Source of the DNA: an uncultured virus (IMG/VR IMGVR_UViG_2061766007_000205)
Taxonomy: Duplodnaviria > Heunggongvirae > Uroviricota > Caudoviricetes
IMG/VR virus record: IMGVR_UViG_2061766007_000205
DNA: 64,000 bases
Reading direction: 5' to 3' (one strand)
Of this stretch, positions 1 through 64,000 are shown in pieces. A program made the position numbers and the translations under genes. The notes under the pieces are model-generated. The model was not told where the DNA came from, ran no database searches, and saw only the letters and a list, made by a program, of their open reading frames with translations. Within the stretch, counting starts at the first letter, position 1, and every line of letters starts with the position of its first letter.

Positions 1-183
1 AAGGAAGATACGATAAAGGCAATCAAAGAAGCGGTAGCGCAGAAGAAAAAGGAAAAAAAGTACACCGATCTTGATATAGTGCGGATGCACGATGATGAAG
101 GTATGGAAATGAAAGAGATCGCGAAGATTACGGGTATTCCGTATTCTTCATGTTGGCAGAGATATCACAAGGTAGTGAAATGA
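1..183 (+). CDS. Partial protein (5' end outside window) with C-terminal helix-turn-helix
   Basis: Frame 1 is open from base 1 to TGA 181-183; ...GMEMKEIAKITGIPYSSCWQRY is an HTH pattern. Confidence 0.6.
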   Translation, partial: KEDTIKAIKEAVAQKKKEKKYTDLDIVRMHDDEGMEMKEIAKITGIPYSSCWQRYHKVVK

Positions 184-386
184 GAGAGTGGATAAAGAAC
201 GGAAGATGTAACCGGGAGTGTTTTGCAAACTGTGAAGGTATGTGCAGGGCATTAGCGGAGATACCCAAGGATGGGGAGTGTCCATTTAGGCGAACTGATA
301 TAAATATGCAGGATCAGTATGCGGATATGGCATTACACAATTCGCAAAAGAGTTTGAAAGACTATGATGTGGGGATAGATGGCTGA
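180..386 (+). CDS. Small Cys-rich hypothetical phage protein
   Basis: ATG overlaps the upstream stop (ATGA); CNRECFANC...CRAL...CPF. Confidence 0.55.
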   Translation: MREWIKNGRCNRECFANCEGMCRALAEIPKDGECPFRRTDINMQDQYADMALHNSQKSLKDYDVGIDG

Positions 387-2278
387 ATTAGACGATCTAA
401 AAGGTTTAGTGGCACAACTCGATAAGAAACCCGTGGTAAATGAAGCGGAGCTTGAAGCGTATGTTAATTATTCGACATACGCTATCTTCACGTTGAAGGA
501 GTACAGATACGGGCGAGATTTGGCTTTGCAAGCGGCGAAAAAAGTGACTAACACGGTCAAGGCGGCAGGATTTACGGATATATGGGATATGGAGCGCAAA
601 ACAAAGGAATACGGCGGCACATACCTTCTTGATGGGTTCTACAATCTTTGTCTGCTTCGGTCATTTTGGGATTTAGAAGCCTATATGTTCTTCATGGAGC
701 AAGACAGACCGCAAGACAAGAGGTTTTACCTTCCGAGAATGAACCCGTTGCAGGTGGTTGCACATGACATAGAGGATTTGGCAAATAGGGTTATCAAGTT
801 CTTGGGTATATCACTTCCGGCAAGAACGGGTAAGAGTACGATAGCCATATTTGGTTTAACGTGGTTGGCTATGAAGCGTCCGAATAGTCATTCAGCTATG
901 GGCGGCCATTCAGGTGTACTGACAAAGGGGTTTTATAGGGAATTATTGAACCTGATAGATACATCGGAGTACCGATTCGGTCAAATATATAAGTTTTGGC
1001 ATGAGAANNNNNNNNNNNNNNNNNNNNNNNNNNNNNNNNNNNNNNNNNNNNNNNNNNNNNNNNNNNNNNNNNNNNNNNNNNNNNNNNNNNNNNNNNNNNN
1101 NNNNNNNNNNNNNNNNNNNNNNNNNNNNNNNNNNNNNNNNNNNNNNNNNNNNNNNNNNNNNNNNNNNNNNNNNNNNNNNNNNNNNNNNNNNNNNNNNNNN
1201 NNNNNNNNNNNNNNNNNNNNNNNNNNNNNNNNNNNNNNNNNNNNNNNNNNNNNNNNNNNNNNNNNNNNNNNNNNNNNNNNNNNNNNNNNNNNNNNNNNNN
1301 NNNNNNNNNNNNNNNNNNNNNNNNNNNNNNNNNNNNNNNNNNNNNNNNNNNNNNNNNNNNNNNNNNNNNNNNNNNNNNNNNNNNNNNNNNNNNNNNNNNN
1401 NNNNNNNNNNNNNNNNNNNNNNNNNNNNNNNNNNNNNNNNNNNNNNNNNNNNNNNNNNNNNNNNNNNNNNNNNNNNNNNNNNNNNNNNNNNNNNNNNNNN
1501 NNNNNNNNNNNNNNNNNNNNNNNNNNNNNNNNNNNNNNAAAGCCTATCATTGATTGGGTTTACACCAAAGAGACAAAGGGTAAGTCTATTCCAATGCTTG
1601 TAGCAAAGATTATGGCACATAACATCAGCGAAGTGCAGTATGAGCGAAACGGCATAGGTCGAGTATTTGATGATGAATTGACACAAGCTCTGCATAACGC
1701 AGGATATTACCGATGCAAAATGACTTCTTTTACCGCGCCGGAAGGAATGAGCAAGGAAGAAAAAATCATCGGGTATTCGGATTGGATAAAGGGAAATCTT
1801 GAATTTATAGACGAAAGCGTGAAGAACGCGACCTATACGCGGTCGAATCAGTATCAATTAGCCTTAAACCACGTCTTTATCTGGACTACGGAAGGTAAGA
1901 ACAAGACGGATGATGCGATTGATAACCTNNNNNNNNNNCGAGTCAAACTTTAACTATCCTATCAACGGATTCACTACGGAATACTACCGAGAAATGCGTG
2001 AGCGTCTTGATGAACCTGAATGGATGGCGAAGTATCAACAAGCCCCGTTTGTCCGTGAAGGAATCTTGATAAACCGCAACGAGCTTAACTACTTCAACGG
2101 GGAGATTGCCGAACCCATTGAGAAGATCATAGGTGTCCTTGATCCTGCTGTGGGCGGTGGCGATTATCTTTCGATGGTTATTGTAGCCGAAGCCAAAGGG
2201 CGCAAGAGNNNNNNNNNNTAGGGTGTACGAGCGGCAAAGAAACGGCATAGTTGACGTAATAATGAATCCTTTTAGGTG
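379..2278 (+). CDS. terL: Terminase large subunit (gapped; the fragment at 1939-2208 belongs inside the 1008-1538 gap)
   Basis: Walker A-like PARTGKS; nuclease motifs YQQAP, DPAVGGGD, KTDDAID; position upstream of portal. Confidence 0.85.
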
Positions 2279-2287
2279 AGGTGGAGT

Positions 2288-2584
2288 ATGTCATATCCAA
2301 TTTTTAAAATAGATGATAAGGAGTTAAACCGAGTGTTTAGTTTCCAACCTTTACTGAAAAGACATCAGTTTTTAATTGAGTTTACTTCAGATGCCGTTAT
2401 CCCTTCATTTTCTAAAGGTGAGCATATTCTATCTGCAAGAATGAATGATAAAAATGTGGATGTTATAAAACATTCGGTTAGAAATATCCGCAAACAAGAT
2501 AAGGCACTCATTATGGATATGACAGAAGAAACAAGGGAAGCATACAGATTCGCAGAGGAATTAAACAATGAGGACTTTGAATGA
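2288..2584 (+). CDS. Hypothetical protein
   Basis: GAGGTGGAG SD before ATG; coupled to next ORF. Confidence 0.55.
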   Translation: MSYPIFKIDDKELNRVFSFQPLLKRHQFLIEFTSDAVIPSFSKGEHILSARMNDKNVDVIKHSVRNIRKQDKALIMDMTEETREAYRFAEELNNEDFE

Positions 2585-2811
2585 AGTGTAAGAATTGCGG
2601 AGCAGAACTAAATAACGGCAGATGTGAGTATTGCGGGTCGGTTTTTCCTGAAGAAATGCGAATGTTTACGCTAAAAGCACCCAAAATAGACCCAGAGATT
2701 ATCAAACAAGCACTATACGGAAGCCATGTAATAAATGACAGCCGGATGTATAAGGAGAGGATAGAAGTCACTTGTTTAGGCGATAGTGAGCCGCATTACA
2801 TAGAGGTGTGA
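2581..2811 (+). CDS. Zinc-ribbon protein
   Basis: CKNCG...CEYCG. Confidence 0.65.
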   Translation: MKCKNCGAELNNGRCEYCGSVFPEEMRMFTLKAPKIDPEIIKQALYGSHVINDSRMYKERIEVTCLGDSEPHYIEV

Positions 2812-2813
2812 GT

Positions 2814-3068
2814 ATGAATGAATTTTTAAGATTTTTCGATGAAAAAGCAGAAGACTTCCCAATGCACTTGGATATCCACTATTCAAAGATCACGGATTGG
2901 GCGATTTACGTCTACAAAAAAGGATGCGCGACAGATTACCCTAATAGTCCTCATGTTGGGAATGACGCAATCATTGTGTCGGAGAATGATACCGATATGG
3001 AACTTGTGTTTGCAAAAGCCTATGTCGCATTAAAGGAGTGGCTTTCGGAGTACGAAGGGGGTTACTGA
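2814..3068 (+). CDS. Hypothetical protein
   Basis: GAGGTG SD; stop overlaps next start (TGATG). Confidence 0.6.
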   Translation: MNEFLRFFDEKAEDFPMHLDIHYSKITDWAIYVYKKGCATDYPNSPHVGNDAIIVSENDTDMELVFAKAYVALKEWLSEYEGGY

Positions 3069-3490
3069 TGTACGAAGAATTGAAGGAACTTAACGAGATA
3101 ATCAGACGTAAGCAGGAGAGGATAGACGAATTACGGGCGGCGGCGGTATCTTTGAGTGTGCCGTTGGATCAGCGTGTTCAAAATTCGTCCGAGGACAGAC
3201 TTGCGAACCTCATGTGCAAGATCATCATTGCTGAAAACGAACTTGACGGCCTTATTGATGATTTTGCTGATAAGAAGATGAAAGCAAAGACGGAAATCTT
3301 TACATTACCCATTGAGGATTGGCAGGACATAATTTATATGCACTATATTGAGTTTAAGAGCATGGATGAGGTAGCACAAATCCTATCGAAGAAGAAAAAA
3401 CGTCATATATCGAAAGATGCGGTGTATATGAAGAACAACCGGGCGATAAAATATCTGAAAAAAACGATATTGTCAGAAAACAGAGCGTAA
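3068..3490 (+). CDS. RinA/ArpU-like late transcriptional activator (sigma70 region-4-like HTH)
   Basis: Coiled N-terminus then IIYMHYIEFKSMDEVAQIL...AVYMKNNRAI; lies just upstream of a promoter-like region and the portal gene. Confidence 0.7.
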   Translation: MYEELKELNEIIRRKQERIDELRAAAVSLSVPLDQRVQNSSEDRLANLMCKIIIAENELDGLIDDFADKKMKAKTEIFTLPIEDWQDIIYMHYIEFKSMDEVAQILSKKKKRHISKDAVYMKNNRAIKYLKKTILSENRA

Positions 3491-3526
3491 ATGTCAGAAA
3501 ATTATACGATATTGTTGAAATTATAC

Positions 3527-3599
3527 TTGACGTTAGTTGAATTGTTTGATATATAGTAAAATTGTAGAAGTATCAAGGGCGGGTTATCCGTCCTTTTTT
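3527..3599 (+). promoter_or_regulatory. Putative late promoter motif TTGACGTTAGTTGAATT followed by a hairpin with U-tract
   Basis: Identical 17-mer at 3527, 33817 and 39607, each upstream of a late gene and followed by a GC hairpin plus T-run. Confidence 0.6.
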
Positions 3600-3612
3600 C
3601 GTTGGAGAAAAC

Positions 3613-5123
3613 ATGAAGGATATTCGTAAAAACAGCAGACCTTTTAATCAGGTATGTTACAATTCGTTTGGTCGGAAGGTTATTTATACAAACGCATTAA
3701 AGATCACTTCCAACAACATTGTTAAGGAACTTTCCAAAGCGATGAATCCGTTTAATCAGAACGCCGAGGAAATTGACTATCTGTATAATTACTATCTCGG
3801 CAATCAGCCTGTTTTATACCGAAAAAAAACAACAAGACCCGAAATAAACAACAAAGTCGTGCAGAACACGGCTTTTTTTATTGTCGAAACAAAGACCGCA
3901 GATATAGCAAGTGAGCCTATACAGTATGTATTAAGGGGAACGGACGAAACAAAATCAAAGGAAATAGCAGACCTTAACTCAATAATGGAGAATGAGGATA
4001 AGGCGTATTCTGATATTTGCTTGGCCCGTTGGCGTAGCATTTGCGGCACGTCCTATCGTCTGATTGCTAATGATGATGGACGTTCAAGCCTTTTGGATGA
4101 AACAGAGTTCCGTATAGATGTTCTTGATCCGAGAACTACGGCAGTTGTTTATTATTCAAACAATATTCCTGCTTTCTCATTCCAGAAGATAAAGGACGAG
4201 AATAACAAGACGCTTTACTTTGTTTATACAAGGGAAGCATGGTACAAGATCAGCGGAACAAAAATAGTCGAAAGTGGTACAAACGGCTTTTTGGCTATCC
4301 CGGTTATCGAATATCCGAACAATGAAAACCGTATATCGGACATTGAGATTACAATTTCCTTGTCAGATGCCATAAATGAGCAGACTTCTGACCGTGCAGA
4401 CGGCATAGCACAGTTCGTACAGTCCTTCATTAAGTTTGTTAACTGTGAAATGGATGGCGATAAGTTCAAAGAACTTCGGCAGATGGGCGCATTTATCGTT
4501 AAGTCAAACAACGGCGAAAATAAAGCTGATGTAGACATAATGAGNNNNNNNNNNNNNNNNNNNNNNNNNNNNNNNNNNNNNNNNNNNNNNNNNNNNNNNN
4601 NNNNNNNNNNNNNNNNNNNNNNNNNNNNNNNNNNNNNNNNNNNNNNNNNNNNNNNNNNNNNNNNNNNNNNNNNNNNNNNNNNNNTCTTGTTATTCAAGGT
4701 ATTGCAAACAGAGAAGGAAATACCGGGGGAGATACGCAGGGCGCAGTATCGCTCCGAAACGGCTATCTTGACAGTGAAAAGAGAGCGGAACTATCAGAAC
4801 CGTCATTTAAGAAAGCCGAAAAGCAGTTTTTACGCATTCTGCTTTACAAAATGTTTGTTGACAAGCAGACATCCCTTAAAGTATCGGACATCGAGATAAA
4901 GATATCCCGTTCGAAGATGGATAATATGCTTACCAAAGCTGAAACAATGAAGATTCTGCTTGATAGTGGCATTTTCCCAGAAAGGGCAATAAAATCCGTA
5001 GGATTCTTTGCTGATCCCGAACAGGTAGCGATAGAAAGTCAGAAGAGAATGGATATCCTTTATCCGCAGGAAGCACCCGAAGAACAGCCGAACGAGGTTA
5101 TAGAGGTCGAGGATGAGATTTGA
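3613..5123 (+). CDS. Portal protein, SPP1-like (spans N gap)
   Basis: YNYYLGNQ, EINNKVVQN, IPVIEYPNN, SDRADGIAQFVQS; the frame after the gap continues to the stop at 5123. Confidence 0.85.
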
Positions 5124-5754
5124 CGAACTGAATCAGTTAAGGCGATTCTTTTCGACAATGGAGATATCCAAAGAAGAGAAGAAAAAGAGATGCGATCTTG
5201 CGTATCTCTTTTATGACGCTATTTGGTACACGTTCATGTTGGCAAGGGCAGAAAATGACCTTAAACGTATAAAAAACGAACGCGAATCCATTATAAAGGG
5301 TGATAATACGGTTAAATATGATATAGATGAGTCCTCATTCAAATCAACCCTGCAAAATCGGTTAGAGGACATTCTAAATCAGGAAGATATACCGTATGAG
5401 AAAGATTATATCAAAAGATTAGTAAATGACATCACAGAAACTACAAAAAGACATCCTGATGATATTTACTATCTTTCAAAAGATAGAGCCTTGCTAATAG
5501 CGCAGAATGAGTCAAACACGATTTACAATCATTCGGACTATGAAACAGCAAAGCGAAGCGGAAAGCAATTCAAGGTTTGGATTACAGAAGGTGATGAAAA
5601 AGTCAGGAAAGCACACGCAGAAGTGGATATGACACGCATTCCTATTGACGAGTATTTTTATGTGGATGGCGATACCATGAGATATCCGCATGATTACCTT
5701 AATGGTTCGGCAGGAAACCTTGTAAATTGCCGTTGTATTTGCATGTATGAATGA
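5113..5754 (+). CDS. Minor head protein (SPP1 gp7/Mu gpF-like)
   Basis: KVWITEGDEKVRKAH...NCRC C-terminal motif. Confidence 0.8.
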   Translation: MRFDELNQLRRFFSTMEISKEEKKKRCDLAYLFYDAIWYTFMLARAENDLKRIKNERESIIKGDNTVKYDIDESSFKSTLQNRLEDILNQEDIPYEKDYIKRLVNDITETTKRHPDDIYYLSKDRALLIAQNESNTIYNHSDYETAKRSGKQFKVWITEGDEKVRKAHAEVDMTRIPIDEYFYVDGDTMRYPHDYLNGSAGNLVNCRCICMYE

Positions 5755-5936
5755 TTTTCCTTCAAAGCAATACCTTCTTTTTCATGCGGCGGTGTGTCGA
5801 GAGTAAATCCCCGGCACATCGTTGACGGAAATTAACGTCCTTCGGGGCGTTTTTTTAATACAAGCAACTATGCGTAAATAGCAATCCGAGTGGAAACAAC
5901 CCACGTAAAAAAGTGTACGGAGAAAGGGAAAGAAAA

Positions 5937-6515
5937 ATGATGAAACGCGAAGAAGTAAAGGAACTGATGAAATCTTGGGGTATCGAAGAACCCACAGACG
6001 AACAGGTGACAGACTACCTTAATCGAATGCAGAAAGAGGTCAAAATAGCCGAGGATAAGGCAAACAAATTCAAAGCCGATGCCGACAAGGTTAAAGACCT
6101 TGAAAAGCAGATTGAGGAACTTAACAGTGCGAACATGACTGATTTGGAGAAAGCGAACAAGGCTACCGAAGATGCAATGAATAAGGTTGCGAATCTCGAA
6201 AAAACCGTCAGACAGATGGAGCAACTTAAAGCATTGGCAGATATCGGAATTGTTGGCGATGACGCAAACGGTCTGTTTGGTGAGGATGGAAGTCTTAACA
6301 CCGAAAAGTTAGGACAGATCATTGACAGTAGGGAAAAAGCGGCAGTTGCGGCTTATCAGAAAGATACGCTTGATAAAACGCCCGCGCCCGATGGAAAAAA
6401 AACTGATGATGACGGTGATGAGGACGAGAAGCCTTACAAAGATATAGTTGATCGCGTTGCCGCTTCAAAGAAAGCAGAAACAGAAGCGGTCAGCATTATT
6501 GATTCATACAAATAG
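5937..6515 (+). CDS. Capsid scaffolding protein
   Basis: Acidic coiled-coil protein between minor head and capsid genes; AGGGA SD. Confidence 0.7.
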   Translation: MMKREEVKELMKSWGIEEPTDEQVTDYLNRMQKEVKIAEDKANKFKADADKVKDLEKQIEELNSANMTDLEKANKATEDAMNKVANLEKTVRQMEQLKALADIGIVGDDANGLFGEDGSLNTEKLGQIIDSREKAAVAAYQKDTLDKTPAPDGKKTDDDGDEDEKPYKDIVDRVAASKKAETEAVSIIDSYK

Positions 6516-6984
6516 AAGGGAGAAAAGATATGAAGTATTCANNNNNNNNNNNNNNNNNNNNNNNNNNNNNNNNNNNNNNNNNNNNNNNNNNNNNNNNNNN
6601 NNNNNNNNNNNNNNNNNNNNNNNNNNNNNNNNNNNNNNNNNNNNNNNNNNNNNNNNNNNNNNNNNNNNNNNNNNNNNNNNNNNNNNNNNNNNNNNNNNNN
6701 NNNNNNNNNNNNNNNNNNNNNNNNNNNNNNNNNNNNNNNNNNNNNNNNNNNNNNNNNNNNNNNNNNNNNNNNNNNNNNNNNNNNNNNNNNNNNNNNNNNN
6801 NNNNNNNNNNNNNNNNNNNNNNNNNNNNNNNNNNNNNNNNNNNNNNNNNNNNNNNNNNNNNNNNNNNNNNNNNNNNNNNNNNNNNNNNNNNNNNNNNNNN
6901 NNNNNNNNNNNNNNNNNNNNNNNNNNNNNNNNNNNNNNNNNNNNNNNNNNNNNNNNNNNNNNNNNNNNNNNNNNNNNNNNNNNN

Positions 6985-7946
6985 TGCGCGTGTCGTTCCC
7001 GAAAGAATGAGAATGTCACTTCTTGCAAACGCAAACGGACATCCTTCAATCACGATCTCGGTTAGTGGCGGTGCTAACTACACCTACAACTACGACCCGA
7101 ACGACTCATACAGTACAAACAACTTTGATACTGTTGATACGTATTGGACAGACCTTGATGATTCTACACCGCTTGATGACATTTCAGCGGCNNNNNNNNN
7201 NGGAAATCCTTGACCGCATCTTTGACGATGCTACAACGCTTGTTGATAGCGCGCGTGTTGTTCCTGAAAGAATGAGAATGTCACTTCTTGCAAACGAGAA
7301 CGGACATCCTTCAATCACGATCGCAGTTTCCGGCGGTGCAAACTACACCTACAACTACGATCCGAACAACTCATACAGTACAAACAACTTTGATACTGTT
7401 TCAACATATTGGACAGACCTTGATGATTCTACACCGCTTGATGACATTTCAGCGGCACAGGATGCAGTCGAAGCCGCTACGGGTACAAGACCTTCGATTC
7501 TTCTTATGAGCAAGGCTACAATGAACCTTCTCAAGCAGAACGATTCAATTAAGAGCGCAATTCTGGCACAGAACATAACCGCAAACATCTTTATGACAGA
7601 TGCAAGGGTTAAAGAGCTGTTTGCAAACGAACTCGGACTTTCCATTATCGTTTACACGAAGATGTATAAGGACGAGACAGGCACAGCCAAGAAGTTCTAT
7701 CCCGATGGAATGGTTACACTTCTTCCCGAAGGTGCGCTTGGTAACACATGGTTTGGTGTTACACCCGAAGAACATCGTTCTGACAAACTCGATGTAACTA
7801 TCGTTGACACGGGTATTGCAGTATCGGTTGACACGAAGTTTGACCCGGTACAGACAAGCACAAAGGCATCCGAGATCGTGCTTCCTTCATTCGAGAGAAT
7901 GGATGAGACATATATGCTCAAAGTTGCTTCGAGTGTAGTTTACTGA
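6985..7946 (+). CDS. Major capsid protein, C-terminal part (overlapping variant fragments)
   Basis: Lambda gpE-like features (TPLDDI, ILLMSKAT, KKFYPDG, GNTWFG, SEIVLPSF); position after scaffold. Confidence 0.8.
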
Positions 7947-7994
7947 TAAAGGGGGTAGACCTATGATTTTTCCATTTGAAGTGANNNNNNNNNN

Positions 7995-8615
7995 AGAAGC
8001 ATCAACGGGTGTTAGACCTTCGATCCTTCTCATGAGCAAGGCTACAATGAACCTTCTCAAGCAGAACGATTCAATTAAGAGCGCAATCCTTGCACAGAAC
8101 ATAACCGCAAACATCTTCATGACAGATGCAAGGGTTAAGGAACTGTTTGCAAACGAACTTGGCCTTTCAATCATCGTTTACACGAAGATGTATAAGGACG
8201 AGAGCGGAAATGCCAAGAAGTTCTATCCCGATGGAATGGTTACACTTCTTCCTGAAGGTGCGCTTGGTAACACATGGTTTGGTGTTACACCTGAAGAACA
8301 TCGTTCCGATAAGATCGATGTAACGATCGTTGACACGGGTATCGCAGTATCGGTTGACACAAAGTTTGACCCGGTACAGACAACCACAAAGGCATCCGAG
8401 ATCGTGCTTCCTTCATTCGAGAGAATGGATGAGANNNNNNNNNNAGAGCAGACAAGCTCGATGTTACAATCGTTGATTCAGGTATTGCGGTATCTGTTGA
8501 CACGAAGTTTGACCCGGTACAGACAACCACAAAGGCTTCAGAGATCGTGCTTCCTTCATTCGAGAGAATGGATGAGACATATATGCTCAAAGTTGCCGCA
8601 AACGTAGTGTACTGA
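7995..8615 (+). CDS. Further strain-variant fragments of the major capsid protein 3' end
   Basis: Near-identical to 7470-7946 with mostly synonymous changes; bounded by 10-N gaps. Confidence 0.75.
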
Positions 8616-8631
8616 TAAAGGGGGTAGACCT

Positions 8632-8940
8632 ATGATTTTTCCATTTGAAGTGAAAAAGAATGGTGTCTACTATCCGGCAGGAACGGAAGTTCCGACAGGC
8701 AGTAAGAAGGGGGCTAAAAAGCCCCTTTCTTCACAGCCGGGGAAAGTAGATGCGAAGCCTGAAAAGGCAGAACCCGCAGTTGAAGATTCGGTAAATGAAT
8801 CTGAAAAAGAGCGGAAATATTCAGAAGAAGAATTGAACTTGCCTTACATGAAGCTTAAATCACTTGCAATAAGTGAAGGTTTCAAGGTCGATAAGTCGGC
8901 AAAGGCAGATGAAATAAAGGATATGTTGAGGACATTATGA
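8632..8940 (+). CDS. Small capsid-adjacent protein with C-terminal helix-extension-helix-like domain (copy A)
   Basis: YSEEELNLPYMKLKSLA...KADEIKDML; homologous fragment at 17830-18058. Confidence 0.6.
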   Translation: MIFPFEVKKNGVYYPAGTEVPTGSKKGAKKPLSSQPGKVDAKPEKAEPAVEDSVNESEKERKYSEEELNLPYMKLKSLAISEGFKVDKSAKADEIKDMLRTL

Positions 8941-9281
8941 CACTTAACGATCTTACATCAAAAGTACAAGCAAGAGCATTGACATATTTGAATGAAACAG
9001 AAGAAACAGTAGAAACATTCCCGTTATCTATTGTGGATTTTGTTATTGAGTATTCAATCAATGAGAGTCATTTCCCTATGGACTATACGGAAGATAAGAT
9101 AGCGGCAAGACTTGACCGTTGTGTAAACGCAATGGCAATGGCTTGTATCGAGGTATATTCCAGAGCCGGAGCAGAAGGAGAAAAGGCGCATAGCGAAAAC
9201 GCTATATCTCGAACATATGACGGCGCATGGATAAGTACACGGTTACATGATGTATTGCCGAACTTTGTAGGAGTGCTTTGA
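8937..9281 (+). CDS. Head-tail adaptor, SPP1 gp15-like (copy A)
   Basis: GAEGEKAHSENAISRTY motif; position. Confidence 0.8.
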   Translation: MTLNDLTSKVQARALTYLNETEETVETFPLSIVDFVIEYSINESHFPMDYTEDKIAARLDRCVNAMAMACIEVYSRAGAEGEKAHSENAISRTYDGAWISTRLHDVLPNFVGVL

Positions 9282-9282
9282 T

Positions 9283-9732
9283 ATGATGCGGTGTCTCAAA
9301 AGAAATAAGCAGACAATCTACTACGCATTGCTTATTGATACCGTACCCGTCTATAAACTCGACAGCAATGGCAACAAGATTGTTGACTACGTTGACGAGG
9401 AAACGGGCGAAACATACTACGTTGAAACGGGTGTGAAAATGCCGTTGTATAGTCCTGCTGTCATGTTCAAGGGCAATATAGCGTTTGCAGGAGCAGACCT
9501 ATTACGTCAGGAGTTTGGCATTAGTGACGAACGATACGAAGCGGTATTAGTGTTAAACAAAGGACAAATACCCATAACCGAGACATCCCTTATATGGTTT
9601 GAAACAGACCCGAAGACAAAGATAGTTGACGGGGTTGTATATGCGGATGATGCAACGGCAGATTATAGGGTGTTAAGATCAGTACCTTCGCTTAATAATG
9701 ATCGTTACATCTTGGCAAAGGTAGTTAAATGA
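9283..9732 (+). CDS. Head-closure/stopper protein (copy A)
   Basis: Synteny after adaptor; conserved in copy B. Confidence 0.6.
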   Translation: MMRCLKRNKQTIYYALLIDTVPVYKLDSNGNKIVDYVDEETGETYYVETGVKMPLYSPAVMFKGNIAFAGADLLRQEFGISDERYEAVLVLNKGQIPITETSLIWFETDPKTKIVDGVVYADDATADYRVLRSVPSLNNDRYILAKVVK

Positions 9733-10304
9733 AATACAACGTGAGACTTGATAGCAAGGAATTATTCAAACTATCATCAGACCTTCTAAAGTATGCTGAT
9801 GATTTTGAAAACAAGGTAAGAATATTCCTTGAAAAGTTGGCACAAGTAGGGATAAGCGTCGCGGTGGCAAACAGCGGCGTTTTTTCACGTTATATTGTCT
9901 ATTCAATAAAGCAGGAAAATAATACCACGGTCAAGCTTGTAGCGAGTTCTGAACCCATTGAAAGCGCGTGGTATGTAAGTTCCAAAAGTGAAGAGCAACG
10001 AACAGAAGTGATCTCCCCTATCTTAATGGCTGAATTTGGTAGCGGCCATTATGCAATACAAGGTACGGGAGAAGCGGCAGGATTAGGCGGTCAAGGCACT
10101 TTGAATGTGTATGGACACGCCTTTGATGCTAATGGATGGTATTGGTGGTCGGAAGAAGCAAGTCAGGACGGAGTATTGAAGAAGTCCAAGAATGGACGTT
10201 TTCTGTACCAATCCGATGGACTGCCCCCGGCACAACCTTTACATAAGGCGGTAATGGCTTGCATAGAGCGAGTCGAGGAAATAGCGCGAGAGGTATTCGG
10301 ATGA
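9729..10304 (+). CDS. Neck/tail-completion protein, HK97 gp10-like (copy A)
   Basis: AEFGSG motif and PAQPLHKA; position. Confidence 0.65.
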   Translation: MKYNVRLDSKELFKLSSDLLKYADDFENKVRIFLEKLAQVGISVAVANSGVFSRYIVYSIKQENNTTVKLVASSEPIESAWYVSSKSEEQRTEVISPILMAEFGSGHYAIQGTGEAAGLGGQGTLNVYGHAFDANGWYWWSEEASQDGVLKKSKNGRFLYQSDGLPPAQPLHKAVMACIERVEEIAREVFG

Positions 10305-10711
10305 GTTCTATATGGATTGAGGACAGGATAGACAAGGTTTATTCGCGTGTCAAAAACAAGACAGTCAAAGCACTTAAATCAAAATATCCCGACATCAACT
10401 TCACACAGGATGATTCAGAAAACGATATTGCGAAATTTCCTACCGTTTATATGTTTTTTGATACCGCAGAACGAATGTCTACCCTTGACGGTGGGGCGAT
10501 AAACGGGGTCTATATGACAATTCGTACAAAGGTGAGCGTTACCAAAACAGACGGCAACGATGCCGCCCGTGAGGTAAACGCAAAAGTCCGTGATGAACTC
10601 GTCAATCTCGGTTTTATGGCTTCGGGTAGTCCTATACCTACGGTGTCGGGAGACATCAAAGCAATAAACGCAAACTATCAGAGGATGGTTGGTTACAACG
10701 ATCCAATATAA
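10301..10711 (+). CDS. Tail terminator (copy A)
   Basis: AKFPTVY motif; immediately upstream of tail tube; ATGA overlap. Confidence 0.65.
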   Translation: MSSIWIEDRIDKVYSRVKNKTVKALKSKYPDINFTQDDSENDIAKFPTVYMFFDTAERMSTLDGGAINGVYMTIRTKVSVTKTDGNDAAREVNAKVRDELVNLGFMASGSPIPTVSGDIKAINANYQRMVGYNDPI

Positions 10712-10729
10712 TGAAGGGAGAAAAAAGAT

Positions 10730-11485
10730 ATGGCAGTAAATGAAATGGGTCTTTCGACTCTCGGTATCGAGTTTGGTTATGCCGTAGGGTCAACAAAGCC
10801 TTCGTCATTCACAAAACTTGACAGAATCGTGTCAATCGGTGAAGCCGCTATCACAAACGAGACTATTGATGTTTCTTGTCTTGAAGACCTTACATCAAAG
10901 TTCGTTCGTGGACGTGGAACTGTAACAGATTCTATCCCGGTTGTGGTGAATTGGACAGACGAGGTAGAGCAGGAATGGGATGCCGTTCTTTCGGCTTACA
11001 ATAGCCGCACAACGGGTCAGACGATGTGGTGGATGATTAAAGTTCCCGGAAAGTCAAAATGCGCTTTCTTCAAGGCACAGCCGCCCACAGCACTTCCTAT
11101 ACCTTCACTCGATCAGAACGCAAGCTTACAGAACACGATGAATCTTGTTATGGAAGAGCTTGTAGGTTGGGACACCGCGGTGTCTTTTCTTGAGCCGAAC
11201 CTTGATGCGCTGACTCTTGGTTCGGAAACCTTAACACCGACATTCGATGAGGATGTAACGGAGTATACAGCGAACATCACGGACGCTTCAACAAGTCTTA
11301 CTGTTACGGCAGAGAATACGGGCGATACCGTTGAAATCTTCCTTAATGGTACTTCAAAGGGAAGCGGAACAACAACATTGACAAAATCTCTTACTTGGAC
11401 GGCCGGTACGGACGAGGTAGAGGTTAAAGTAACTCATGTAGCATCTGTTAAGACCTACAAGATCACAGTTACGCACACAGTATAG
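10730..11485 (+). CDS. Major tail (tube) protein with in-frame C-terminal Ig/cadherin-like domain (copy A)
   Basis: ETIDVSCLED tube motif; LTPTFDEDVTEYT...KTYKITVT beta-sandwich. Confidence 0.8.
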   Translation: MAVNEMGLSTLGIEFGYAVGSTKPSSFTKLDRIVSIGEAAITNETIDVSCLEDLTSKFVRGRGTVTDSIPVVVNWTDEVEQEWDAVLSAYNSRTTGQTMWWMIKVPGKSKCAFFKAQPPTALPIPSLDQNASLQNTMNLVMEELVGWDTAVSFLEPNLDALTLGSETLTPTFDEDVTEYTANITDASTSLTVTAENTGDTVEIFLNGTSKGSGTTTLTKSLTWTAGTDEVEVKVTHVASVKTYKITVTHTV

Positions 11486-11491
11486 CGCGAA

Positions 11492-11520
11492 GAGGGCGGG
11501 GGAAACCCCGTCCTTTCCCT
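11492..11520 (+). terminator. GC-rich hairpin after tail tube gene
   Basis: GGGCGGGG-GAAA-CCCCGTCC then TTT; also present at 20580-20605. Confidence 0.55.
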
Positions 11521-11558
11521 ATACTTTTTATTGCCGCAAGGCAGGGAAAGGACAAAAT

Positions 11559-11900
11559 ATGACAAAACTATTCATCGTTAATGGAAAGACATACCACGCA
11601 AAGGAGTTTGACTTCAATTTCTTATGTGACCTTGAAGATCAGAACCTTTCGTTAGAGGACATAGATAAGAAGCCTATGTCACTTATCAGATCGTATCTTG
11701 CATTTTCAGCAAACATCACAAAGGAACAGGCCGGGGTAGAGATTGAAAAACATCTTGAGAATGGCGGCAAGTTTAATGACATCGTAGAGATCATGGGTCA
11801 GCAGATGCAGGATTCGGGTTTTTTTCGGTCACTCAACAAGGGAACGGAAGAGGAAAGCGGCGAGACTTCAACGAAGAGTGCAAAGAGCAAAAAAGCATAA
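11559..11900 (+). CDS. Tail assembly chaperone, short form (copy A)
   Basis: Between tube and tape measure genes; slippery G GGT TTT at 11816-11822. Confidence 0.8.
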   Translation: MTKLFIVNGKTYHAKEFDFNFLCDLEDQNLSLEDIDKKPMSLIRSYLAFSANITKEQAGVEIEKHLENGGKFNDIVEIMGQQMQDSGFFRSLNKGTEEESGETSTKSAKSKKA

Positions 11901-12331
11901 GTGATTACCCTTGTTTGAGAGATTACTTTGAACATGAGTGGATGGTAAAGACTATACCACTCGGAACTACTTATGATGATTTTTGGCGGTTGAATCCTAG
12001 AAAAATCCTTGTCATGGTAGACGCATACAATGAAGCCAAGAAAAACGATGTACGGCAACAGAATATGCTTTATCACCTTGAAGGTATGTATTTCATGGAT
12101 GCCCTTGTTGCTGTTATAGGCAATATGTTTAAGGGAAAAGGACAAAGGCCGTATGAATATCCTAAAGAGCCGTATACACTCGACCTTGAGTATGAAGAAG
12201 GTCTTGATATGTCAGACGATGCGGAAAAGGATATAGCATTAAAGCGCAGGAACTTTGTTACACAACTTAACAATTTGTTCCGAGATATAGAGCCTATTGT
12301 AGAAAGAAAGAAGAAAAATGCCGAACATTGA
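11816..12331 (+). CDS. -1 frameshift extension of tail assembly chaperone, gpGT-like (copy A)
   Basis: -1 frame is open from the slippery site into ORF 11915-12331; same in copy B. Confidence 0.75.
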   Translation, partial: GFFSVTQQGNGRGKRRDFNEECKEQKSISDYPCLRDYFEHEWMVKTIPLGTTYDDFWRLNPRKILVMVDAYNEAKKNDVRQQNMLYHLEGMYFMDALVAVIGNMFKGKGQRPYEYPKEPYTLDLEYEEGLDMSDDAEKDIALKRRNFVTQLNNLFRDIEPIVERKKKNAEH

Positions 12332-15300
12332 TACCTTATCAATACAATTTAACGCAAATGGAACAGACAAGGCCGTAAATAACATCAAGGCAATGGGATA
12401 TGCGGTGCGTAACCTTGCACAAAGCGTTAAGTCCATTGACTCATCAAAACTTGGTGCGTTTACGTCTTCCATGGAAACCCTTAAAAAGAGTATTCCGACA
12501 GAAGCACAGACAAAAAGAATGTCAGCCTTTAGCAATGCGATTAAAGAGTTGTCAGGTGTGATAGGTACGGCAAACATTTCAGGCTTTTCACGGGATATGT
12601 CTACACTTGGGGATGCGGTCAACACGTTCAAAAGGTCAAGTGTCAACTCGATCACGAACGCAGTAACAGCAATGCAGAATCTTCAATCTCAAACACAGGC
12701 TACGGCAAAAACTATTTCCAATGCCGTACCTAAATCATCCGTGCCTATTGAAAGAGGTAATAGGACAAATGAATCATTAAGTCAGGCAAAAGAACTTATT
12801 GCCACGCTTGATAAAGTTCAAATCAAGGCAACGGGTATTCAGGGTGTATTTCAGAAGATGGGACTTGTTGTACCCACAAAGAGATTCAAAGACCTTGAAA
12901 ATAGTGCTGAAAAGGTACGTCAGAAGTATGAAGAAGTACGTTCGGCTTTACAAAAAGGTCTTAACGAAGGATCACTTGAATCCGGCGGTACTGAATACAA
13001 GAAGAAGATGGCAGAACTTGATGCCCTTCGGAATAAGTACAATGAACTTATCCAGAAGCAGAGAGAACTTGCAAAAGAAGGGGGTGGGTTTACTCTTGCC
13101 CCCGGTCTTAAACAAGCGGCATCAAGCGCAAAGGCAATAGATTCAAGTTTTCGCTCTTTATCAGGAGCATTAGGCACAGTCAGTAAAAAATTCAGTTCAA
13201 TCATAAGCAAAGTGCGCTCATTTGGCTCTCACGCAAAGAGTACAAAGCGCGACACATCATCTTTAGCAGACGCGGCAAAGAAGTTATCAAATGAGTTCTT
13301 CCGCGTATCTAAAATGCTTAAACTGATGATTACCCGTATGGCTTTAAGGGCTGTAATTAAAGAATTGGGTAATGGGTTTAAGTCATTAGCTTTACATTCC
13401 GAAGAGTTCAACAATAGCGTATCGGGAATGATGAACGCATCAAAGCAGTTAGGTTATTCTATTTCTGCTATGGTAAGTCCTCTTATCAATGCGTTTGCCC
13501 CGGCGATCATATATGTTATCAACTTACTTATTAAGTTGGCAAATGTCATACAACAAGTGTTTGGTGCGCTTACGGGTGCTACCACTTGGAATAAGGCAAA
13601 AGACTTTACGGAGTCATGGGCTGATAACATCAAGGCGGCAAATAAAGGTGCAAAGGAACTTAAAAAGACCGTTCTTGGCTTTGATGAATTAAATCAGTTA
13701 CAAGAGAAAACATCCGGCGGTGGCGGTAATGACATAGTCGATATGTTTGATACACAGCAAATCGACTCAAAATGGAAGAGCCTTGCCGATACTATAAAGA
13801 AATATGCGAACAAACTCTTTGATCCCATAAAGAAAGCATGGGAGAAAGTAGGTAACTTTGTTAAGAAGTCATGGAAGTATGCAATGGACGAGGTTCTTAA
13901 ACTCGGATCATCCGTTGCGCGTGACTTCTGGAAGATGTGGGAGCAAAAAGCCACACAGCAGATATTTGAGAATATCCTTAAAATTGTTGGATATATCGGA
14001 CAGACAGTAGGCAACCTTGCCCGTCAATTCCGTATTGCATGGGATGAAAACAATACCGGGTATAAGATACTTTGCAATATTCGTGACGTAGTTCTCACAA
14101 TCACGGAACACTTAAAGAATATGGCAAAAGCCACGGCAGATTGGGCTGACACGCTTGATTTTTCCCCTATTCTGACAAAGTTTAATGAATGGCTTGAAAG
14201 CATTAAACCCGTTGTAGATAACCTCATGGGAATAGTAGAGGACTTCTACACAACGGTTATCCTGCCGCTTGGCAAATGGGCGGTAGAAGTGGGCGGCCCT
14301 AAATTACTGCAAGTATTCATTGATTTTAATGAAAAGGTAGATTGGGAAGGTTTACGTCAAAAACTTCAAACACTTTGGGAACATCTTGAACCGTTCATGG
14401 AAACCGTAGGGGAAGGTCTGATTATCTTTATAGACCGTGTAGCACAAGCACTTGCAGACTTTATCAATAGTCCAGAGTTTGAGCAATTCCTCAAGGATGT
14501 TGAAGATTGGATGGATTCAGTTACACCACAAGACGTAGCTGATGGATTAGAAGCGATCGCGAAAGCAATAATTGCGTTTGCCATAGGTAAAACGGTTATA
14601 GATGGATTGATAGCAATATCATCTTTCTTAAAGCTAGTTTCTAGTCTTGCGCCGTTACTCAAATTAGCGTTAGTCATAAGCGTTGCGTACACGGGCTTTA
14701 AATTAGGTTCGTGGATTGGTAAGAAGATAACGGGCGATGATGAAACCTACGATAACTTTACATGGTCGGCATTTATAGATGTAACTGTTCGCGGTGTAGA
14801 GACTTGGGAAGATTTTGCAGAGAGATTAACTGAATTAGCGGATGCATGGATGACAATGCGTAAAGAGGCTGATTGGTTTATACAATCAATAATGAGAATT
14901 GTTGAAGGCCCTGTTGCTTCATTTGTCCTAGATTTATTCGGAATCACAGAAGCAACAAAAAAGGCATCCGAAGAATCTGTTGGCTATAAGGAAAAACTCG
15001 AAGAATTAACGGAAAAAACAAAGAATCTTAAAGCCGAAAATGAAAACTCAAGTAAATCTTTCAGCGAAACGGTAGAAGGACTTAAAAAGGCAAGTGGCGA
15101 AGCATCAACCGCTACAACATCATTCTCAAAAGCGGCAGAGAATATTAAGAACGTAGGCACGGAATCAAATAATGCGGCTTCATCCTTCATTAAAGTACAT
15201 GAAGGAATAAAAGACGTTAATACAAGTGCGGAAGATTTATCAAAGGGTTATAACAATCTGAAAACAAATACGGATTCGCTTAAAACTGCCTTGAATGATG

Positions 15301-16022
15301 CAAATACTGCATATAAGAACGTCAAGGGTGCAATGGAACAGACCGTAAGTTACACCCCTGTTATGACAGATTCACAGAAGAAGATCGTGGATTCATTGTC
15401 GGGATTAAAGAAAGAAACCGAGGAAGTGCAACTTGCAACCGCAAATGCCGGACTTGATATGCAGGGAACATGGACGGAGCTTTCAAAATCAACCAATACA
15501 AATATGGGCGATATCAAAAAGTCTGTTGATGAATCCATGAAGGACGTAAATAAGAGCCTTGATACCGTCAAAGATGCTATGTCTGAAAAGGAATGGACAT
15601 TTGATGGTGTCGGAAGCGGTCTGACAAAAACCTTTGAAAAAGCCAAAGAAGGTATCAAGGGTGTATGGAATAGCATTGCCGAAAAACTGAATGGAGAACA
15701 TTCTCTTGGCGAAGGAAAATTCAAGATCAACCTTCCGAAGTTTGCAACGGGTGGATTCCCGGAAGACGGTTTATTTATGGCTAATCACAATGAGTTAGTC
15801 GGTCACTTCTCGAACGGCAAGACCGCAGTAGCAAACAATCAGCAGATCATAGCCGGAATAGAAACGGGTGTATATGCCGCAGTATCAAAGGCACTTTCAC
15901 AGAATAACGGCGGTAGTCAGTATATCGCAAATGAGATCATTGTTGACGGCGATGTGATAGCAAGGTCTGTATCAAAGGCGCAGGAAAGACAAGGACGGAG
16001 ATATAGTCCGTCTATGGCATGA
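12318..16022 (+). CDS. Tape measure protein, 1234 aa (copy A)
   Basis: Long helical protein, GFDELNQL motif, Trp/Phe periodic repeats, C-terminal FATGGFPE. Confidence 0.9.
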   Translation: MPNIDTLSIQFNANGTDKAVNNIKAMGYAVRNLAQSVKSIDSSKLGAFTSSMETLKKSIPTEAQTKRMSAFSNAIKELSGVIGTANISGFSRDMSTLGDAVNTFKRSSVNSITNAVTAMQNLQSQTQATAKTISNAVPKSSVPIERGNRTNESLSQAKELIATLDKVQIKATGIQGVFQKMGLVVPTKRFKDLENSAEKVRQKYEEVRSALQKGLNEGSLESGGTEYKKKMAELDALRNKYNELIQKQRELAKEGGGFTLAPGLKQAASSAKAIDSSFRSLSGALGTVSKKFSSIISKVRSFGSHAKSTKRDTSSLADAAKKLSNEFFRVSKMLKLMITRMALRAVIKELGNGFKSLALHSEEFNNSVSGMMNASKQLGYSISAMVSPLINAFAPAIIYVINLLIKLANVIQQVFGALTGATTWNKAKDFTESWADNIKAANKGAKELKKTVLGFDELNQLQEKTSGGGGNDIVDMFDTQQIDSKWKSLADTIKKYANKLFDPIKKAWEKVGNFVKKSWKYAMDEVLKLGSSVARDFWKMWEQKATQQIFENILKIVGYIGQTVGNLARQFRIAWDENNTGYKILCNIRDVVLTITEHLKNMAKATADWADTLDFSPILTKFNEWLESIKPVVDNLMGIVEDFYTTVILPLGKWAVEVGGPKLLQVFIDFNEKVDWEGLRQKLQTLWEHLEPFMETVGEGLIIFIDRVAQALADFINSPEFEQFLKDVEDWMDSVTPQDVADGLEAIAKAIIAFAIGKTVIDGLIAISSFLKLVSSLAPLLKLALVISVAYTGFKLGSWIGKKITGDDETYDNFTWSAFIDVTVRGVETWEDFAERLTELADAWMTMRKEADWFIQSIMRIVEGPVASFVLDLFGITEATKKASEESVGYKEKLEELTEKTKNLKAENENSSKSFSETVEGLKKASGEASTATTSFSKAAENIKNVGTESNNAASSFIKVHEGIKDVNTSAEDLSKGYNNLKTNTDSLKTALNDANTAYKNVKGAMEQTVSYTPVMTDSQKKIVDSLSGLKKETEEVQLATANAGLDMQGTWTELSKSTNTNMGDIKKSVDESMKDVNKSLDTVKDAMSEKEWTFDGVGSGLTKTFEKAKEGIKGVWNSIAEKLNGEHSLGEGKFKINLPKFATGGFPEDGLFMANHNELVGHFSNGKTAVANNQQIIAGIETGVYAAVSKALSQNNGGSQYIANEIIVDGDVIARSVSKAQERQGRRYSPSMA

Positions 16023-16030
16023 GGTAAGTT

Positions 16031-16402
16031 ATGGCAAGAACAAAATATCCATTTAAGGTAAACGGAAATGATATGCCGTGTCCGAGTAAGTGCGACATAG
16101 GATATCAGGATATAAGTGCGCCGGATTCAGGACGTACACTTGATGGCTTAATGTGGAAAAACAAAATCGGTCAAAAGGTCAAACTCGATCTTGAATGGCT
16201 TGGGATATCGGATGAAGATGCGGCAACCATTTTACAAGCTTTTGATCCTGAATACATCAACATTACATACCGGGATGCAAAACAGAACGCGGTTGTCACA
16301 AAAACCTTTTATACGGGCGATAGGAAAGCATCAACGTATTGGTGGAGTGATGATGATGATATGACGTTTGCAAACATCGTATTTAACGTAATCGAAAGGT
16401 AA
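16031..16402 (+). CDS. Distal tail protein-like (copy A)
   Basis: Directly after TMP; DSGRTLDG and FYTGDR motifs. Confidence 0.7.
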   Translation: MARTKYPFKVNGNDMPCPSKCDIGYQDISAPDSGRTLDGLMWKNKIGQKVKLDLEWLGISDEDAATILQAFDPEYINITYRDAKQNAVVTKTFYTGDRKASTYWWSDDDDMTFANIVFNVIER

Positions 16403-16404
16403 GT

Positions 16405-17819
16405 ATGAAAGCGACTACACAGAAGTTCAAGCAAATAATGGCAAGTGGTAANNNNNNNNNNTTTAAAGGGCGATGAAATAAACGGAGCGCAACAGTACGT
16501 TCGTTTTGGATTCTTCACAGTTGACGAACCGACATTTGCCGGAGCATTGATTCAGCTTGTCCTGCTTGACAATATGTGGAAGTTTGACCGTCCACTCAAT
16601 AACGTAAGCCTAACCTTCCCTATAAGCGCACAGAGCGCGGTTGTTGCAATCTGTCAGTATTGTGGAGTTACCTTACAGACACAGCNNNNNNNNNNTCAAG
16701 TAGTACATCGTCATTCGACATTGGAACAGCCGTAATAGGACAGTGTAAGTTTTCACTTAACAACTTTGATGAGCGGTTCAATCAGTATGACTTCTTTAAT
16801 GCCACGGCGGTAGTATATGTAGGCTTAAAGGGCGATGAAATAAACGGAGCGCAACAGTACGTTCGCTTTGGATTCTTCACAGTTGACGAACCGACATTTG
16901 CCGGAGCATTGATTCAACTTGTCCTGCTTGACAATATGTGGAAGTTTGACGTTCCACTCAATAACGTAAACTTAACCTTCCCTATAAGCGCACAGAACGC
17001 GGTTGTTGCAATCTGTCAGTATTGTGGAGTTACCTTACAGACACAGCAATTCCACGGGTACAATTTCTCAATCGCAGAAGCACCTAAAGATATGGATAAG
17101 ATGAATTGCCGTGAGTTCTTACAGTATGTGGCAATGATAGGGTGTAACTTCTGTATCATCAATGAGTACGGAGATTTAGTAATAAAATGGTATGATACCG
17201 CACATATTCCGACCGAGAGTGATTTAGACGGCGGTACGTTCAATACGAACACAACCCCGTATTCAGACGGAGATTCGGCAGANNNNNNNNNNCTCAAGGG
17301 ATTATGTTGTTAAAGTTGACATAATCCTTGCAAATACCACGGTCTTACACTTGACCGAAGCCGATATGTGGGATGATTCGTTCAAGGTTGAAACGGCANN
17401 NNNNNNNNCGGCGGCAACTTTACCAATTATTCAAGTGGAGATTCGGTAGATGGTGGTTCATTTAACAATAACCCGAATGTAGATTACTTCACGCGTAATT
17501 TCAATCTCACACTTGGTACAGACGTTATTACAATCACGGGTGTCAAGTTTGTCATTGATGAAACAGCCTACACGATAGGTACGGAAGGGTACAGACTTGA
17601 ACTTGAAAACCCCCTTGTCAATGCCGATAACGTCAATTCGGTGCTTAACCTTATATGGGATGTTTTAGAAGGTTTTTCATTAAGAACATTCAATTTGACG
17701 TGTGCATCAGACCTTGCGGTAGAAGTAGGCGATTGTTGTGCGATCAAGGATTACAAGGGCAACTACATCTATTCATGGGTTACAAATAATATTTTTGCCT
17801 TTTCAAAACATCAGGTACA
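16405..17819 (+). CDS. Scrambled fragments of tail tip/hub protein (copy A, several variants)
   Basis: Pieces homologous to the N-terminal half of 25733-28060, separated by 10-N gaps. Confidence 0.65.
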
Positions 17820-18054
17820 NNNNNNNNNNAGGGGCAGAAAAGCCCCTTTCTTCACAGCCGGGGAAAGTAGATAAGCCAAAGAAAAAAGAGATTCAGGCTA
17901 AAGAAGAAGCCGCAGTTGAAGAGAAAACGGCAAAATATTCAGAAGAAGATTTGAACATGCCTTACATGAAACTAAAAAGCCTTGCGATATCGGAAGGTTT
18001 TAAGGTTAACAAGACAGCAAAGGCAGATGACATAAAAGAAATGTTGAGGACGTT

Positions 18055-18399
18055 ATGACTCTTAACGATTTAACTACCAAAGTACAAGATAGAGCGTTGA
18101 CATATCTTAACGAAACAGAAGAGAATGTTGAAACATTTCCTTCATCCATCGTGGCATTCGTGATAGAGTACGCGATCAACGAATCTCACTTTCCCATGGA
18201 TTACACCGAGGATCAGATAGCCGCAAGGCTTGATAGGTGTGCAAACGCAATGGCTATGGCGTGTATTGAAGTCTATTCGAGAAGTGGGGCAGAAGGGGAG
18301 AAAGCACATAGCGAAAATGCTATATCACGGACGTATGATGGAGCGTGGATTTCAGGGAGATTACATGACGTATTGCCTAACTTTGTGGGGGTAATATGA
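18055..18399 (+). CDS. Head-tail adaptor (copy B)
   Basis: Close homolog of 8937-9281. Confidence 0.8.
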   Translation: MTLNDLTTKVQDRALTYLNETEENVETFPSSIVAFVIEYAINESHFPMDYTEDQIAARLDRCANAMAMACIEVYSRSGAEGEKAHSENAISRTYDGAWISGRLHDVLPNFVGVI

Positions 18400-18845
18400 T
18401 GCGTTGTCTTTACCGAAACAAACAGACTATCTATTACGCTTTACTGATAGGTACTGTGCCTGTTTATAAACTTGATAGTAACGGCAATAAGATTGTCGAT
18501 TATGTAGACGAGGAAACAGGCGAAACATATTACGTTGAAACGGGCGTTAAGATGTCATTATATAGTCCTGCTGTTGAATTTAGGGGCAACATAGCGTTTG
18601 CCGGAGCGGATTTATTACGTCAAGAGTTTGGTATTAGTGACGAACGATACGAAGCGGTATTAGTGCTAAACAAAGATCAGATTCCGATAACCGAAACATC
18701 CCTTATATGGTATGAAACAAGACCCACAACAAAGATCGTGGATGATGTTCTATATGCGGATGATTCAACGGCAGATTATAGAGTGTTGCGAAGTGTACCG
18801 TCACTTAACAATGACCGCTACATTTTGGCAAAGGTAGTTAAATGA
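18396..18845 (+). CDS. Head-closure protein (copy B)
   Basis: Close homolog of 9283-9732. Confidence 0.6.
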   Translation: MMRCLYRNKQTIYYALLIGTVPVYKLDSNGNKIVDYVDEETGETYYVETGVKMSLYSPAVEFRGNIAFAGADLLRQEFGISDERYEAVLVLNKDQIPITETSLIWYETRPTTKIVDDVLYADDSTADYRVLRSVPSLNNDRYILAKVVK

Positions 18846-19408
18846 ATTACAAGGTGGGTCTTGACTCAAGGGAACTTAATAAGTTGGCGGGCGATCTGCT
18901 GAAATATGCGGATGATTTTGAACGCAAGGTTAAGATATTCCTTGAAAGACTTGCTGATTTAGGAATAGAAATCGCTACCATGAACGGTGGCGATTTTTCA
19001 CGTTACATCATCTATCGTAAGAAATGGGACAATGACACAACCATTTATATAACAGCGACTTCAAAACTGTTAAGAACTGAATGGTATGCCGGATCAAAGT
19101 CAAAAGAAACGCGAAGCGAAGTCATATCGCCGTTGCTGATGGCTGAATTTGGATCAGGTCATTATGCTATCCCTTTCGAATCAATAGGTGGACAAGGAAC
19201 GTTAAACAAATACGGTCATGCTTACGATGAAGATGGTTGGTATTGGTATGCGGAAACGCAACCCATAGGCAACGCAGAACCCGTTAGTCAATCTAACGGG
19301 CGTATGAAATATCATTCTATGGGTGAGCAACCCACACAGCCTTTACATAAAGCGGTAATGGCTTGCATAGAGCAAGTCGAGGAAATAGCGCGAGAGGTAT
19401 TCGGATGA
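18842..19408 (+). CDS. Neck/tail-completion protein (copy B)
   Basis: Homolog of 9729-10304. Confidence 0.65.
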   Translation: MNYKVGLDSRELNKLAGDLLKYADDFERKVKIFLERLADLGIEIATMNGGDFSRYIIYRKKWDNDTTIYITATSKLLRTEWYAGSKSKETRSEVISPLLMAEFGSGHYAIPFESIGGQGTLNKYGHAYDEDGWYWYAETQPIGNAEPVSQSNGRMKYHSMGEQPTQPLHKAVMACIEQVEEIAREVFG

Positions 19409-19815
19409 GTTCTATATGGATTGAAGATAGGATAGACGCAATCTTCTCACACGTCAAGAATAAAACAATTCAGGCGTTAAAGAAAACCTATCCTGATATC
19501 AATTTTACACAGGACGATTCGGAGAACGATTTAGCAAAATTTCCAACCGTATATATGTTCTTTGATACCGCAGAACGAATGTCTACCCTTGACGGTGGGG
19601 CGATAAATGCCGTGACTATGACGGTCAGAACAAAAGTGAGTGTTACCAAAACGCAAGGCAATGATGCGGCGCGAGAGGTTAACGCAATTGTGCGTGATGA
19701 ACTTGTCAATCTCGGCTTTATGGCTTCGGGAAGTCCTATTCCTACGGTATCGGGGGATGTAAAAGTTATCAACGCTAATTATCAGCGTTTGGTAGGTTAC
19801 AACGATCCATTCTAA
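19405..19815 (+). CDS. Tail terminator (copy B)
   Basis: Homolog of 10301-10711. Confidence 0.65.
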   Translation: MSSIWIEDRIDAIFSHVKNKTIQALKKTYPDINFTQDDSENDLAKFPTVYMFFDTAERMSTLDGGAINAVTMTVRTKVSVTKTQGNDAAREVNAIVRDELVNLGFMASGSPIPTVSGDVKVINANYQRLVGYNDPF

Positions 19816-19834
19816 ATGAAAGGAGTATTAAGAT

Positions 19835-20299
19835 ATGGCAGTAAATGAAAAGGGTTTATCGACTCTCGGTATTACCTTCGGTTACGGTGTCGGTGCATCA
19901 AAACCCGCTACGTTCACACAGCTCGACAGAATATCAAGTATCGGTGAGCTTGCGGTTACACCTGAAACCATTGATATTTCTTGTCTTGAAGATTTAACAT
20001 CCGTATTTACAAGGGGCAGGGGTACGATCTCTGATAATATCCCCATAGTCGTAAATTGGGAAGATGAAACAATGGCACAGTGGGATGATGTCCTTGACGA
20101 TTTCAACAACAGATCATCAGGCGAGTCAATGTGGTTTGAAATTATTATACCCGGCATGACAAAGGCGGCTTTCTTCACGGCTGATCCGCCTACGGCACTT
20201 CCCATTCCGTCTATCGAGCAGAACGGCGCATTTACCAACACAATAAACCTTGTTGCTAAAGAGTTAAAGGGTTGGGATACCAAAGTGGCTTTCTCGTAG
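19835..20299 (+). CDS. Major tail (tube) protein, short form (copy B)
   Basis: Homolog of the N-terminal 154 aa of 10730-11485. Confidence 0.8.
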   Translation: MAVNEKGLSTLGITFGYGVGASKPATFTQLDRISSIGELAVTPETIDISCLEDLTSVFTRGRGTISDNIPIVVNWEDETMAQWDDVLDDFNNRSSGESMWFEIIIPGMTKAAFFTADPPTALPIPSIEQNGAFTNTINLVAKELKGWDTKVAFS

Positions 20300-20571
20300 A
20301 CGGGCTTAATGGGCTGAAATTAGGCTCGGCAGATTTAACTCCTGCGTTTGACCCGAACGTAACGAGTTATTCAGCAAACATCACTACGGCAACTACAACA
20401 CTCACGTTGAACTTGAGTAGCGGTGCAACGGCTGTGACGAAACTTAACGGCACAACCTTTACAGGGTCAACAATAACGTGGACAGCAAATACTGACACGT
20501 TGACAATCGAGGTAACAAACTCGGTAGGTCAGACAAAGACTTATACCGTGACAGTTACACATACAACATAG
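20290..20571 (+). CDS. Ig/cadherin-like domain in the -1 frame, probably appended to the tube protein by frameshift
   Basis: Homologous to the in-frame C-terminal domain of copy A; no SD/ATG of its own. Confidence 0.65.
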   Translation, partial: FLVDGLNGLKLGSADLTPAFDPNVTSYSANITTATTTLTLNLSSGATAVTKLNGTTFTGSTITWTANTDTLTIEVTNSVGQTKTYTVTVTHTT

Positions 20572-20642
20572 CGCGAACAGGGCGGGGGAAACCCCGTCCT
20601 TTCCCTATGGGGTTTAGCCTAAAGGCGGGGAAAGGAGCAAAT

Positions 20643-20984
20643 ATGACAAAACTTTTTACAGTAAACGGAAAATCTTATAGGGCGAAGGAGTTTGATTTTA
20701 ACTTTCTTTGCGACCTTGAAGATCAGAACTTATCGTTAGAGGACATAGACAAGAAGCCTATGAGCCTTATCAGATCGTATCTTGCATTTTCGGCAAATAT
20801 CTCAAAGGAAGAAGCCGGAAAAGAAATCGAAGCACACCTTGAAGGTGGCGGCAAGTTCAATGATATTGTCGAGATAATGAGCGAACAGATGCAGGATTCG
20901 GGTTTTTTTCGCTCAATCAGCAAGGACAAGGAAGAGGATGCAAGCGCGACTTCACCGAAGAGTGCAAAGAGCAAAAAAGCGTAA
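20643..20984 (+). CDS. Tail assembly chaperone, short form (copy B)
   Basis: AAGGAG SD; slippery GGGTTTT at 20900-20906. Confidence 0.8.
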   Translation: MTKLFTVNGKSYRAKEFDFNFLCDLEDQNLSLEDIDKKPMSLIRSYLAFSANISKEEAGKEIEAHLEGGGKFNDIVEIMSEQMQDSGFFRSISKDKEEDASATSPKSAKSKKA

Positions 20985-21412
20985 GTGATTATCCTTGTTT
21001 GAGAGCATATTACGAGAACGAATGGATGCCGAAGGTTATACCACTCGGCACTACATATAATGATTTTTGGCAACTAAATCCCCGAAAAATAGATATAATG
21101 GTTGCCGCCTACAACGAAGCAAAGAAGAACGAAATACGCACAAAGAATATGCTTTATCACTTGGAAGGTATGTACTTTGCGGATGCGTTATGTGCAACGG
21201 TAGGCAATATGTTCCGGGGGCGCGGTCAGAAGCCGTTTGAATATCCAAAAGAGCCGTACACGCTTGATATGGAGTTTGAGGACGGACTTGATATGTCAGA
21301 CGAAGAAGAACGCAAGATTGCAAAGCAACGTAAACAGTTTGTTACACAGTTAAACACGATGTTTAGCAATGTGGAACGAGCATTAAAGGAAAAAAAAGAT
21401 GCCGAATATTGA
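20900..21412 (+). CDS. -1 frameshift extension of tail assembly chaperone (copy B)
   Basis: -1 frame open from the slippery site to 21412. Confidence 0.75.
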   Translation, partial: GFFSLNQQGQGRGCKRDFTEECKEQKSVSDYPCLRAYYENEWMPKVIPLGTTYNDFWQLNPRKIDIMVAAYNEAKKNEIRTKNMLYHLEGMYFADALCATVGNMFRGRGQKPFEYPKEPYTLDMEFEDGLDMSDEEERKIAKQRKQFVTQLNTMFSNVERALKEKKDAEY

Positions 21413-24400
21413 TACCTTATCAATTCAATTCAATGCAAATGGAACAGAAAAAGCCATAAAGAACATCAAATCTATGGGCTATGCCGTAAGGAACTTGGCA
21501 CAATCCGTGAAGAGTATTGACGCGAATAAGTTATCTGCTTTCACATCTTCAATGGAAACTATCAAGAAGAGTATTCCTACAGAAGCACAGACGGGCAGAA
21601 TGGTTGCTTTCAGCAATGCGGTTAAGGATTTATCGGCTGTTATCGGTTCTGCTAATATAGGTGGCTTTTCAAAGGATATGGCTACGCTTGGCGGCGCGGT
21701 TGAAACATTCAAGCGGTCAAGCGTAAACTCTATCCAAAATGCGGTTACGGCTATGCAGAATCTTGGCACAGCAACACAGCAGACCGCAAGTACCATAGCA
21801 AATGTTACACCTAAAAAGAGTCAGGCTATATCATTTACGGACAGCAAGGCATCGGTAAGTGCATCAAAAGAGATTGTTGCGTCACTTGATAAGGTGGAAG
21901 TCAAGGCAAAAGGTGTAACAAGTATCTTACAGAAAATGGGTATAATTACACCCACAAAACAGTTTAAGACGCTTGAAGAAAGCGCGGAAAAGATACGTCA
22001 GAAGTATGAACAGTTAAGATCAACAATACAGAAAGGTCTTAATGAAGGTTCGATTACATCCGGCGATTCTACATACAAAAAGAAGATGGCAGAACTTGAT
22101 GCCCTTCGTAATAAGTATGATGAACTGATTTTGAAACAGCGCGAGTTAGCACAAGCGGGGGATGCCTTTAAGGTCAATCCTACTTGGGAGAAATCTATAA
22201 GTGCGTTCAAATCAGGCTTTTCATCCGTAACAGGCATTGTCAAAGGCGGTCTGCTTGCGGCTATGAAAGGCGTAAATAATCACGTCAAGTCTTTCACATC
22301 CCGCATAAGAGAAGCAGGATCAGCATTAAAGAAAACGGTATCTGGTGGCAACAACGCTACAAAAATGGCGAAGAAGTTTGCTAATGAATTACTCCGTGTT
22401 TCCAAAATGCTAAAACTTATGATAACCCGTATGGCTTTGCGTAAAGTCATAGCCGAAGTAGGTAACGGGTTCAAGTCATTAGCAATCCATTCAGACGAAT
22501 TTAATAATAGCGTATCGGGCATGATGAACGGTGCAAAGAAGTTAGGTTATTCATTTGCCGCTTTGGTTAGTCCGTTAATTAACGCGCTTGCCCCGGCTAT
22601 TGTTTATGTTATAAATCTGCTTACAAAGTTAGCAAATGTCATACAACAAGTGTTTGCATCTTTAACGGGTGCTACCACTTGGAATAAAGCAAAAGACTTT
22701 ACCGATTCTTGGCGTGACTCTATTGAGGGTGCAGGAAAAGCGGCAAAAGACTTAAAGAAAACCGTTCTTGGCTTTGATGAACTGAATCAGTTACAAGAGA
22801 ATAAAGACTCGTCCGGCGGTGGTTCAGACATAGCAGATATGTTTGAAACCATGAAGATTGACCCGAAGTGGAAAGAGTTTGCGGATTGGCTCAAAGATAT
22901 GTGGAAAATGGGCGATTTCACAGAACTCGGCAAAAAGTTAGGCGAAGGTCTGCGCTCAATATTAGAATCTATTCCGTGGGATAAAATCAGGGCAACATCA
23001 CACAAGTTAGGTGAGAGCCTTGCAACACTGATAAATGGCTTTGTCGAAGTTGAACGTCTAGGATATGACATAGGCTATACCATTGCACAATCCGTAAATA
23101 CTGTATTTGAGTTCCTTAACGGCTTTGTTCATAAGTTACATTGGGATTCTATCGGTAAGTTTATCGGGGAAACGTTCAACGGATTCTTTGAAAACATAGA
23201 TTGGGCGTTAATCAAAGATACCGTTGTAACGGGTATGGCAGGAATAGCCGAAGCCATACAGAACTTTATTGATACATTCCATTGGGATAACATATCGAAC
23301 TTTATCATAAATGCGATTGATACTATTGCATCCGGCATTAAGGCATTTGTCGAAGGTATAGATTGGCTCGATCTTGGTAAGAAGATGGGCGATCAGTTAG
23401 CCAAAGTCATAAGAGGTACGGATTGGCTTGAAGTGGGCGAAGCAATAGGCGATGTCATACAAGCCGGAATAAGTTGGGTATCGGGAGTCCTTGAAACATT
23501 ACCGAGCGTTGAAGAACTTGTCAAAGCCGCAGGAAATGTTATCACAGGATTGTTTAGCAAGGTTGATATGTATGAACTTGGCGCAAACATCGGAAAGATA
23601 CTCACATACATATATAATGCGCTTACTACGTTTTGGGATGAGTACGGCGATACTATTAAAGAAGAAGTTGGAAAATTCTTTAAGGGGTTATGGGATAACA
23701 TAGACAAAACAGCGTTAGCTAAAACACTTGCAACAATATTAGGCGTTGCTACTCTTGCCGGAATCGCTTCTATGGGTTGGACGGCGTTAAAATCATTCGT
23801 TGCCGGTAAAATAACTGCCGCTTTAATGAGTAGTGCAGTTGTTAAAGCTATTGCAGAAAGTGTCACAGCCGCAGGAACAAGCGCAGAAGTTACAGCCGCC
23901 GCAACAGGAGTAGGAACTACAATCGGAACAGCGATTAAAACAGGCATAGTTGGCATTGTAGCGGTAGCGGTTGGGGAGTTAGTTCTTGACATAGGGCAAT
24001 CAATATTTTCTTGGGCTATAACAAAAGGAATGGAAAGTGGCGGTTATTCACAAGCTGAAATTGACCGCACAAAAGAAGATTTGCAATTCCTTGAAGATCG
24101 TTATGATGGATTATCAGGAAAATTGCAGATATTCAAAGATACTTTACATCCCGAAGAACTTGTATTACCTTCCGAAGTTAAACAAAGCTATGAGGATTTA
24201 GGCATTGTAGTCGAAGATTTGCGGTTGCCTGTCATTAAAATGAACGATGAAATTAAGGAGTCACAGAACAGCCTTAATGAAAATGCGGCGGCATATAAAG
24301 GACTTACAAGCGAAATGACAGCGGCAACCCAACAAGCAAAGAACGTTGTCACAGAAGCAAACAACATTTCAAATGCTTATAAAGGTCCGACAGAAGCGGT

Positions 24401-25322
24401 AGAAAAATATAAAAAGCAGACCGAAGAGAGTTCAAAGGTTGTAGGTAATTTTGCAGAAACACATCGTAAGGCAAATGAGGATTGGAACAGAATACATGAC
24501 TCAATAAGTAAAACAACTACTACCGCTACTGAAAATAAAAAAGCACTCGATGACTTGTCAGCTTCTACCAAAACCACTACAACGGATATTCAAGCGTTGG
24601 CAAATTCCATATCTAAAGAGTTTGGTGTTGCGGATGCTGACTTTACAAAAGCCCTTAATGACATGGCAAACGAAACAAGCACGTCATTTCAGAGTATATC
24701 GGATGACAGCAAGAAAGTTACGGTTAACTTGCCAGAAGATATGCAGAAAGCCATTGATGACATTATGAAGTCGCAAACTGATTTGTCAACCAACACGGAC
24801 ACGTCAGTTAAGGACATAATGAAGTATGTTGATGATGGTACAAAGGGTATTAACGATGACCTTGACACTATTAAAAAGGCAATGACTAAAGAGCAATGGA
24901 CTTTTGACGGAGTAGCGGAAGGTCTTACACTCACATTCAAGAAAGCTCGTGAAGGTATAGCGTCTGAATGGAATAAGATAGCCGATAAGTTAAACGGTGA
25001 GCATGAGATCGGCTCGGAAAAGATGAAGATAGACTTGCCGAGGTTTGCCCGTGGGGGATTCCCGGAAGATGGCTTATTTATGGCTAATCATTCAGAACTT
25101 GTCGGGTCGTTCGCAAACGGCAAAACGGCGGTCGCAAACAACGGACAAATCATCGAGGGTATATCAGCCGGGGTTTACAACGCATTTGCAAAGGCGGCAT
25201 CGAGTAATAACGGCGGCAGTAAGTACATATCGAACGAGATCATTGTTGACGGAGAGGTTATCGCAAGGACGGTAACAAAAGCACAGGAAAAACAAAACAG
25301 GCGGTATAGTCCGGCATATTGA
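21399..25322 (+). CDS. Tape measure protein, 1307 aa (copy B)
   Basis: N- and C-termini homologous to copy A; central part not alignable by eye. Confidence 0.9.
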   Translation: MPNIDTLSIQFNANGTEKAIKNIKSMGYAVRNLAQSVKSIDANKLSAFTSSMETIKKSIPTEAQTGRMVAFSNAVKDLSAVIGSANIGGFSKDMATLGGAVETFKRSSVNSIQNAVTAMQNLGTATQQTASTIANVTPKKSQAISFTDSKASVSASKEIVASLDKVEVKAKGVTSILQKMGIITPTKQFKTLEESAEKIRQKYEQLRSTIQKGLNEGSITSGDSTYKKKMAELDALRNKYDELILKQRELAQAGDAFKVNPTWEKSISAFKSGFSSVTGIVKGGLLAAMKGVNNHVKSFTSRIREAGSALKKTVSGGNNATKMAKKFANELLRVSKMLKLMITRMALRKVIAEVGNGFKSLAIHSDEFNNSVSGMMNGAKKLGYSFAALVSPLINALAPAIVYVINLLTKLANVIQQVFASLTGATTWNKAKDFTDSWRDSIEGAGKAAKDLKKTVLGFDELNQLQENKDSSGGGSDIADMFETMKIDPKWKEFADWLKDMWKMGDFTELGKKLGEGLRSILESIPWDKIRATSHKLGESLATLINGFVEVERLGYDIGYTIAQSVNTVFEFLNGFVHKLHWDSIGKFIGETFNGFFENIDWALIKDTVVTGMAGIAEAIQNFIDTFHWDNISNFIINAIDTIASGIKAFVEGIDWLDLGKKMGDQLAKVIRGTDWLEVGEAIGDVIQAGISWVSGVLETLPSVEELVKAAGNVITGLFSKVDMYELGANIGKILTYIYNALTTFWDEYGDTIKEEVGKFFKGLWDNIDKTALAKTLATILGVATLAGIASMGWTALKSFVAGKITAALMSSAVVKAIAESVTAAGTSAEVTAAATGVGTTIGTAIKTGIVGIVAVAVGELVLDIGQSIFSWAITKGMESGGYSQAEIDRTKEDLQFLEDRYDGLSGKLQIFKDTLHPEELVLPSEVKQSYEDLGIVVEDLRLPVIKMNDEIKESQNSLNENAAAYKGLTSEMTAATQQAKNVVTEANNISNAYKGPTEAVEKYKKQTEESSKVVGNFAETHRKANEDWNRIHDSISKTTTTATENKKALDDLSASTKTTTTDIQALANSISKEFGVADADFTKALNDMANETSTSFQSISDDSKKVTVNLPEDMQKAIDDIMKSQTDLSTNTDTSVKDIMKYVDDGTKGINDDLDTIKKAMTKEQWTFDGVAEGLTLTFKKAREGIASEWNKIADKLNGEHEIGSEKMKIDLPRFARGGFPEDGLFMANHSELVGSFANGKTAVANNGQIIEGISAGVYNAFAKAASSNNGGSKYISNEIIVDGEVIARTVTKAQEKQNRRYSPAY

Positions 25323-25359
25323 GGATGGCAATAGTCATCCTCTTTTTACGAGGTAAGAA

Positions 25360-25731
25360 ATGGCAAGAACAAAATACCCATTCAAAGTAAATAACGTGGA
25401 TATGCCTTGTCCGAGTAAGTTTGAAATCAGTTATCAGGATGTATCGGCGGCAGATTCAGGGCGTGTCGAAAGTGCTTTGATGTATAAAAACCGTGTAGCG
25501 CAGAAGGTCAAGATAAGCCTTGAATGGTTAGGTGTATCGGATGCAAATGCGGCAACTATCTTAACGGCGTTTGATCCTGAATATGTGGATGTAACATTCC
25601 ATGACGCAAAGACAAACGCGGTGACAACAAAGAACTTTTACACGGGCGATAGAAAAGGCGCAACGTATTGGTGGAACGATGACGGGGATTTTACCTTTTC
25701 GAGCATAGCATTTGACATAATCGAGAGATAG
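25360..25731 (+). CDS. Distal tail protein-like (copy B)
   Basis: Homolog of 16031-16402. Confidence 0.7.
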   Translation: MARTKYPFKVNNVDMPCPSKFEISYQDVSAADSGRVESALMYKNRVAQKVKISLEWLGVSDANAATILTAFDPEYVDVTFHDAKTNAVTTKNFYTGDRKGATYWWNDDGDFTFSSIAFDIIER

Positions 25732-25732
25732 C

Positions 25733-28060
25733 ATGAAAAGTACAACACAAGGTTTCAAAGACATATTAGCAAGCGGTCAGGCGAGAAAGTACGTTATCAA
25801 GATAGACCTTACACTTGCGGATAACACCGTTCTGCATTTGACCGAAGCTGATATATGGGAAGATTCATTTGCCATTGAAACAGCATCAAGCGGCACTTCT
25901 ACGTTTGACATCGGAAGTGCGGTTATCGGCAAGTGCAAGTTTACCATCAACAACATAGACGGAGATTTTGACAACTACGACTTCTTTAATGCAAGTGCGG
26001 TTGTATGGCTTGGGTTAGTGGGCGATACGGTAAACGATCAGCAACAGTATTACCGTATGGGATTCTACACGGTGGACGAGCCGACAAAAGCAAACGGTCT
26101 TATAAGCCTTGAACTTCTCGATAATATGTGGAAGTTTGATGTGCCGTTTTCAAGTGTCAATATCACATATCCGACTACAATAAGAACGATCATACAAGCG
26201 ATATGTTCATATTGCGGTGTTAGTCTGGCAGGAACATCACAGACATTTAACGGGTACAACTTTACTATATCTGAAGCACCCGATGTCAAGGATGATATGA
26301 ATTGTCGTGAGGTATTACAGTATCTTGCGATGATAGGTTGTAACTTCTGCCTTATTGATCCGAGTGGTTATCTTGTCATAAGGTGGTATGACGTAAACGC
26401 AACCGCTTCAACAACAAACGTATTCGAGTGGAACGCTTCAACATCATTCGGTACGGAAGATATTGAAATCACGGGCGTTAAGTTTGTCATAGACGATACG
26501 GAGTACAAACTTGGCACAGATGGATATGTACTTGAGCTTGAAAATCCGTTTGTCAATGCGTCAAACGTATCATCTGTACTTAATCTGATATGGAAAACCG
26601 GGTATCTCCAAAACTTCACGTTGCGGATATTCAACATGACAACCGCAAGCGATTTGGCGGCTGAAATAGGCGATAAAGTAAAAGTAATGGACTACAAGGG
26701 TAATTATGTTTATTCATGGATAACCCTTAATTCATTCAAATTAGCGTCACATATAATACAATGTAATGCTCAATCTCCGCAAAGAACGCTTGTTAAGAGG
26801 TATTCAAAAGAGGTCAGGGCGGCGGTAGAGGTCGCAAGACAGGCGGCAGACGAGGTTATATCAAACTATGATTTAGCCGTACAAATGATGAATAGCCTTG
26901 CGGTTAATGCAATGGGCGGTTACGAGGAATACGAAGATTTAGGAACGGGCGGTAGAGTTTGGTATTTATCGAACATGCCGATAACGAAAGACCCCGTTAC
27001 GGGAATTTGCAGTTTTCAGCCAAATTCTACGGTTTACAAGAAGTCGGGTAGCGGATTCTTTGTTAGCCGTGACGGTGGTACTACATGGGTTAACGGATAT
27101 AACACGCAGACGGGCGAACTTGTTGTTAATGTCCTTGACGCAATCGGCATTAACTTTGATTGGGCGAGAGGTGGTACGTTAACGCTTGGTGGTTACGGAA
27201 ACGGCAACGGTATTCTTTCAATCCTCAATGCAACGAATGTAGAAAAAGTGCGTGGGGATAACACGGGTATCATCATCGGTAGTACAACGGGTAGCAAAAT
27301 GCACCTTACTACAAGCGGTGAGATTGACTACTACTATGATAACGCTTATGGCGGTAGGGTTCGCATGGACGCTATCAACTATGGCACGCAAGAAGAACCC
27401 GATTTAAGAGATACATTCCTTATTGACGAGTTTAACGATATTGAGATTATATCGGATAACTCAAAAGCCTATATACACCTATCTACCGATAGTGAAGAAG
27501 ATACGGGCAACATACAAATCGAAACCGAAGATGGCGATATTTCATTAACAGCCTATGACCACACGGGCGAACATGAATTTATAGAAAGCAATATAACGCT
27601 ATCGGGCGAAGGAATACATCTTAACGGTGGTGCGATATATGTTTCGGGAAATCAAGGTTATGACGGAACACAAGGCTACCCCGTATATGTTGACCCACAA
27701 TTCTATACGCATGAATTAGAGTTCACAAACGGTATTGTTACGGGATATGACCACAACTATACACCGCATGAAGTACCTAATTGTCAATGGCACTCATGGC
27801 AATCGGGTGGAACAACTTATGTTGCAATCATTTTAGGTGTAGGAGTGACACAAGCAATATTTCCCGATTTAGACAGTGACGATTCCATATCATATGAGCC
27901 ACATATAAAGTGTGCAAGCGGTCAATCAGCACCAAAGATTACAGATATGGTACGGACGGGCAATTCAATTACGGTTACATTCACAGCCGTAACACAAGCG
28001 CAAGCAGGTAGCGGTTCAACGTCTGAATGTGTAATTAAGTTATTAAGGATAAAGGGGTAA
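25733..28060 (+). CDS. Tail tip/baseplate hub protein (copy B)
   Basis: 775 aa after the Dit-like gene; FDIGSAVIG, SRDGGTTW, GINFDWARGGTLTLGG. Confidence 0.7.
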   Translation: MKSTTQGFKDILASGQARKYVIKIDLTLADNTVLHLTEADIWEDSFAIETASSGTSTFDIGSAVIGKCKFTINNIDGDFDNYDFFNASAVVWLGLVGDTVNDQQQYYRMGFYTVDEPTKANGLISLELLDNMWKFDVPFSSVNITYPTTIRTIIQAICSYCGVSLAGTSQTFNGYNFTISEAPDVKDDMNCREVLQYLAMIGCNFCLIDPSGYLVIRWYDVNATASTTNVFEWNASTSFGTEDIEITGVKFVIDDTEYKLGTDGYVLELENPFVNASNVSSVLNLIWKTGYLQNFTLRIFNMTTASDLAAEIGDKVKVMDYKGNYVYSWITLNSFKLASHIIQCNAQSPQRTLVKRYSKEVRAAVEVARQAADEVISNYDLAVQMMNSLAVNAMGGYEEYEDLGTGGRVWYLSNMPITKDPVTGICSFQPNSTVYKKSGSGFFVSRDGGTTWVNGYNTQTGELVVNVLDAIGINFDWARGGTLTLGGYGNGNGILSILNATNVEKVRGDNTGIIIGSTTGSKMHLTTSGEIDYYYDNAYGGRVRMDAINYGTQEEPDLRDTFLIDEFNDIEIISDNSKAYIHLSTDSEEDTGNIQIETEDGDISLTAYDHTGEHEFIESNITLSGEGIHLNGGAIYVSGNQGYDGTQGYPVYVDPQFYTHELEFTNGIVTGYDHNYTPHEVPNCQWHSWQSGGTTYVAIILGVGVTQAIFPDLDSDDSISYEPHIKCASGQSAPKITDMVRTGNSITVTFTAVTQAQAGSGSTSECVIKLLRIKG

Positions 28061-28063
28061 GCT

Positions 28064-28198
28064 ATGGCTTTTATGAAAATGTTATGGAAGACAAAAATAG
28101 CCGATTTAACCGCAAATGTTAGAGTGCGTATTTTATCGCAACATCAGGCAACAATGAGCGCAAGTGTAACCGTTACTATTCGTAATCACGTTGATTAG
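28064..28198 (+). CDS. 44-aa hypothetical protein
   Basis: AAGGGG SD; fills the intergenic space; below ORF-track cutoff. Confidence 0.45.
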   Translation: MAFMKMLWKTKIADLTANVRVRILSQHQATMSASVTVTIRNHVD

Positions 28199-28209
28199 AA
28201 GGAATCTAA

Positions 28210-28533
28210 ATGGCTAAAGTAGATTTTTCAAACGCAATAATTGAAATGAATAATTCTCATACATGGGATTATCAAAACATGGGATTTGATTCGGTTCAAA
28301 ACTTATATGATTCTGAAGGAAATCAATTAACATCAAATGTGTCCAGAACAATGGTTATAAACACACCCGACAAAAGAGCGTGGGTATACGCTGGAACATT
28401 CATCGCAAGTGGAACAGAAGCATACTTTTGTGTTGTTAATACAACCGATAAAGATTGGAAAATATCAAATATATCTTTTTCATCGGGAGATATATATAGT
28501 TTCGAAGTAGAAGTTTCGCTTTCGGGAAATTAA
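28210..28533 (+). CDS. Small beta-rich virion-type protein (paralog 1)
   Basis: Shares GTFxASGTE and WxISNxSFSSGD with the next ORF. Confidence 0.6.
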   Translation: MAKVDFSNAIIEMNNSHTWDYQNMGFDSVQNLYDSEGNQLTSNVSRTMVINTPDKRAWVYAGTFIASGTEAYFCVVNTTDKDWKISNISFSSGDIYSFEVEVSLSGN

Positions 28534-28546
28534 AAGGGGTAGTTAA

Positions 28547-28867
28547 ATGGCACAATTAGATTTATCGAATGCCCATATTAGTGTGGCAAATATATCACCT
28601 CTTGAAAATGCTAACCTATCACTTAATCAATCTTGGAACTTTCGTAATGCTTCAAAAGTACAAATTTCGAATGGTAATGGGTCGCAAGCATCAAGAGATA
28701 AGGACGGTATTCTTTTAAGATATTACGGAACATTCACCGCAAGTGGAACAGAGTTTTATTTATTTAGTAATAATTCCTATGGTAACCATTGGAGAATTTC
28801 AAACGTATCTTTTTCAAGTGGTGACACCTACGACTTTACAATAGCCGCAAACTTGACTTGTAATTAG
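28547..28867 (+). CDS. Small beta-rich virion-type protein (paralog 2)
   Basis: Tandem paralog of 28210-28533 with no gap between them. Confidence 0.6.
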   Translation: MAQLDLSNAHISVANISPLENANLSLNQSWNFRNASKVQISNGNGSQASRDKDGILLRYYGTFTASGTEFYLFSNNSYGNHWRISNVSFSSGDTYDFTIAANLTCN

Positions 28868-28896
28868 AATTATTTAGAAAGGAGCAAACAAATATC

Positions 28897-29223
28897 ATGG
28901 CAATCATACGGGGAACTACACCCACCCTAACCTTTCACATCAAGAATAATCAGATTGATCTAAACGAAGTGGCGCAAGTTTGGATCACTTTCAAAACCAA
29001 AGCAGGGGTGAAGGTAGTAGAGCAGACTTATGACCGGGAAGATGTGACTATTGACACAGAAGAGCATACGATAGAACTTTTCTTGTCGCAGGAAGATACT
29101 CTTGCGCTTACGGATAAAACAATGCTTTTGCAAATGCGTATGAGATTAAACAATGATCTTGCGTATGCTTCGAGCATTTCAGAGGTCGAGATTGGACAGA
29201 TTCTAAAGGATGGTGTTATATGA
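28897..29223 (+). CDS. Baseplate upper protein (BppU N-terminal-like)
   Basis: IIRGTTP...LSQEDTL...ILKDGVI; homolog at 39692. Confidence 0.55.
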   Translation: MAIIRGTTPTLTFHIKNNQIDLNEVAQVWITFKTKAGVKVVEQTYDREDVTIDTEEHTIELFLSQEDTLALTDKTMLLQMRMRLNNDLAYASSISEVEIGQILKDGVI

Positions 29224-29516
29224 GTCAATGGGTAAAAGATGGGGTACTTCATGTTGATGTAGATATAGGCATTGATTCGCCTACAATAGACGTTGAAGTT
29301 GATGATAGTTTTTCACTCGATATAGAACTTGTGGGCGGCGGTAGTGGTAGACTTCCATATTACACCGGGGGATATGAAGTTGATCCGCGCAAGGTCGAGC
29401 AAACACTTGAAACAAAGAACAAAAGTATGAAAGAGGATGTCATAGTACATCCTATTTTTTATGCTGAAACAAGCAATTTAAGCGGTGGATTAACCGCAGT
29501 AATAGGGTTGGAATAG
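29220..29516 (+). CDS. Tail fibre-associated protein
   Basis: YTGGYEVDP...QTLETKNK; homolog at 40009. Confidence 0.55.
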   Translation: MSQWVKDGVLHVDVDIGIDSPTIDVEVDDSFSLDIELVGGGSGRLPYYTGGYEVDPRKVEQTLETKNKSMKEDVIVHPIFYAETSNLSGGLTAVIGLE

Positions 29517-29530
29517 AAAGGAGTATAAAA

Positions 29531-30145
29531 ATGGCAAACAATCCGTATGTAAACAAAGTGGTATTTGGTAACACAACTGTAATGGATATTTCCGACACTA
29601 CCGCAGACCCTTCAAAGGTGCTGGCGAGTGAAAAGTTTTACGATCGTTCAGGTGCGCCGCAGACAGGTGCTTGTACCTTTGATGCCGATACGTCAGACGC
29701 AGACGCTACGGCGGCAGAGATACTTTTGAACAAGACCGCCTATGTCAACGGTAACAAGTTGACAGGTTCAATGCCGAACAGGGGAGCGGTTACGCTTACC
29801 ATTGATGATATAAACGATGAGCTTGCAATTCAGAACGGCTACCATGACGGAAGCGGGGTCGCTAAACTCGACTCGTCAGAAAAATCGAAGATAATTGCCG
29901 AGAACATAAAAAAAGACATCACAATATTAGGGGTCACGGGAAGTTACGAAGGATCAGCAACACCTACTTCGGTTGCAAAGACGGTTACACCTTATACCAC
30001 ATCTAAAACATACTTACCCGGTGACGAAAGTACACCCGTTGATTATTATTCACAGGTAACGGTTAATGCGATAAGTTATACGGAAACAGATAATCAACAG
30101 GGCGGGGTCACTGTGACTATTGGAGCAATCGACCCTAACCCGTAA
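29531..30145 (+). CDS. Tail fibre-type protein
   Basis: VNKVVFG, AYVNGNKLTGSM, GYHDGSG, NIKKDITILGVTG repeats. Confidence 0.65.
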   Translation: MANNPYVNKVVFGNTTVMDISDTTADPSKVLASEKFYDRSGAPQTGACTFDADTSDADATAAEILLNKTAYVNGNKLTGSMPNRGAVTLTIDDINDELAIQNGYHDGSGVAKLDSSEKSKIIAENIKKDITILGVTGSYEGSATPTSVAKTVTPYTTSKTYLPGDESTPVDYYSQVTVNAISYTETDNQQGGVTVTIGAIDPNP

Positions 30146-30223
30146 GGGTGTTTTGACATTTTGAAATATTTTTGTTAAGGGTGGCACAAGGTCACTCTAT
30201 TTTTACGCATTAAAGGAGTTATT

Positions 30224-31180
30224 ATGGCGAACAATCCTTATGTAAATAAAGTGGTATATGGGAACAGTACCGTCATGGACATTTCTGATACCGATACACA
30301 GGAGTCCGATGTAGCAAACGGAAAGGTGTTCTACAAAGGAACAGGGGCAAGGTCGGTAGGTACGGCAAACCTCGACAGTGCGGTATGGGGCAACATCACA
30401 GGAACATTGTCAAACCAAACAGACTTGCAGAATGCTTTAGATGCGAAAATGTCATATGCGGATAACGGTGTGCTTGGGGCGAAGAATTTGTTACCTAATA
30501 CCGCAAGTACGCAGACTATTAACGGTGTCACATTTACTGTTAATTCAGACGGTTCAGTTAATGCTAATGGTACGGCAACTAATAATACCGCTTTTCCATT
30601 AAACTTAAATGTAACTGATCTGATTATTGGTGAGTCTTATATATGGTCGGGATGTCCTAGTGGTGGTGGTGATATTACATATCAGATCAGAATAGGAAAA
30701 AAATCAAGTGCTTCTGATACTTGGGGAACAAAAATAGGTATGGATTCGGGTAATGGTTTGCAAATAACTATACCACAAAATGATTACGGTTTTGTTGTTC
30801 ATATTTACATAGCAAACGGACAGACCGTAAACAATCTTACGTTTTATCCTATGCTCCGTCTTGCATCAGACCCCGATGATACTTATGCTCCGTATGCTAT
30901 GACAAACAAAGAGTTGACGGATAGCAAAGCAAACACAAGTGATCTTGACGGATGGACAGCAACATCACAAGTGGCAAATGGCGAGGTTTCATTTAGCGGT
31001 CTTGACGATACGCAAGGTTGGGGATATTTCCCTTGTTTTTGGGTAGATGGAAATTCAACAAACTTAAATCCCGTTGCCACGATTAAAACAATAACGGGCG
31101 CAGGAACAGCAAGCATGAGCGTTACATACGAAACAGATGCCGATAATGGCGCAAGTTGTAAGTTGAGAATTGAAAAATAA
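30224..31180 (+). CDS. Tail fibre/receptor-binding protein with carbohydrate-binding-like module
   Basis: WGNITGTLSNQTDL and GAKNLL...PMLRLASDPDDTY module. Confidence 0.65.
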   Translation: MANNPYVNKVVYGNSTVMDISDTDTQESDVANGKVFYKGTGARSVGTANLDSAVWGNITGTLSNQTDLQNALDAKMSYADNGVLGAKNLLPNTASTQTINGVTFTVNSDGSVNANGTATNNTAFPLNLNVTDLIIGESYIWSGCPSGGGDITYQIRIGKKSSASDTWGTKIGMDSGNGLQITIPQNDYGFVVHIYIANGQTVNNLTFYPMLRLASDPDDTYAPYAMTNKELTDSKANTSDLDGWTATSQVANGEVSFSGLDDTQGWGYFPCFWVDGNSTNLNPVATIKTITGAGTASMSVTYETDADNGASCKLRIEK

Positions 31181-31203
31181 AGTAAACGAAGGGAGAAGAA
31201 AAG

Positions 31204-31446
31204 ATGATTTACGCAATAGTATTCACAGCAAAATCTAAAGAAAGCGGAGAATGGGCGAGCCGTGTTTCGGGTACAAAAGCAAGTTTATCCGAAGCAAAGG
31301 CTTTTTTTCATTCAGAATGTGCAAGGCTTATCGGCAATGCAGGATTTTCAGAGTCTATGGTTATGCTGATTGATTCTTACGGCAACAGAGTTATGTATGA
31401 CAGTTATTTTGAGCTTACACCCGAACCGAACGAAAGTGAGGAATAA
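31204..31446 (+). CDS. Hypothetical protein
   Basis: GGGAG SD; within the structural operon. Confidence 0.55.
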   Translation: MIYAIVFTAKSKESGEWASRVSGTKASLSEAKAFFHSECARLIGNAGFSESMVMLIDSYGNRVMYDSYFELTPEPNESEE

Positions 31447-31448
31447 TT

Positions 31449-31913
31449 ATGTGGGTTGATGGCAAAAGTGATGGGAGTGGAGATATTTCTACCGTTGTGA
31501 TAAATGAATTACCACTAATATCAACAACACCGAGAACATTTGAATGCACAAAAGCCTATTTTACGATAGGAACTGAAGCGAGTTATTCTCAATATTGCAT
31601 TGGATATGTTGAGGATGGAGAACTAACGGTATTATACAATTATAGTAAGCGCCATATTATATCCTACACAAACGGAGTGTTGAGCATAGCGGCTAATCAA
31701 GCATTAACAACCGCAAATGGTTATTTGAAAATAATGTATTCCACAGACAAAGGACAAAGTGGTGGGTTAGCAGAGGCATTTCATAAGCATACGTCAACAC
31801 TTGGCAGTAGTTGGAATACGGGAGCAAAACTTGATGATGCTAAAGTTATTATTGCATATTCAGATTCATACGCAAGAATGTTTCATGCTATAAATGACAA
31901 CGGCAACCTTCTT
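31449..31913 (+). CDS. Hypothetical beta-rich protein (runs into gap)
   Basis: GAGG SD; open until the N gap. Confidence 0.5.
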
Positions 31914-31997
31914 NNNNNNNNNNNNNNNNNNNNNNNNNNNNNNNNNNNNNNNNNNNNNNNNNNNNCTGTTACAACAGGTAATTTGAGAGTTAAAAAA

Positions 31998-32406
31998 ATG
32001 AGCAATAAGTTTTTAATAACACGTTTTGTCCGATGGATAAAACATACAAAAGAAAAGCGTCATAGCAAAGTAAGAGCCTTGTTTTATAAGGCTCTTTTAC
32101 TTTGCATTGAAGTATATGCAATNNNNNNNNNNGAGAAGTAAAGTGAGAGCCTTGTTTTATAAGGCTCTTTTACTTTGCATTGAAGTATATGCAATGGCTA
32201 TGTTGGGGATGTCTTACTACTTGGCATATTTGGGAAGGGATGTAGTGTTAGAGGAACTTTCAAAAACGCTCGTCAAGACTATAATTTATCCTTTTGTAGC
32301 CTTTACGATCAATCGAACAGTTGAAAACTTTGCAGAACATAATATGTCATCGTTTCACAAACCATTAAGTGAAACACCCATTGAAGAAAGCGAGGATAGT
32401 TTATGA
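31998..32406 (+). CDS. Two-TM membrane protein preceding holin (two overlapping fragments)
   Basis: Hydrophobic segments; intact homolog at 37393-37725. Confidence 0.6.
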
Positions 32407-32708
32407 ACACAGAACTTATAACAAAGTTGGTTGAAGCGATTGTGACGGTGGTAATTGTCTTAATATCAGCCTATGTGATTCCGTGGCTTAAAGGCAAGAT
32501 CGGGGATGACAAATACGCTTTGATAGTCGAGTTTGCCGATATCGTTGTAAGGTCGGCAGAAAAACTATATACCCCCGAAGAATACGCACAGAAGAAAAGA
32601 TATGCCGTTGAAATGGTGCAGAAGAAAGCGGAAGAAATCGGCATAACAATAACCGCAGACGAGATTAACGCAATAATTGAAGGTGCGGTACAAGCTATTA
32701 AGGGGTGA
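32403..32708 (+). CDS. Holin, LL-H-like
   Basis: N-terminal TM, VIPWLK, VRSAEK, AIIEGAV; precedes endolysin. Confidence 0.75.
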   Translation: MNTELITKLVEAIVTVVIVLISAYVIPWLKGKIGDDKYALIVEFADIVVRSAEKLYTPEEYAQKKRYAVEMVQKKAEEIGITITADEINAIIEGAVQAIKG

Positions 32709-32712
32709 TCCT

Positions 32713-33816
32713 ATGAAATACAGACAGGCAATAGTCAATGTAATGCTATCGTGGTTGGGTTGCAAAGAGGGCGATTCTACCCATAGACGTATCATTGACA
32801 TATACAATTCACATAAGCCGTTGGCAAGGGGTTACAAGGTCAAATACACAGACCCGTGGTGTGCAACAACGGTAAGTGCGGCGGCTATTATGTGCGGATA
32901 TACCGACATCATCCCTACCGAGTGTTCTTGCCAGAAGTTGATAGAACTTTTCAAGGCTAAAGGTATATGGGTAGAGAATGACGCTTATGTACCCCAAACA
33001 GGCGATTGGGTATTTTACGATTGGCAGGATTCGGGAGTTGGCGATAATGTAGGCGTATCGGATCACGTAGGCGTGGCTGAAAAATGCGATGGCAACATCA
33101 TAGTCGTTATCGAGGGCAACAAGAATGACGGAGTTGAAAGACGCAGTATTCAGGTCAACGGCAAGTACATCAGGGGATTCGGTGTGCCGAAGTATGATGA
33201 TGATAGCGCACCCGTAAATACACCTTCAAAGCACGAAAAATATGGCATAGACATATCCGCTAATCAGGGTATTGTTGATTTTAACAAGGTTAAGCAAAGC
33301 GGCATTGACTTTGTTATTTTGAGATCAACTACAAAGAACGGTCAGCCGGATGTAAGGTTTGAAGAATACTATAAGGGCGCATCAAACGCAGGACTACCTG
33401 TATCGGTTTACAAGTATTCCTATGCAAAGTCGGTAGCAGAAGCGCAGAAAGAAGCTGAAAGCGTTATTAAATTGCTTAATGGTAGGAAGTGCGAGATATG
33501 GCTTGATATGGAAGATCAAAGTCAGATACCGCTTGGCAAGGACGGTATTGCACTTATCATAACGGCGTTTCTTACAACGTGCGTCAAGGCAGGATATGAC
33601 GTAGGTATTTACTGCAATCTGAACTGGTATAAGAACTATATCAAGGATGACATCAAAAAGATATGTCGCTTCTGGATAGCACGTTATGGAAAGAACACAG
33701 GACAAATGGATGTTTCTACAAAGCCTGATGTTAAAGGTATGGTAATGTGGCAATATACATCCAAAGGAAGCGTGGGCGGCATAAGCGGAAACGTGGATAT
33801 GGATATTAAAAATTAG
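32713..33816 (+). CDS. Endolysin: CHAP domain plus GH25 muramidase
   Basis: PWCATTV, DHVGV, IEGN (CHAP); GIDISANQG, WLDMED, WQYTSKG, VDMD (GH25). Confidence 0.85.
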   Translation: MKYRQAIVNVMLSWLGCKEGDSTHRRIIDIYNSHKPLARGYKVKYTDPWCATTVSAAAIMCGYTDIIPTECSCQKLIELFKAKGIWVENDAYVPQTGDWVFYDWQDSGVGDNVGVSDHVGVAEKCDGNIIVVIEGNKNDGVERRSIQVNGKYIRGFGVPKYDDDSAPVNTPSKHEKYGIDISANQGIVDFNKVKQSGIDFVILRSTTKNGQPDVRFEEYYKGASNAGLPVSVYKYSYAKSVAEAQKEAESVIKLLNGRKCEIWLDMEDQSQIPLGKDGIALIITAFLTTCVKAGYDVGIYCNLNWYKNYIKDDIKKICRFWIARYGKNTGQMDVSTKPDVKGMVMWQYTSKGSVGGISGNVDMDIKN

Positions 33817-33891
33817 TTGACGTTAGTTGAATTTATTGATAGTATCAAGGTATATAAGTGACGGACACGGGGCTTTCCCGTGTCCTTTTTT
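33817..33891 (+). promoter_or_regulatory. Late-promoter motif plus hairpin/U-tract after endolysin
   Basis: TTGACGTTAGTTGAATT then GGACACGGG-GCTTT-CCCGTGTCC-TTTTTT. Confidence 0.6.
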
Positions 33892-33902
33892 GAAGGCAAA
33901 AA

Positions 33903-34478
33903 ATGATTATCCACGGAGATAATATTATGATTTTGGCGAATATGGACTTGTTAAATGTCACCTTTGCTTATGTAATACAAGCGATAGCGGTGGTTATAAT
34001 TCTATGGGAAGCCGGAAAAAAGATCATGGAGATCAAGGAGAAGTCTGACTTGGATCACGATAGAAAGCAAAGGTGGGATAAAGCCGCCGACATTGTTGAA
34101 AAAAAGGAAAAGGTCTGGGATGATGCCGTGCTTATCTCAAACAAGGAAAGGCAGGAGATAACCGACACATTTAATCACAGACTCGGACAGCAGGATACCA
34201 AAATAGACCGAACATTAGAGTTGGTTGTGGAATTAACAAAGGCTATGAANNNNNNNNNNTGATGCGGTACTTATCTCAAACAAGGAAAGGCAGGAGATAA
34301 CCGATACATTTAATAACAGACTCGGACAGCAGGATAAGAAAATAGACCGAACATTAGAGTTGGTTGTGGAATTAACAAAGGCTATGAATATCTTGCTGAA
34401 ATGCGAAGCTGAAAAAGGTGAGGATGAAGAAATAAAAAATGCTTATACTTCATTTAACAATTTTGTAGTAAACCACAT
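33903..34478 (+). CDS. Single-TM coiled-coil protein (two variant fragments)
   Basis: Hydrophobic N-terminus; duplicated segment across a 10-N gap. Confidence 0.5.
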
Positions 34479-34488
34479 NNNNNNNNNN

Positions 34489-35512
34489 CATACCGCCCAC
34501 AAGAACATTGACAAAACAATACTCAAAAGTGGTAAAAGCGGCGGTTGAACAAGCACGTAGGCAAACAGACGAACAAATCAGTAACTACGATTTAGCCGTT
34601 CAAAGAATGAATCAGTTGGCGGCAAATGCATCAGGTTTGTATTGGATAGATGTACCGCAATCAGACGGCACTATCATTTACTATGAGTCTGATAAACCGC
34701 TTTCGATTGATTCAAACGGCAATGTAGTATTTACTTATCATTCTCATGTTTGGAAAAAAACGGGTAGCGGGTTTTTCTCGACAGCCGATTCTGGTACATC
34801 CGAAGCAACAACTATATGGACGGGCGGCATAGACGCTAATAACAATGCCGTAATGAACACCATTTCAACAATCGGTATATCATTTGATTGGGCGCATGGT
34901 GGTATTCTTACTCTTGGCGGTGATAATAACGTCAACGGTACATTGATTGTAAAAGATAGATACAACACCGAAATAGGCAGATGGAATAAAGACGGTATAA
35001 GTATATTAAAAGGTACTATATCCGGCCCAACTATATCGGGTGGTACTATTACAGGAACAAGCATATATGGTACGGAAATATCGGGCGGTAGTGTATCGGG
35101 TACTAATATAAGCGGTGGAACAATAAGAGGTACTGAAATATATGGTGGAGAGATATCAGGTGCAAGTATCACGGGTGGTACTATCAACGGTACTACGATA
35201 ACCTCACAGCATTCTAGTTATTATGATTGCTTTTACGAATTATCAGCAAATCAAATAGTCGGGTACAATCATGGGGCGCAAGTCGGATATCTCGATTGGG
35301 GCGGTTATGCAAACGGTCACGATTGCTTGGGTATTGCAGGACAAGGTATAAACATTTGGTGCGATCATATTTACTTTAATGCGCAGGAAGGTGTTTCACA
35401 ACAAATAAGAGTAATGCACGATCTTGATATATATTTCGATAGTAAAAATTATACTATTGATGATATGTATATAACCTTCTACAAAGGTTTATGTACCGAT
35501 GTTTATGTGTAA
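34489..35512 (+). CDS. C-terminal half of an alternative tail tip protein with ISGGT-type pentapeptide repeats
   Basis: Starts homologous to the middle of 25733-28060 (ISNYDLAVQ, GISFDWA), then ISGGT-like repeats. Confidence 0.65.
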
Positions 35513-35523
35513 AGGAGAAAAAA

Positions 35524-35751
35524 ATGAATCAGTACGAAGAAATGCTTTTAGCAAAAAACGAAATCTCAAATCACATGACAGCAATTATGGGATCAATGAA
35601 ACTGTCTGAAATGCAAATGATGTTTGTCATGGATTCTGTTTTGAGTGACTTGCGGTGTAGGTGTCTTATCAGAAACAGTTACGATAAGGCAAATAATGAA
35701 GTCTTAAAAAAGGAAAGTGAGGAAAAAAAAAAGAATGAAAAGACCGCCTAA
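35524..35751 (+). CDS. Hypothetical protein
   Basis: AAGGAG SD before MNQYEE. Confidence 0.55.
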   Translation: MNQYEEMLLAKNEISNHMTAIMGSMKLSEMQMMFVMDSVLSDLRCRCLIRNSYDKANNEVLKKESEEKKKNEKTA

Positions 35752-35983
35752 AGGTGAAGATTATCCTTACTTTGAACTGAAAAATAAAGCTATAAACCAC
35801 AATCACGAAGTAGATTCTGTCAAAGAGTATAAGGGGATTTACTTATTCTATGACAGCAGAAACCCGGATGATGAAGGGCAAGTAGTGCTTGATAAAAAGA
35901 CGGGTTTTAGACGTATGCTTTCAGAGTACACCGGAAATGATGATCCCGTTGAACTTGATTTTGAAACAGGAGAGGTAAAGTGA
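35735..35983 (+). CDS. Hypothetical protein
   Basis: Overlapping start within the operon. Confidence 0.5.
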   Translation: MKRPPKGEDYPYFELKNKAINHNHEVDSVKEYKGIYLFYDSRNPDDEGQVVLDKKTGFRRMLSEYTGNDDPVELDFETGEVK

Positions 35984-35984
35984 T

Positions 35985-36206
35985 ATGGCAATACGAATGA
36001 GAAGGGGCAATGAGGCTGATCTTGATAAAACAAAGCTCGTATCAGGAGAAATAGCCGTAAGCATGGATGCGGATAAGGTAAGGGTTTCAAAGGGCAACGG
36101 AGAAACCATTGACCTTGCTACGCAAGAAGATTTACAGAACATCATTATCTATGATGGTGCTATTTCCGTAGTCGGAGAAACACTCACATTTTCACCGAGA
36201 GAGTAA
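35985..36206 (+). CDS. Small tail-fibre N-terminal-like protein
   Basis: MAIRMRRG...LVSGEIAV motif typical of fibre N-termini. Confidence 0.55.
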   Translation: MAIRMRRGNEADLDKTKLVSGEIAVSMDADKVRVSKGNGETIDLATQEDLQNIIIYDGAISVVGETLTFSPRE

Positions 36207-36217
36207 GGAGTTAAAAA

Positions 36218-37396
36218 ATGGCAGACATAAGCAAAGTCAGTATTGATGGTGGTACAACCGAATTAAATATTAAAGACGCAACAGCGAGACAAAACATAAC
36301 AGAGATAAACAATAAAGTTGGAGCAAACAACGGTATTGCAAGTCTTAACGAATCAGGCAAAGTCCCGTCAAGTCAGTTACCTTCATATGTTGATGATGTT
36401 GTAGAAGGTTATCTTTATGAAGGAGATTTCTACAAAGACGCACTGCATCAAAATTTGATAACCCCAGAGACGGACAAGATATACGTTGATTTGACCGAAG
36501 ATAAAACGTATCGTTGGAGCGGATCAGTATATATATGTATAGGCGGCGGCCTTGAACTTGGAGAAACACAAGGTACGGCATATGAAGGTAGTAAAGGAAA
36601 AGCAAACGCTGATGCTATAGAAGACATCAAAGATGTAATACCTTCTGGTGCTTCAAGTTCGAATAAACTCTTATCACATCAGGATATAATTGATAATCTG
36701 ACTTCTTATTCTTCTACGAAAGCCCTATCAGCTAAACAAGGTTATGAACTTAACAGTAAAATTCAACAATCTAATCTTGGAAAAGAAGATACGGAAAAAC
36801 TTCTGAAAGATACGATAGGGTGGACTAGCAAGAATAGACTTCCGCTTACTCTTGCATCACTAAAGGCTATCAACACAGCCGGAACATGGAATGATAATGC
36901 TTATACTATTGACGGTGTAACTTTTACTGTTAGCACTAATTCTGAAGGATATGTCACAAAAATCAATGTTGACGGTACGGCTTCATCAGGTATTGGTTTC
37001 AATCTCTTGAACGGCACATACGAAGGAGCGGAATATGAAACTTTGTTCCCGCTTGGATCATATTATTGGGTTACGGGTTGCGCTTCGGATGCTACAAGTT
37101 CTACATACTATTACAGATTCAGATTAGGTAGTATGTATGTCAGCGATCAAATAATTACGGGTGACGATCATATCAGTATTGATAGTAGTGTGATAGAGCA
37201 TAATCGAACTCTTATATTTGATATAAAGGTTAATTCAGGCGTATCTGTTTCAAATATAGAATTTTACCCACAATGGATGTATGGTCATTTGGAAGATAAA
37301 TCATTTGAGCCTTACAATCAGACGGTCAAAGATAAATTGACATATACATATTCAAACGAAAGATTGACTTTTAATGGAATAGGAGCATCAACATGA
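36218..37396 (+). CDS. Tail fibre protein
   Basis: GKVPSSQLPSYVDDVVEG, YRWSGS, ALSAKQG, LLKDTIGW modules. Confidence 0.7.
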   Translation: MADISKVSIDGGTTELNIKDATARQNITEINNKVGANNGIASLNESGKVPSSQLPSYVDDVVEGYLYEGDFYKDALHQNLITPETDKIYVDLTEDKTYRWSGSVYICIGGGLELGETQGTAYEGSKGKANADAIEDIKDVIPSGASSSNKLLSHQDIIDNLTSYSSTKALSAKQGYELNSKIQQSNLGKEDTEKLLKDTIGWTSKNRLPLTLASLKAINTAGTWNDNAYTIDGVTFTVSTNSEGYVTKINVDGTASSGIGFNLLNGTYEGAEYETLFPLGSYYWVTGCASDATSSTYYYRFRLGSMYVSDQIITGDDHISIDSSVIEHNRTLIFDIKVNSGVSVSNIEFYPQWMYGHLEDKSFEPYNQTVKDKLTYTYSNERLTFNGIGAST

Positions 37397-37725
37397 AACA
37401 ACCAATAACACGGTTATTCCGATACATAAAAAAAACAAAAGCAAAACGAAATAAAAAAGTGAGAGCCTTTTATTTTAAGGCTCTTTTACTTTGCATAGAA
37501 ATATATGGAATGGCGGCACTTGGGATGTCATACTACTTGGCCTATTTGGGAAGGGATATAGTTCTCGAAGAACTTTCAAAAACCATTGTTAAAGTCCTGA
37601 TATATCCTTTTGTGGCATACACAATCAATCGGACGATTGAAAATTATGCGGAACACAACATCACACAGTTTCACAAGCCATTAAGTGAAACACCTATTGA
37701 AGAAAGCGAGGAAGCAGACGGATGA
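37393..37725 (+). CDS. Two-TM membrane protein preceding holin
   Basis: Hydrophobic segments; homolog of 31998-32406. Confidence 0.6.
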   Translation: MKQPITRLFRYIKKTKAKRNKKVRAFYFKALLLCIEIYGMAALGMSYYLAYLGRDIVLEELSKTIVKVLIYPFVAYTINRTIENYAEHNITQFHKPLSETPIEESEEADG

Positions 37726-38027
37726 ACACAGAGTTAATCACAAAGTTAGTTGAAGCGGTTGTAACGGTAGTAATTGTCTTAATATCGGCTTATGTTATCC
37801 CGTGGTTAAAAGGCAAAATCGGGGATGACAAGTACGCAACGATAGTAGAGTTTGCCGAGATCGTTGTTCGGTCTGCCGAGAAAATCTATACCATAGAAGA
37901 ATGGGCGCAAAAGAAAAGATATGCCGTTGAAATGGTACAGAAAAAAGCAGAAGAAATCGGCATAACCATAACACCTGATGAAATCAATGCGATTATCGAA
38001 GGTGCGGTACAGGCGGTAAAGGGGTAA
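37722..38027 (+). CDS. Holin, LL-H-like (second genotype)
   Basis: Near-identical to 32403-32708. Confidence 0.75.
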   Translation: MNTELITKLVEAVVTVVIVLISAYVIPWLKGKIGDDKYATIVEFAEIVVRSAEKIYTIEEWAQKKRYAVEMVQKKAEEIGITITPDEINAIIEGAVQAVKG

Positions 38028-38029
38028 TT

Positions 38030-39606
38030 ATGACAAAACAAGAGTTTATCGAAGCAATAGCAAAATCGGTTATCAAGTATGCGCCGCAGTTTAACATTAA
38101 ATGTTATAGTGCGGTAATAGGTCAGGCTTGTTGTGAAAGTGGTTATGGTACGTCACCCAAAGGGCAGAGGAACAACTTTTTTGGCTTAAAGTATCGTGAA
38201 GGACGTGTGACTTGCCACAACGGTACGTTTATTGACGGATCAAAAGAGCAAAGGTCAGACGGACACTATGATGATATAGTTGATTCATGGTATACGTTCG
38301 AAACCCTTGATAAAGGTGTGCTTGGGTATTTTCAATTTATCAATACTGTCAATTACGCATCAGTCAAGGGAGTTACAGACCCCAAACAGTATCTTACAAA
38401 CCTTCGTGCGGCAGGGTATGCTTCAAGCCTTGACTATGTTGAGACAGTAATGAAGTATATTGCCGACAATGGTTTAACCAAGTATGACGATGTAAGCACT
38501 CCGTTAAAGTCCTTTTTCAAGGTAGCGGTGGATGCCGGACACGGAAGTAACACGGGCGGCAAGAGAACACCCGATGGCTACCGCGAGCATTGGATAAACG
38601 TATCGTGTGCATCATATTGTGAGCAAGCATTAAGACGTTGCGGCATAGACGTTTTAAGGGTTGCTTGGGATGATAACAACGCCAAAGATGATGAGGACGT
38701 GGCACTTTCTACACGGCAGAAACTTATCAAGGCAAACAAATGCGATGCGTCAGTATCATTCCATGCAAATGCGGCAGGAGTTGGCGGTTGGAGTGATGCA
38801 AGTGGGGTAGAAACCCTGATAAGCGACAAATACCCGGCAGACTCTCGTAACCTNNNNNNNNNNNNNNNNNNNNNNNNNNNNNNNNNNNNNNNNNNNNNNN
38901 NNNNNNCCTTGCTATGTGTAACTGTAATGCGCTCGGAACAAAGGCGGCAATCCTTTGCGAGATAGGATTTATNNNNNNNNNNAAACTACATAGACGTTGA
39001 TGTAAAGTCCGGCACAAAAGTGTTGGACTTTTCTATTGAAGGAAACAAAGATGCTAGGTTGCCGTANNNNNNNNNNGACAAACAAGGCAGAAGCCGACCT
39101 GATGAAAACGGATAAGTTCTGCAAGGAACAAGCAGAAGATGTCACAAAGGGAATATGTGAATACTTGGGTGTGAAATACATTCCTATCAACGAAGAGTCG
39201 GTTATAACCGAAGTAGTTACGCAATCCCAAAACACACCGATAGGCTATCTTGTGAAGATCAACACGGACATACTGAATGTGAGAGCAGGGGCAGGAACGT
39301 CATACCCGGTTGTCACACAAGTGCGGAGAGGACAGATTTATACAATCGTGGATGAAGTAAAAGGTTGGGGAAAACTCAAAAGCGGTGCAGGGTGGATTAA
39401 NNNNNNNNNNGAACACACCGATAGGGTATCTTGTGAAGATCAACACGGACATACTGAATGTGAGAGCAGGAGCAGGTACTTCATATCCTGTTGTGACTAC
39501 GGTTAAGAGAGGTCAGGTTTACACAATCGTTGATGAAGTAAAAGGTTGGGGAAAACTCAAAAGCGGTGCAGGGTGGATTAAACTATCCTATACCACAAAA
39601 ATATAG
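38030..39606 (+). CDS. Endolysin: GH73 glucosaminidase + Amidase_3 + SH3b (gapped)
   Basis: QACCESGYG, NFFGLK, GYASS; VAVDAGHG, SFHANA, EIGF; LNVRAGAG...WGKLKSGAGWI. Confidence 0.8.
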
Positions 39607-39680
39607 TTGACGTTAGTTGAATTTATTGATAGTATCAAGGTATACAAGTGACGGACACGGGGTTTCCCGTGTCCTTTTTT
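39607..39680 (+). promoter_or_regulatory. Late-promoter motif plus hairpin/U-tract
   Basis: Near-identical to 33817-33891. Confidence 0.6.
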
Positions 39681-39691
39681 GAGGACAAAAA

Positions 39692-40012
39692 ATGATTATT
39701 CGGGGAACAACACCTTCTATATCGTTTCATATAAACACCGAGTTAGACCTTACTGAAATAGCGGAAGTGTGGATCACTTTCAAGGCTAAATTCGGTACAG
39801 AGATCAATGAAAAGACATTCACCATTGAGGATGTAACCATTGATGCAGAGCATAACAACATCAATCTCTTTATGTCGCAGGAAGATACGTTATCACTTTC
39901 AGACAACCCGTACTATGTCCAAATAAGGTTACGCATGAATGACGATATGGCTTATGCTTCGGGAATCCTTGAAGAGCCAATAGGCAAGATATTAAAGGAC
40001 GGGGTTATATGA
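39692..40012 (+). CDS. BppU N-terminal-like protein
   Basis: Homolog of 28897-29223. Confidence 0.55.
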   Translation: MIIRGTTPSISFHINTELDLTEIAEVWITFKAKFGTEINEKTFTIEDVTIDAEHNNINLFMSQEDTLSLSDNPYYVQIRLRMNDDMAYASGILEEPIGKILKDGVI

Positions 40013-40290
40013 ATGGTGTATTACGACTTGATGTATCTATTCAGACAGAGAATTACATAGATGTTGATGTAAAGTCCGGCGCGAAAGTGTTGGACTTTTC
40101 TATTGAAGGAAACAAAGATGCTAGGTTGCCGTATTACAACGGAGAATACGGAGTAGAGCCTAGAAAAGTAGGGCAGACACTTGAAACCGCAAACAAGAGT
40201 ATGAGCGAAAACGTAGTGATAAACCCTATTTATTATGCGGAAACAACAAATGTAGGCGGTGGCTACACGGCGATAATTGGAAAGGAGTAA
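40009..40290 (+). CDS. Tail fibre-associated protein
   Basis: Homolog of 29220-29516. Confidence 0.55.
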   Translation: MNGVLRLDVSIQTENYIDVDVKSGAKVLDFSIEGNKDARLPYYNGEYGVEPRKVGQTLETANKSMSENVVINPIYYAETTNVGGGYTAIIGKE

Positions 40291-40296
40291 CACACA

Positions 40297-40902
40297 ATGG
40301 CAAGTAACCCTTATGTAAACAAAGTTATTTTCGGAAATGACGTTCTTATTGATCTGACAAGTGATACAGTTACGGCGGCAGATATCTTATCAGGCAAGAC
40401 CGCACATGATAAATCCGGCGCGGCAATCACGGGTGAATGTACCTTTGATTCCGATACAACGGATGCGGATGCGAGTGCAAGTGAGATACTTTACGGACAG
40501 AGTGCCTATGTCAACAAGAACAAACTTGTAGGAACAATGCCAAACCGGGGCGGTGTTACGGGTTCTATTTCAACAGTAGCCGGGGAGTACACCATTCAGG
40601 AAGGTTATCACGATGGTTCAGGTAAGGTTGCCATTGATTCAACCGAACAGGCAAAGATCATCCCTTCAAACATCCTTCAGGGTGTAACAATTCTCGGTGT
40701 TCAGGGTAGTGTTGAACCTTCTTCTGATGTTCATATCGAGCCTACAAAATCAGCAACACCTTATACAACTTCACAGACAATACTTCCTTCGAGCGGATAT
40801 GACGCAATCGCAGAAGTTACCATAGCGGCTATAACAAAGACCGAGACAGATAACGCATCTGGCGGTAAAACTGTGCAGATTGGCGATTTAGCACCTTCGT
40901 AA
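40297..40902 (+). CDS. Tail fibre-type protein
   Basis: Homolog of 29531-30145. Confidence 0.65.
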   Translation: MASNPYVNKVIFGNDVLIDLTSDTVTAADILSGKTAHDKSGAAITGECTFDSDTTDADASASEILYGQSAYVNKNKLVGTMPNRGGVTGSISTVAGEYTIQEGYHDGSGKVAIDSTEQAKIIPSNILQGVTILGVQGSVEPSSDVHIEPTKSATPYTTSQTILPSSGYDAIAEVTIAAITKTETDNASGGKTVQIGDLAPS

Positions 40903-40914
40903 AGGGGTGGTCTT

Positions 40915-41118
40915 ATGGCAAGCAACCCTTACGTTAACAAGGTTCAATTTGGCGATGAAACGCTGATTGACCTTACAAGCGATACAGTAACACCCGATAA
41001 AGTGCTTAATGGTGTGACGTTCCATGATAAAAGTGGAGCGTTACAAACAGGCACTTTAACACCTATGTCGAGCAAGTTTACATACTCAAACAATAGACTT
41101 ACGCTGAATGTACCATAA
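40915..41118 (+). CDS. Short fibre-type protein
   Basis: Repeats the MASNPYVNKV N-terminal module of the previous gene. Confidence 0.55.
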   Translation: MASNPYVNKVQFGDETLIDLTSDTVTPDKVLNGVTFHDKSGALQTGTLTPMSSKFTYSNNRLTLNVP

Positions 41119-41131
41119 AAGGAGATAGAAA

Positions 41132-42967
41132 ATGCCTAATTACATGACAGAATTAAGTCCTGATAACAACGCTAACGTATATCAGGTAAAGGATAAAGAA
41201 GCCGCACCTATTGATCTGCTTAAAGATACAGTAGGTTGGAGTGGGAAGAATGAGTTTAAGCTACCGAGCAATGTTAGTAGCACAACAGTAGGTGGGGTCA
41301 CATTTACTGTTACAAGGAATAGTGATGGGCAGATTGAAAGTATAAAGGCAAACGGCACAAACACAAGCGGAGATAATGTAATCTTTCAGTTGGGTGAGTT
41401 TAACCTTGACGGAATAAATGATTTTATTGTAAGTGGAACACCCGATACATCACAGAATTATGGTTTGAGAGTAGGGGTTCGGACAAGCGAATCGGATGAT
41501 TTTGGAAATACATTCCTGTTTACTGAAAAAGGTGTTGAGCAGACCATTCCTGCAAATACAAGTGCGCCTTACGGAGTATATGTTTGTATTATAATATATC
41601 AAGGAAAATCTCCTAGCAACGTACTGTTTAAGCCCATGATCCGTAAGGCATCCGTCATAGATGCTACCTACGAGCCTTATCATGAATCAGTAAAGCAGAC
41701 TCTTCGTGATGCAGAGGTTATTGAAGGGAAGAATCTATTCAATATACCCGAAAATATTGTATCACAGACAAAAAGCGGAGTTACATTTACTGTCAATAGG
41801 AATAGTGATGGAGAAGTAACATCTATTGTTGCCAATGGTACAGCCACAGCCGATGCGTCATTCGTACTATTTTATGCGTCCGACACTTATGATTTCTTAA
41901 ACAAACGAGTGATATTATCGGGTTGTCCGAGTGGTGGAAGTAATGCTACTTATTTTATAAATGGATATCGCATGGCTTCAAAAAGCGGTGAGTCAGGCTC
42001 ATCCGTTGAAGATACGGGTAATGGAGTAGAATTTGATTCACTTAATGACGGCAGTGGAGTTGTAGGATATATTGCAGTAGTAGTAAAACCTAATTATACA
42101 GCAAACAATCTTGTATTTAAGCCTATGCTCCGAGATGCAAGTGAAAACGATCTTACCTTCGAACCCCACTACATCCCTCTCAAAGACAGCAAGTTTAACA
42201 GAGCAGAACAGAGGGTATTGGGTGCGAAGAATTTGTTGCCGAATACCGCCAAAACGCAGACTATCAATGGTGTTACATTTACAGTAAATGCTGATGGTAG
42301 TGTTACGGCTAATGGTACGGCTAGTGCGGATGCGGTACTTTGGTTGACACCTTCGACTATTCAAGATCAAATTCCCAAAAACGTGGGTATTATATTGTCC
42401 GGTTGTCCTCAAAGCGGAAGTGCCACAACCTACTATTTATCAACAAGAATAGGTTTATTGCCGAACGATTCATATGTTAGAAATGACGTAGATAGTGGCA
42501 ATGGTGTAAATCTTCAAATAACAGAGCAGAATACAATTAAATGCTCTGCGAATATAAAAAGTGGACAAACAGTATCCAACCTCACATTTAAACCCATGCT
42601 CCGTCTCACATCCGATCCCGATGATACCTATGTACCCTATGCTATGACTAATAGGGAGTTGACAACTCCTATTATGAGCGAAGTAACCGATATAGTTGAG
42701 GGCGCAAGTATATCATCTGATGTTGGAAATACCTTATGGAAGATCGGACGGCAAGTTTATTTAAGCATTGGCTTGGCATCTTTAACCGCAACGTCTTTAA
42801 GTACGAATATATTTAAGATACCGCAAGGTTTTAGGCCGCCCAAGAATATATTTGTAGCAGGAAATCAATGTGCTGTTCGTATAGACACTTCGGGTAATGT
42901 CAGAACGACAAGCAATTTATCAAATAGTTTCTTTCAAATAGCAACATCATGGATAACCGACGAATAA
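41132..42967 (+). CDS. Receptor-binding/fibre protein with three tandem GKN...KPM(I/L)R modules
   Basis: Three internal repeats; C-terminal IPQGFRP domain. Confidence 0.7.
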   Translation: MPNYMTELSPDNNANVYQVKDKEAAPIDLLKDTVGWSGKNEFKLPSNVSSTTVGGVTFTVTRNSDGQIESIKANGTNTSGDNVIFQLGEFNLDGINDFIVSGTPDTSQNYGLRVGVRTSESDDFGNTFLFTEKGVEQTIPANTSAPYGVYVCIIIYQGKSPSNVLFKPMIRKASVIDATYEPYHESVKQTLRDAEVIEGKNLFNIPENIVSQTKSGVTFTVNRNSDGEVTSIVANGTATADASFVLFYASDTYDFLNKRVILSGCPSGGSNATYFINGYRMASKSGESGSSVEDTGNGVEFDSLNDGSGVVGYIAVVVKPNYTANNLVFKPMLRDASENDLTFEPHYIPLKDSKFNRAEQRVLGAKNLLPNTAKTQTINGVTFTVNADGSVTANGTASADAVLWLTPSTIQDQIPKNVGIILSGCPQSGSATTYYLSTRIGLLPNDSYVRNDVDSGNGVNLQITEQNTIKCSANIKSGQTVSNLTFKPMLRLTSDPDDTYVPYAMTNRELTTPIMSEVTDIVEGASISSDVGNTLWKIGRQVYLSIGLASLTATSLSTNIFKIPQGFRPPKNIFVAGNQCAVRIDTSGNVRTTSNLSNSFFQIATSWITDE

Positions 42968-43095
42968 TCATCCCTTGTTTACGGCCAAGGGGACATCATA
43001 ACAAGATTGAACCTACCGCATATAAGGTTGTAACAATCTGNNNNNNNNNNGCAAACAATAGACTTACATTGAATGTTCCTTAAAGGAGAATAAAA

Positions 43096-44409
43096 ATGCC
43101 TAACTATATGACAGAATTAAGTCCTGATAATAATACTCATGTATACCAGATAAAGGATAAGGAAGCATCCCCTATTGACCTACTCAAAGACACAGTAGGG
43201 TGGGTTGGGAAGAATAAATTACCTTTGGGTACAATATGGCATCTAAATAATATGTCTGATTTTAATGGACTTAATACAGATGGTGAAACTACAAGGGCAA
43301 GAACAACACCTGCGTTTGAATTTCCGTTCCCGAGTCAGACATTCATTATAAGTGGCTTGCCCTCAAAAGTAACCGAATTGAATGCAAATAATGGTGTTAG
43401 ATGTTTTGATGCGAATAAAAATGATTTAGGCAAAGCCGATATCAATGGATTTCAATTCACAACAAAGGCAAATACCGCATACATATACATTATGGTAAAT
43501 GGCGCGAATTTTACTGTTGCCGATTTTACGTCAGCAAACGTAATGATCCGTCCTGCATCCATCATAGATGATACCTACGAGCCTTACCATAAGAGCGTAG
43601 AAGAAGTAGTAGAGCAGGTGTATGCGGATAATGGGGTATTAGGTGCGAAGAATTTACTTCGTTATCCTTATTGGAATACCACAAAAACCGAGAGTGGTAT
43701 TACATTTACAGACAATAATGATGGTACAGTAACGGCAAACGGAACGGCAACCGCAGACGCATATTTCAGATTTGCATCTTCTGCATCAAATGCACCTGCA
43801 TATACCTTGCCGAGTGGCGATTATATCTTATCGGGTAAGGGTCTTGTATCGGGTGCGTCTATCGTTTGTGAAGCCTACAACGGCACAACCTACGTTAAGT
43901 CATTGTTAACGCTTACAAGTGGTACACCATCGGGTACATTGACCATTGATAATATCGGTTATGATCGACTTGCAATCTTCCTTAAAGTAAGCAATGCAAG
44001 CACGATATCAAACGCTAATGTTAAACCCATGCTCCGTCTTGCAAGTGATCCCGATGATACCTATGTTCCCTATGCTATGACTAATAGGGAATTGACGGAG
44101 TTGGCTACAGCACAGGAGAGTGCAATTACTGATATTATAAGTGGGGCAACAGTTGATACAGGGGCAAGCGGAAACAAACTTGTCAAAATAGGCAAAATTG
44201 TCTTTTTGAGATTATCTCTTAAAACTGTCACAGCAACAGCATATTCCGATAATTTGGGTGTAATACCAAGTGGATACAGACCAACAAGCAATCTATTTAT
44301 CAATGCGTTTGGTACAAATGTAAAAATAGGCTCAAATGGAAATATTCAATCTGCGATAGCATTGACAAGCGCAAACGTTCATATTGATACATCTTGGATA
44401 ACATCATAA
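43096..44409 (+). CDS. Allelic receptor-binding/fibre protein with two modules
   Basis: Same N-terminus as 41132; C-terminal IPSGYRP domain; follows a 10-N gap. Confidence 0.7.
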   Translation: MPNYMTELSPDNNTHVYQIKDKEASPIDLLKDTVGWVGKNKLPLGTIWHLNNMSDFNGLNTDGETTRARTTPAFEFPFPSQTFIISGLPSKVTELNANNGVRCFDANKNDLGKADINGFQFTTKANTAYIYIMVNGANFTVADFTSANVMIRPASIIDDTYEPYHKSVEEVVEQVYADNGVLGAKNLLRYPYWNTTKTESGITFTDNNDGTVTANGTATADAYFRFASSASNAPAYTLPSGDYILSGKGLVSGASIVCEAYNGTTYVKSLLTLTSGTPSGTLTIDNIGYDRLAIFLKVSNASTISNANVKPMLRLASDPDDTYVPYAMTNRELTELATAQESAITDIISGATVDTGASGNKLVKIGKIVFLRLSLKTVTATAYSDNLGVIPSGYRPTSNLFINAFGTNVKIGSNGNIQSAIALTSANVHIDTSWITS

Positions 44410-44496
44410 TTGAACCTACCATACATAAGGTTGTAGCGTGTTGCCCGATAGGTCAGTTCGTGATTTTGGGTATGGTGAAACGAAAGCGAGTAATAT

Positions 44497-44682
44497 ATGA
44501 CAAAAGAAGAACGTCTAAAACAGATAATGGAGATAGAGGAATTTGCTTTTCTTAAAGAGATTCCATCTGACAAGTTGTGGAAATTGATGTTTGCCTTGTG
44601 CTTTATTATGGGTACTGAAACGGAGAGAGTACATGAAGATAAAAGTAATGCCGTTAGATACGCAGACATTCACAACCTATGA
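44497..44682 (+). CDS. Hypothetical protein
   Basis: ORF only. Confidence 0.4.
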   Translation: MTKEERLKQIMEIEEFAFLKEIPSDKLWKLMFALCFIMGTETERVHEDKSNAVRYADIHNL

Positions 44683-44809
44683 GTGCGATGATTTTGAGTT
44701 TCGGTCGAACAATGCCTGTAATTGGGTAAGCATAATGAAAGACGGCAAGGAAATTGCATTTATTGAACGTGTCGGAGTGATTAAGACTATGTCGCATACT
44801 GAAACGTAA
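44633..44809 (+). CDS. Hypothetical protein (MKIKVMPL...)
   Basis: GGAG SD before ATG 44633; followed by hairpin/T-run at about 44846-44870. Confidence 0.45.
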   Translation: MKIKVMPLDTQTFTTYECDDFEFRSNNACNWVSIMKDGKEIAFIERVGVIKTMSHTET

Positions 44810-44905
44810 GCAAAACAGACTTGCCCGTTGAAAACACGGGGAGCAAGGCACTCTTTCGGGAGTGCTTTTTATTGAAAAGTAAGTAAGATGTAGGTGGGCA
44901 AATAA

Positions 44906-45160
44906 ATGACAGAAATCGCAGTATCAATCATAACCGGGGTTTTAACCCTTATAGGGGTAATCATTACAAACAGCGAGAGCAATCGGAAGATCGAGCATAA
45001 ACTTGAAGTGAGTCAAGCGATCACAGATACAAAGCTCGAAAATCTGACACAGGAAGTTCGCAGACAGACTGATTTTGCACTTAAAATCCCGGTACTTGAA
45101 CAGAAGATCATTAACTGTGAGTCAGACATTAAGGAATTGAAAGAGGCAAGGAATGGATAA
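44906..45160 (+). CDS. Small TM plus coiled-coil protein
   Basis: IAVSIITGVLTLIGVII then heptad repeats. Confidence 0.6.
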   Translation: MTEIAVSIITGVLTLIGVIITNSESNRKIEHKLEVSQAITDTKLENLTQEVRRQTDFALKIPVLEQKIINCESDIKELKEARNG

Positions 45161-45401
45161 GGTGGTTGATTATCTCGTATACGAGCAAAGTCAGGTAAGA
45201 TCAGACAGGACGAACCGTAGGCTATGGATTCTGTGTATCATTCTGATAGTTTCTCTTTTGGGAACTAACGCAGGGTGGTTATATTACGAGAATCAGTTTA
45301 CGGATATAAGCACTACTATACAGGCGGAACAGGATGGTGCAGGAACAAATATTATAAGCGGGGGTGATTATTATGGGACAGAGAGTGAAGATAACAACTA
45401 A
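45153..45401 (+). CDS. Single-TM protein
   Basis: RRLWILCIILIVSLLGTNAGW. Confidence 0.6.
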   Translation: MDKVVDYLVYEQSQVRSDRTNRRLWILCIILIVSLLGTNAGWLYYENQFTDISTTIQAEQDGAGTNIISGGDYYGTESEDNN

Positions 45402-45501
45402 AATGAGAGTCAATAAGATGCACGTTGGGATGCACCCGTGTCCTGAATGTCATGGTAGTGGAATGAAGAAAAATGTAGGACGTGGAGCAAAGAAGGGTTA
45501 A
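45373..45501 (+). CDS. 42-aa basic peptide with CxxCxGxG motif
   Basis: MGQRVKITTKMRVNKMHVGMHPCPECHGSGMKKNVGRGAKKG; GGGGTG SD; homolog at 47392-47528. Confidence 0.65.
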   Translation: MGQRVKITTKMRVNKMHVGMHPCPECHGSGMKKNVGRGAKKG

Positions 45502-45531
45502 GCAATCTCAATGAGGTTGCTTTTTTATGCT

Positions 45532-45729
45532 ATGAAAGAATATACCAACACGGACATATCCAGAGTGATTGACGAGTACATTCACAATGAACGTGACAGA
45601 CAAATTCTTAAAAGACGTTATATAGACGGACGATACTATGAGCCGTTAGCAGAAGAATTTGATATGTCTGTATCGCAGATAAAGCGGATCATTTATCGAA
45701 ACGAAAATAAGATATTCAAACACTTGTGA
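45532..45729 (+). CDS. Sigma70 region-4-like HTH regulator (variants at about 47721-47915 and 49925-50122)
   Basis: RDRQILKRRYIDG..YEPLAEEFDMSVSQIKRII. Confidence 0.7.
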   Translation: MKEYTNTDISRVIDEYIHNERDRQILKRRYIDGRYYEPLAEEFDMSVSQIKRIIYRNENKIFKHL

Positions 45730-45817
45730 ACCAAAAGTGAACCGAAAGAAGTATGCAGAAGACCTCGCAAAAGCGGGGTCTTTTTTTTATGCTTAAAAGC
45801 AAGGGAGAGTGATAAAA

Positions 45818-45961
45818 ATGGATTTGAAAAAGTTATGCGAAAAAGTATTAGAGAATGAGGAAGTAAAAGATATTCCTCTTATTTTTGTGCTTACAGTAAT
45901 CAATAGTGTAATTGAAGCTATATCATCCGGCGAATGTTTTATAACAGCGGAGTATGACTAA
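45818..45961 (+). CDS. 47-aa conserved hypothetical protein (variant 48001-48144)
   Basis: MDLKKLCEKVLENEEVKDIPLIFV...; TAATG coupling to the next gene in both variants. Confidence 0.6.
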   Translation: MDLKKLCEKVLENEEVKDIPLIFVLTVINSVIEAISSGECFITAEYD

Positions 45962-46347
45962 TGTTTAGTGAGTTGAATATTAACCCAGAAAAACGATTAG
46001 TGGGCGATTGTGTAATACGCGCAATCGGTGTAGTGACAGACAAGGATTGGGATGATGTGTACCTTGACCTTGCTTTACAGAAGGGATTTGTAATGAAGCA
46101 AATGCCGTCTGAAAACAACGTATGGGGTTCATACTTACACGATCTTGGATTCAAACGTCACGTCATAGAGGACACTTGCCCTGATTGTTATACAGTTAGG
46201 GATTTTGTGAGGGATCATCCGCAGGGAAGATATGTTTTAGGTACGGGAACACACGCAATCGGTGTTGTCGATGGTACATACTTTGACACTACCGATACGG
46301 GTGATGAAGTACCGCAATACTACTTTGAAAAGGAGAACAAGCAATGA
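45961..46347 (+). CDS. Putative papain-fold cysteine peptidase-like protein
   Basis: GDCVIRAI ... THAIGV ... YFDTTD (Cys-His-Asp order). Confidence 0.55.
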   Translation: MFSELNINPEKRLVGDCVIRAIGVVTDKDWDDVYLDLALQKGFVMKQMPSENNVWGSYLHDLGFKRHVIEDTCPDCYTVRDFVRDHPQGRYVLGTGTHAIGVVDGTYFDTTDTGDEVPQYYFEKENKQ

Positions 46348-46821
46348 TTACACCTTATCCCATGTATCAGGGTTATCCGCAGTACCCGGTACAGATGCCA
46401 ACACAAAACAACGCATATCCAACGCAAATGAACGTTGCGCCAACACAACAAAACGTTAACGCGAACGTTGGAACACCGCAGATTCAGGACGGCGGCTTTG
46501 TCATTATACCTGATGAAAAGGATGTACTGACATATCCCGTNNNNNNNNNNNNNNNNNNNNNNNNNNNNNNNNNNNNNNNNNTGCAAGTTACTCACAGTTT
46601 GAAGACCCGAAGATTGATAGGTACAGACTCGTCAAGGAAGAAGACGAGAACGAACAGCCGAAACCGGGGATCACAAAAGAAGATTTTGACTCTGTAATGG
46701 ATGAATTGGATTCTTTAAGATCGGACTTTGACGAGATAAGGGGTGATATCAATGCCCTTAAAGAAACAAAGGATCAGTCCGTCAAGAAGACGGCAAGAAG
46801 ACATACGGATGGAGATGATTG
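46344..46821 (+). CDS. Protein with Gln/Pro/Tyr-rich N-terminus and coiled-coil C-terminus (gapped; variants at 48527 and 50214)
   Basis: MITPYPMYQGYPQYPVQMP...; ends RRHTDGDD. Confidence 0.6.
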
Positions 46822-47150
46822 ATATGGCNNNNNNNNNNNNNNNNNNNNNNNNNNNNNNNNNNNNNNNNNNNNNNNNNNNNNNNNNAAAGCACAGTTCTTC
46901 TCGCAGAAGTTCAATGTAGCATTACCGCAGAACATAAATACGGGGTACGATGCCGTACAGTTTATGCTTAACAAAGGTATGCTCACGCAGGANNNNNNNN
47001 NNGAATAGGGGCAGATAACCGTTATTAAACAAAAGTGGCTTCTATTTTACTTAATTCGTTCAATCTAACTCTTATTTAACTTGGTTTTAATTAGATTATC
47101 GAGATAAATCCGCAAATATGCGAGTTAAATTGTTGAATTAGAATATTTTG

Positions 47151-47240
47151 ATATTAGGCCAAGTGCGCATAGGCTTGATATACCGACTATCCGACAAGAG
47201 GATAGCCGCTAACCTTAAACAACTAAAGGAAGGAGAAAAT
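47151..47240 (+). ncRNA. Structured 5' leader RNA, variant 1
   Basis: Two stems covary with the copy at 50850; invariant loop AAGTGCGCATA. Confidence 0.7.
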
Positions 47241-48143
47241 TGAATATGGCTTTAGACAATGGTAATACTTCGATGTACATGCCCGTTGCTCCGGCTTACA
47301 ATGGCGGNNNNNNNNNNTACCACTTACGAAGCAGAACAGAAGATAGAAAACGGAACAGGAAACGCAATTATAACAGACGGGGTACACATCAATGGCACGG
47401 ATAACGCAGAGTGTGAGAGTAACAACTAGAATGAGAGTAAATAAGATGCACGTTGGGATGCACCCGTGTCCGAACTGTAAGGGTGTAGGAATGGTGAAGA
47501 ATGTAGGGCGTGGAGCAAAGAAGCGATGNNNNNNNNNNAAATAGGGGGAAATAACCCTTATTAAACAAAAACCGCTTTAATTTTGCTTAACTCAATCATT
47601 TTATCTCATATTTAACTCGGTTTAACTTAATTGTTGAGTTAAGAATGAGTTAATTCAAGTTATTAAGGCAAGTGCGCATAGCCTTGATATACGGACGGCA
47701 CATAACGTGANNNNNNNNNNAAAGAGTACAGTAATTCGGCTGTAAACAGAGTTATAGACGAATACATACATTCATCAAGAGATAGGAATATTATGAAACG
47801 GCGTATGATTGATGGCGTATGCTTTGAACCATTAGCCGAAGAAATGAATATGTCCGTATCACAAATAAAACGGATAGTACATAAACACGAAATTAAGATT
47901 TTCGACCATTTATGATCCGAAAATGATACATAAATAGATTGATTAAGACCTCGATTATTCGGGGTCTTTTTTTTATGCTTAAAAAGGCGAGGTGATAAAA
48001 ATGGATGTAAAAAAATTATGTAGCAAAGTATTAGAGAATGAGGATGTTAAAGACATACCTCTTATTTTCGTGCTTATTGTAATAAACAGCGTAATTGAAG
48101 CTATTTCATCAGGCGAGTGTTTTTATCAAACGGAGTATGACTA

Positions 48144-48530
48144 ATGTATAGCGAGTTGAATATTAACCCGGAGAAGAAATTGACAGGCGATTGCGTTATT
48201 AGAGCAATCGGAGTAGTGACGGATAAAGATTGGGATGATGTCTACCTTGATCTTTGTTTGCATAAAGGTTTTGCAATGAAACAAATGCCATCGGAAAACA
48301 GCGTATGGGGGTCTTACCTTCACGATCTTGGCTTCAAACGGCATTCAATAGAGGACACATGCCCTGATTGTTATACAGTTAGAGATTTTGTAAAAGATCA
48401 TCCGATAGGAAGATTTGTTTTAGGAACGGGAACACATGCAATCGGCGTTGTAGATGGAACGTATTTTGATACTACCGATACAGGTGATGAAGTCCCGCAA
48501 TATTACTTTGAAAAGGAGAACATACAATGA
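48144..48530 (+). CDS. Peptidase-like protein (variant of 45961-46347)
   Basis: Close homolog; Cys/His/Asp conserved. Confidence 0.55.
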   Translation: MYSELNINPEKKLTGDCVIRAIGVVTDKDWDDVYLDLCLHKGFAMKQMPSENSVWGSYLHDLGFKRHSIEDTCPDCYTVRDFVKDHPIGRFVLGTGTHAIGVVDGTYFDTTDTGDEVPQYYFEKENIQ

Positions 48531-48832
48531 TTACACCTTATCCTATGTATCAGGGTTATCCACAGTACCCGGTACAGATGCCAACACAAAATAACGCATA
48601 TCCAACACAGATGAACGTTGGAGCAACGCAACAGAACGTAAATCCGAACGTTGGAACACCGCAGATTCAGGATGGCGGCTTTGTCATTATACCTGATGAA
48701 AAGGATGTACTGACATATCCCGTACAGCCGGGGCATTGTGTGAGGTTTAAGGTTGTTGGAAAACCTATCTACTTTGAGAAGACNNNNNNNNNNTAAGAAC
48801 GTAGGAAGAGGTGCAAGAAAAAGATAACAGTT

Positions 48833-48994
48833 CTATTTTATAGGGTTGTTTTTTATATACTCCGTAATTGCCCTATCTATCAATTTACTTATTGGGATCA
48901 TAGTTTTTTCAGAGTAATATTTCAATTCCTTAACTACTTCCTTATCAAGCGTTGTAGAGAATCGTTCGCGATTTTTCAATGTATTGTCTGACAT
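48833..48994 (-). CDS. Ribbon-helix-helix protein, 53 aa
   Basis: MSDNTLKNRERFSTTLDKEVVKELKYYSEKTMIPISKLIDRAITEYIK; AAAGGAGA SD; divergent from HNH gene. Confidence 0.7.
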   Translation of the reverse strand: MSDNTLKNRERFSTTLDKEVVKELKYYSEKTMIPISKLIDRAITEYIKNNPIK

Positions 48995-49104
48995 AGTGTA
49001 TCTCCTTTATGTTAATTAACGTTAACACATTTTAATGTTGAAAACAATACTATTATATGTTATAGTTAATTAAGGTTAAATAACATTAAATAAAGGAGAT
49101 AAAT

Positions 49105-49884
49105 ATGGCAACTGATTATACAGACTACACAGGACAGCGTTTTGGCAGATTGTTAGTTATAGGGAAAGAACCCGGTAGCCGTGCAAGATGGATATGTCAA
49201 TGTGATTGTGGCAATCAAAAAACAATGTATGCTTACTTCCTAAAAAAAACAAAGAGTTGTGGGTGTTTAGAAAAAGAAAACAGACAATCTATTGGTAAGA
49301 GATTACAAACTCATGGAAAGACAAACACGATACTGTATTCAAAGTATTGTAGCATGAAAATGCGGATTCACAATCCGAATTATAAGCACTACGATAGGTA
49401 CGGGGGAAGGGGAATTAAGATATGTGACGAATGGGAAAACTCATTTGAAGCATTTTATGAATGGGCGTATAAAAACGGATTTGACGATAATAAAAAGGGT
49501 TATGAGCAGACCCTTGATAGAATAGATGTCAACGGAGATTATGAACCGAATAATTGTAGATGGGTAAACCAAAAGGAGCAGTCAAACAATAAAGGATGCA
49601 CCCGTTATGTAGACTATAAAGGGCAAAAAGTACCCCTTTCTGTTTTTTGTGAGCAACATGGGATTACTCATCATAAGTTTGTAACTCGTGGACTTGACGA
49701 TAATAAGACACCAGAACAAATTATAGAAGAATGGAACGATATACACGGTGGTAAATATATGTCACCGCAAGAAGCGGCTGATTTTTACGGAGTAAAAAAA
49801 TCAACCATACATTCTTGGATAAGATCAGGTAAACTTAAAGCCAAAAAGCTAAAGTTTTATGTATTGATACCAAAAGAACAGTAA
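49105..49884 (+). CDS. Free-standing HNH-type endonuclease with C-terminal HTH
   Basis: GQRFGRL, CQCDCGN, YGGRGI, TLDRIDVNGDYEPNNCRW; C-terminal EAADFYGVKKSTIHSWI. Confidence 0.8.
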   Translation: MATDYTDYTGQRFGRLLVIGKEPGSRARWICQCDCGNQKTMYAYFLKKTKSCGCLEKENRQSIGKRLQTHGKTNTILYSKYCSMKMRIHNPNYKHYDRYGGRGIKICDEWENSFEAFYEWAYKNGFDDNKKGYEQTLDRIDVNGDYEPNNCRWVNQKEQSNNKGCTRYVDYKGQKVPLSVFCEQHGITHHKFVTRGLDDNKTPEQIIEEWNDIHGGKYMSPQEAADFYGVKKSTIHSWIRSGKLKAKKLKFYVLIPKEQ

Positions 49885-50455
49885 GGGAGAAAAAGCAATC
49901 TCAATGAGGTTGCTTTTTTATGCTATGAAAGAATATACCAACACGGACATATCGAACGTGATAGACGAGTACATTCACAATGAACGTGATCGCCGGATAT
50001 TGAAGAGACGTTATATAGACGGACGATGCTATGAGCCGTTGGCAGAAGAATTTGATATGTCAGTATCACAGATAAAAAGAGTAATTCATAAACATGAGTA
50101 TACGATATTCGATCACTTATGAACCGAATTTGACCTGAAAGATAGACAGTTATGACCTCGCAAAAGCGGGGTCTTTTTTTTATGCTTAAAAGCAAGGGAG
50201 AGTNNNNNNNNNNAGCAAGTTACTCACAGTTTGAAGACCCGAAGATTGATAGGTACAGACTTGTTAAGGAAGAAGACGAAAACGAAAAGCCGAAACCGAG
50301 TATCACAAAAGAAGACTTTGATTCCGTAATGGATGAATTGGATGCTTTAAGATCAGACTTTGACGAGATAAGGGGTGACATCAATGCCCTTAAAGAAACA
50401 AAGGATCAACCCGTCAAGAAGACGGCAAGAAGACATACGGATGGAGATGATTGAT

Positions 50456-50692
50456 ATGGCAGGAAACATGAACGATTTTATGAACCTTTGTGATGAAATG
50501 CTGAAAGCACCTGACAAGGCACAGTTCTTCTCACAGAAGTTCAATGTGAAATTACCGCAGAACATAAACACCGGGTACGATGCCGTACAGTTTATGCTTA
50601 ATAGAGGTATGCTCACGCAGGATCAGGTAAACAATGCTATGAAAATGAGCAATCATCCAATATTTCAGAAGTTTATGAATAGGGGCAGATAA
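50456..50692 (+). CDS. Small Met/Asn/Gln-rich protein of the accessory operon
   Basis: MAGNMNDF...DAVQFMLNRGMLTQDQVNNA; variant fragments at 46886-46992 and 51481-51648. Confidence 0.6.
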   Translation: MAGNMNDFMNLCDEMLKAPDKAQFFSQKFNVKLPQNINTGYDAVQFMLNRGMLTQDQVNNAMKMSNHPIFQKFMNRGR

Positions 50693-50849
50693 CCGTTATT
50701 AAACAAAAATGGCTTCTATTTTACTTAATTCGTTCGATTTAACTCTTATTTAACTCGATTTAACTAATCTAACGAGTTAAACACGAATAAAACACCCGCT
50801 ACGCACCATTCGGTGTTTCACGGGTTCACATATATTATATACCATTTTG

Positions 50850-50940
50850 ATATTAAGGCAAGTGCGCATAGCCTTGATATACGGACGGCACATAACGTGA
50901 GTGCCGCCCCTAACCTTAAACAACTAAAGGAAGGAGATAA
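50850..50940 (+). ncRNA. Structured 5' leader RNA, variant 2 (partial third copy at 47661-47710)
   Basis: Compensatory base changes relative to 47151-47240. Confidence 0.7.
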
Positions 50941-50946
50941 TTGAAT

Positions 50947-51470
50947 ATGGCTTTAGAAAATGGATCATCAATGTATATGCCCGTTGCTCCGGCTTATGGT
51001 AACGGTGGCGGTTTTGGTGGCTTTGGTAACGATTGGGGTTGGATCATCCTTCTGCTTCTCTTCGCTAATGGCGGTATGTGGGGCATGAATGGTGGTATGT
51101 GGGGTATGGAAGGACTCTACCCGTGGATGAACAACTCACAGAACATCAACAACGGCTTCCGCGATCAGATGCTCAATGACAACATTACGTCTATTCGTGA
51201 CGGTGTTCAGGGCATTTCTACACAGCTTTGCAACGGTCTTGCTTCGATTGAGCAGGGCGCAAATGCACGTCAGATGGCAGATATGCAACAGATGTTTGCT
51301 ATTCAGAGTTCATTGCAGAATTGTTGCTGTGAAAACCGCGCCGGAATCGCAGACCTCAAATATACGGTTGCAACGGAGAATTGCGCAGATCGTACAGCCG
51401 CTTATCAGAACACACAGGCAATCATCGAAGCAGGAAACAGAAACAGTCAGGCAATCCTTGACAAACTCTG
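50947..51470 (+). CDS. Gly/aromatic-rich, TM, coiled-coil protein with CCC motif; intron-less allele (runs into gap)
   Basis: GGGFGG..WGWIILLLLF..QNCCCENRAGIADLKY. Confidence 0.75.
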
Positions 51471-51756
51471 NNNNNNNNNNCCCCAACAAGGCGCAGTTCT
51501 TCTCGCAGAAGTTCAACGTAGCATTACCGCAGAACATAAACACCGGGTACGATGCCGTACAGTTTATGCTTAACAAAGGTATGCTCACGCAGGATCAGGT
51601 GAACAATGCTATGAAAATGAGCAATCATCCGTTGTTTCAAAGGTTTATNNNNNNNNNNNNNNNNNNNNNNNNNNNNNNNNNNNNNNNNNNNNNNNNNNNN
51701 NNNNNNNNNNNNNNNNNNNNNNNNNNGACCTTATAAAAGTTGAAAGGAGAAAAGAA

Positions 51757-52135
51757 ATGGCTTTAGACAATGGAACAATGTATATGCCTGTTGCTCCTGC
51801 CTACAATGGCGGTGGTTTTGGCGGCATGGGAACTGATGGATGGTGGGTATTACTTCTGCTTCTTTTCGCAGGTGGCGGTTGGGGCATGAATGGCTTCGGC
51901 GGCGGTATGTGGGGTATGGACGGACTCTACCCGTGGATGAATAACTCACAGAACATCAACAACGGCTTCCGCGATCAGATGCTTAATGACAATATCACGT
52001 CTATTCGTGATGGAGTACAGGGCATTTCAACACAGCTTTGCAACGGCTTCGCTTCAATAGAGCAGGGCGCAAATGCAAGACAGATGGCAGATATGCAACA
52101 GATGTTCTCGTTACAGAGCGCATTACAGCAGTGCT
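51757..52135 (+). CDS. Exon 1 of the intron-containing allele of the CCC protein
   Basis: Colinear with the 50947 allele up to QQC; ends in T at the predicted 5' splice site. Confidence 0.85.
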
Positions 52136-53427
52136 TGAAGAAAATCTCTAATAGAGCCAAAGAGATTTTCGGCTTCATAAATTTTGAAACAGTAGGCACT
52201 TTAGCGGCGTAATCCGCTATGGCAATCGGGTGAATTGCTGGAAAACCTACGTCTACGCTTTACTTTCGCATTAAAATAATGTATAATTAGATAAGAATAT
52301 GCGGAGGTAAAATATATGTACTATGTTTATGAATGGTTTATTATTGAAACGGGAGAGATTATTTATGTAGGCAAGGGAACAAACCTTCGATATAAAGTCA
52401 GAAAGCATAATAAATTCTTTAATGAGATGATAAACCGATTTGATTGTGACAGTAGAATTGTAAAATCTTTTGAGAATGAAGAGGACGCTTTTGCTTATGA
52501 GTATGATCGGGTCAAAGAGTTAAAAGAGCAAGGACAATGTGTCTGCAATATTTATAATGGTGGTTCTGGTGGTACAACAGAATGGTGGACGAAAGATTTA
52601 CGAAAGAGTTATTCAGAACACAATGTTATGAAGTCTGAAAAACAACGTCAAAGGATGTCTGCCAATAACCCCATGAAGGACAAAAACGTTTCCCGAAAAG
52701 TAGGGGAAAAGAAAAGTAGAGCCGTTATTATAGGGGAAAAAGAGTATTCTTCTATAAAAGCCGCTTGCAATGAATTAAATGTTTGTTGGGATGTTATTGC
52801 TAATTGGTGCAAAAAAGGGATAAATCCTTACGGGGCGAAATGTCGTTACAAAGATTCAGCACAAAAAGTATTCTCCGGCAAACGCTATAACGTAGGTAGT
52901 AGCAAGCCTGTAATCTATAAAGAGAAAAGATATGAAAGCGTTATTGATTTTGCTAATGAAGTAGGTATCTCTATTAGAACAGCTTGCGAGTGGTTAAAAA
53001 GAGGTTTTAACCCACAAGGAATACCTTGCAGATACGAAAATGATACAAAGGAATTTAACTTTGTCAACCGACACAAAGCACGAAATGAAGCAAAAGCAAA
53101 GACCGTAATTGTTAATGATGTAGAGTATAAGAATTGTGATGAAGCAAGTAAAATGCTTAATATTCCAAAAAGTACACTCTATTCATACTTACAAGGTAAA
53201 AGACATAGTACAAAATATATATGTAGATATGGCAATCAGCAGCCAAGCCTTACGAAATCCGATAACAGTAGTAAGGAAGGTTCAACGACTAATGGGTGAG
53301 GACGGAAACCAATAAACCCGACACGAGTTCCCGACCCCTACTCTAATAGAGAGGGTGAAGATATAGTCTGAACTTACGATGAAAACGTAAGATGTATAGG
53401 ATAAAGAGCCTATACGATAACATAATG
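52136..53427 (+). mobile_element. Group I self-splicing intron (IA-like), 1292 nt
   Basis: P AATTGCTGGAAA, Q AATCAGCAG, R GTTCAACGACTA, S AAGATATAGTCT; P1 with U-G pair; terminal G; removal restores QQCCCDNRSNIADLKY. Confidence 0.93.
52316..53299 (+). CDS. Intron-encoded GIY-YIG homing endonuclease
   Basis: YVY-(x10)-IYVGKG...R N-terminal motif; repeated small DNA-binding modules; GGAGGT SD. Confidence 0.85.
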   Translation: MYYVYEWFIIETGEIIYVGKGTNLRYKVRKHNKFFNEMINRFDCDSRIVKSFENEEDAFAYEYDRVKELKEQGQCVCNIYNGGSGGTTEWWTKDLRKSYSEHNVMKSEKQRQRMSANNPMKDKNVSRKVGEKKSRAVIIGEKEYSSIKAACNELNVCWDVIANWCKKGINPYGAKCRYKDSAQKVFSGKRYNVGSSKPVIYKEKRYESVIDFANEVGISIRTACEWLKRGFNPQGIPCRYENDTKEFNFVNRHKARNEAKAKTVIVNDVEYKNCDEASKMLNIPKSTLYSYLQGKRHSTKYICRYGNQQPSLTKSDNSSKEGSTTNG

Positions 53428-53823
53428 GCTGTGACAATCGGTCAAATATTGCAGACCTCAAGTACACGGTCGCAACGGAAAATTGCGCAGATCGTACAGC
53501 GGCATATCAGAACACACAGGCGATCATCGAAGCAGGAAACAGAAACAGTCAGGCAATNNNNNNNNNNTTGTCAGCTTGAACTCGACAATGTTAAGCAGGA
53601 TAACGCTAACCTTCGCACACAGCTCAATATGGCGAACCTTGCGGCAAGTCAGACGGCACAGACAGCGGAGCTTCGTACTGCAAACGCAACACAGTTAAAC
53701 AACCTCGTATCAGAACTTCGCGCTTGTCCTATCCCGGCACAGCCCGTGTATGGGTCACAGCCGATCTTCACTTGCGGCGGTAACAACGGTTGCGGATGTA
53801 GCGGAAACGCTTTCTATAACTGA
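53428..53823 (+). CDS. Exon 2 of the CCC protein (10-N gap at 53558)
   Basis: CDNRSNIADLKYTVATENCADR...; C-terminus CPIPAQPVY..CGGNNGCGC. Confidence 0.8.
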   Translation, partial: AVTIGQILQTSSTRSQRKIAQIVQRHIRTHRRSSKQETETVRQXXXXCQLELDNVKQDNANLRTQLNMANLAASQTAQTAELRTANATQLNNLVSELRACPIPAQPVYGSQPIFTCGGNNGCGCSGNAFYN

Positions 53824-54246
53824 ATAAGGGGGTATTGCTATGGCACAGTATGTAACGACAAATGACGTTTTGGTGGCCTTAAACAACACCATTCCGTTCA
53901 ATCACGTTTCTATCCCTTGCAATACGGGTAATGTGATACCCATNNNNNNNNNNNNNNNNNNNNNNNNNNNNNNNNNNNNNNNNNTACCCCGGCGGCAGAA
54001 GAAGAGTACGGACACATCAACACAGAAGCAGTTATAACTATCCCTTGCGGATGTTGTGCTTCGGTATCGGCTGTCTATGTTGACGGCACAGAAGATGATC
54101 CGGCAACNNNNNNNNNNTGCTTTAGGCATTGCCATCAACGGGGCGGTTATCCCCGAAAGTGTAGCAATATTCACCCCGGCGGCGGCAGAAGAGTACGGAC
54201 ACATCAACACAGAAGCAGTTATAACTATCCCTTGCGNNNNNNNNNN

Positions 54247-54870
54247 AACAACAACGTATCAGACGGATTCCGTTCCGCACAGTTAAGTGATGGCATTACA
54301 AGCATCAGAGATTCTATCGGTAATCTTTCAACACAGTTGTGTAATTGCTGTGGAGATATGCAGATGGCTCTTGCAAACGGCTTTTCGGGAGTCGAGCAGA
54401 GCGCAAACGCACGTCAGATCGCAGATATGCAACAGATGTTTGCACTTCAGAACGGAGTACAGAGCGGATTCAATGCTACCAACACAGGCATAGCCGACCT
54501 CAAGTACACGGTCGCAACAGAGAATTGCGCTGATCGTACACAGGCAATGCAGAATACCCGTGACATCATCGACTCACAGACAAGAAGCACGCAGGCTGTT
54601 CTTGATAAACTCTGCCAGCTTGAACTTGACGGCGTAAAGCAGAACTACGAGAACCGCATCGCAGGAATGCAGAATGTGATTAATGGTTTGAGCGCACAGG
54701 TCAATGCCGCTGATAGAAGAGTAGCTATGGGAGAAGAAGTTGATGCGCTGTATAACCGCCTTAATAACTGTCCCGTTCCTACAACTCCGGTATATGGTAG
54801 GACACCGATTTTCACTTGCGGCGGTAACAACGGTGGATGCGGATGTAGCGGAAACGCTTTCTACAACTAA
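54247..54870 (+). CDS. Another allele of the CCC/Cys-tail protein (5' part in gap)
   Basis: IADLKYTVATENCADR and CPVPTTPVY..CGCSG. Confidence 0.7.
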   Translation, partial: NNNVSDGFRSAQLSDGITSIRDSIGNLSTQLCNCCGDMQMALANGFSGVEQSANARQIADMQQMFALQNGVQSGFNATNTGIADLKYTVATENCADRTQAMQNTRDIIDSQTRSTQAVLDKLCQLELDGVKQNYENRIAGMQNVINGLSAQVNAADRRVAMGEEVDALYNRLNNCPVPTTPVYGRTPIFTCGGNNGGCGCSGNAFYN

Positions 54871-55372
54871 ATAAGGGGGTATTGCTATGGCACAGTATGT
54901 AACGACAAGTGACAGTTTGGTTGCGTTAAACAACACCATACCGTTCAATCACGTTTCTATCCCTTGCAATACGGGTAATGTAATACCCATTGCATCAGGG
55001 GTTCTTACTATCAAAGGCAATACTCGTAACCGTTTTGCAAGATACCGTGTGATATTGCAGGGTAATATAGCCGTTCCCGAAGGTGGGGATGTCACACCGA
55101 TNNNNNNNNNNTCAGCTTGAACTCGACAATGTTAAGCAGGATAACGCGAACCTTCGCACACAGCTTAATATGGCGAACCTTGCGGCAAGTCAAACGGCAC
55201 AGACAGCGGAACTTCGGACAGCGGCACAGACAGCAAATGCAAATTTGCTTTCAGAGTTAAGGAGTTGTCCTATCCCGGCACAGGCGGTATATGGAAATCA
55301 GCCCGTATTTACTTGTCAGGCACAGAACAACTGCGGATGTCAGGGTTTCTATAACTGATCGGGGGTGTTGTT

Positions 55373-55828
55373 ATGGCGAGGTATATTACAACAAGTGACG
55401 TTCTCGTGGCGTTAAACAACACGATTCCGTTCAATAGTGTATCTATCCCTTGCAACAAAGGATGTGTAATTCCGCTTGCATCAGGGGTTCTTACCTTAAA
55501 AGGCAACACAACTAATAGGTTTGCGCGGTACAACGTGACGGTACAGGGCAATATAGCCATTCCCGAAGGCGGGGATGTAACGCCGATAGCGGTAGGTATA
55601 AGCGTTAACGGGTCAGTAATACCTGAAAGCGTGGCTATCGTCACTCCGGCGGCGGCAGAAGAGTTTACCCACATCAACACGTCTGTTCCTATAACCGTAC
55701 CTTGCGGATGCTGTGTATCGGTATCGGCGGTATATGTTGACGGAACAGAGGACGATGCGGCAACTGTACCTACACCGTCAATCACGGTAAGACGTGAAGC
55801 GTCAATAACGGTTGAGAGAATAGCATAG
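55373..55828 (+). CDS. Beta-sandwich protein, possibly BclA-C/TNF-like (variant fragments 53840-54236, 54887-55101)
   Basis: Alternating hydrophobic beta pattern (IPFN, YNVTVQGNI, ASITVERIA); PCGCC. Confidence 0.55.
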   Translation: MARYITTSDVLVALNNTIPFNSVSIPCNKGCVIPLASGVLTLKGNTTNRFARYNVTVQGNIAIPEGGDVTPIAVGISVNGSVIPESVAIVTPAAAEEFTHINTSVPITVPCGCCVSVSAVYVDGTEDDAATVPTPSITVRREASITVERIA

Positions 55829-55842
55829 AAAGGAGAAACACG

Positions 55843-56232
55843 ATGCACAAAATACAGATGTATGAAAATCTCCGTGATATGCTTGAGCAGGAAGTAACGG
55901 AGATCGAGAGAAAAGGAAGTCTGGACGCACAGAGTTTAGATCACCTTTATAAACTCATGGCAACCTTAAAGAACACGGACAAGTGCATTGAACGTGAAGA
56001 GGGCGGCTCAAGTTACGGCAGGAACTACAACATGAGGGGTAGTTATATGCCTGATATGATGAGCCGTGACAACTTTCGTGATAGTTCGTATAGAGGAAGG
56101 TCGTATGACGGGCGCTCCTATGACAGAGAGAACGCGCGGCAGAAGATGATTGACAGGCTCAATATGCTTATGGATGAGGCCACGAACGACAACGAGAGAC
56201 AGGCAATCATGGATTGCATGAATAAAATTTAA
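55843..56232 (+). CDS. Helical protein with RGSY/GRSY low-complexity repeats
   Basis: AAGGAG SD; last gene of operon; terminator at 56242-56270. Confidence 0.65.
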   Translation: MHKIQMYENLRDMLEQEVTEIERKGSLDAQSLDHLYKLMATLKNTDKCIEREEGGSSYGRNYNMRGSYMPDMMSRDNFRDSSYRGRSYDGRSYDRENARQKMIDRLNMLMDEATNDNERQAIMDCMNKI

Positions 56233-56241
56233 TATCGGAAT

Positions 56242-56270
56242 GAGGGTGTAGGATCTGCACCCTCTTTTTT
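56242..56270 (+). terminator. Rho-independent terminator
   Basis: GAGGGTGTAG-GAT-CTGCACCCTC-TTTTTT. Confidence 0.75.
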
Positions 56271-56402
56271 ATGTTGACAATCCCGGTAAACTTTGTTAGG
56301 TAAGACTTGTGTGCTTTCTTTATTGCTTTAGCCGACTGATTCGGCAGTGATTCCCCTTACGAAATAGCCATGTCCCTTCACCTCGGATATGGCTATTTTT
56401 GC

Positions 56403-56586
56403 TAGAGACAAATTAGTGACAAAACACCGTCTAAACCGCATAAATACGCTATTTATTTCTTCGGGTTCGGAAAATAGCGACAATAAAATAACACCCGTAA
56501 ACACGGCATTTCGCGGTTTTATAACATACGGTATGATTGCTTATAACGGGTGCTATTGGGAGTATTAGTGACAATACTAGAGACAA
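56403..56586. other. Putative attP with integrase arm-type repeats
   Basis: TAGNGACAA at 56403, 56414, 56475, 56566 and 56578, next to the integrase 3' end. Confidence 0.65.
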
Positions 56587-56606
56587 CAAGTACGATAAAT
56601 CTCCCA

Positions 56607-57593
56607 CTATATCAGATTAAGGGCGGTACGTTTTTCATCATTGGTAATTTTGGTATATACCCTTGATGTAACATCACCGCCCTTATGTCCGACAATGGCT
56701 TTTATTATCCTGTCATCCACTTTTGCGGTGACTAAAAGGCTTATAGTCGTGTATCTTGTGCAGTGTAGATCACGATGTTCAAAGCCGTTTTCTTTACGCC
56801 AACGCTTGTATTTATAATACAGTACGCTATATTCACCTAAATACGGCATAGGTAGAAGTTTTTTAGCCTTATCTGATAACGGAACTTCTCTAATTCCGGC
56901 AGGAGTTTTCGCTTTTCCGATATGAATAACTTTGTCTTTGTCAATGCTTTCGGGTTTCATACCACAAAATTCACCCGCTCTCATCCCGGTATAGATCAGG
57001 AATAATAGTATATGCGACATTTCATCATCTATTTTCCATAATCTCGTTATTTCATCATCCGTAAATCTGTCGCGTTCATTTTTATTGACCGCCACATTGC
57101 TTGAAAGGTCAATATAATTGAGTATCGCGACACGTTCAGGTTGGACAATATCATATCTTATCGAGTAGTCGTATAAGTGTTTAAGAACAATCTTGACACG
57201 TTTTTTGACGACAGTAGAACTCTTAAGACTGTCAAAGAATAATTGCAATTCCTTCCGGCTTAATGTAGCAATCGGTTTATCATATAACGGTTTTAGTTTT
57301 TTCCAATGGCTTTTCAGATCAGCAACGCTTTTAGGAGATTGCTGCTCTATATATCCGATGATGAATTTCTCGTAAATGGATTGTACGGTTTCTTTATCAA
57401 GGGAATAAGGAGATTTGTTATATTCCATTAGCGCACTCAACGCATCAGCTTTCGTTCGATAATATCCGATGTACTTGTATATAGGATATCCGCGCTCGTC
57501 AAAACCATCAGTTTTACGAGCAACCCACGGATTTCTGCGCTTGCCGGATAACTTATACACCGAGCCCATGCCGTTGCCTAAACGAGAACTCAT
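56607..57593 (-). CDS. int: Tyrosine integrase
   Basis: TGMRAGE, KTPAG, LHCTRYT, IVGH, VYT catalytic motifs; N-terminal GMGSVYKL arm-binding domain. Confidence 0.93.
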   Translation of the reverse strand: MSSRLGNGMGSVYKLSGKRRNPWVARKTDGFDERGYPIYKYIGYYRTKADALSALMEYNKSPYSLDKETVQSIYEKFIIGYIEQQSPKSVADLKSHWKKLKPLYDKPIATLSRKELQLFFDSLKSSTVVKKRVKIVLKHLYDYSIRYDIVQPERVAILNYIDLSSNVAVNKNERDRFTDDEITRLWKIDDEMSHILLFLIYTGMRAGEFCGMKPESIDKDKVIHIGKAKTPAGIREVPLSDKAKKLLPMPYLGEYSVLYYKYKRWRKENGFEHRDLHCTRYTTISLLVTAKVDDRIIKAIVGHKGGDVTSRVYTKITNDEKRTALNLI

Positions 57594-57994
57594 ACTAGAC
57601 CACCTTTGATGAGTTTGAAGATACAAGTCCCCCCCCTTAACACATTATAAGCGGCTTTCCTCGTACTATCATCAACCTTTCTATACATCTTGATTATTTC
57701 CCTTTCTTCGTCCGATAATTCCTCAAAAGAATAATTCTTATAGTATTCCCGAATTGAACGCGCCTTGTCCGTATCTGTCGCTTGCCATTCTTCGACAAGA
57801 TCAGCCTTACTGATATTAAAATATGATGCCATTATCTCAATCTTATCTATTCGTGGGTATATCTTGGCATTTACCCAATCTGAAAAGGTGTTCTGCTTAA
57901 AACCGCAAGCCTTACATACGTCAGTGGCAGAAACGTGATTGACGTTCATATAATATTGAATATTCTTTGCGATTATCTTTTTGTTTTCAACCAT
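57590..57994 (-). CDS. CI-like Xre-family repressor
   Basis: DVCKACGFKQNTFSDW...YPRIDKIEIMASYFNI; co-oriented with integrase. Confidence 0.85.
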   Translation of the reverse strand: MVENKKIIAKNIQYYMNVNHVSATDVCKACGFKQNTFSDWVNAKIYPRIDKIEIMASYFNISKADLVEEWQATDTDKARSIREYYKNYSFEELSDEEREIIKMYRKVDDSTRKAAYNVLRGGTCIFKLIKGGLV

Positions 57995-58019
57995 AACCAC
58001 AACCCCCTTGCTTATCATC

Positions 58020-58125
58020 ATTATCGGACAAAACGAAAAATATTTCAAGATTTATAAAAAAATGTCTTGACATTATCGGTTAAACCGATTATATTAACAT
58101 ACAGATGGTGTTCGGTTAAACCGAT
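58020..58125. promoter_or_regulatory. Lysis-lysogeny switch: divergent promoters with palindromic operators
   Basis: TTGACA(58067)-17-TATATT rightward; TTGAAA-17-GATAAT leftward; ATCGGTTAAACCGAT at 58075, variants at 58111, 58023 and 58640. Confidence 0.8.
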
Positions 58126-58155
58126 ACCACAATATGTAGAAAGGAGTTTCAATTA

Positions 58156-58210
58156 TGGCTATGACGTTAAAAGCGTTGAGGGTCAATAAGGGATTAGATC
58201 AAAGAACTGC
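58156..58210 (+). CDS. Cro-like HTH protein, 5' fragment (3' fragment probably 58616-58690)
   Basis: AAGGAG SD; MAMTLKALRVNKGLDQRT. Confidence 0.6.
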
Positions 58211-58226
58211 NNNNNNNNNNTAAACA

Positions 58227-58499
58227 ATGGTTTTTAGATACAATAAGTTGAGAGGACGCATAGTTGAAAAGTTTACGACACTTTCACGGTTTGCAAGTGC
58301 ATTGTCAACTTATAAAGGGAAAACAGTAGTAGTTCAGGTGGTGAGTGCAAAACTTACAGGAGCAGTTCGATTTACCATTGATGATGTGGCAGAATGGTGT
58401 GCTGTACTTGAAATCCCGGTTGAAGAAATTGGAATTTATTTTTTTGACTATGAACTTTCAAAAGACGAAAGCGAAAGAATTAAGGAGATCACGGCATGA
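58227..58499 (+). CDS. Cro-like DUF739-type HTH protein (other genotype)
   Basis: FRYNKLRGRIVEKF...EIPVEEIGIYFF. Confidence 0.7.
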   Translation: MVFRYNKLRGRIVEKFTTLSRFASALSTYKGKTVVVQVVSAKLTGAVRFTIDDVAEWCAVLEIPVEEIGIYFFDYELSKDESERIKEITA

Positions 58500-58686
58500 A
58501 CGAATTACAGATTTTCAATAATGAAGAGTTTGGACAGATCAGGACGATTGAGATTGATGGCAAACCGTATTTTGCGGCAAGTGATGTTGCGTCAGCATTA
58601 GGGTANNNNNNNNNNGACATAAATTTTTTACCCCAAAATATCGGTAAAACCGATGTTGAAGGTGAAAAAATAAAGGGGGTGACAGC

Positions 58687-59421
58687 ATGAATGAATTACA
58701 GATTTTTAACAATGCAGAGTTTGGACAGATCAGGACGATTGAGATAGATGGCAAACCGTATTTTGCGGCAAGTGATGTTGCGTCAGCATTAGGGTATAGC
58801 AATCCCCGCAAAGCAATAATAGATCATTGCAAGGGAGTAACGAAACGTGACACCCCTACGAATAGCGGTTTACAGAGCATTAACTTTATTCCTGAAGGGG
58901 ATATTTACCGTTTGATAGTTAAGTCACAGTTACCGAGCGCGGAGAGGTTTGAAAGATGGGTGTTTGATGAAGTTCTTCCAGAGATCAGAAGAACGGGCGG
59001 TTATCAGATGCCGCAAACATATTCAGAAGCGTTAAGGGCATTAGCGGATAAAGCAGAAGAAGCTGAAAGACTTGCCCTTGAAAATGCAGAAATGAAACCT
59101 AAAGCGGAATTTGCAGATGCAATCATAGCTTCAAACACAACGATTCTTGTTGGCGATTTTGCGAAAATCCTCAAACAAAACGGAATAGACACAGGGCAGA
59201 ACCGTTTGTTTAAGTGGTTTGTTGATAACCATTACCTGTTTAAGCGTAACGGTCAGTATGTACCTACACAACGGGCAATGGATTTAGAAGTGTTCGAGGT
59301 TGATTCAAAGCCTGTTCAAATAGGCGATGAAACACAGATAAAACATACAGTACGGGTAACACCCAAAGGGCAGAAATACTTTATAGATAAGTTTTTAAGA
59401 GAAAAGGAGATCGCGGGATGA
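58687..59421 (+). CDS. Antirepressor (BRO-N plus KilA-C/ANT)
   Basis: MNELQIFNN.EFGQIR, FERWVFDEVLP, GQNRLFKW, VTPKGQ. Confidence 0.9.
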   Translation: MNELQIFNNAEFGQIRTIEIDGKPYFAASDVASALGYSNPRKAIIDHCKGVTKRDTPTNSGLQSINFIPEGDIYRLIVKSQLPSAERFERWVFDEVLPEIRRTGGYQMPQTYSEALRALADKAEEAERLALENAEMKPKAEFADAIIASNTTILVGDFAKILKQNGIDTGQNRLFKWFVDNHYLFKRNGQYVPTQRAMDLEVFEVDSKPVQIGDETQIKHTVRVTPKGQKYFIDKFLREKEIAG

Positions 59422-59813
59422 AAACATACGAATTGGAAATGACCGAGAAGGGCAAACTATTTTTCAAAATCTTTTATGAGGTTTTCGGCAATCGTAATGA
59501 GGATGATGCCCCTATTGACCCCGAAGAGGTCAGAGAAACACTACTTAAAACAAGAAGTGACGATTTGAAGTTAATGTTTTTTGAATTTGGTGTCAATGAG
59601 TTTATAGACGCTATTAACTCTATCGGGGAACTTGCAGATGATGAACAGTTTGTTAAGGACATGAAGAAACTTGTTAAGTATCTCAAAAACGACCTTGAAG
59701 CGATAAAAGATGCTTGCGGTGAGGAAGATGATTTGATCGTTGCTCCGGCGAAGAAAGCATATAAGAGAGCGAAGAGAATCTATAAGCACATGAAGGGTAC
59801 ACCATGCGACTAA
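59418..59813 (+). CDS. Hypothetical acidic protein
   Basis: ATGA-coupled ORF. Confidence 0.55.
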   Translation: MKTYELEMTEKGKLFFKIFYEVFGNRNEDDAPIDPEEVRETLLKTRSDDLKLMFFEFGVNEFIDAINSIGELADDEQFVKDMKKLVKYLKNDLEAIKDACGEEDDLIVAPAKKAYKRAKRIYKHMKGTPCD

Positions 59814-59983
59814 CAATCAGAGAAGCATCAAAGCGGCTTGACCTGCCCGAACAGGCACTCCGGGAATGGTTAAAAAGAGGATGCCCGTTTGGTGAGGTTG
59901 TGCATGAAAAGAAGAGCCGGAACGGGCGCCGGACGTACTACATAAACAGTGAGCGACTAGACAAATATCTGAAGGGAGAATAA
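59804..59983 (+). CDS. Excisionase-like HTH protein, 59 aa
   Basis: MRLTIREASKRLDLPEQALREWLKRGCPFG...RRTYYIN. Confidence 0.6.
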   Translation: MRLTIREASKRLDLPEQALREWLKRGCPFGEVVHEKKSRNGRRTYYINSERLDKYLKGE

Positions 59984-60101
59984 GGGGATGAAAAAACTAG
60001 GGGTCATTTACANNNNNNNNNNATGAAGTCAAAGCATGGGCGCCGGACGTACTACATCAATTCTGAAAGACTTGAAAAATATCTGAAGGGAGAATAAGGG
60101 G

Positions 60102-60257
60102 ATGAAAAAACTAGGGGTCATTTACAAAGTTGGAGTTATCATATCATTTCTTGCACTTGCCGGGGTAGCTGAAAGCATAACGGGACGGGGCGACACTATC
60201 ATATCAATCATTCTGCTATTAGTCGGTTTTCTGTGTTGTCTTACGGAGTATGTCTAA
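60102..60257 (+). CDS. Small two-TM protein
   Basis: MKKLGVIYKVGVIISFLALAG...IISIILLLVGFLCCL. Confidence 0.55.
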   Translation: MKKLGVIYKVGVIISFLALAGVAESITGRGDTIISIILLLVGFLCCLTEYV

Positions 60258-60514
60258 TGAATGAGCCATATGTCAATCATACCTTAATGAATAGGGTAAT
60301 GGAGATAAAGCAACGGTCAGAGAACAGCAAGTTTGTTTTAGAGGTCGTAGGACTTACGGATCTGTGGAATAAAGCAATACACATGACAGAGGAAGAACTG
60401 ATAGTTTGTGTGCTTGCAGCATTACAAATATGTCCTGACACAGTATATCAGGCACTTGCAGAGGACAGAAAAGAATTATCAAGGAAGGGGGGAAAAGAGG
60501 ATGGAGACAATTAA
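60257..60514 (+). CDS. Hypothetical protein
   Basis: TAATG-coupled ORF. Confidence 0.55.
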   Translation: MNEPYVNHTLMNRVMEIKQRSENSKFVLEVVGLTDLWNKAIHMTEEELIVCVLAALQICPDTVYQALAEDRKELSRKGGKEDGDN

Positions 60515-60680
60515 TGTTTTCAAAAGAGGGGACAGGGTTTTTCTTGAGTATGAAATAGACAGCAAATTTATGCACGATGATGAGATTTATTACAAACTCA
60601 AGGACACCAAAAACGGAACGTATCTGAATAATGCTTACACGGCAGAAGAACTTATACCTGCCAGAGAGGTAGCGGAATGA
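60501..60680 (+). CDS. Small beta-barrel-like hypothetical protein
   Basis: METINVFKRGDRVFL... Confidence 0.5.
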   Translation: METINVFKRGDRVFLEYEIDSKFMHDDEIYYKLKDTKNGTYLNNAYTAEELIPAREVAE

Positions 60681-60988
60681 AGTGTCCGAAATGCCGGATA
60701 GATCAAACGGAAGTTTACGGCGGTCAAGCTATAAAGCATACATACATGAGGTACAGAAGATGCCTTGCGTGTGGCTACAAGTTCAAAACGATAGAAAGGA
60801 TAGACCTAGACGACATGGTGAGCAAATGTGTATGTGCGGTATGCAAGGAAATGCTATATCCCGATGACGAATATTACGAGATTGACGACAGGATCATGTG
60901 CGAGAACTGCGCGGATGAATGGTTAAGTTCTCAAAAGAATTGGGTGACTGAAGATATGGCATACGGAGACAGATTTGACGATGTTTAG
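60677..60988 (+). CDS. Double zinc-finger protein (NrdR-like ribbon at N-terminus)
   Basis: MKCPKC...RYRRCLACGYKFKTIE; CAVC...CENC. Confidence 0.65.
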   Translation: MKCPKCRIDQTEVYGGQAIKHTYMRYRRCLACGYKFKTIERIDLDDMVSKCVCAVCKEMLYPDDEYYEIDDRIMCENCADEWLSSQKNWVTEDMAYGDRFDDV

Positions 60989-61490
60989 ACAATTTCCGGG
61001 GGCAGGAACTATAACCACTTGCCTTAACTGCACAGAAAGACATCCTGCTTGTCACGATACTTGTGAGAGGTACATCACCGAGAAGAAAGAACGTGATGCA
61101 AAGATAGCGGAAATCCGNNNNNNNNNNCTACGAAATTGACGACAGAATCATGTGCGAGAACTGCGCGGATGAATGGTTAAGTTGTCAAAAGAATTGGGTG
61201 ACTGAAGATATGGCATACGGAGACAGATTTGACGNNNNNNNNNNTCGGCACTTGATGCGGCTTACGATCGGTGGAAAACAACACCACCAGAGCCGGAAGA
61301 GAGCAAATACAAGTGTATTGAGTGTGAGTGTGATCTTTACCCCGGTGATGATGCCTATGAATTAGATGGGTATGTCTATTGCGAAGATCACGCTAAAGAG
61401 TGGTTTGAGAGCCACAAATATACGATACCTGACGAGTAATCGTTTGGCATACAACCTTCTGAAAAGTCTGTGTTATCGGACTAATACGGG

Positions 61491-61896
61491 CAAGAACATA
61501 AGATTAAAGAATATCGTATTTCAGCACATAACAGAAGATAACATCATTAAGGACATAGCATCGGCATTAAGCCGAATAAGAATACGCTAAAGCAGAGAAA
61601 AAAGCACGAATATATAGCGTAATTAAGAATAGCACAGGAAATGAAAAAACACTTAATGTCGGTGCTATGCCCTTAAAGGGAGTTTATTTGAAAAAAGTAA
61701 ATCAAACGACACCAAAACATACTAAAGAACAAAACAATTTAATTTAAGGGCATAGTGCTGATATTAAAGCCCAAGACAGTACACGGCAATACATTCATAT
61801 AAAGAATAAGCCGCTTTAATGTCAGCCTTATGCCGTTAACAGGCAGAAAGTACAAAACAAAATAACGTATTAAAGATCAATTCAGTACAAAAAAAG
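61491..61896 (+). ncRNA. Array of five 5-nt-periodic (ANA-NN) tracts separated by four inverted-repeat arms; candidate guide-RNA array
   Basis: A at every fifth position over 8-16 consecutive pentamers per tract; arms 61547-61571/61652-61676 and 61744-61770/61813-61839 pair with G-U wobble. Confidence 0.8.
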
Positions 61897-61911
61897 GAAG
61901 GGGGTGAACAC

Positions 61912-62358
61912 ATGGAATACGAAATCAAGTGGGCGGTCAAAGGACTACATAAAGGCGATGCACAGAAATGTTACAACGAGTGTCAGACCTTGAATGAAGT
62001 CACACCGCAGAGCGTTCTTGAAAAAGCACGAAATAAAAAGACGGAACTTCACAAATGTTTTGAATGGGATGATTCAGTAGCATCTGAAAAGTACCGCCTT
62101 ATACAAGCAAGACAGATTATACAACATTTCGTGATAATTCACAACGAAGGTGAAGAAACCGAGCAAAAGATACGCTCATATCAGGTCACAACAGAAGCAA
62201 CGAAGTATGAAAAGACCGAACTGTTTTTACAGAAGCCGGATGAATATGCCGCACTTCTGGAACGTGCAAAGGCGGAACTTGAAGCCTTTAAGAACAGATA
62301 TAGGACTTTGACAGAACTTGAAAGCATTTTTGCAGAAATCGACTTATTGCTCACATAA
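61912..62358 (+). CDS. Conserved partner protein of the RAMP gene, function unknown
   Basis: GGGGGTG SD; LHKCFEWDDSVASEKYRLIQAR; embedded between the two arrays; second allele at 63926. Confidence 0.75.
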   Translation: MEYEIKWAVKGLHKGDAQKCYNECQTLNEVTPQSVLEKARNKKTELHKCFEWDDSVASEKYRLIQARQIIQHFVIIHNEGEETEQKIRSYQVTTEATKYEKTELFLQKPDEYAALLERAKAELEAFKNRYRTLTELESIFAEIDLLLT

Positions 62359-62364
62359 GAATAA

Positions 62365-62559
62365 GCCTTGATGGGTGGATTGTTGGCTATTTGCCAAAGT
62401 AAAGGAAACTTCAATAAACAAAACCAAAGATAATCATAGCAAAGGAAACAATAGGACATTAAAAAACACTTTACATCAGATAGTCAGCAATGCACCTATC
62501 AAGGCGAGCAGATTAAACATTAGAGAATAAGAACAAAATGCAGAACACTTTAGCAAACA
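62365..62559 (+). ncRNA. Second array: 29-bp stem enclosing 16 ANA-NN pentamers, followed by 11 more
   Basis: 62365-62393 pairs with 62477-62505 (four G-U pairs, one mismatch); 16/16 loop pentamers have A at position 3. Confidence 0.8.
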
Positions 62560-62581
62560 ATCAGCAAAGGAGAACAAAAAC

Positions 62582-63265
62582 ATGGCAAAAAAGACAGAAA
62601 CAATCGTATTGGAGCAGATAAGAAAAGGTAGTTTGATCGTAACAATCGAAGGTATGACAGACCTTCTGTTAAAGGCAATGCCCCGGTCAACAGAGTTAGA
62701 GCAGATATTTAAGCAGTCACATCCGAAGGGAACAAAGATTCCTGCAAAGTTCACACAGCCGTATTGCTTGTGGGAAAAACTGATAACTTCTATTCATTGG
62801 CAGAATCCTATCACGTTACATGACGATGATTGGTCGCTTTATACCGAAGATGAATGGAAGGACTACATGAAGAACAACAAGCCTTGCATCTTGGGTAAAG
62901 CATTTAAGGATTCATTTAAGGAAACATTTGTTTCGTGCGGATTCAAGGAAACAACGGGCAAGGCAGGAACAGACTTTAACAGGACGGTATCAATATCCGC
63001 ATTGAACCCTGTAACATTTGTTGAAGCATCTTATGAACAGACGTTGCCGGAAACAAGCGGTTTGAATAGAACAAAAGTGTTGACGGAAACTAACAGATTC
63101 AGCGGTTGGAAGTGTGATTTTAAGATCAGTTATCTTGAATCCGCTTTCCCGAAAGAAACACTTATGGAAATCATTTCTTATGCCGGAGAGTTTATCGGTA
63201 TCGGCGCAAGACGTGGCGAAGGTTATGGAAGATATTGCATAACCAACATGAAAACAGCGGAATAA
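62582..63265 (+). CDS. Stand-alone RAMP-superfamily (Cas7-like) protein
   Basis: N-terminal strand LIVTIEGMTDLLL, CILGKAFKDSF helix motif, C-terminal Gly-rich loop GIGARRGEGYGRY. Confidence 0.75.
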   Translation: MAKKTETIVLEQIRKGSLIVTIEGMTDLLLKAMPRSTELEQIFKQSHPKGTKIPAKFTQPYCLWEKLITSIHWQNPITLHDDDWSLYTEDEWKDYMKNNKPCILGKAFKDSFKETFVSCGFKETTGKAGTDFNRTVSISALNPVTFVEASYEQTLPETSGLNRTKVLTETNRFSGWKCDFKISYLESAFPKETLMEIISYAGEFIGIGARRGEGYGRYCITNMKTAE

Positions 63266-63315
63266 ATAGTTGTAGCTGACCTAACGGCATGACGGGGTAG
63301 GGAAGGATATATCAC

Positions 63316-63575
63316 ATGGCAAATGAATTAACGGTTAAGGAAAAAGGTATTGCGGAGTACCTTGCAAGTCCGGCGGTCAAAGAGAATATCATCAATGTTT
63401 TAGGCGAGAAACACGCGGATGCTTTCATATCTGATTTAGTGGCTTGCGTTCAAAACAATACGGAATTAGCGAAATGCTCAAACAAGTCTATTTTTTCAGC
63501 GGCATTGTTAAGTAGGTCGATCAACTTACCACTTACACCGCAGTTATCTTATTGCTATCTCGTTCCATTTAACAA
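63316..63575 (+). CDS. recT: RecT-family single-strand annealing protein, 5' fragment
   Basis: LAKCSNKSIFSAAL...LPLTPQLSYCYLVPF. Confidence 0.75.
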
Positions 63576-63737
63576 NNNNNNNNNNAAGGTACATCACCGA
63601 GAAGAAAGAACGTGATGCAAAGGTAGCGGAAATCCGCAAGAACAGGAGACTATCTCTCGAACTGTACCATCACAAGATAGAAAAGATGCGGCAGGAGGAT
63701 AAAAAGCACAAATACAAATGAAAGGAGGAAAGCACAC

Positions 63738-63926
63738 ATGATTTACAGAGTAATTCTGAAAGTTGGGTATCACAACGCACATTTCGATTTTGAAACGGTG
63801 GAAGATGCGGCAACATTCGCAAGGGTAGCATTGTCTCATATGGTTGATTGTGACGACACGAAAGCGAAAGCGTCTATCACGATGCTGATAATCGACCCTA
63901 CGAAGGAAAGTGAGGAGGATGACTGA
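63738..63926 (+). CDS. Hypothetical protein
   Basis: AAGGAGG SD. Confidence 0.55.
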   Translation: MIYRVILKVGYHNAHFDFETVEDAATFARVALSHMVDCDDTKAKASITMLIIDPTKESEEDD

Positions 63927-64000
63927 TGGAAAGAATCAGATGGTCGGTTGAGGGACTTCACAAAGCTGATGCTCAAAAATGCTACAACGAATGTCAGACC
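63926..64000 (+). CDS. Second allele of the RAMP partner protein (truncated by window end)
   Basis: MERIRWSVEGLHKADAQKCYNECQT versus MEYEIKWAVKGLHKGDAQKCYNECQT. Confidence 0.75.
   Translation, partial: MERIRWSVEGLHKADAQKCYNECQT

What the first reader, a model, noticed from the sequence alone, without database searches (positions are those of the whole stretch)
47151..50940. Covarying structured leader RNA with an invariant palindromic loop upstream of the CCC-protein gene
Seen, comparing 47151-47240 with 50850-50940. Stem 1 (ATATTAGGCC/GGCTTGATAT vs ATATTAAGGC/GCCTTGATAT) has one compensatory and one G-U to A-U change around the invariant loop AAGTGCGCATA, which contains self-complementary TGCGCA. 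Stem 2 (CGACTATCC/GGATAGCCG vs GGACGGCAC/GTGCCGCCC) has five compensatory changes and keeps an A-C mismatch at the same position. A third small hairpin CCTT..AAGG abuts the SD. Inference: a cis-regulatory or protein-binding RNA; the palindromic loop could allow kissing-loop dimerisation.
Basis: partly seen in the sequence, partly recalled or inferred. Interest (0 to 1): 0.7.

Follow-up and report, generated by a model that had tools for sequence, protein, structure and literature searches.

The report
Self-pairing hairpin in phage mRNA leader
In front of one uncharacterised gene, many gut and rumen phages keep an RNA hairpin whose tip changes sequence but mostly stays self-complementary, much like the dimerisation signal of HIV, which suggests that two copies of this phage message pair with each other.

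Summary
P1 is a hairpin specific to the CCC gene (phrog_16490). Its loop is not invariant. Where P1 could be called without looking at the loop (120 of 206 leaders), 89 loops hold a palindrome of 6 nt or more, against 9.8 by chance. Eight hexamers occur, among them the HIV-1 GUGCAC. P1 gave one strong hit in 8 of 10 phage records, and no matching cis partner was found, so it most likely pairs in trans. P2-P3 is optional (72 of 206) and also stands, without P1, before capsid, tail and portal genes of other phages. The A-C mismatch is not conserved. The window copies are alleles in a scaffold, not paralogues. No Rfam or literature match was found. Dimerisation is inferred, not shown; about a fifth of leaders lack a 6-nt palindrome. 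This scan noted self-complementary leader loops before, on nuclease genes of other phages (e1-5667799, e1-5868531), and noted this cassette (e1-2902565, e1-5940391).

The parts
47151..47181 (+). P1 hairpin, allele a; 11-nt loop 47161-47171 with self-complementary GTGCGCAT (47163-47170, terminal G-U) and core TGCGCA
47184..47229 (+). P2 (47184-47208) and P3 (47209-47229), allele a; module shared with capsid and tail gene leaders
47230..47307 (+). SD (47230-47235) and start of the CCC gene (ATG 47246), cut by an N gap
47660..47710 (+).
50456..50692 (+). Upstream Q/N-rich small gene (family F3), the usual 5' neighbour of the leader
50693..50849 (+). Variable spacer with TTTAAC-type repeats that folds into a long hairpin (z -4.08 for 50690-50830); absent where P1 lies next to the F3 stop
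50850..50880 (+). P1 hairpin, allele c; loop 50860-50870
50883..50930 (+). P2 (50883-50909) and P3 (50910-50930), allele c
50931..51470 (+). SD (50931-50936) and CCC gene (ATG 50947; phrog_16490): Gly-rich, hydrophobic helix, long helices, CCC motif; continues at 53568 in public contigs
51727..52135 (+). Fourth allele: P3 and SD remnant, then exon 1 of CCC (ATG 51757); the rest of its leader is in the N run
55373..55828 (+). Downstream gene F5 (phrog_20016), BclA-CTD / TNF-C1q fold
55843..56232 (+). Downstream gene F2 with an Arg/Ser/Tyr/Gly/Asp-rich low-complexity middle
48144..48530 (+). Upstream gene F4 (phrog_3754) with invariant Cys17, His98, Asp109; papain-like enzyme inferred

Best explanation
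The stretch is an intercistronic element of a phage accessory operon (F4-F1-F3-[leader]-CCC-F5-F2) made of two modules. (1) P1 is a self-dimerisation hairpin. Two transcripts pair loop to loop through a 6-8 bp palindrome and can go on to an extended duplex of about 30 bp, as the HIV-1 DIS does. The structure, sense strand, palindrome covariation, single copy and lack of a cis partner are shown by comparison; pairing itself is inferred. (2) P2-P3 is an optional module shared with major capsid, major tail and portal genes. It is most likely a processing, stabilising or translation-boosting element for proteins needed in many copies (distribution shown, role inferred). Dimer formation rises with transcript concentration. 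The likeliest use is a threshold for CCC output: the long duplex, unlike the 10-bp monomer stem, could be an RNase III-type substrate or could change ribosome access to the SD, which lies about 20-35 nt from P1 in the short form. This last step is inference only (about 0.3 on its own).
For: Palindrome-blind loop test: 89 of 120 against a mean of 9.8 and a maximum of 19 in 1000 loop shuffles; hexamers TGCGCA 45, GTGCAC 18, GCGCGC 9, CGTACG 6, TGGCCA 4, TGTACA 3, TGATCA 3, CGGCCG 1. In the 11-nt RAG-N6-TA class all 31 loops are palindromic, in three variants. Pattern scans with loop positions left free: 14 of 14 palindromic, all before CCC; 12 of 12 CCC-linked (all GTGCAC) against 1 of 79 unlinked hits. 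Distant lineages: 18 of 22 representatives against a shuffle mean of 7.3, maximum 15 of 300. The 5' flank is a purine in 73 of 75 loops. Hexamer types are scattered over the protein tree: 41 changes against 46.9 shuffled, 94 rows. Palindromic hexamers are otherwise under-represented in these loci (median observed/expected 0.64). G-U to A-C on the + strand is 50:11 in P1 and 49:4 in P2 without pair 3. Stem covariation: 23 of 25 pairs change on both sides in two CM alignments. P1 gives one strong hit in 8 of 10 records. The own hexamer recurs nearby no more than shuffled labels give (6 of 89 upstream, 15 of 89 downstream). Predicted homodimer gain: median -14.9 kcal/mol against -6.0 loop-shuffled, -4.0 for P2 and 0.0 for mixed pairs.
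Against: No experiment. The only expression data are contigs from RNA libraries, which cannot show strand, ends or level. 39 of 206 leaders lack any of 13 hexamers that I listed after seeing the data; some have a sound P1 with an ordinary short loop (L090, L100, L102, L178, L201, L207), so dimerisation is dispensable there. P1 could be called blind in only 120 of 206 leaders. In many distant lineages the palindrome is a perfect 10-16 nt tip with a 4-nt loop, not an open kissing loop. The predicted extended dimer leaves P2, P3 and the SD pairing unchanged, so no direct SD switch is predicted. Tree changes may reflect recombination rather than independent mutation, and the tree is the quick one. 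RNAalifold found no consensus structure on the MAFFT alignment of short P1 pieces.
Confidence: 0.55

Rival explanations
1. P1 dimerises, but to cluster transcripts rather than to set expression. Paired messages bring polysomes together, or nucleate an RNP body with the low-complexity cassette proteins (F1, F2, F3), so that the coiled-coil CCC protein and the trimeric F5 head assemble where they are made. This would resemble oskar hitchhiking.
For: The same palindrome evidence. CCC is modelled as two long helices behind a hydrophobic helix. F5 has a trimer-type BclA/TNF fold, Z 16.5. F2 has Arg/Tyr/Gly/Ser repeats. The dimer leaves the SD region unchanged.
Against: No evidence that these proteins bind RNA or each other. 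A dimer of messages does not obviously serve a trimer. Leaders without a palindrome exist.
Confidence: 0.2
2. P1 is a monomeric hairpin whose loop is read by an RNA-binding protein or an RNase (translational operator, or selective processing as in the clostridial cip-cel operon). The palindrome is a by-product of a GC-centred loop motif.
For: Most loops share a G-C centre and many end in CA. An AU-rich linker follows P1. Intergenic stem-loops direct cleavage and stability in Ruminiclostridium (PMC10311766, abstract read). P2-P3 fits this kind of role well.
Against: At least eight hexamers, related by double changes, stay palindromic, while single-change non-palindromes are rare (CGGACG in 2 of 120). 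Loop length runs from 4 to 13 nt. A protein site would be expected to keep sequence, not symmetry.
Confidence: 0.15
3. The symmetry acts in DNA: an operator for a homodimeric regulator, or a cruciform, at the head of the CCC cistron.
For: Perfect 10-16 bp palindromes in distant lineages look like operators. The cassette region encodes small HTH and ribbon-helix-helix proteins.
Against: G-U exceeds A-C on one strand. Stems change freely with compensation and carry one-sided bulges. The palindrome is off-centre in the 11-nt loops. Sister proteins carry different hexamers (L059, L060). No significant + strand promoter match at the element.
Confidence: 0.08

Closest known systems
HIV-1 dimerisation initiation site (DIS, SL1)
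   Same: Hairpin with a 6-nt GC-rich palindrome flanked by purines. GUGCAC, the DIS sequence named in PMC7357161 (passages read), occurs in 18 of 120 loops. GCGCGC (the other DIS type, recalled, not from a call) occurs in 9. Kissing and extended duplex are both possible in the fold prediction.
   Different: It lies inside a phage operon mRNA, not a packaged RNA genome. Loop size and hexamer vary far more. No sequence or Rfam similarity. Dimerisation is not shown.
oskar 3' UTR palindromic kissing loop; bicoid domain III
   Same: mRNA homodimerisation through a 6-nt GC-rich palindromic loop (PMC7357161, passages).
   Different: Eukaryotic 3' UTR localisation signals; here the hairpin is 5' of a bacterial SD.
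phi29 prohead RNA; ROOL, GOLLD, OLE and ARRPOF oligomers
   Same: Phage or bacterial RNAs that oligomerise through kissing loops (PMC7357161, PMC12990946, passages).
   Different: These are free non-coding RNAs, and pRNA uses two different loops. This is a 30-nt mRNA hairpin with one self-complementary loop.
GP20-a/GP20-b (RF02991, RF03003) and other candidate leaders of phage structural genes
   Same: P2-P3 is a structured leader directly before phage head and tail genes, like those in PMC10690425 (passages).
   Different: No match to any Rfam family at E up to 10 on 17 loci that include these leaders. The downstream genes are major capsid, major tail, portal and CCC, not GP20.
Selective RNA processing and stabilisation stem-loops of the Ruminiclostridium cip-cel operon
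   Same: Intercistronic stem-loops in a clostridial operon that could set subunit ratios (PMC10311766 abstract; PMC4423207 search listing).
   Different: No dimerisation is described in what I read; cleavage at this leader is untested.

Membership tests
HIV-1 DIS-like homodimer hairpin (works like) | Self-complementary 6-nt sequence in the apical loop | tested here: met
   89 of 120 loops against 9.8 by chance
HIV-1 DIS-like homodimer hairpin (works like) | Palindrome kept through compensatory change | tested here: met
   Eight hexamers; free-position scans; scattered on the tree
HIV-1 DIS-like homodimer hairpin (works like) | Purines flanking the palindrome | tested here: met
   5' flank purine in 73 of 75; 3' flank A or G in 33, and T in 40, where it can extend the pairing by G-U
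HIV-1 DIS-like homodimer hairpin (works like) | Dimer forms in vitro and depends on the loop | not testable with these tools
   Only folding energies
Retroviral DIS (membership) | Part of a retroviral genomic RNA leader; Rfam match | tested here: not met
   Tailed DNA phage operon; no Rfam hit at the element at E up to 10
GP20-a / GP20-b motifs | Covariance-model match | tested here: not met
   No hit
GP20-a / GP20-b motifs | Directly upstream of a GP20 gene | tested here: not met
   Downstream genes: CCC, major head 7, major tail 2, portal 1, minor tail 1, unassigned 1 of 12 scanned
Selective processing and stabilisation stem-loops | Intercistronic stem-loop inside an operon | tested here: met
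   F3 is the nearest upstream gene in 162 of 190 loci, often with its stop a few bases from P1
Selective processing and stabilisation stem-loops | Mapped cleavage site and unequal transcript levels | not testable with these tools
   Only contigs, no raw reads
Intrinsic terminator | GC stem followed by a U run | tested here: not met
   None of P1-P3 is among the 19 terminator-like sites
Candidate RNAs of Fremin 2021/2023 and Weinberg 2017 | Identity with a listed candidate | tested here: inconclusive
   Four 10-nt probes not found in 6 supplementary files of PMC10690425, 3 files not searched; Weinberg supplement unreadable; Fremin 2021 supplements not searched

The most novel reading that the evidence does not exclude
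A tailed DNA phage uses a retrovirus-style dimerisation signal in an ordinary mRNA. The hexamer works as a self-recognition code, so that only transcripts of the same phage pair. The dimer counts transcript copies or nucleates an RNP assembly site for a stalk-and-head fibre (CCC plus the BclA-like F5). With similar loops noted on nuclease leaders elsewhere in this scan, mRNA homodimerisation would be a general, overlooked layer of phage gene control.
Probability: 0.3. Interest if true: 0.9.

Novelty: new variant of a known kind. Interest (0 to 1): 0.72.

Why it matters
Natural RNA homodimers are rare. The two reviews consulted list retroviral genomes, two fly mRNAs, phi29 pRNA, ribozymes, riboswitches and large non-coding RNAs; I saw no palindromic-loop dimer of a phage or bacterial mRNA leader in them (PMC7357161 outline and passages; PMC12990946 passages). 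A 30-nt hairpin with natural palindrome variants is cheap to test, and the cultured phage Ceridwen carries it with the same loop as this window. It also gives a handle on a large gene family of unknown function (1595 clusters at 50% identity). The P2-P3 module is a second uncatalogued RNA, tied to capsid and tail genes.

Tried and rejected
Rfam: nothing at gathering score in the window, and nothing at the element at E up to 10 or up to 1. Literature: searches gave no description of this leader, and search 62 none of the cassette; the library lacks most subscription papers. Two paralogous leaders kissing within one genome: rejected, because the copies are alleles and genomes hold one copy. In G004 and G013 only weak P1 hits (E 0.2-0.4) appeared, and I did not inspect them or a second weak hit in Ceridwen. 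A cis partner for the loop in the mRNA: rejected. P3 as a clear SD-occluding switch: not supported. In some variants the SD lies outside P3, and 15 leaders instead pair the base of P1 with the SD. CCC fold: no significant match (Foldseek viral best E 0.076; PDB sequences best E 0.048 to haemagglutinin HA2, taken as composition; Atlas only unnamed clusters). F4: no PDB or convincing Pfam hit; Peptidase_C39 on 11% of one Atlas cluster is a lead only. A trimer prediction for CCC could not be run, so its oligomeric state is open. Pattern D gave 3 unrelated hits. The crude tests (162 of 206 against 54-66 shuffled and 118 of 600 control leaders) were noisy and were replaced. The strand count used alignments A5 and A7 only (66 rows); A6 was left out. 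RNA runs held only 5-9% of the sampled words and were contigs, so they say nothing on level or ends. No whole genome is held for the window.
Full report
Setting. The window is an N-gapped scaffold (43 N runs) of a tailed phage: terminase, portal, capsid, tail and lysin genes, then an accessory cassette, an integrase-like gene and a repressor-like gene (these names are my reading of the sequences unless a family scan is cited). Many genes occur in several variant copies. Contigs of public runs join 51467 to 53568 (three of four runs) and 50911 to 51727 (one run), so the copies are alleles of related phages laid side by side. No whole genome is held.

Observation. A third copy lies at 47660-47710, cut by a gap. 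A fourth gene copy at 51757 has its leader in an N run.

Homologues. The downstream protein is phrog_16490, with 1595 clusters at 50% identity. I fetched 240 loci plus two annotated phages and extracted 219 leaders, 206 unique. The gene order F4-F1-F3-CCC-F5-F2 is conserved; F3 is the nearest upstream gene in 162 of 190 loci, often with its stop a few bases from P1. A covariance model of the full leader hit the + strand at CCC leaders, once per locus, apart from two hits at E 0.7-1. Stem covariation is strong. In the two model-fitted alignments counted, 23 of 25 pairs change on both sides, and 2 and 1 of 500 shuffles reach that number. These alignments lean towards the model. The unfitted MAFFT alignment gave 21 of 28 pairs, reached by 46 of 500 shuffles, with the other four measures at 0 of 500. 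G-U outnumbers A-C on the sense strand (50:11 in P1; 49:4 in P2 without pair 3), which favours sense RNA. Pair 3 of P2 is A-C in 23 of 66 rows only.

The loop. I called P1 by stem energy and the following AU linker, without looking at the loop. This worked for 120 of 206 leaders. 89 of the 120 loops contain a palindrome of 6 nt or more, against 9.8 +/- 2.9 (maximum 19) in 1000 loop shuffles. The hexamers are TGCGCA, GTGCAC, GCGCGC, CGTACG, TGGCCA, TGTACA, TGATCA and CGGCCG; short-loop variants add TTGCAA, CTGCAG and others. In the window's own 11-nt class all 31 loops are palindromic, and the pairing can extend to 8 bp through a G-U pair; in 10-12-nt relatives this end pair is A-U or G-C. Collection scans with loop positions left free gave 14 of 14 palindromic hits, all before CCC. 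A second pattern gave 12 of 12 CCC-linked hits palindromic (all one hexamer) against 1 of 79 unlinked. In 160 more distant loci, 18 of 22 non-redundant leaders carry such a palindrome (shuffle mean 7.3), mostly as a perfect 10-16 nt tip. On a quick tree of 94 CCC proteins the hexamer changes 41 times against 46.9 for shuffled labels; recombination may account for part of this. Palindromic hexamers are otherwise avoided in these loci. What is conserved is therefore symmetry, not sequence.

Partner. A P1 model gave one strong hit in 8 of 10 phage records and only weak hits in the other two. The loop's hexamer does not recur nearby more often than chance. The partner is thus most likely a second transcript. 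Predicted homodimers gain a median 14.9 kcal/mol, against 6.0 with shuffled loops, 4.0 for P2 hairpins and 0 for mixed pairs. For both window alleles the gain is 16.3, with P2, P3 and the SD unchanged.

Second module. P2-P3 is present in 72 of 206 CCC leaders. The same P2 occurs with different P1 (L001, L004, L380), and P2 can be repeated in tandem (Ceridwen). A scan for the P2-P3 junction found it, with no palindromic P1 seen, before other genes. Of 12 such proteins, 7 are major head, 2 major tail, 1 portal, 1 minor tail and 1 unassigned. One record has it before both its capsid and tail genes. In five CCC-bearing records it is single. SD accessibility behind P3 is unremarkable. I read P2-P3 as a high-output leader for abundant proteins. 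This is inference from gene context.

The proteins. CCC models as a hydrophobic helix and two long helices, with no fold match. F5 has the BclA-CTD/TNF fold (Z 16.5, rmsd 1.9, 125 aligned). F4 keeps Cys, His and Asp invariant. F2 has Arg/Ser/Tyr-rich repeats. This agrees with two earlier notes of this scan on the cassette. Its function is unknown.

Limits. 39 of 206 leaders lack the listed hexamers, some with an intact hairpin and an ordinary loop. RNAalifold found no structure on a sequence-only alignment of short P1 pieces. Nothing here shows dimers, expression level or cleavage.

Mechanism and rivals. Most likely P1 dimerises in trans, and the dimer acts as a concentration threshold on processing or translation of the CCC cistron, with P2-P3 raising output where present (0.55 for dimer plus post-transcriptional control; the RNase III step alone about 0.3). 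Rivals are transcript clustering for assembly (0.2), a monomeric protein or RNase site (0.15) and a DNA operator (0.08).

Prior knowledge. No Rfam family matches. Paper searches found no description. What I saw of each paper: passages and outline of PMC7357161; passages of PMC12990946, PMC8040213, PMC10690425 (plus 6 of its supplementary files; 3 not searched), PMC5737381 (supplement unreadable) and PMC7372960; the abstract of PMC10311766; the listing of PMC4423207. The element may be an unnamed entry among the thousands of candidates in supplements I could not see. It works like the HIV-1 DIS and the oskar loop but is not a member of either. Verdict: a real, uncatalogued RNA element; new variant of a known kind; interest 0.72.

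Noticed in passing
window 52136-53427 (+): A group I intron (RF00028, 48.1 bits, E 8e-11, gathering 50) with a GIY-YIG endonuclease ORF (52316-53299) interrupts one CCC allele inside the codons of the CCC motif; the exon ends in T and the intron in G. One public contig skips most of the ORF (52247 to 53227). No such R+S motif pair was found in L001-L240.
   Followed up: partly
L377, L381, L383, L402, L408, L423, L426, L453, L462, L464, L477, L490, L509: The P2-P3 module without P1 before major capsid, major tail, portal and tail genes of other phages; no Rfam match. It merits its own study.
   Followed up: partly
window 47010-47150, 47546-47659, 50693-50849; also L024, L026, L056: AT-rich spacers with TTTAAC-type repeats forming long imperfect hairpins between F3 and P1. 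Spacer length varies from a few to several hundred bases, suggesting small mobile insertions.
   Followed up: no
L002 839-904 (-): int-alpA RNA (RF02996, 44.2 bits, above gathering) just upstream of the leader on the opposite strand; similar sequence is seen in L012, L103 and L242.
   Followed up: no
L241 (Ceridwen), L254, L055, L335, L425: Two or three tandem P2-like hairpins between P1 and P3.
   Followed up: no
L008, L020, L028, L045, L048, L061, L064, L070, L081, L165, L166, L170, L225, L235, L239: A short-form subtype in which the base of P1 pairs directly with the SD over about 12 bp; the best candidates for a direct translational switch.
   Followed up: partly
window 48833-49884: A ribbon-helix-helix gene (-) and an HNH endonuclease gene (+) diverge from an AT-rich inverted repeat (49012-49073) inserted before the cassette's HTH gene.
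   Followed up: no
window 50834-50861 (-): A promoter-like match (10 of 12) on the minus strand overlaps the 5' arm of P1 in allele c; such matches were no more frequent than in shuffles.
   Followed up: no

Follow-up and report, generated by a model that had tools for sequence, protein, structure and literature searches.

Genes and guide tracts at the locus

The window studied here is the whole stretch of 64,000 nucleotides. Towards its downstream end, A-rich tracts built from five-base units are interspersed with long inverted repeats, and these elements share the + strand with a 148-aa open reading frame, a gene for a 227-aa protein and recT. The names vrRNA, vipr and vap given to these features are those of the VIPR systems with which they are compared below.

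61547..61571, + strand: 5' arm of hairpin 1, which closes tract A; 25 nt, 88% complementary, with 22 Watson-Crick pairs, 2 G.U and 1 A.C
61574..61653, + strand: candidate vrRNA tract A; 16 A-N-A-N-N pentamers, of which the first 14 (61574-61643) form a putative guide for YILADNRMAMDAGW of ParB_N/N6_N4 methyltransferases
61652..61676, + strand: 3' arm of hairpin 1, supported by the inverted repeat and the pair counts; doubles as the 5' arm of alternative hairpin 2
61653-61677 / 61743-61767, + strand: arms of alternative hairpin 2; 21 Watson-Crick pairs, 4 G.U
61694..61743, + strand: candidate vrRNA tract B2; 10 pentamers, NN series GT TC CG CC AC CT GA AA AT AT
61744..61839, + strand: hairpin 3; arms 61744-61770 / 61813-61839, 42-nt loop with about 7 pentamers
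61912..62358, + strand: 148-aa accessory gene (phrog_15946, PHROG match E 2.4e-18), a candidate vap, between the hairpin groups
62365..62505, + strand: hairpin C; arms 62365-62393 / 62477-62505, 83-nt loop, 24 Watson-Crick pairs, 4 G.U
62386..62475, + strand: candidate vrRNA tract C; 18 pentamers, whose register enters the 5' arm of hairpin C by 8 nt
62582..63265, + strand: vipr, encoding a predicted 227-aa Cas7-like RAMP protein with the G-loop GIGARRGEGYGRY
63316..63615, + strand: recT (Pfam RecT), interrupted by an N run at 63576-63585

Hairpin 1 has 25 bp, and tract A forms its 80-nt loop. Compared with shuffled sequences, RNA folding gives z = -7.4 for the hairpin 1 region and z = -7.35 for the hairpin C region. 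Three consecutive hairpins in 61547-61839 have arms in common, the 3' arm of one serving as the 5' arm of the next, and their pairings are therefore mutually exclusive. In the minimum-energy fold of this region, hairpins 1 and 3 are formed and tract B2 is a linker.

A-rich stretches with a five-base phase also occur outside the stems, at 61496-61546, 61847-61890 and 62510-62570, and may be decayed guides or leader sequence. When these pentamer-like stretches and the loop of hairpin 3 (61771-61812) were examined with a sliding target scan, none rose above background. A consensus promoter scan of the locus likewise gave nothing above shuffles, an Rfam search had no matches, a tRNA search found none, and the locus region has no blastn match among GenBank phages.

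Tract A carries a gapped copy of a methyltransferase motif

The pentamers of tract A have A at position 1 in 12 of 16 units and at position 3 in 14 of 16. The earlier note had read the last two bases of each unit (NN) as the series TA AT CT GC GA AA CG AT GC AT GA GC GG TG AA CT, and re-reading the 16 pentamers yields exactly this series. Position 2 is also variable, a point missing from the earlier note.

The same note had proposed that these dinucleotides spell, with every third target base left out, a motif conserved in ParB-methyltransferases of Firmicutes phages, and had suggested a search with the gapped pattern against shuffled controls. The pattern built from the first 14 dinucleotides, TA.AT.CT.GC.GA.AA.CG.AT.GC.AT.GA.GC.GG.TG, has 28 fixed bases. 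In a scan of viral contigs it has at least 115 matching stretches. The control with the dinucleotides in reversed order has no matches in the viral contigs, and the best score among ten local shuffles is 20/28. All 115 of the matches listed keep the reading frame and translate as AYILADNRMAMDAGWD, part of a protein that combines ParB_N with an N6/N4 DNA methyltransferase. Their DNA comes in 73 versions, which vary at the third base of codons; the proposal that the skipped base is the third base of the codon is confirmed. The last two pentamers (AA, CT) are without a match; the target motif continues D-E-E.

In one locus (L001) the gene that carries the target encodes a 432-aa protein. It matches Pfam N6_N4_Mtase at 92 bits and ParB_N at a borderline 26.2 bits (cut-off 26.3), and the proposed identity of the motif thus stands. 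In GenBank, the target gene has its nearest relatives in phages that infect Clostridium innocuum, Ruminococcus and Terrisporobacter, in support of the note's attribution to Firmicutes phages. The note had also seen no such gene in the window, and the pattern indeed has no match there with up to three mismatches. Neither the pattern nor a homologue of the target gene was found in the resident phage record (56,450 bp, 89% complete).

Three other readings of tract A were dropped. Pentamer position 2 is excluded as the wobble base, since it would give the wrong codon at 5 of 14 places. If the units were five-base codons ending in A, stops would arise at the Y and W positions. A reading of the tract as the template of a DGR was also rejected.

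Sister guides of the same locus

Tract C decodes to IPVGLIHP[D/E]SAGHG[F/L]NLQ. Its target lies in frame in the gene for an SNF2-related helicase (Pfam SNF2-rel_dom, DEAD and Helicase_C). The rival phages that carry this gene are those matched by tract A, and it is upstream of their methyltransferase gene by about 2.3 kb. Within the 115 methyltransferase loci listed, tract C has 32 matches at a score of at least 28/40, all in frame. With at most 3 mismatches in 36 bases, matches are present in 8 of 26 whole target-phage records and in 0 of 24 VIPR-bearing records, and controls give 0. A scan for perfect matches to the exact 13-pentamer pattern had none; a single guide dinucleotide is mismatched, GA at 62429-62430 where the target has GC, and the target was found by mismatch-tolerant scans.

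Nine pentamers of tract B2 have one exact match, which is in frame and sense, and the tenth pentamer fits as well. The match falls on the C-terminal motif VSRPTLDKII of a resolvase-like gene, whose Resolvase domain scores 22.4 bits, slightly below cut-off, on a partial open reading frame. Tract B2 is thus probably aimed at a resolvase-like gene, an assignment that is tentative because it depends on a single match. In their own record the best scores of the three tracts are 18/28 for A, 15/20 (75%) for B2 and 22/36 for C, so that A and C reach at most 64%.

The adjacent protein and the relation to published VIPR systems

VIPR, a DNA silencer that resembles CRISPR, was first reported in 2026 (bioRxiv 10.64898/2026.04.26.720920). 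Vipr is presented there as a phage-encoded ancestral RAMP that occurs in seven types with accessory vap genes. Published vrRNAs consist of 9-16 GGY/NN pentamers and follow a 1-nt skip rule in which the skips fall on wobble positions; the Vipr complex is described as binding double-stranded DNA and repressing transcription, and its targets are rival mobile elements, on both strands (10.64898/2026.04.26.720920). Cryo-EM structures show one protomer per repeat, with GGY buried, NN exposed and an R-loop triplex (10.64898/2026.04.26.720927). Codon periodicity is reported to prevent escape (10.64898/2026.10.15.759431).

The vipr gene of the window starts 930 bp downstream of tract A. Its product has 144 homologues, none of which has a Pfam domain. 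An AF2/AlphaFold model (pLDDT 89.7) finds Csm3, Cmr4 and type VII Cas7 as top Foldseek matches, with E values from 1.8e-7 and 122 chains at E <= 0.001; the 227-aa protein is therefore predicted to be a small Cas7-like RAMP. An hhalign comparison aligns the family to the Vipr of Escherichia phage SUSP1 (93.3%, E 2.6e-7, 23% identity) over 137 columns that include the G-loop and span only the C-terminal two thirds of the 227-aa protein. The SUSP1 protein used (KT454805.2) is the product of a 195-aa gene flanked by GGY-NN tracts, and its residue numbering fits the cryo-EM paper. A tblastn search of GenBank phages with the Vipr of the window had no match, and a search of genome contigs with the family alignment produced two fragment matches of 20-29 residues, which were not taken as homologues.

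In SUSP1, D177, W178 and the thumb residue R138 are said to read the two guanines of GGY. At the 23% identity of the hhalign alignment, the corresponding residues here are A209 for D177, R210 for W178 and T170 for R138, and R179 is kept as R211. Judged from this alignment, the replacement of the guanine-reading residues fits a changed code for the fixed bases.

The 148-aa accessory protein belongs to a family with 50 sources, comprising the window and 49 of 50 relatives' loci clustered, and its gene is always upstream of the array. Its AF2 model has a pLDDT of 79; a fold search against the PDB gave no match at E <= 0.001, and comparison with the 146-aa product of a neighbour gene of SUSP1 revealed no similarity. 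RecT is encoded downstream of vipr in 36 loci.

The combination of a hairpin-loop guide tract with an adjacent RAMP-fold gene that aligns to SUSP1 Vipr identifies the locus as a VIPR system. We consider it highly probable that tract A is the variable region of a VIPR vrRNA in a temperate phage from ruminant-gut metagenomes. The gapped, wobble-skipping logic of the earlier note is correct, yet it had already been published as VIPR, with its 1-nt skip rule (bioRxiv 10.64898/2026.04.26.720920). Systems of this kind have been known since 2026, and the present example is a variant clade of them.

A clade of loci with A-H-A pentamers

A scan of viral contigs with the Vipr family alignment recovers 51 loci. 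A-N-A-N-N tracts are on the vipr strand in all 51 of them, and on the other strand in just one. Each locus has up to 11 tract calls, which are mostly upstream of vipr, with no more than 3 downstream. The clade contains 289 distinct hairpins, 212 with A-rich loops. Their stems have a median length of 29 bp and their loops a median of 64 nt, and the sequences of the arms are individual to each hairpin. No conserved 3' pseudoknot tail was seen behind the tracts of the clade.

The loops of the 212 A-rich hairpins hold 2,649 pentamers. Position 1 is A in 78% and position 3 is A in 90%, whereas positions 4-5 are near-even. Position 2 is C in 45%, T in 29% and A in 21%, which corresponds to H. The fixed trinucleotide A-H-A is present in 1,883 of the 2,649 pentamers and GGY in 2. 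Pentamer genes of the vrRNA type, with three constrained and two hypervariable positions, thus adjoin vipr throughout, and the canonical GGY motif is lacking. The published papers allow 'a related consensus', so the lack of GGY leaves membership in VIPR intact and marks the clade as a variant.

The stems also indicate which strand folds. On the + strand, the 212 A-rich-loop hairpins have 814 G.U pairs versus 207 A.C pairs, counted with a stem finder that gave both kinds of pair equal scores. An excess of G.U under equal scoring means that the folded molecule is + strand RNA.

Targets, skip rule and strand preference

The clade's guides were matched in 12-pentamer windows, with a threshold of 21/24 or better, using 149 distinct guides against 3.69 Mb of phage DNA with both strands counted. 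Matches were obtained for 26 of 149 real guides and for 0 of 149 shuffled ones. On 1.73 Mb of target-type phage DNA, at the same threshold, a skip of 1 nt gives matches for 24 of 149 guides, and skips of 0, 2 and 3 nt give 0 of 149 each. A 3-nt skip had appeared to match 147 of 149 guides in another database because that database contained the guides' own DNA; these self-matches were rejected, and they vanish (0/149) when target-type phages only are searched.

Of the 26 matching guides, 25 have coding-strand matches in which the skipped base is codon position 3, and the remaining one has a match without a clear open reading frame. None of the 26 matches within its own locus. Targets in other phages include a family A DNA polymerase (several motifs, for example ADFSAIEARVIAW), an SNF2-like helicase (two motifs), the ParB-methyltransferase and RecT. 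Taken together, the matches fall on roughly a dozen different sites, and the guides of the clade are therefore not independent.

The RecT targets belong to related VIPR-bearing phages. In relatives, guides located between vipr and recT (L138-L165, approximately 3220-3550) match the RecT of other relatives at KQGYFIAYGG, NSHGDVFVQE and MKGAYLGLDFYSK, and leave their own locus unmatched.

Strand can also be judged from base composition at codon positions, which requires no database. By this measure 118 of 149 guides look sense. Calibration classes 83% of real sense stretches and 17% of antisense stretches in this way, which implies that about 94% of the 149 guides are sense. As judged by sequence, the guides of the clade appear to be almost all coding-strand sense. 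The earlier note had argued that the guide of tract A has mRNA sense and that its partner is the template strand of the DNA. The G.U excess, which marks the + strand as the RNA, and the coding-strand sequence of the guide agree with this argument; an RNA that carries coding-strand sequence would be able to pair only with the template DNA strand.

Alternative roles for the pentamer tracts

Satellites encode solo vrRNAs that redirect a rival's VIPR (10.64898/2026.10.15.759431, in the part consulted), and the RNA of the window might in the same way be a decoy that loads on another phage's Vipr and misdirects it. Such hijacking is very unlikely here. A cognate vipr is present 930 bp downstream, vipr and tracts are together in 51 of 51 loci, and the targets look like essential genes for replication and modification in other phages and are not host-genome repeats.

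A guide that targets RNA, as in type III CRISPR systems, would have the Csm3-like protein bind and cut the mRNA of the rival. The best structural matches of the protein, Csm3 and Cmr4, are indeed the backbone subunits that cut RNA in type III complexes. However, the RNA is the + strand (814 G.U against 207 A.C) and the targeted guides are coding-strand (25 of 26, with agreement from the composition test), so that pairing with mRNA is impossible. The window also has no CRISPR repeat array and no other cas genes, the locus holds one RAMP gene, Rfam models give 0 matches, and the published Vipr binds double-stranded DNA. We regard RNA targeting as extremely improbable.

TRAP binds RNA through triplet repeats with two-base spacers, and a tract in an operon leader-like position could resemble such a ring-protein wrapping site or an attenuator, with the fit to coding motifs being incidental; this protein-binding role without a guide function is in effect refuted by the target statistics and has a negligible chance of being correct, since at least 115 contigs agree at 28 of 28 bases and none matches the control, a second and a third tract match other genes, and 26 of 149 guides have matches against 0 of 149 shuffled.

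Natural variation and genomic setting

Public metagenome runs of bovine and sheep gut contain DNA of the locus, and none of the runs listed for it is an RNA run. In contigs from four runs, the tracts are exchanged as cassettes and the stems and genes are constant. Loose ends of the cassettes lie at 61575, 61648, 61677 and 61743, and one variant has 76 other bases in place of 61682-61742. One strain variant retains tract A, with changes confined to pentamer positions 1 and 2. This variant also has an A>C change at 62430, by which the single mismatched dinucleotide of tract C turns from GA into GC, the target's Ala codon. Its remaining changes in tracts A and C are at non-NN positions.

On the minus strand, 56607-58048 carries an integrase gene (339 aa) and a repressor-like gene, opposite an early operon with Ant (58687-59421). 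These genes are the lysogeny module of a temperate phage that carries the VIPR locus.

Other features of the window concern its assembly and repeats. Near-duplicate gene pieces split by 10-base N runs are found at 60860-60990 / 61128-61234, where they represent the end of a zinc-ribbon gene, and at 58496-58605 / 58687-58800, where they represent the start of the antirepressor gene. The window has 43 N runs in total, and the near-duplicates look like strain-variant scaffolding or masking, not biology. A tandem repeat of 139 bp (2.0 copies, 87% matches) is located at 34123-34405.

A proposed mechanism

By analogy with published type II systems, VIPR silencing at this locus would begin with transcription of the + strand. 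Copies of the adjacent 227-aa Vipr would array along the RNA, one per pentamer, each hiding the fixed A-H-A and leaving the two variable bases exposed. The exposed dinucleotides would then pair with double-stranded DNA, skipping every third target base, and the complex would stay on the target gene and stop its expression. With the third codon position skipped, a single guide could cover the ParB-methyltransferase genes of many rival phages despite their synonymous differences. Sister guides of the locus would address the SNF2-like helicase of the same rival phages and, probably, a resolvase-like gene.

Two observations sit uneasily with this scheme. G-to-A changes in GGY abolish SUSP1 silencing (legend of fig. 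S12, 10.64898/2026.04.26.720920), so the code must differ in the A-H-A clade. Closing stems with a median of 29 bp are difficult to reconcile with 12-18 protomers in a straight filament, unless the stem is cleaved or melts. A filament of this size should not fit a closed loop, and the stems would then have to be processing sites or to open. Perhaps RNase III processes the RNA at the long stems, or the stems act as a lock to be opened when Vipr loads.

These features may together define an undescribed VIPR subtype, in which a re-tooled G-loop reads an A-H-A/NN code, long stems of varied sequence close the guide loops, and coding-strand guides are preferred almost absolutely. We offer this subtype tentatively and judge it somewhat short of probable. 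If it is real, the preference for one strand would suggest a strand-specific step that is missing from published type II; RNA polymerase might be blocked in a polar manner, for instance, or the complex might escape titration by mRNA of the target.

Comparison with known systems

Type II VIPR, represented by SUSP1 and a Pseudomonas fulva prophage, consists of Vipr, vap1 and vrRNAs. Both it and the present clade have a phage-borne small RAMP, and hhalign supports homology of the two. Shared features include pentamer guides of 9-16 units or more, three fixed and two variable bases per unit, a wobble-based 1-nt skip, targets in rival mobile elements with no self-targets, a small accessory gene, and guides on either side of vipr. 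The fixed bases are A-H-A here and GGY there, and the accessory protein here is unrelated in sequence. Each tract of the clade has its own long stem (median 29 bp), whereas the published type II description has a conserved 3' pseudoknot tail. Guides here are apparently coding-strand only, unlike published targets, which the same description places on both strands. The clade also differs in being found in phages of gut anaerobes.

Units other than GGY/NN have been described. NNNGG, YNNNG and NNNNG are given in the Methods of 10.64898/2026.04.26.720920, and GAC/NN, CAC/NN, WGT/NN and TGH/NN in 10.64898/2026.10.21.760802. The clade resembles these systems, as they are described there, in its five-base period, in the adjoining Vipr-like fold and in a fixed trinucleotide other than GGY. 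An A-N-A or A-H-A unit is named neither in the consulted text of 10.64898/2026.04.26.720920 nor in that of 10.64898/2026.10.21.760802; figs S17 and S10A may show one. Within the portions of the published text consulted, the A-H-A trinucleotide, the long closing stems that differ from one hairpin to the next and the coding-strand bias of the clade are not named, and these may be new.

The predicted Vipr shares a Cas7-like RAMP fold (Foldseek) with Csm3, Cmr4 and Cas7 of class 1 CRISPR systems. Like the backbone subunits of class 1 complexes, it would have an RRM core, a glycine-rich loop and a thumb, and one subunit would bind per fixed step of the guide, with bases flipped out at regular intervals. 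The step here is 5 nt with 2 pairing bases, in contrast to 6 nt with 5 in class 1. CRISPR repeats, Cas5, Cas6, Cas10 and adaptation genes are lacking here, and the guides are hard-wired instead of being acquired as spacers.

Implications for phage biology

Since the kind of system is already in print, the main value of the locus is confirmation and extension. From the sequence comparisons made here, the gapped, wobble-blind guide code would extend to a very different fixed trinucleotide. Matching changes in the G-loop would provide a natural second 'alphabet' with which to study the reading of repeats by Vipr and to build guide and protein combinations free of cross-talk. Two differences from published type II can be tested, namely the closure of guides by stems and the bias that is apparently coding-strand only. 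Natural targets in phages of gut anaerobes are the ParB-methyltransferase, the SNF2-like helicase, the family A DNA polymerase and RecT, each addressed at its most conserved motifs, and the locus clearly illustrates how phages fight other phages in the rumen and gut.

Follow-up and report, generated by a model that had tools for sequence, protein, structure and literature searches.

Conserved long RNA stems bracket A-rich pentamer tracts beside a vipr gene in a prophage early region

VIPR (Viral Interference Programmable Repeat) is a CRISPR-like, RNA-guided silencer described in 2026, in which the small RAMP protein Vipr coats a vrRNA of 9-16 pentamers (PMC13142463). Each pentamer combines GGY with two free bases, which read the DNA while skipping one base, and a structured 3' tail follows the repeats (PMC13142463). 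Seven VIPR types have been distinguished, whose arrays are laid out in different ways, staggered ones among them (PMC13142463, legends S18 and S19), and in other types hammerhead ribozymes lie between the vrRNAs (PMC13142463, Results and legend S19). According to the available text on SUSP1, a pseudoknot closes off the vrRNA at its 3' end and protomers appear to add in the 3' to 5' direction starting from it (10.64898/2026.04.26.720927). Non-canonical VIPR-like 5-nt arrays have also been described, with the units GAC/NN, CAC/NN, WGT/NN and TGH/NN in the accessible part of that preprint (10.64898/2026.10.21.760802). The text and supplement of the discovery paper make no mention of a stem, an RNase, an inverted repeat or biogenesis in the sense of guide making, while its figures may show stems; likewise, guide-flanking stems and RNase processing are not mentioned in the accessible portions of the companion preprints. 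As far as these texts extend, the VIPR literature thus gives no account of how guide RNAs are produced.

Here we describe a locus in a stretch of 64,000 nucleotides from an uncultured virus, referred to as the window. To the extent that the sources are accessible, it resembles the type II VIPR of SUSP1 and of a Pseudomonas fulva prophage (PMC13142463; 10.64898/2026.04.26.720927; 10.64898/2026.10.15.759431) in its phage-encoded Vipr with a partner gene, its long non-coding flanks, its tandem pentamers, in which three bases are fixed and two are free, with 9-16 units making up a guide, and a structured element adjoining the tract. It differs from what these sources describe in the pentamer, which is A-H-A/NN here and GGY/NN there, and in the position of the arrays, which lie before the partner gene ORF148 and between ORF148 and vipr. 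Its relatives are found in Clostridia and its Vipr is distant (profile E 3e-7). In place of the 3' pseudoknot tail reported for SUSP1, a helix of 20-38 bp forms from both flanks of the tract; by analogy, this long helix may be the equivalent of the SUSP1 structured tail.

A vipr gene and a conserved partner in a prophage early region

The prophage early region spans 56.6-64 kb of the window (Table 1); after the CI-like repressor gene, rightward genes encode Ant, an HTH protein and several small proteins of the zinc-ribbon kind. A viral or proviral setting is indicated by the integrase, CI-like repressor, Ant and RecT genes close by and by the presence of relatives in IMG/VR contigs. Two non-coding stretches hold the arrays, with an A fraction of 0.43 for array 1 and 0.47 for array 2. 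Scaffold joins of ten N each are located at 60014-60023, 61118-61127, 61236-61245 and 63577-63586. No promoter- or terminator-like sites on the + strand exceeded the shuffles. As array 1, ORF148, array 2 and vipr share a strand in addition, we infer that they are read from one early transcript. An Rfam scan of 58000-64000 (E <= 1) returned no family, hence no ribozyme, riboswitch or known sRNA, and among 50,697 phage records blastn found nothing that matches 61246-63573.

A PDB search with a profile of 31 ORF227 homologues matched a single solved chain, 36pp_D 'SUSP1 Vipr protein' (E 3e-7), and the glycine-rich loops of profile and chain align. Residues G202, G206, G208, R211 and G216 are invariant among the Vipr homologues, and no Pfam family matches ORF227. 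Its AlphaFold model (pLDDT 90.4) has Csm3, Cmr4 and type VII Cas7 as the top Foldseek rows (E 9e-8 to 2e-5, probability 1.00). VIPR is characterised by a minimal RAMP that has an RRM core, a glycine-rich loop and a thumb. Going by the Vipr profile match and the predicted RAMP fold, we identify the locus as a VIPR system; it sits in the early operon of a Clostridia-type prophage.

Accessory genes beside vipr have been published as vap1-6. ORF148, the candidate vap, is syntenic with vipr in related loci and matches phrog_15946 (E 2.4e-18). No Pfam family was found for it, nor a PDB sequence match below E 0.27, and in the Atlas it falls into unnamed viral clusters only. Its model (pLDDT 90.8) gave no Foldseek match at E <= 0.001 and, as a fold, only weak winged-helix-like rows with Z about 4. 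A Cas10a row in PADLOC (E 2e-4) was taken as chance.

Table 1 Features of the locus with positions in the window and supporting observations.
Feature	Position	Strand	Remarks
Integrase	56607-57626	-	
CI-like repressor	57590-58048	-	
Non-coding stretch, 472 nt, holds array 1	61440-61911		Upstream of ORF148
Leader of array 1, weaker pentamer tract ~61490-61545	61440-61546	+	7/10 A-N-A units, run test p 0.004
Arm 1, 5'-type arm of hairpin 1	61547-61571	+	Pairing probability with arm 2 0.95
Loop 1, A-rich, 80 nt, weak 5-nt periodicity	61572-61651	+	9/15 A-N-A units, run test p 0.082
Arm 2, 3'-type arm of hairpin 1, also pairs with arm 3	61652-61676	+	
Inter-hairpin spacer tract, 9/10 units	61677-61743	+	Run 61694-61738, 9 units, run test p 0.0
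Arm 3, 5'-type arm of hairpin 2	61744-61770	+	Pairing probability with arm 4 0.89
Loop 3, 42-nt tract	61771-61812	+	5/8 units, run test p 0.71 (n.s.), period-5 power z 3.1
Arm 4, 3'-type arm of hairpin 2	61813-61839	+	
Array-1 trailer and ORF148 ribosome-binding region	61840-61911	+	6/10 units, marginal; run test p 0.11
ORF148, conserved partner, candidate vap	61912-62358	+	Upstream of vipr
Non-coding stretch, 223 nt, holds array 2	62359-62581		Between ORF148 and ORF227
5' arm, array-2 hairpin	62365-62393	+	Covariation
Array-2 loop, clearest guide-like tract	62394-62476	+	Run 62396-62470, 15 A-H-A/NN units
3' arm, array-2 hairpin	62477-62505	+	Covariation
Trailer and vipr ribosome-binding region, not periodic	62506-62581	+	Run test p 0.72, z -0.5
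vipr (ORF227), RAMP, Cas7/Csm3-like, 227 aa	62582-63265	+	Profile and model
RecT gene	from 63316		Downstream of ORF227

Long inverted repeats maintained as + strand RNA helices

The whole 64-kb window was scanned for long inverted repeats with all mismatches penalised alike (score >=14, loop 25-150 nt). Four were found, all of them at the VIPR locus, and none in each of five shuffles. An earlier note on this DNA had placed four arms of alternating orientation in array 1 and a 29-bp stem in array 2, and the repeat search recovered exactly these coordinates. Arms 1 and 2 pair over 25 nt (88% complementary), arms 3 and 4 over 27 nt (85%) and the arms of the array-2 hairpin over 29 nt (83%), while arms 2 and 4 are direct copies with 79% identity. 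An alternative pairing of arms 2 and 3 extends over 38 nt (61653-61690/61730-61767, 74% complementary), of which the strand-neutral scan reports 25 bp, namely 21 Watson-Crick and 4 G-U pairs. Tandem Repeats Finder detected nothing in either array, since the pentamers are too degenerate for it.

That arm 2 might choose between arms 1 and 3 had been suggested before. The helix of arms 2 and 3 is indeed as stable in isolation as the other two (-38.7 kcal/mol versus -37.1 for arms 1 and 2 and -35.0 for arms 3 and 4), but in the full transcript its equilibrium probability is about 0, compared to 0.95 for arms 1 and 2 and 0.89 for arms 3 and 4. Any role of this pairing would be confined to RNA that is still being transcribed or has already been cut.

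In the strand-neutral scan, the mismatches of the window's four stems break down into 12 G-U (read on the + strand), a single A-C and 3 of other kinds, which bears out the earlier observation that most deviations from complementarity are G-U when read on this strand. Folding energies point in the same direction, with z values of -7.6 for the + strand versus -3.6 for the - strand in 61430-61911 and of -7.0 versus -1.6 in 62350-62585.

Relatives of ORF148 occur in 25 viral contigs. In 14 distinct loci a Vipr homologue of 210-234 aa lies downstream, and an A-rich gap of 200-800 nt separates both genes. The same layout is seen in 5 of 5 loci from Clostridia MAGs (Faecalimonas, Oscillospiraceae, Lachnospiraceae), with Vipr 31-34% identical. 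Across the 14 phage and 5 MAG loci the gap before vipr contains 1-5 hairpins; four of the five MAG gaps hold 2-5, and the remaining one, L031, holds a single hairpin with an atypical T-rich loop. Minimum-energy folds of 17 gaps from the window and the 14 loci yielded 34 hairpins (33 distinct). Their stems have a median of 27 pairs (range 20-38), and the loops span 42-110 nt with a median of 76 nt. Six loci (L006, L012 and L014-L017) were left out as near-duplicates of L005, L011 and L013 according to their ORF maps. The hairpin counts omit L021-L025, which carry distant vap homologues, some without an A-rich gap downstream, and the strand-neutral mismatch, Fourier and run tests omit L001 and L008 as near-copies of the window and of L007, respectively.

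Thirteen hairpins share enough sequence to be aligned into one consensus helix of 28 pairs. Compensatory double changes are present at 22 of the 28 pairs and 95.6% of the cells are paired, whereas slid registers reach 32-40% and 0 of 500 shuffles attain any of five measures. After inclusion of the array-1 hairpins and one hairpin each of L010 and L030, 24 of 28 pairs show compensatory changes and 92.2% of the cells are paired, again with 0 of 500 shuffles as high. All of these added hairpins align with the array-2 family and share its conserved 3'-arm consensus. The array-2 stem, which the earlier note had regarded as unrelated to array 1, is thus a member of the same family with the same 28-pair structure. 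Judged by this alignment, arms 1 and 3 are 5'-type and arms 2 and 4 are 3'-type, and the alternating orientation follows from array 1 being two paralogous hairpins in tandem.

The mismatch bias extends to the related loci. Strand-neutral comparison of 29 repeats from 14 gaps gave 102 G-U on the + strand, 15 A-C and 18 other mismatches; the energy-based hairpin set contains 139 G-U versus 16 A-C, and the MAG gaps add a further 42 versus 5. At several helix positions a G-U pair is kept in most family members. Since G-T is the most tolerated mismatch in single-stranded DNA, the G-U bias alone would be compatible with a DNA hairpin, and the folding energy favours the + strand in only 23 of 33 hairpins, which weighs against an RNA-strand reading. 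Covariation together with the excess of G-U over A-C upholds selection on the stems as + strand RNA, as proposed earlier. The stems are real, evolutionarily maintained + strand RNA helices that bracket or separate pentamer tracts beside vipr.

Pentamer tracts and their exchange between constant arms

Periodicity of the A-rich segments was assessed in the window and 12 related loci by a run-based test against shuffles. This test was adopted because Fourier power at period 5 is weak in most loops: computed over whole segments, z exceeds 3 in only 5 of 29. Significance at p <= 0.05 was reached by 22 of the 29 loops, 6 of the 7 spacers between hairpins, both leaders and 4 of the 11 trailers, but by none of the 13 coding controls. 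Weak periodicity in seven loops counts against the guide explanation; p is 0.08 for loop 1 and 0.71 for loop 3, and five further loops belong to this group. In array 1 the spacer tract between the hairpins is the most periodic, and of 16 consecutive pentamers in the loop of array 2, 13 carry A at positions 1 and 3 (period-5 power z 8.9, run test p 0.0). The earlier proposal that the stems punctuate guide-like arrays is supported insofar as 5-nt-periodic tracts are found beside a Vipr RAMP gene and a conserved partner gene.

A logo pooled from 27 tracts (273 units), in which positions 1 and 3 are A by the selection criterion, has C, A or T at position 2, with G at 0.03, and is near even at positions 4-5. 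This composition defines the unit A-H-A/NN, and runs of 5-15 such units make up the individual tracts. From their near-even composition, positions 4-5 would carry the specificity. Periodic tracts are present both inside loops and between hairpins. The distance from the end of a tract to the following arm is 0-10 nt for 24 of the 27, and across 13 hairpins the periodic A columns hold register with the 3' arm. The sequence features together suggest that the A-rich tracts are Vipr guides. When the free dinucleotides of the tracts were used for a target search in the window and 22 loci (~250 kb), no targets above the shuffled-order controls were obtained with skip rules 0-2; at skip 3, only the tracts themselves were recovered, as should be. 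On the opposite strand A-C-A overlaps WGT or TGH, and the family described here may therefore be among the non-canonical clusters, as far as these are covered by the accessible text.

Closely related strains keep the arms and replace the tracts. In L001, whose ORF148 is 99% identical, all four arms are retained, and the leader and the tract between arms 2 and 3 differ. The same holds for contigs of four further gut metagenome runs, in which the arms persist and the tracts are swapped. One contig of run X13 matches the window at 61547-61681 and 61743-63297, with 76 other letters in place of the intervening 61 and a different leader up to 61547. Of two X5 contigs, one matches from 61743 on and another up to 61677. 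In one X8 contig the match is confined to 61648-61679 around arm 2, with unlike sequence on either side, and in one X4 contig it ends at 61575; contigs of both runs carry other sequence in the region of loop 1. At least 10 break points fall into array 1; of the 10 listed, 8 are no more than 5 nt away from the edge of an arm, the exceptions being 61484 and 61623. Array 2 is unchanged in all four runs except for 62461 A>T. Within the family, the similarity of arms exceeds that of loops for 74 of 78 pairs (0.60 vs 0.40). Constant arms with swapped tracts suggest a route by which the guide repertoire could turn over without an acquisition machine.

Proposed role of the stems and comparison with known systems

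From their sequence context, the stems are probably the sites at which individual guides are excised or receive a cap. Our preferred reading is that they are guide boundary elements of VIPR vrRNAs, likely cut by RNase III, to which we assign a probability of roughly 0.5. An early rightward transcript would run through array 1, ORF148, array 2 and vipr, and its 25-29-nt arms of alternating orientation would pair into long helices. These would enclose or separate A-rich tracts of 9-15 pentamers, with A-H-A fixed and two bases free, the presumed programmable part, which would be coated by Vipr. The helices would set the end of one guide and the start of the next, and a double-strand-specific host RNase, such as RNase III, would cut them. 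Single guides, each with short remnants of the stems, would in this way be released from the same mRNA that codes for both proteins.

RNase III needs roughly two helical turns, and its classic substrates are helices like these, 25-30 bp long and interrupted by nothing but G-U pairs and the occasional single mismatch. The helices at this locus are consistently at or above roughly two turns, and the hairpins of the related gaps are near-perfect double-stranded RNA of this kind (median 27 pairs, mostly G-U mismatches). That RNase III is the enzyme which does the cutting, as the earlier note had also supposed, is a putative assignment by analogy that we hold at a shade under even odds. The need for a cut between guides is real, because other VIPR types place self-cleaving ribozymes there.

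In the main competing explanation, which we consider rather unlikely but to which the sequence data fit equally well, the stems stay uncut and are kept as a vrRNA handle or cap, the counterpart of the SUSP1 3' pseudoknot tail. In this role they would determine the register of the Vipr filament and how far it extends, and would protect both ends against exonucleases; the ends themselves would arise by trimming up to the helix through other RNases. The capped 3' end and the apparent 3' to 5' addition of protomers in SUSP1, as given in the available text (10.64898/2026.04.26.720927), agree with such a role, and so do tracts that abut the following arm with their A columns in register, and arm sequence conserved beyond the need for pairing, e.g., a shared core, G-G-C/G-U-C, in which one G-U pair is fixed. 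On the other hand, 25-38 bp are more than a handle requires, the inter-hairpin tracts have no closing helix of their own, and the ribozymes of other VIPR types show that cutting is needed. Cut and cap are compatible, as a cut in the middle of the helix would leave a stub that caps the guide. Alternatively, Vipr or ORF148 itself could recognise and cut the stems in the manner of a Cas6 RAMP, an explanation we regard as improbable. Vipr is a RAMP with a glycine-rich loop, the conserved arm sequence could serve as a protein recognition site, and PADLOC lists weak Cas6 rows (E 0.0017 and 0.023). Yet the best structural neighbours of Vipr are Cas7/Csm3 backbone subunits and not Cas6, ORF148 lacks a nuclease-like match, the VIPR literature texts name no nuclease activity of Vipr in the parts searched, and Cas6 substrates are short hairpins, far shorter than the stems here.

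The arms might also act mainly as DNA, as homology or hairpin sites for the exchange of guide cassettes, with RNA pairing being secondary. Strain break points at the arm edges with replacement of whole tracts, the adjoining RecT gene and the tolerance of DNA hairpins for G-T mismatches speak for this view. We nevertheless give it very little weight: homologous recombination requires neither inverted orientation nor maintained pairing, and compensatory changes keep 22-24 of 28 pairs among hairpins that differ in arm sequence. In addition, no integron-type integrase is encoded near the locus, and CRISPR arrays, too, exchange cassettes at their conserved repeats as a side effect. That the repeats arose by chance, or are terminators or relics of mobile elements with no relation to the genes around them, has their intergenic position in its favour and nothing further. 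The shuffle controls and the lack of such repeats elsewhere in the window, the covariation, and the conservation of the stems in 14 phage and 5 MAG loci refute this explanation. No terminator-like + strand sites, Rfam families or phage-database DNA matches were found.

RNase III-cut boundary elements would give the covarying 25-30-bp helix around every guide a place in a testable maturation model, with processing by host RNase III set against a protective cap. Long helices would represent a second solution beside ribozymes and pseudoknot tails, and for engineering they suggest a simple way of expressing several guides from one transcript. More tentatively, and on balance doubtful in its full extent, the family may constitute a Clostridia-phage VIPR type that combines an A-H-A/NN code, arm-bracketed guides, and arms serving both as RNase III sites and as homology for cassette swaps. 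If true, host-RNase-III-dependent guide maturation would have been invented independently of type II CRISPR, and whole guide cassettes would be swapped between rival phages at constant arms. In this case loop and inter-hairpin tracts would both become guides, as the arm orientation alternates.

Like the non-canonical VIPR-like arrays, the locus has 5-nt periodic arrays adjoining a Vipr-like fold; unlike them, it has flanking stems, of which the accessible text of that report makes no mention (10.64898/2026.10.21.760802). With ribozyme-interspersed and staggered VIPR arrays (PMC13142463) it shares a dedicated element between guides that sets their boundaries, and it differs from them in that the element is a long double-stranded RNA helix with no ribozyme detected. 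As in Cas6-processed CRISPR, constant elements punctuate variable guides beside a RAMP gene and the variable parts turn over. In contrast to Cas6-processed repeats, the arms alternate in orientation, pair across the guide and form far longer helices; neither a Cas6-like best match nor acquisition genes were found at the locus. Processing helices of RNase III are known from the leader-trailer stems of 16S/23S rRNA, T7 early mRNA, dicBF of prophage Qin and the tracrRNA:pre-crRNA duplex of type II CRISPR. The stems described here resemble them in extending over at least two turns, in enclosing or separating functional RNAs within a longer transcript and in tolerating G-U pairs, whereas their cleavage is putative and the enclosed RNA is a presumed pentamer-repeat guide. 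Guides bracketed by stems are not described in the VIPR literature as far as its texts are accessible.

ORF148 homologues with and without an array

Distant homologues of ORF148, the conserved partner gene upstream of the RAMP protein gene vipr, share 35-42% identity with it in five related loci (L021-L025). In these loci the A-rich gap appears to be absent downstream of the homologue, and in L022-L024 the 872 nt that follow are G-rich, not A-rich. Thus, the partner gene is apparently also present outside the array context.

Near-duplicate sequence flanks the ten-N scaffold joins, suggesting that two related phage variants are tangled in a single assembly. The sequence 3' of 63587 continues that of 61067-61117, and the piece ends in a second ORF148 homologue. 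Since a 62-aa ORF immediately precedes this homologue, the upstream array is absent in that phage variant. Several small zinc-ribbon proteins are encoded immediately upstream of the VIPR locus; among them an NrdR-like ribbon was identified (E 7.6e-8), as well as a LIM-like match that is weak, and their genes are partially duplicated across the scaffold joins.

Hairpins near the arrays and vipr

A small hairpin within the array-1 leader was found again, with altered sequence, in the near-identical phage L001, where a T run follows it immediately before arm 1. It might represent the end of an upstream unit or the start of the array transcript.

A second hairpin family recurs immediately 5' of vipr. 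As its 3' arm appears to lie within the called vipr ORF in L011 and L013, the start codons of both were probably called too far upstream. The loop of the pre-vipr hairpin in a Clostridia MAG (L031) is T-rich (A 0.28), not A-rich; the tract could have decayed or could be read in another way.

Coordinates of the features
Feature	Sequence	Position
Zinc-ribbon genes	window	60677-60988, 61150-61439
Near-duplicates at joins	window	59925-60100, 61067-61235, 63577-64000
Leader hairpin	window	61466-61491
Leader hairpin	L001	~2596-2625
ORF148	window	61912-62358
Second ORF148 homologue	window	from 63927
Second-family hairpin	L018	2804-2943
Second-family hairpin	L009	3876-4003
Second-family hairpin	L011, L013 (trailers)	
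Pre-vipr hairpin	L031	2069-2192

Predicted structure of ORF148

The structure of ORF148 was modeled with confidence (pLDDT 90.8), and comparison of the model with known structures returned no clear relative. Two long C-terminal helices follow residues 7-110, which gave only weak winged-helix-like matches to Fur, IdeR, Z-alpha and SelB (Z ~4). ORF148 may be a vap that binds nucleic acid.
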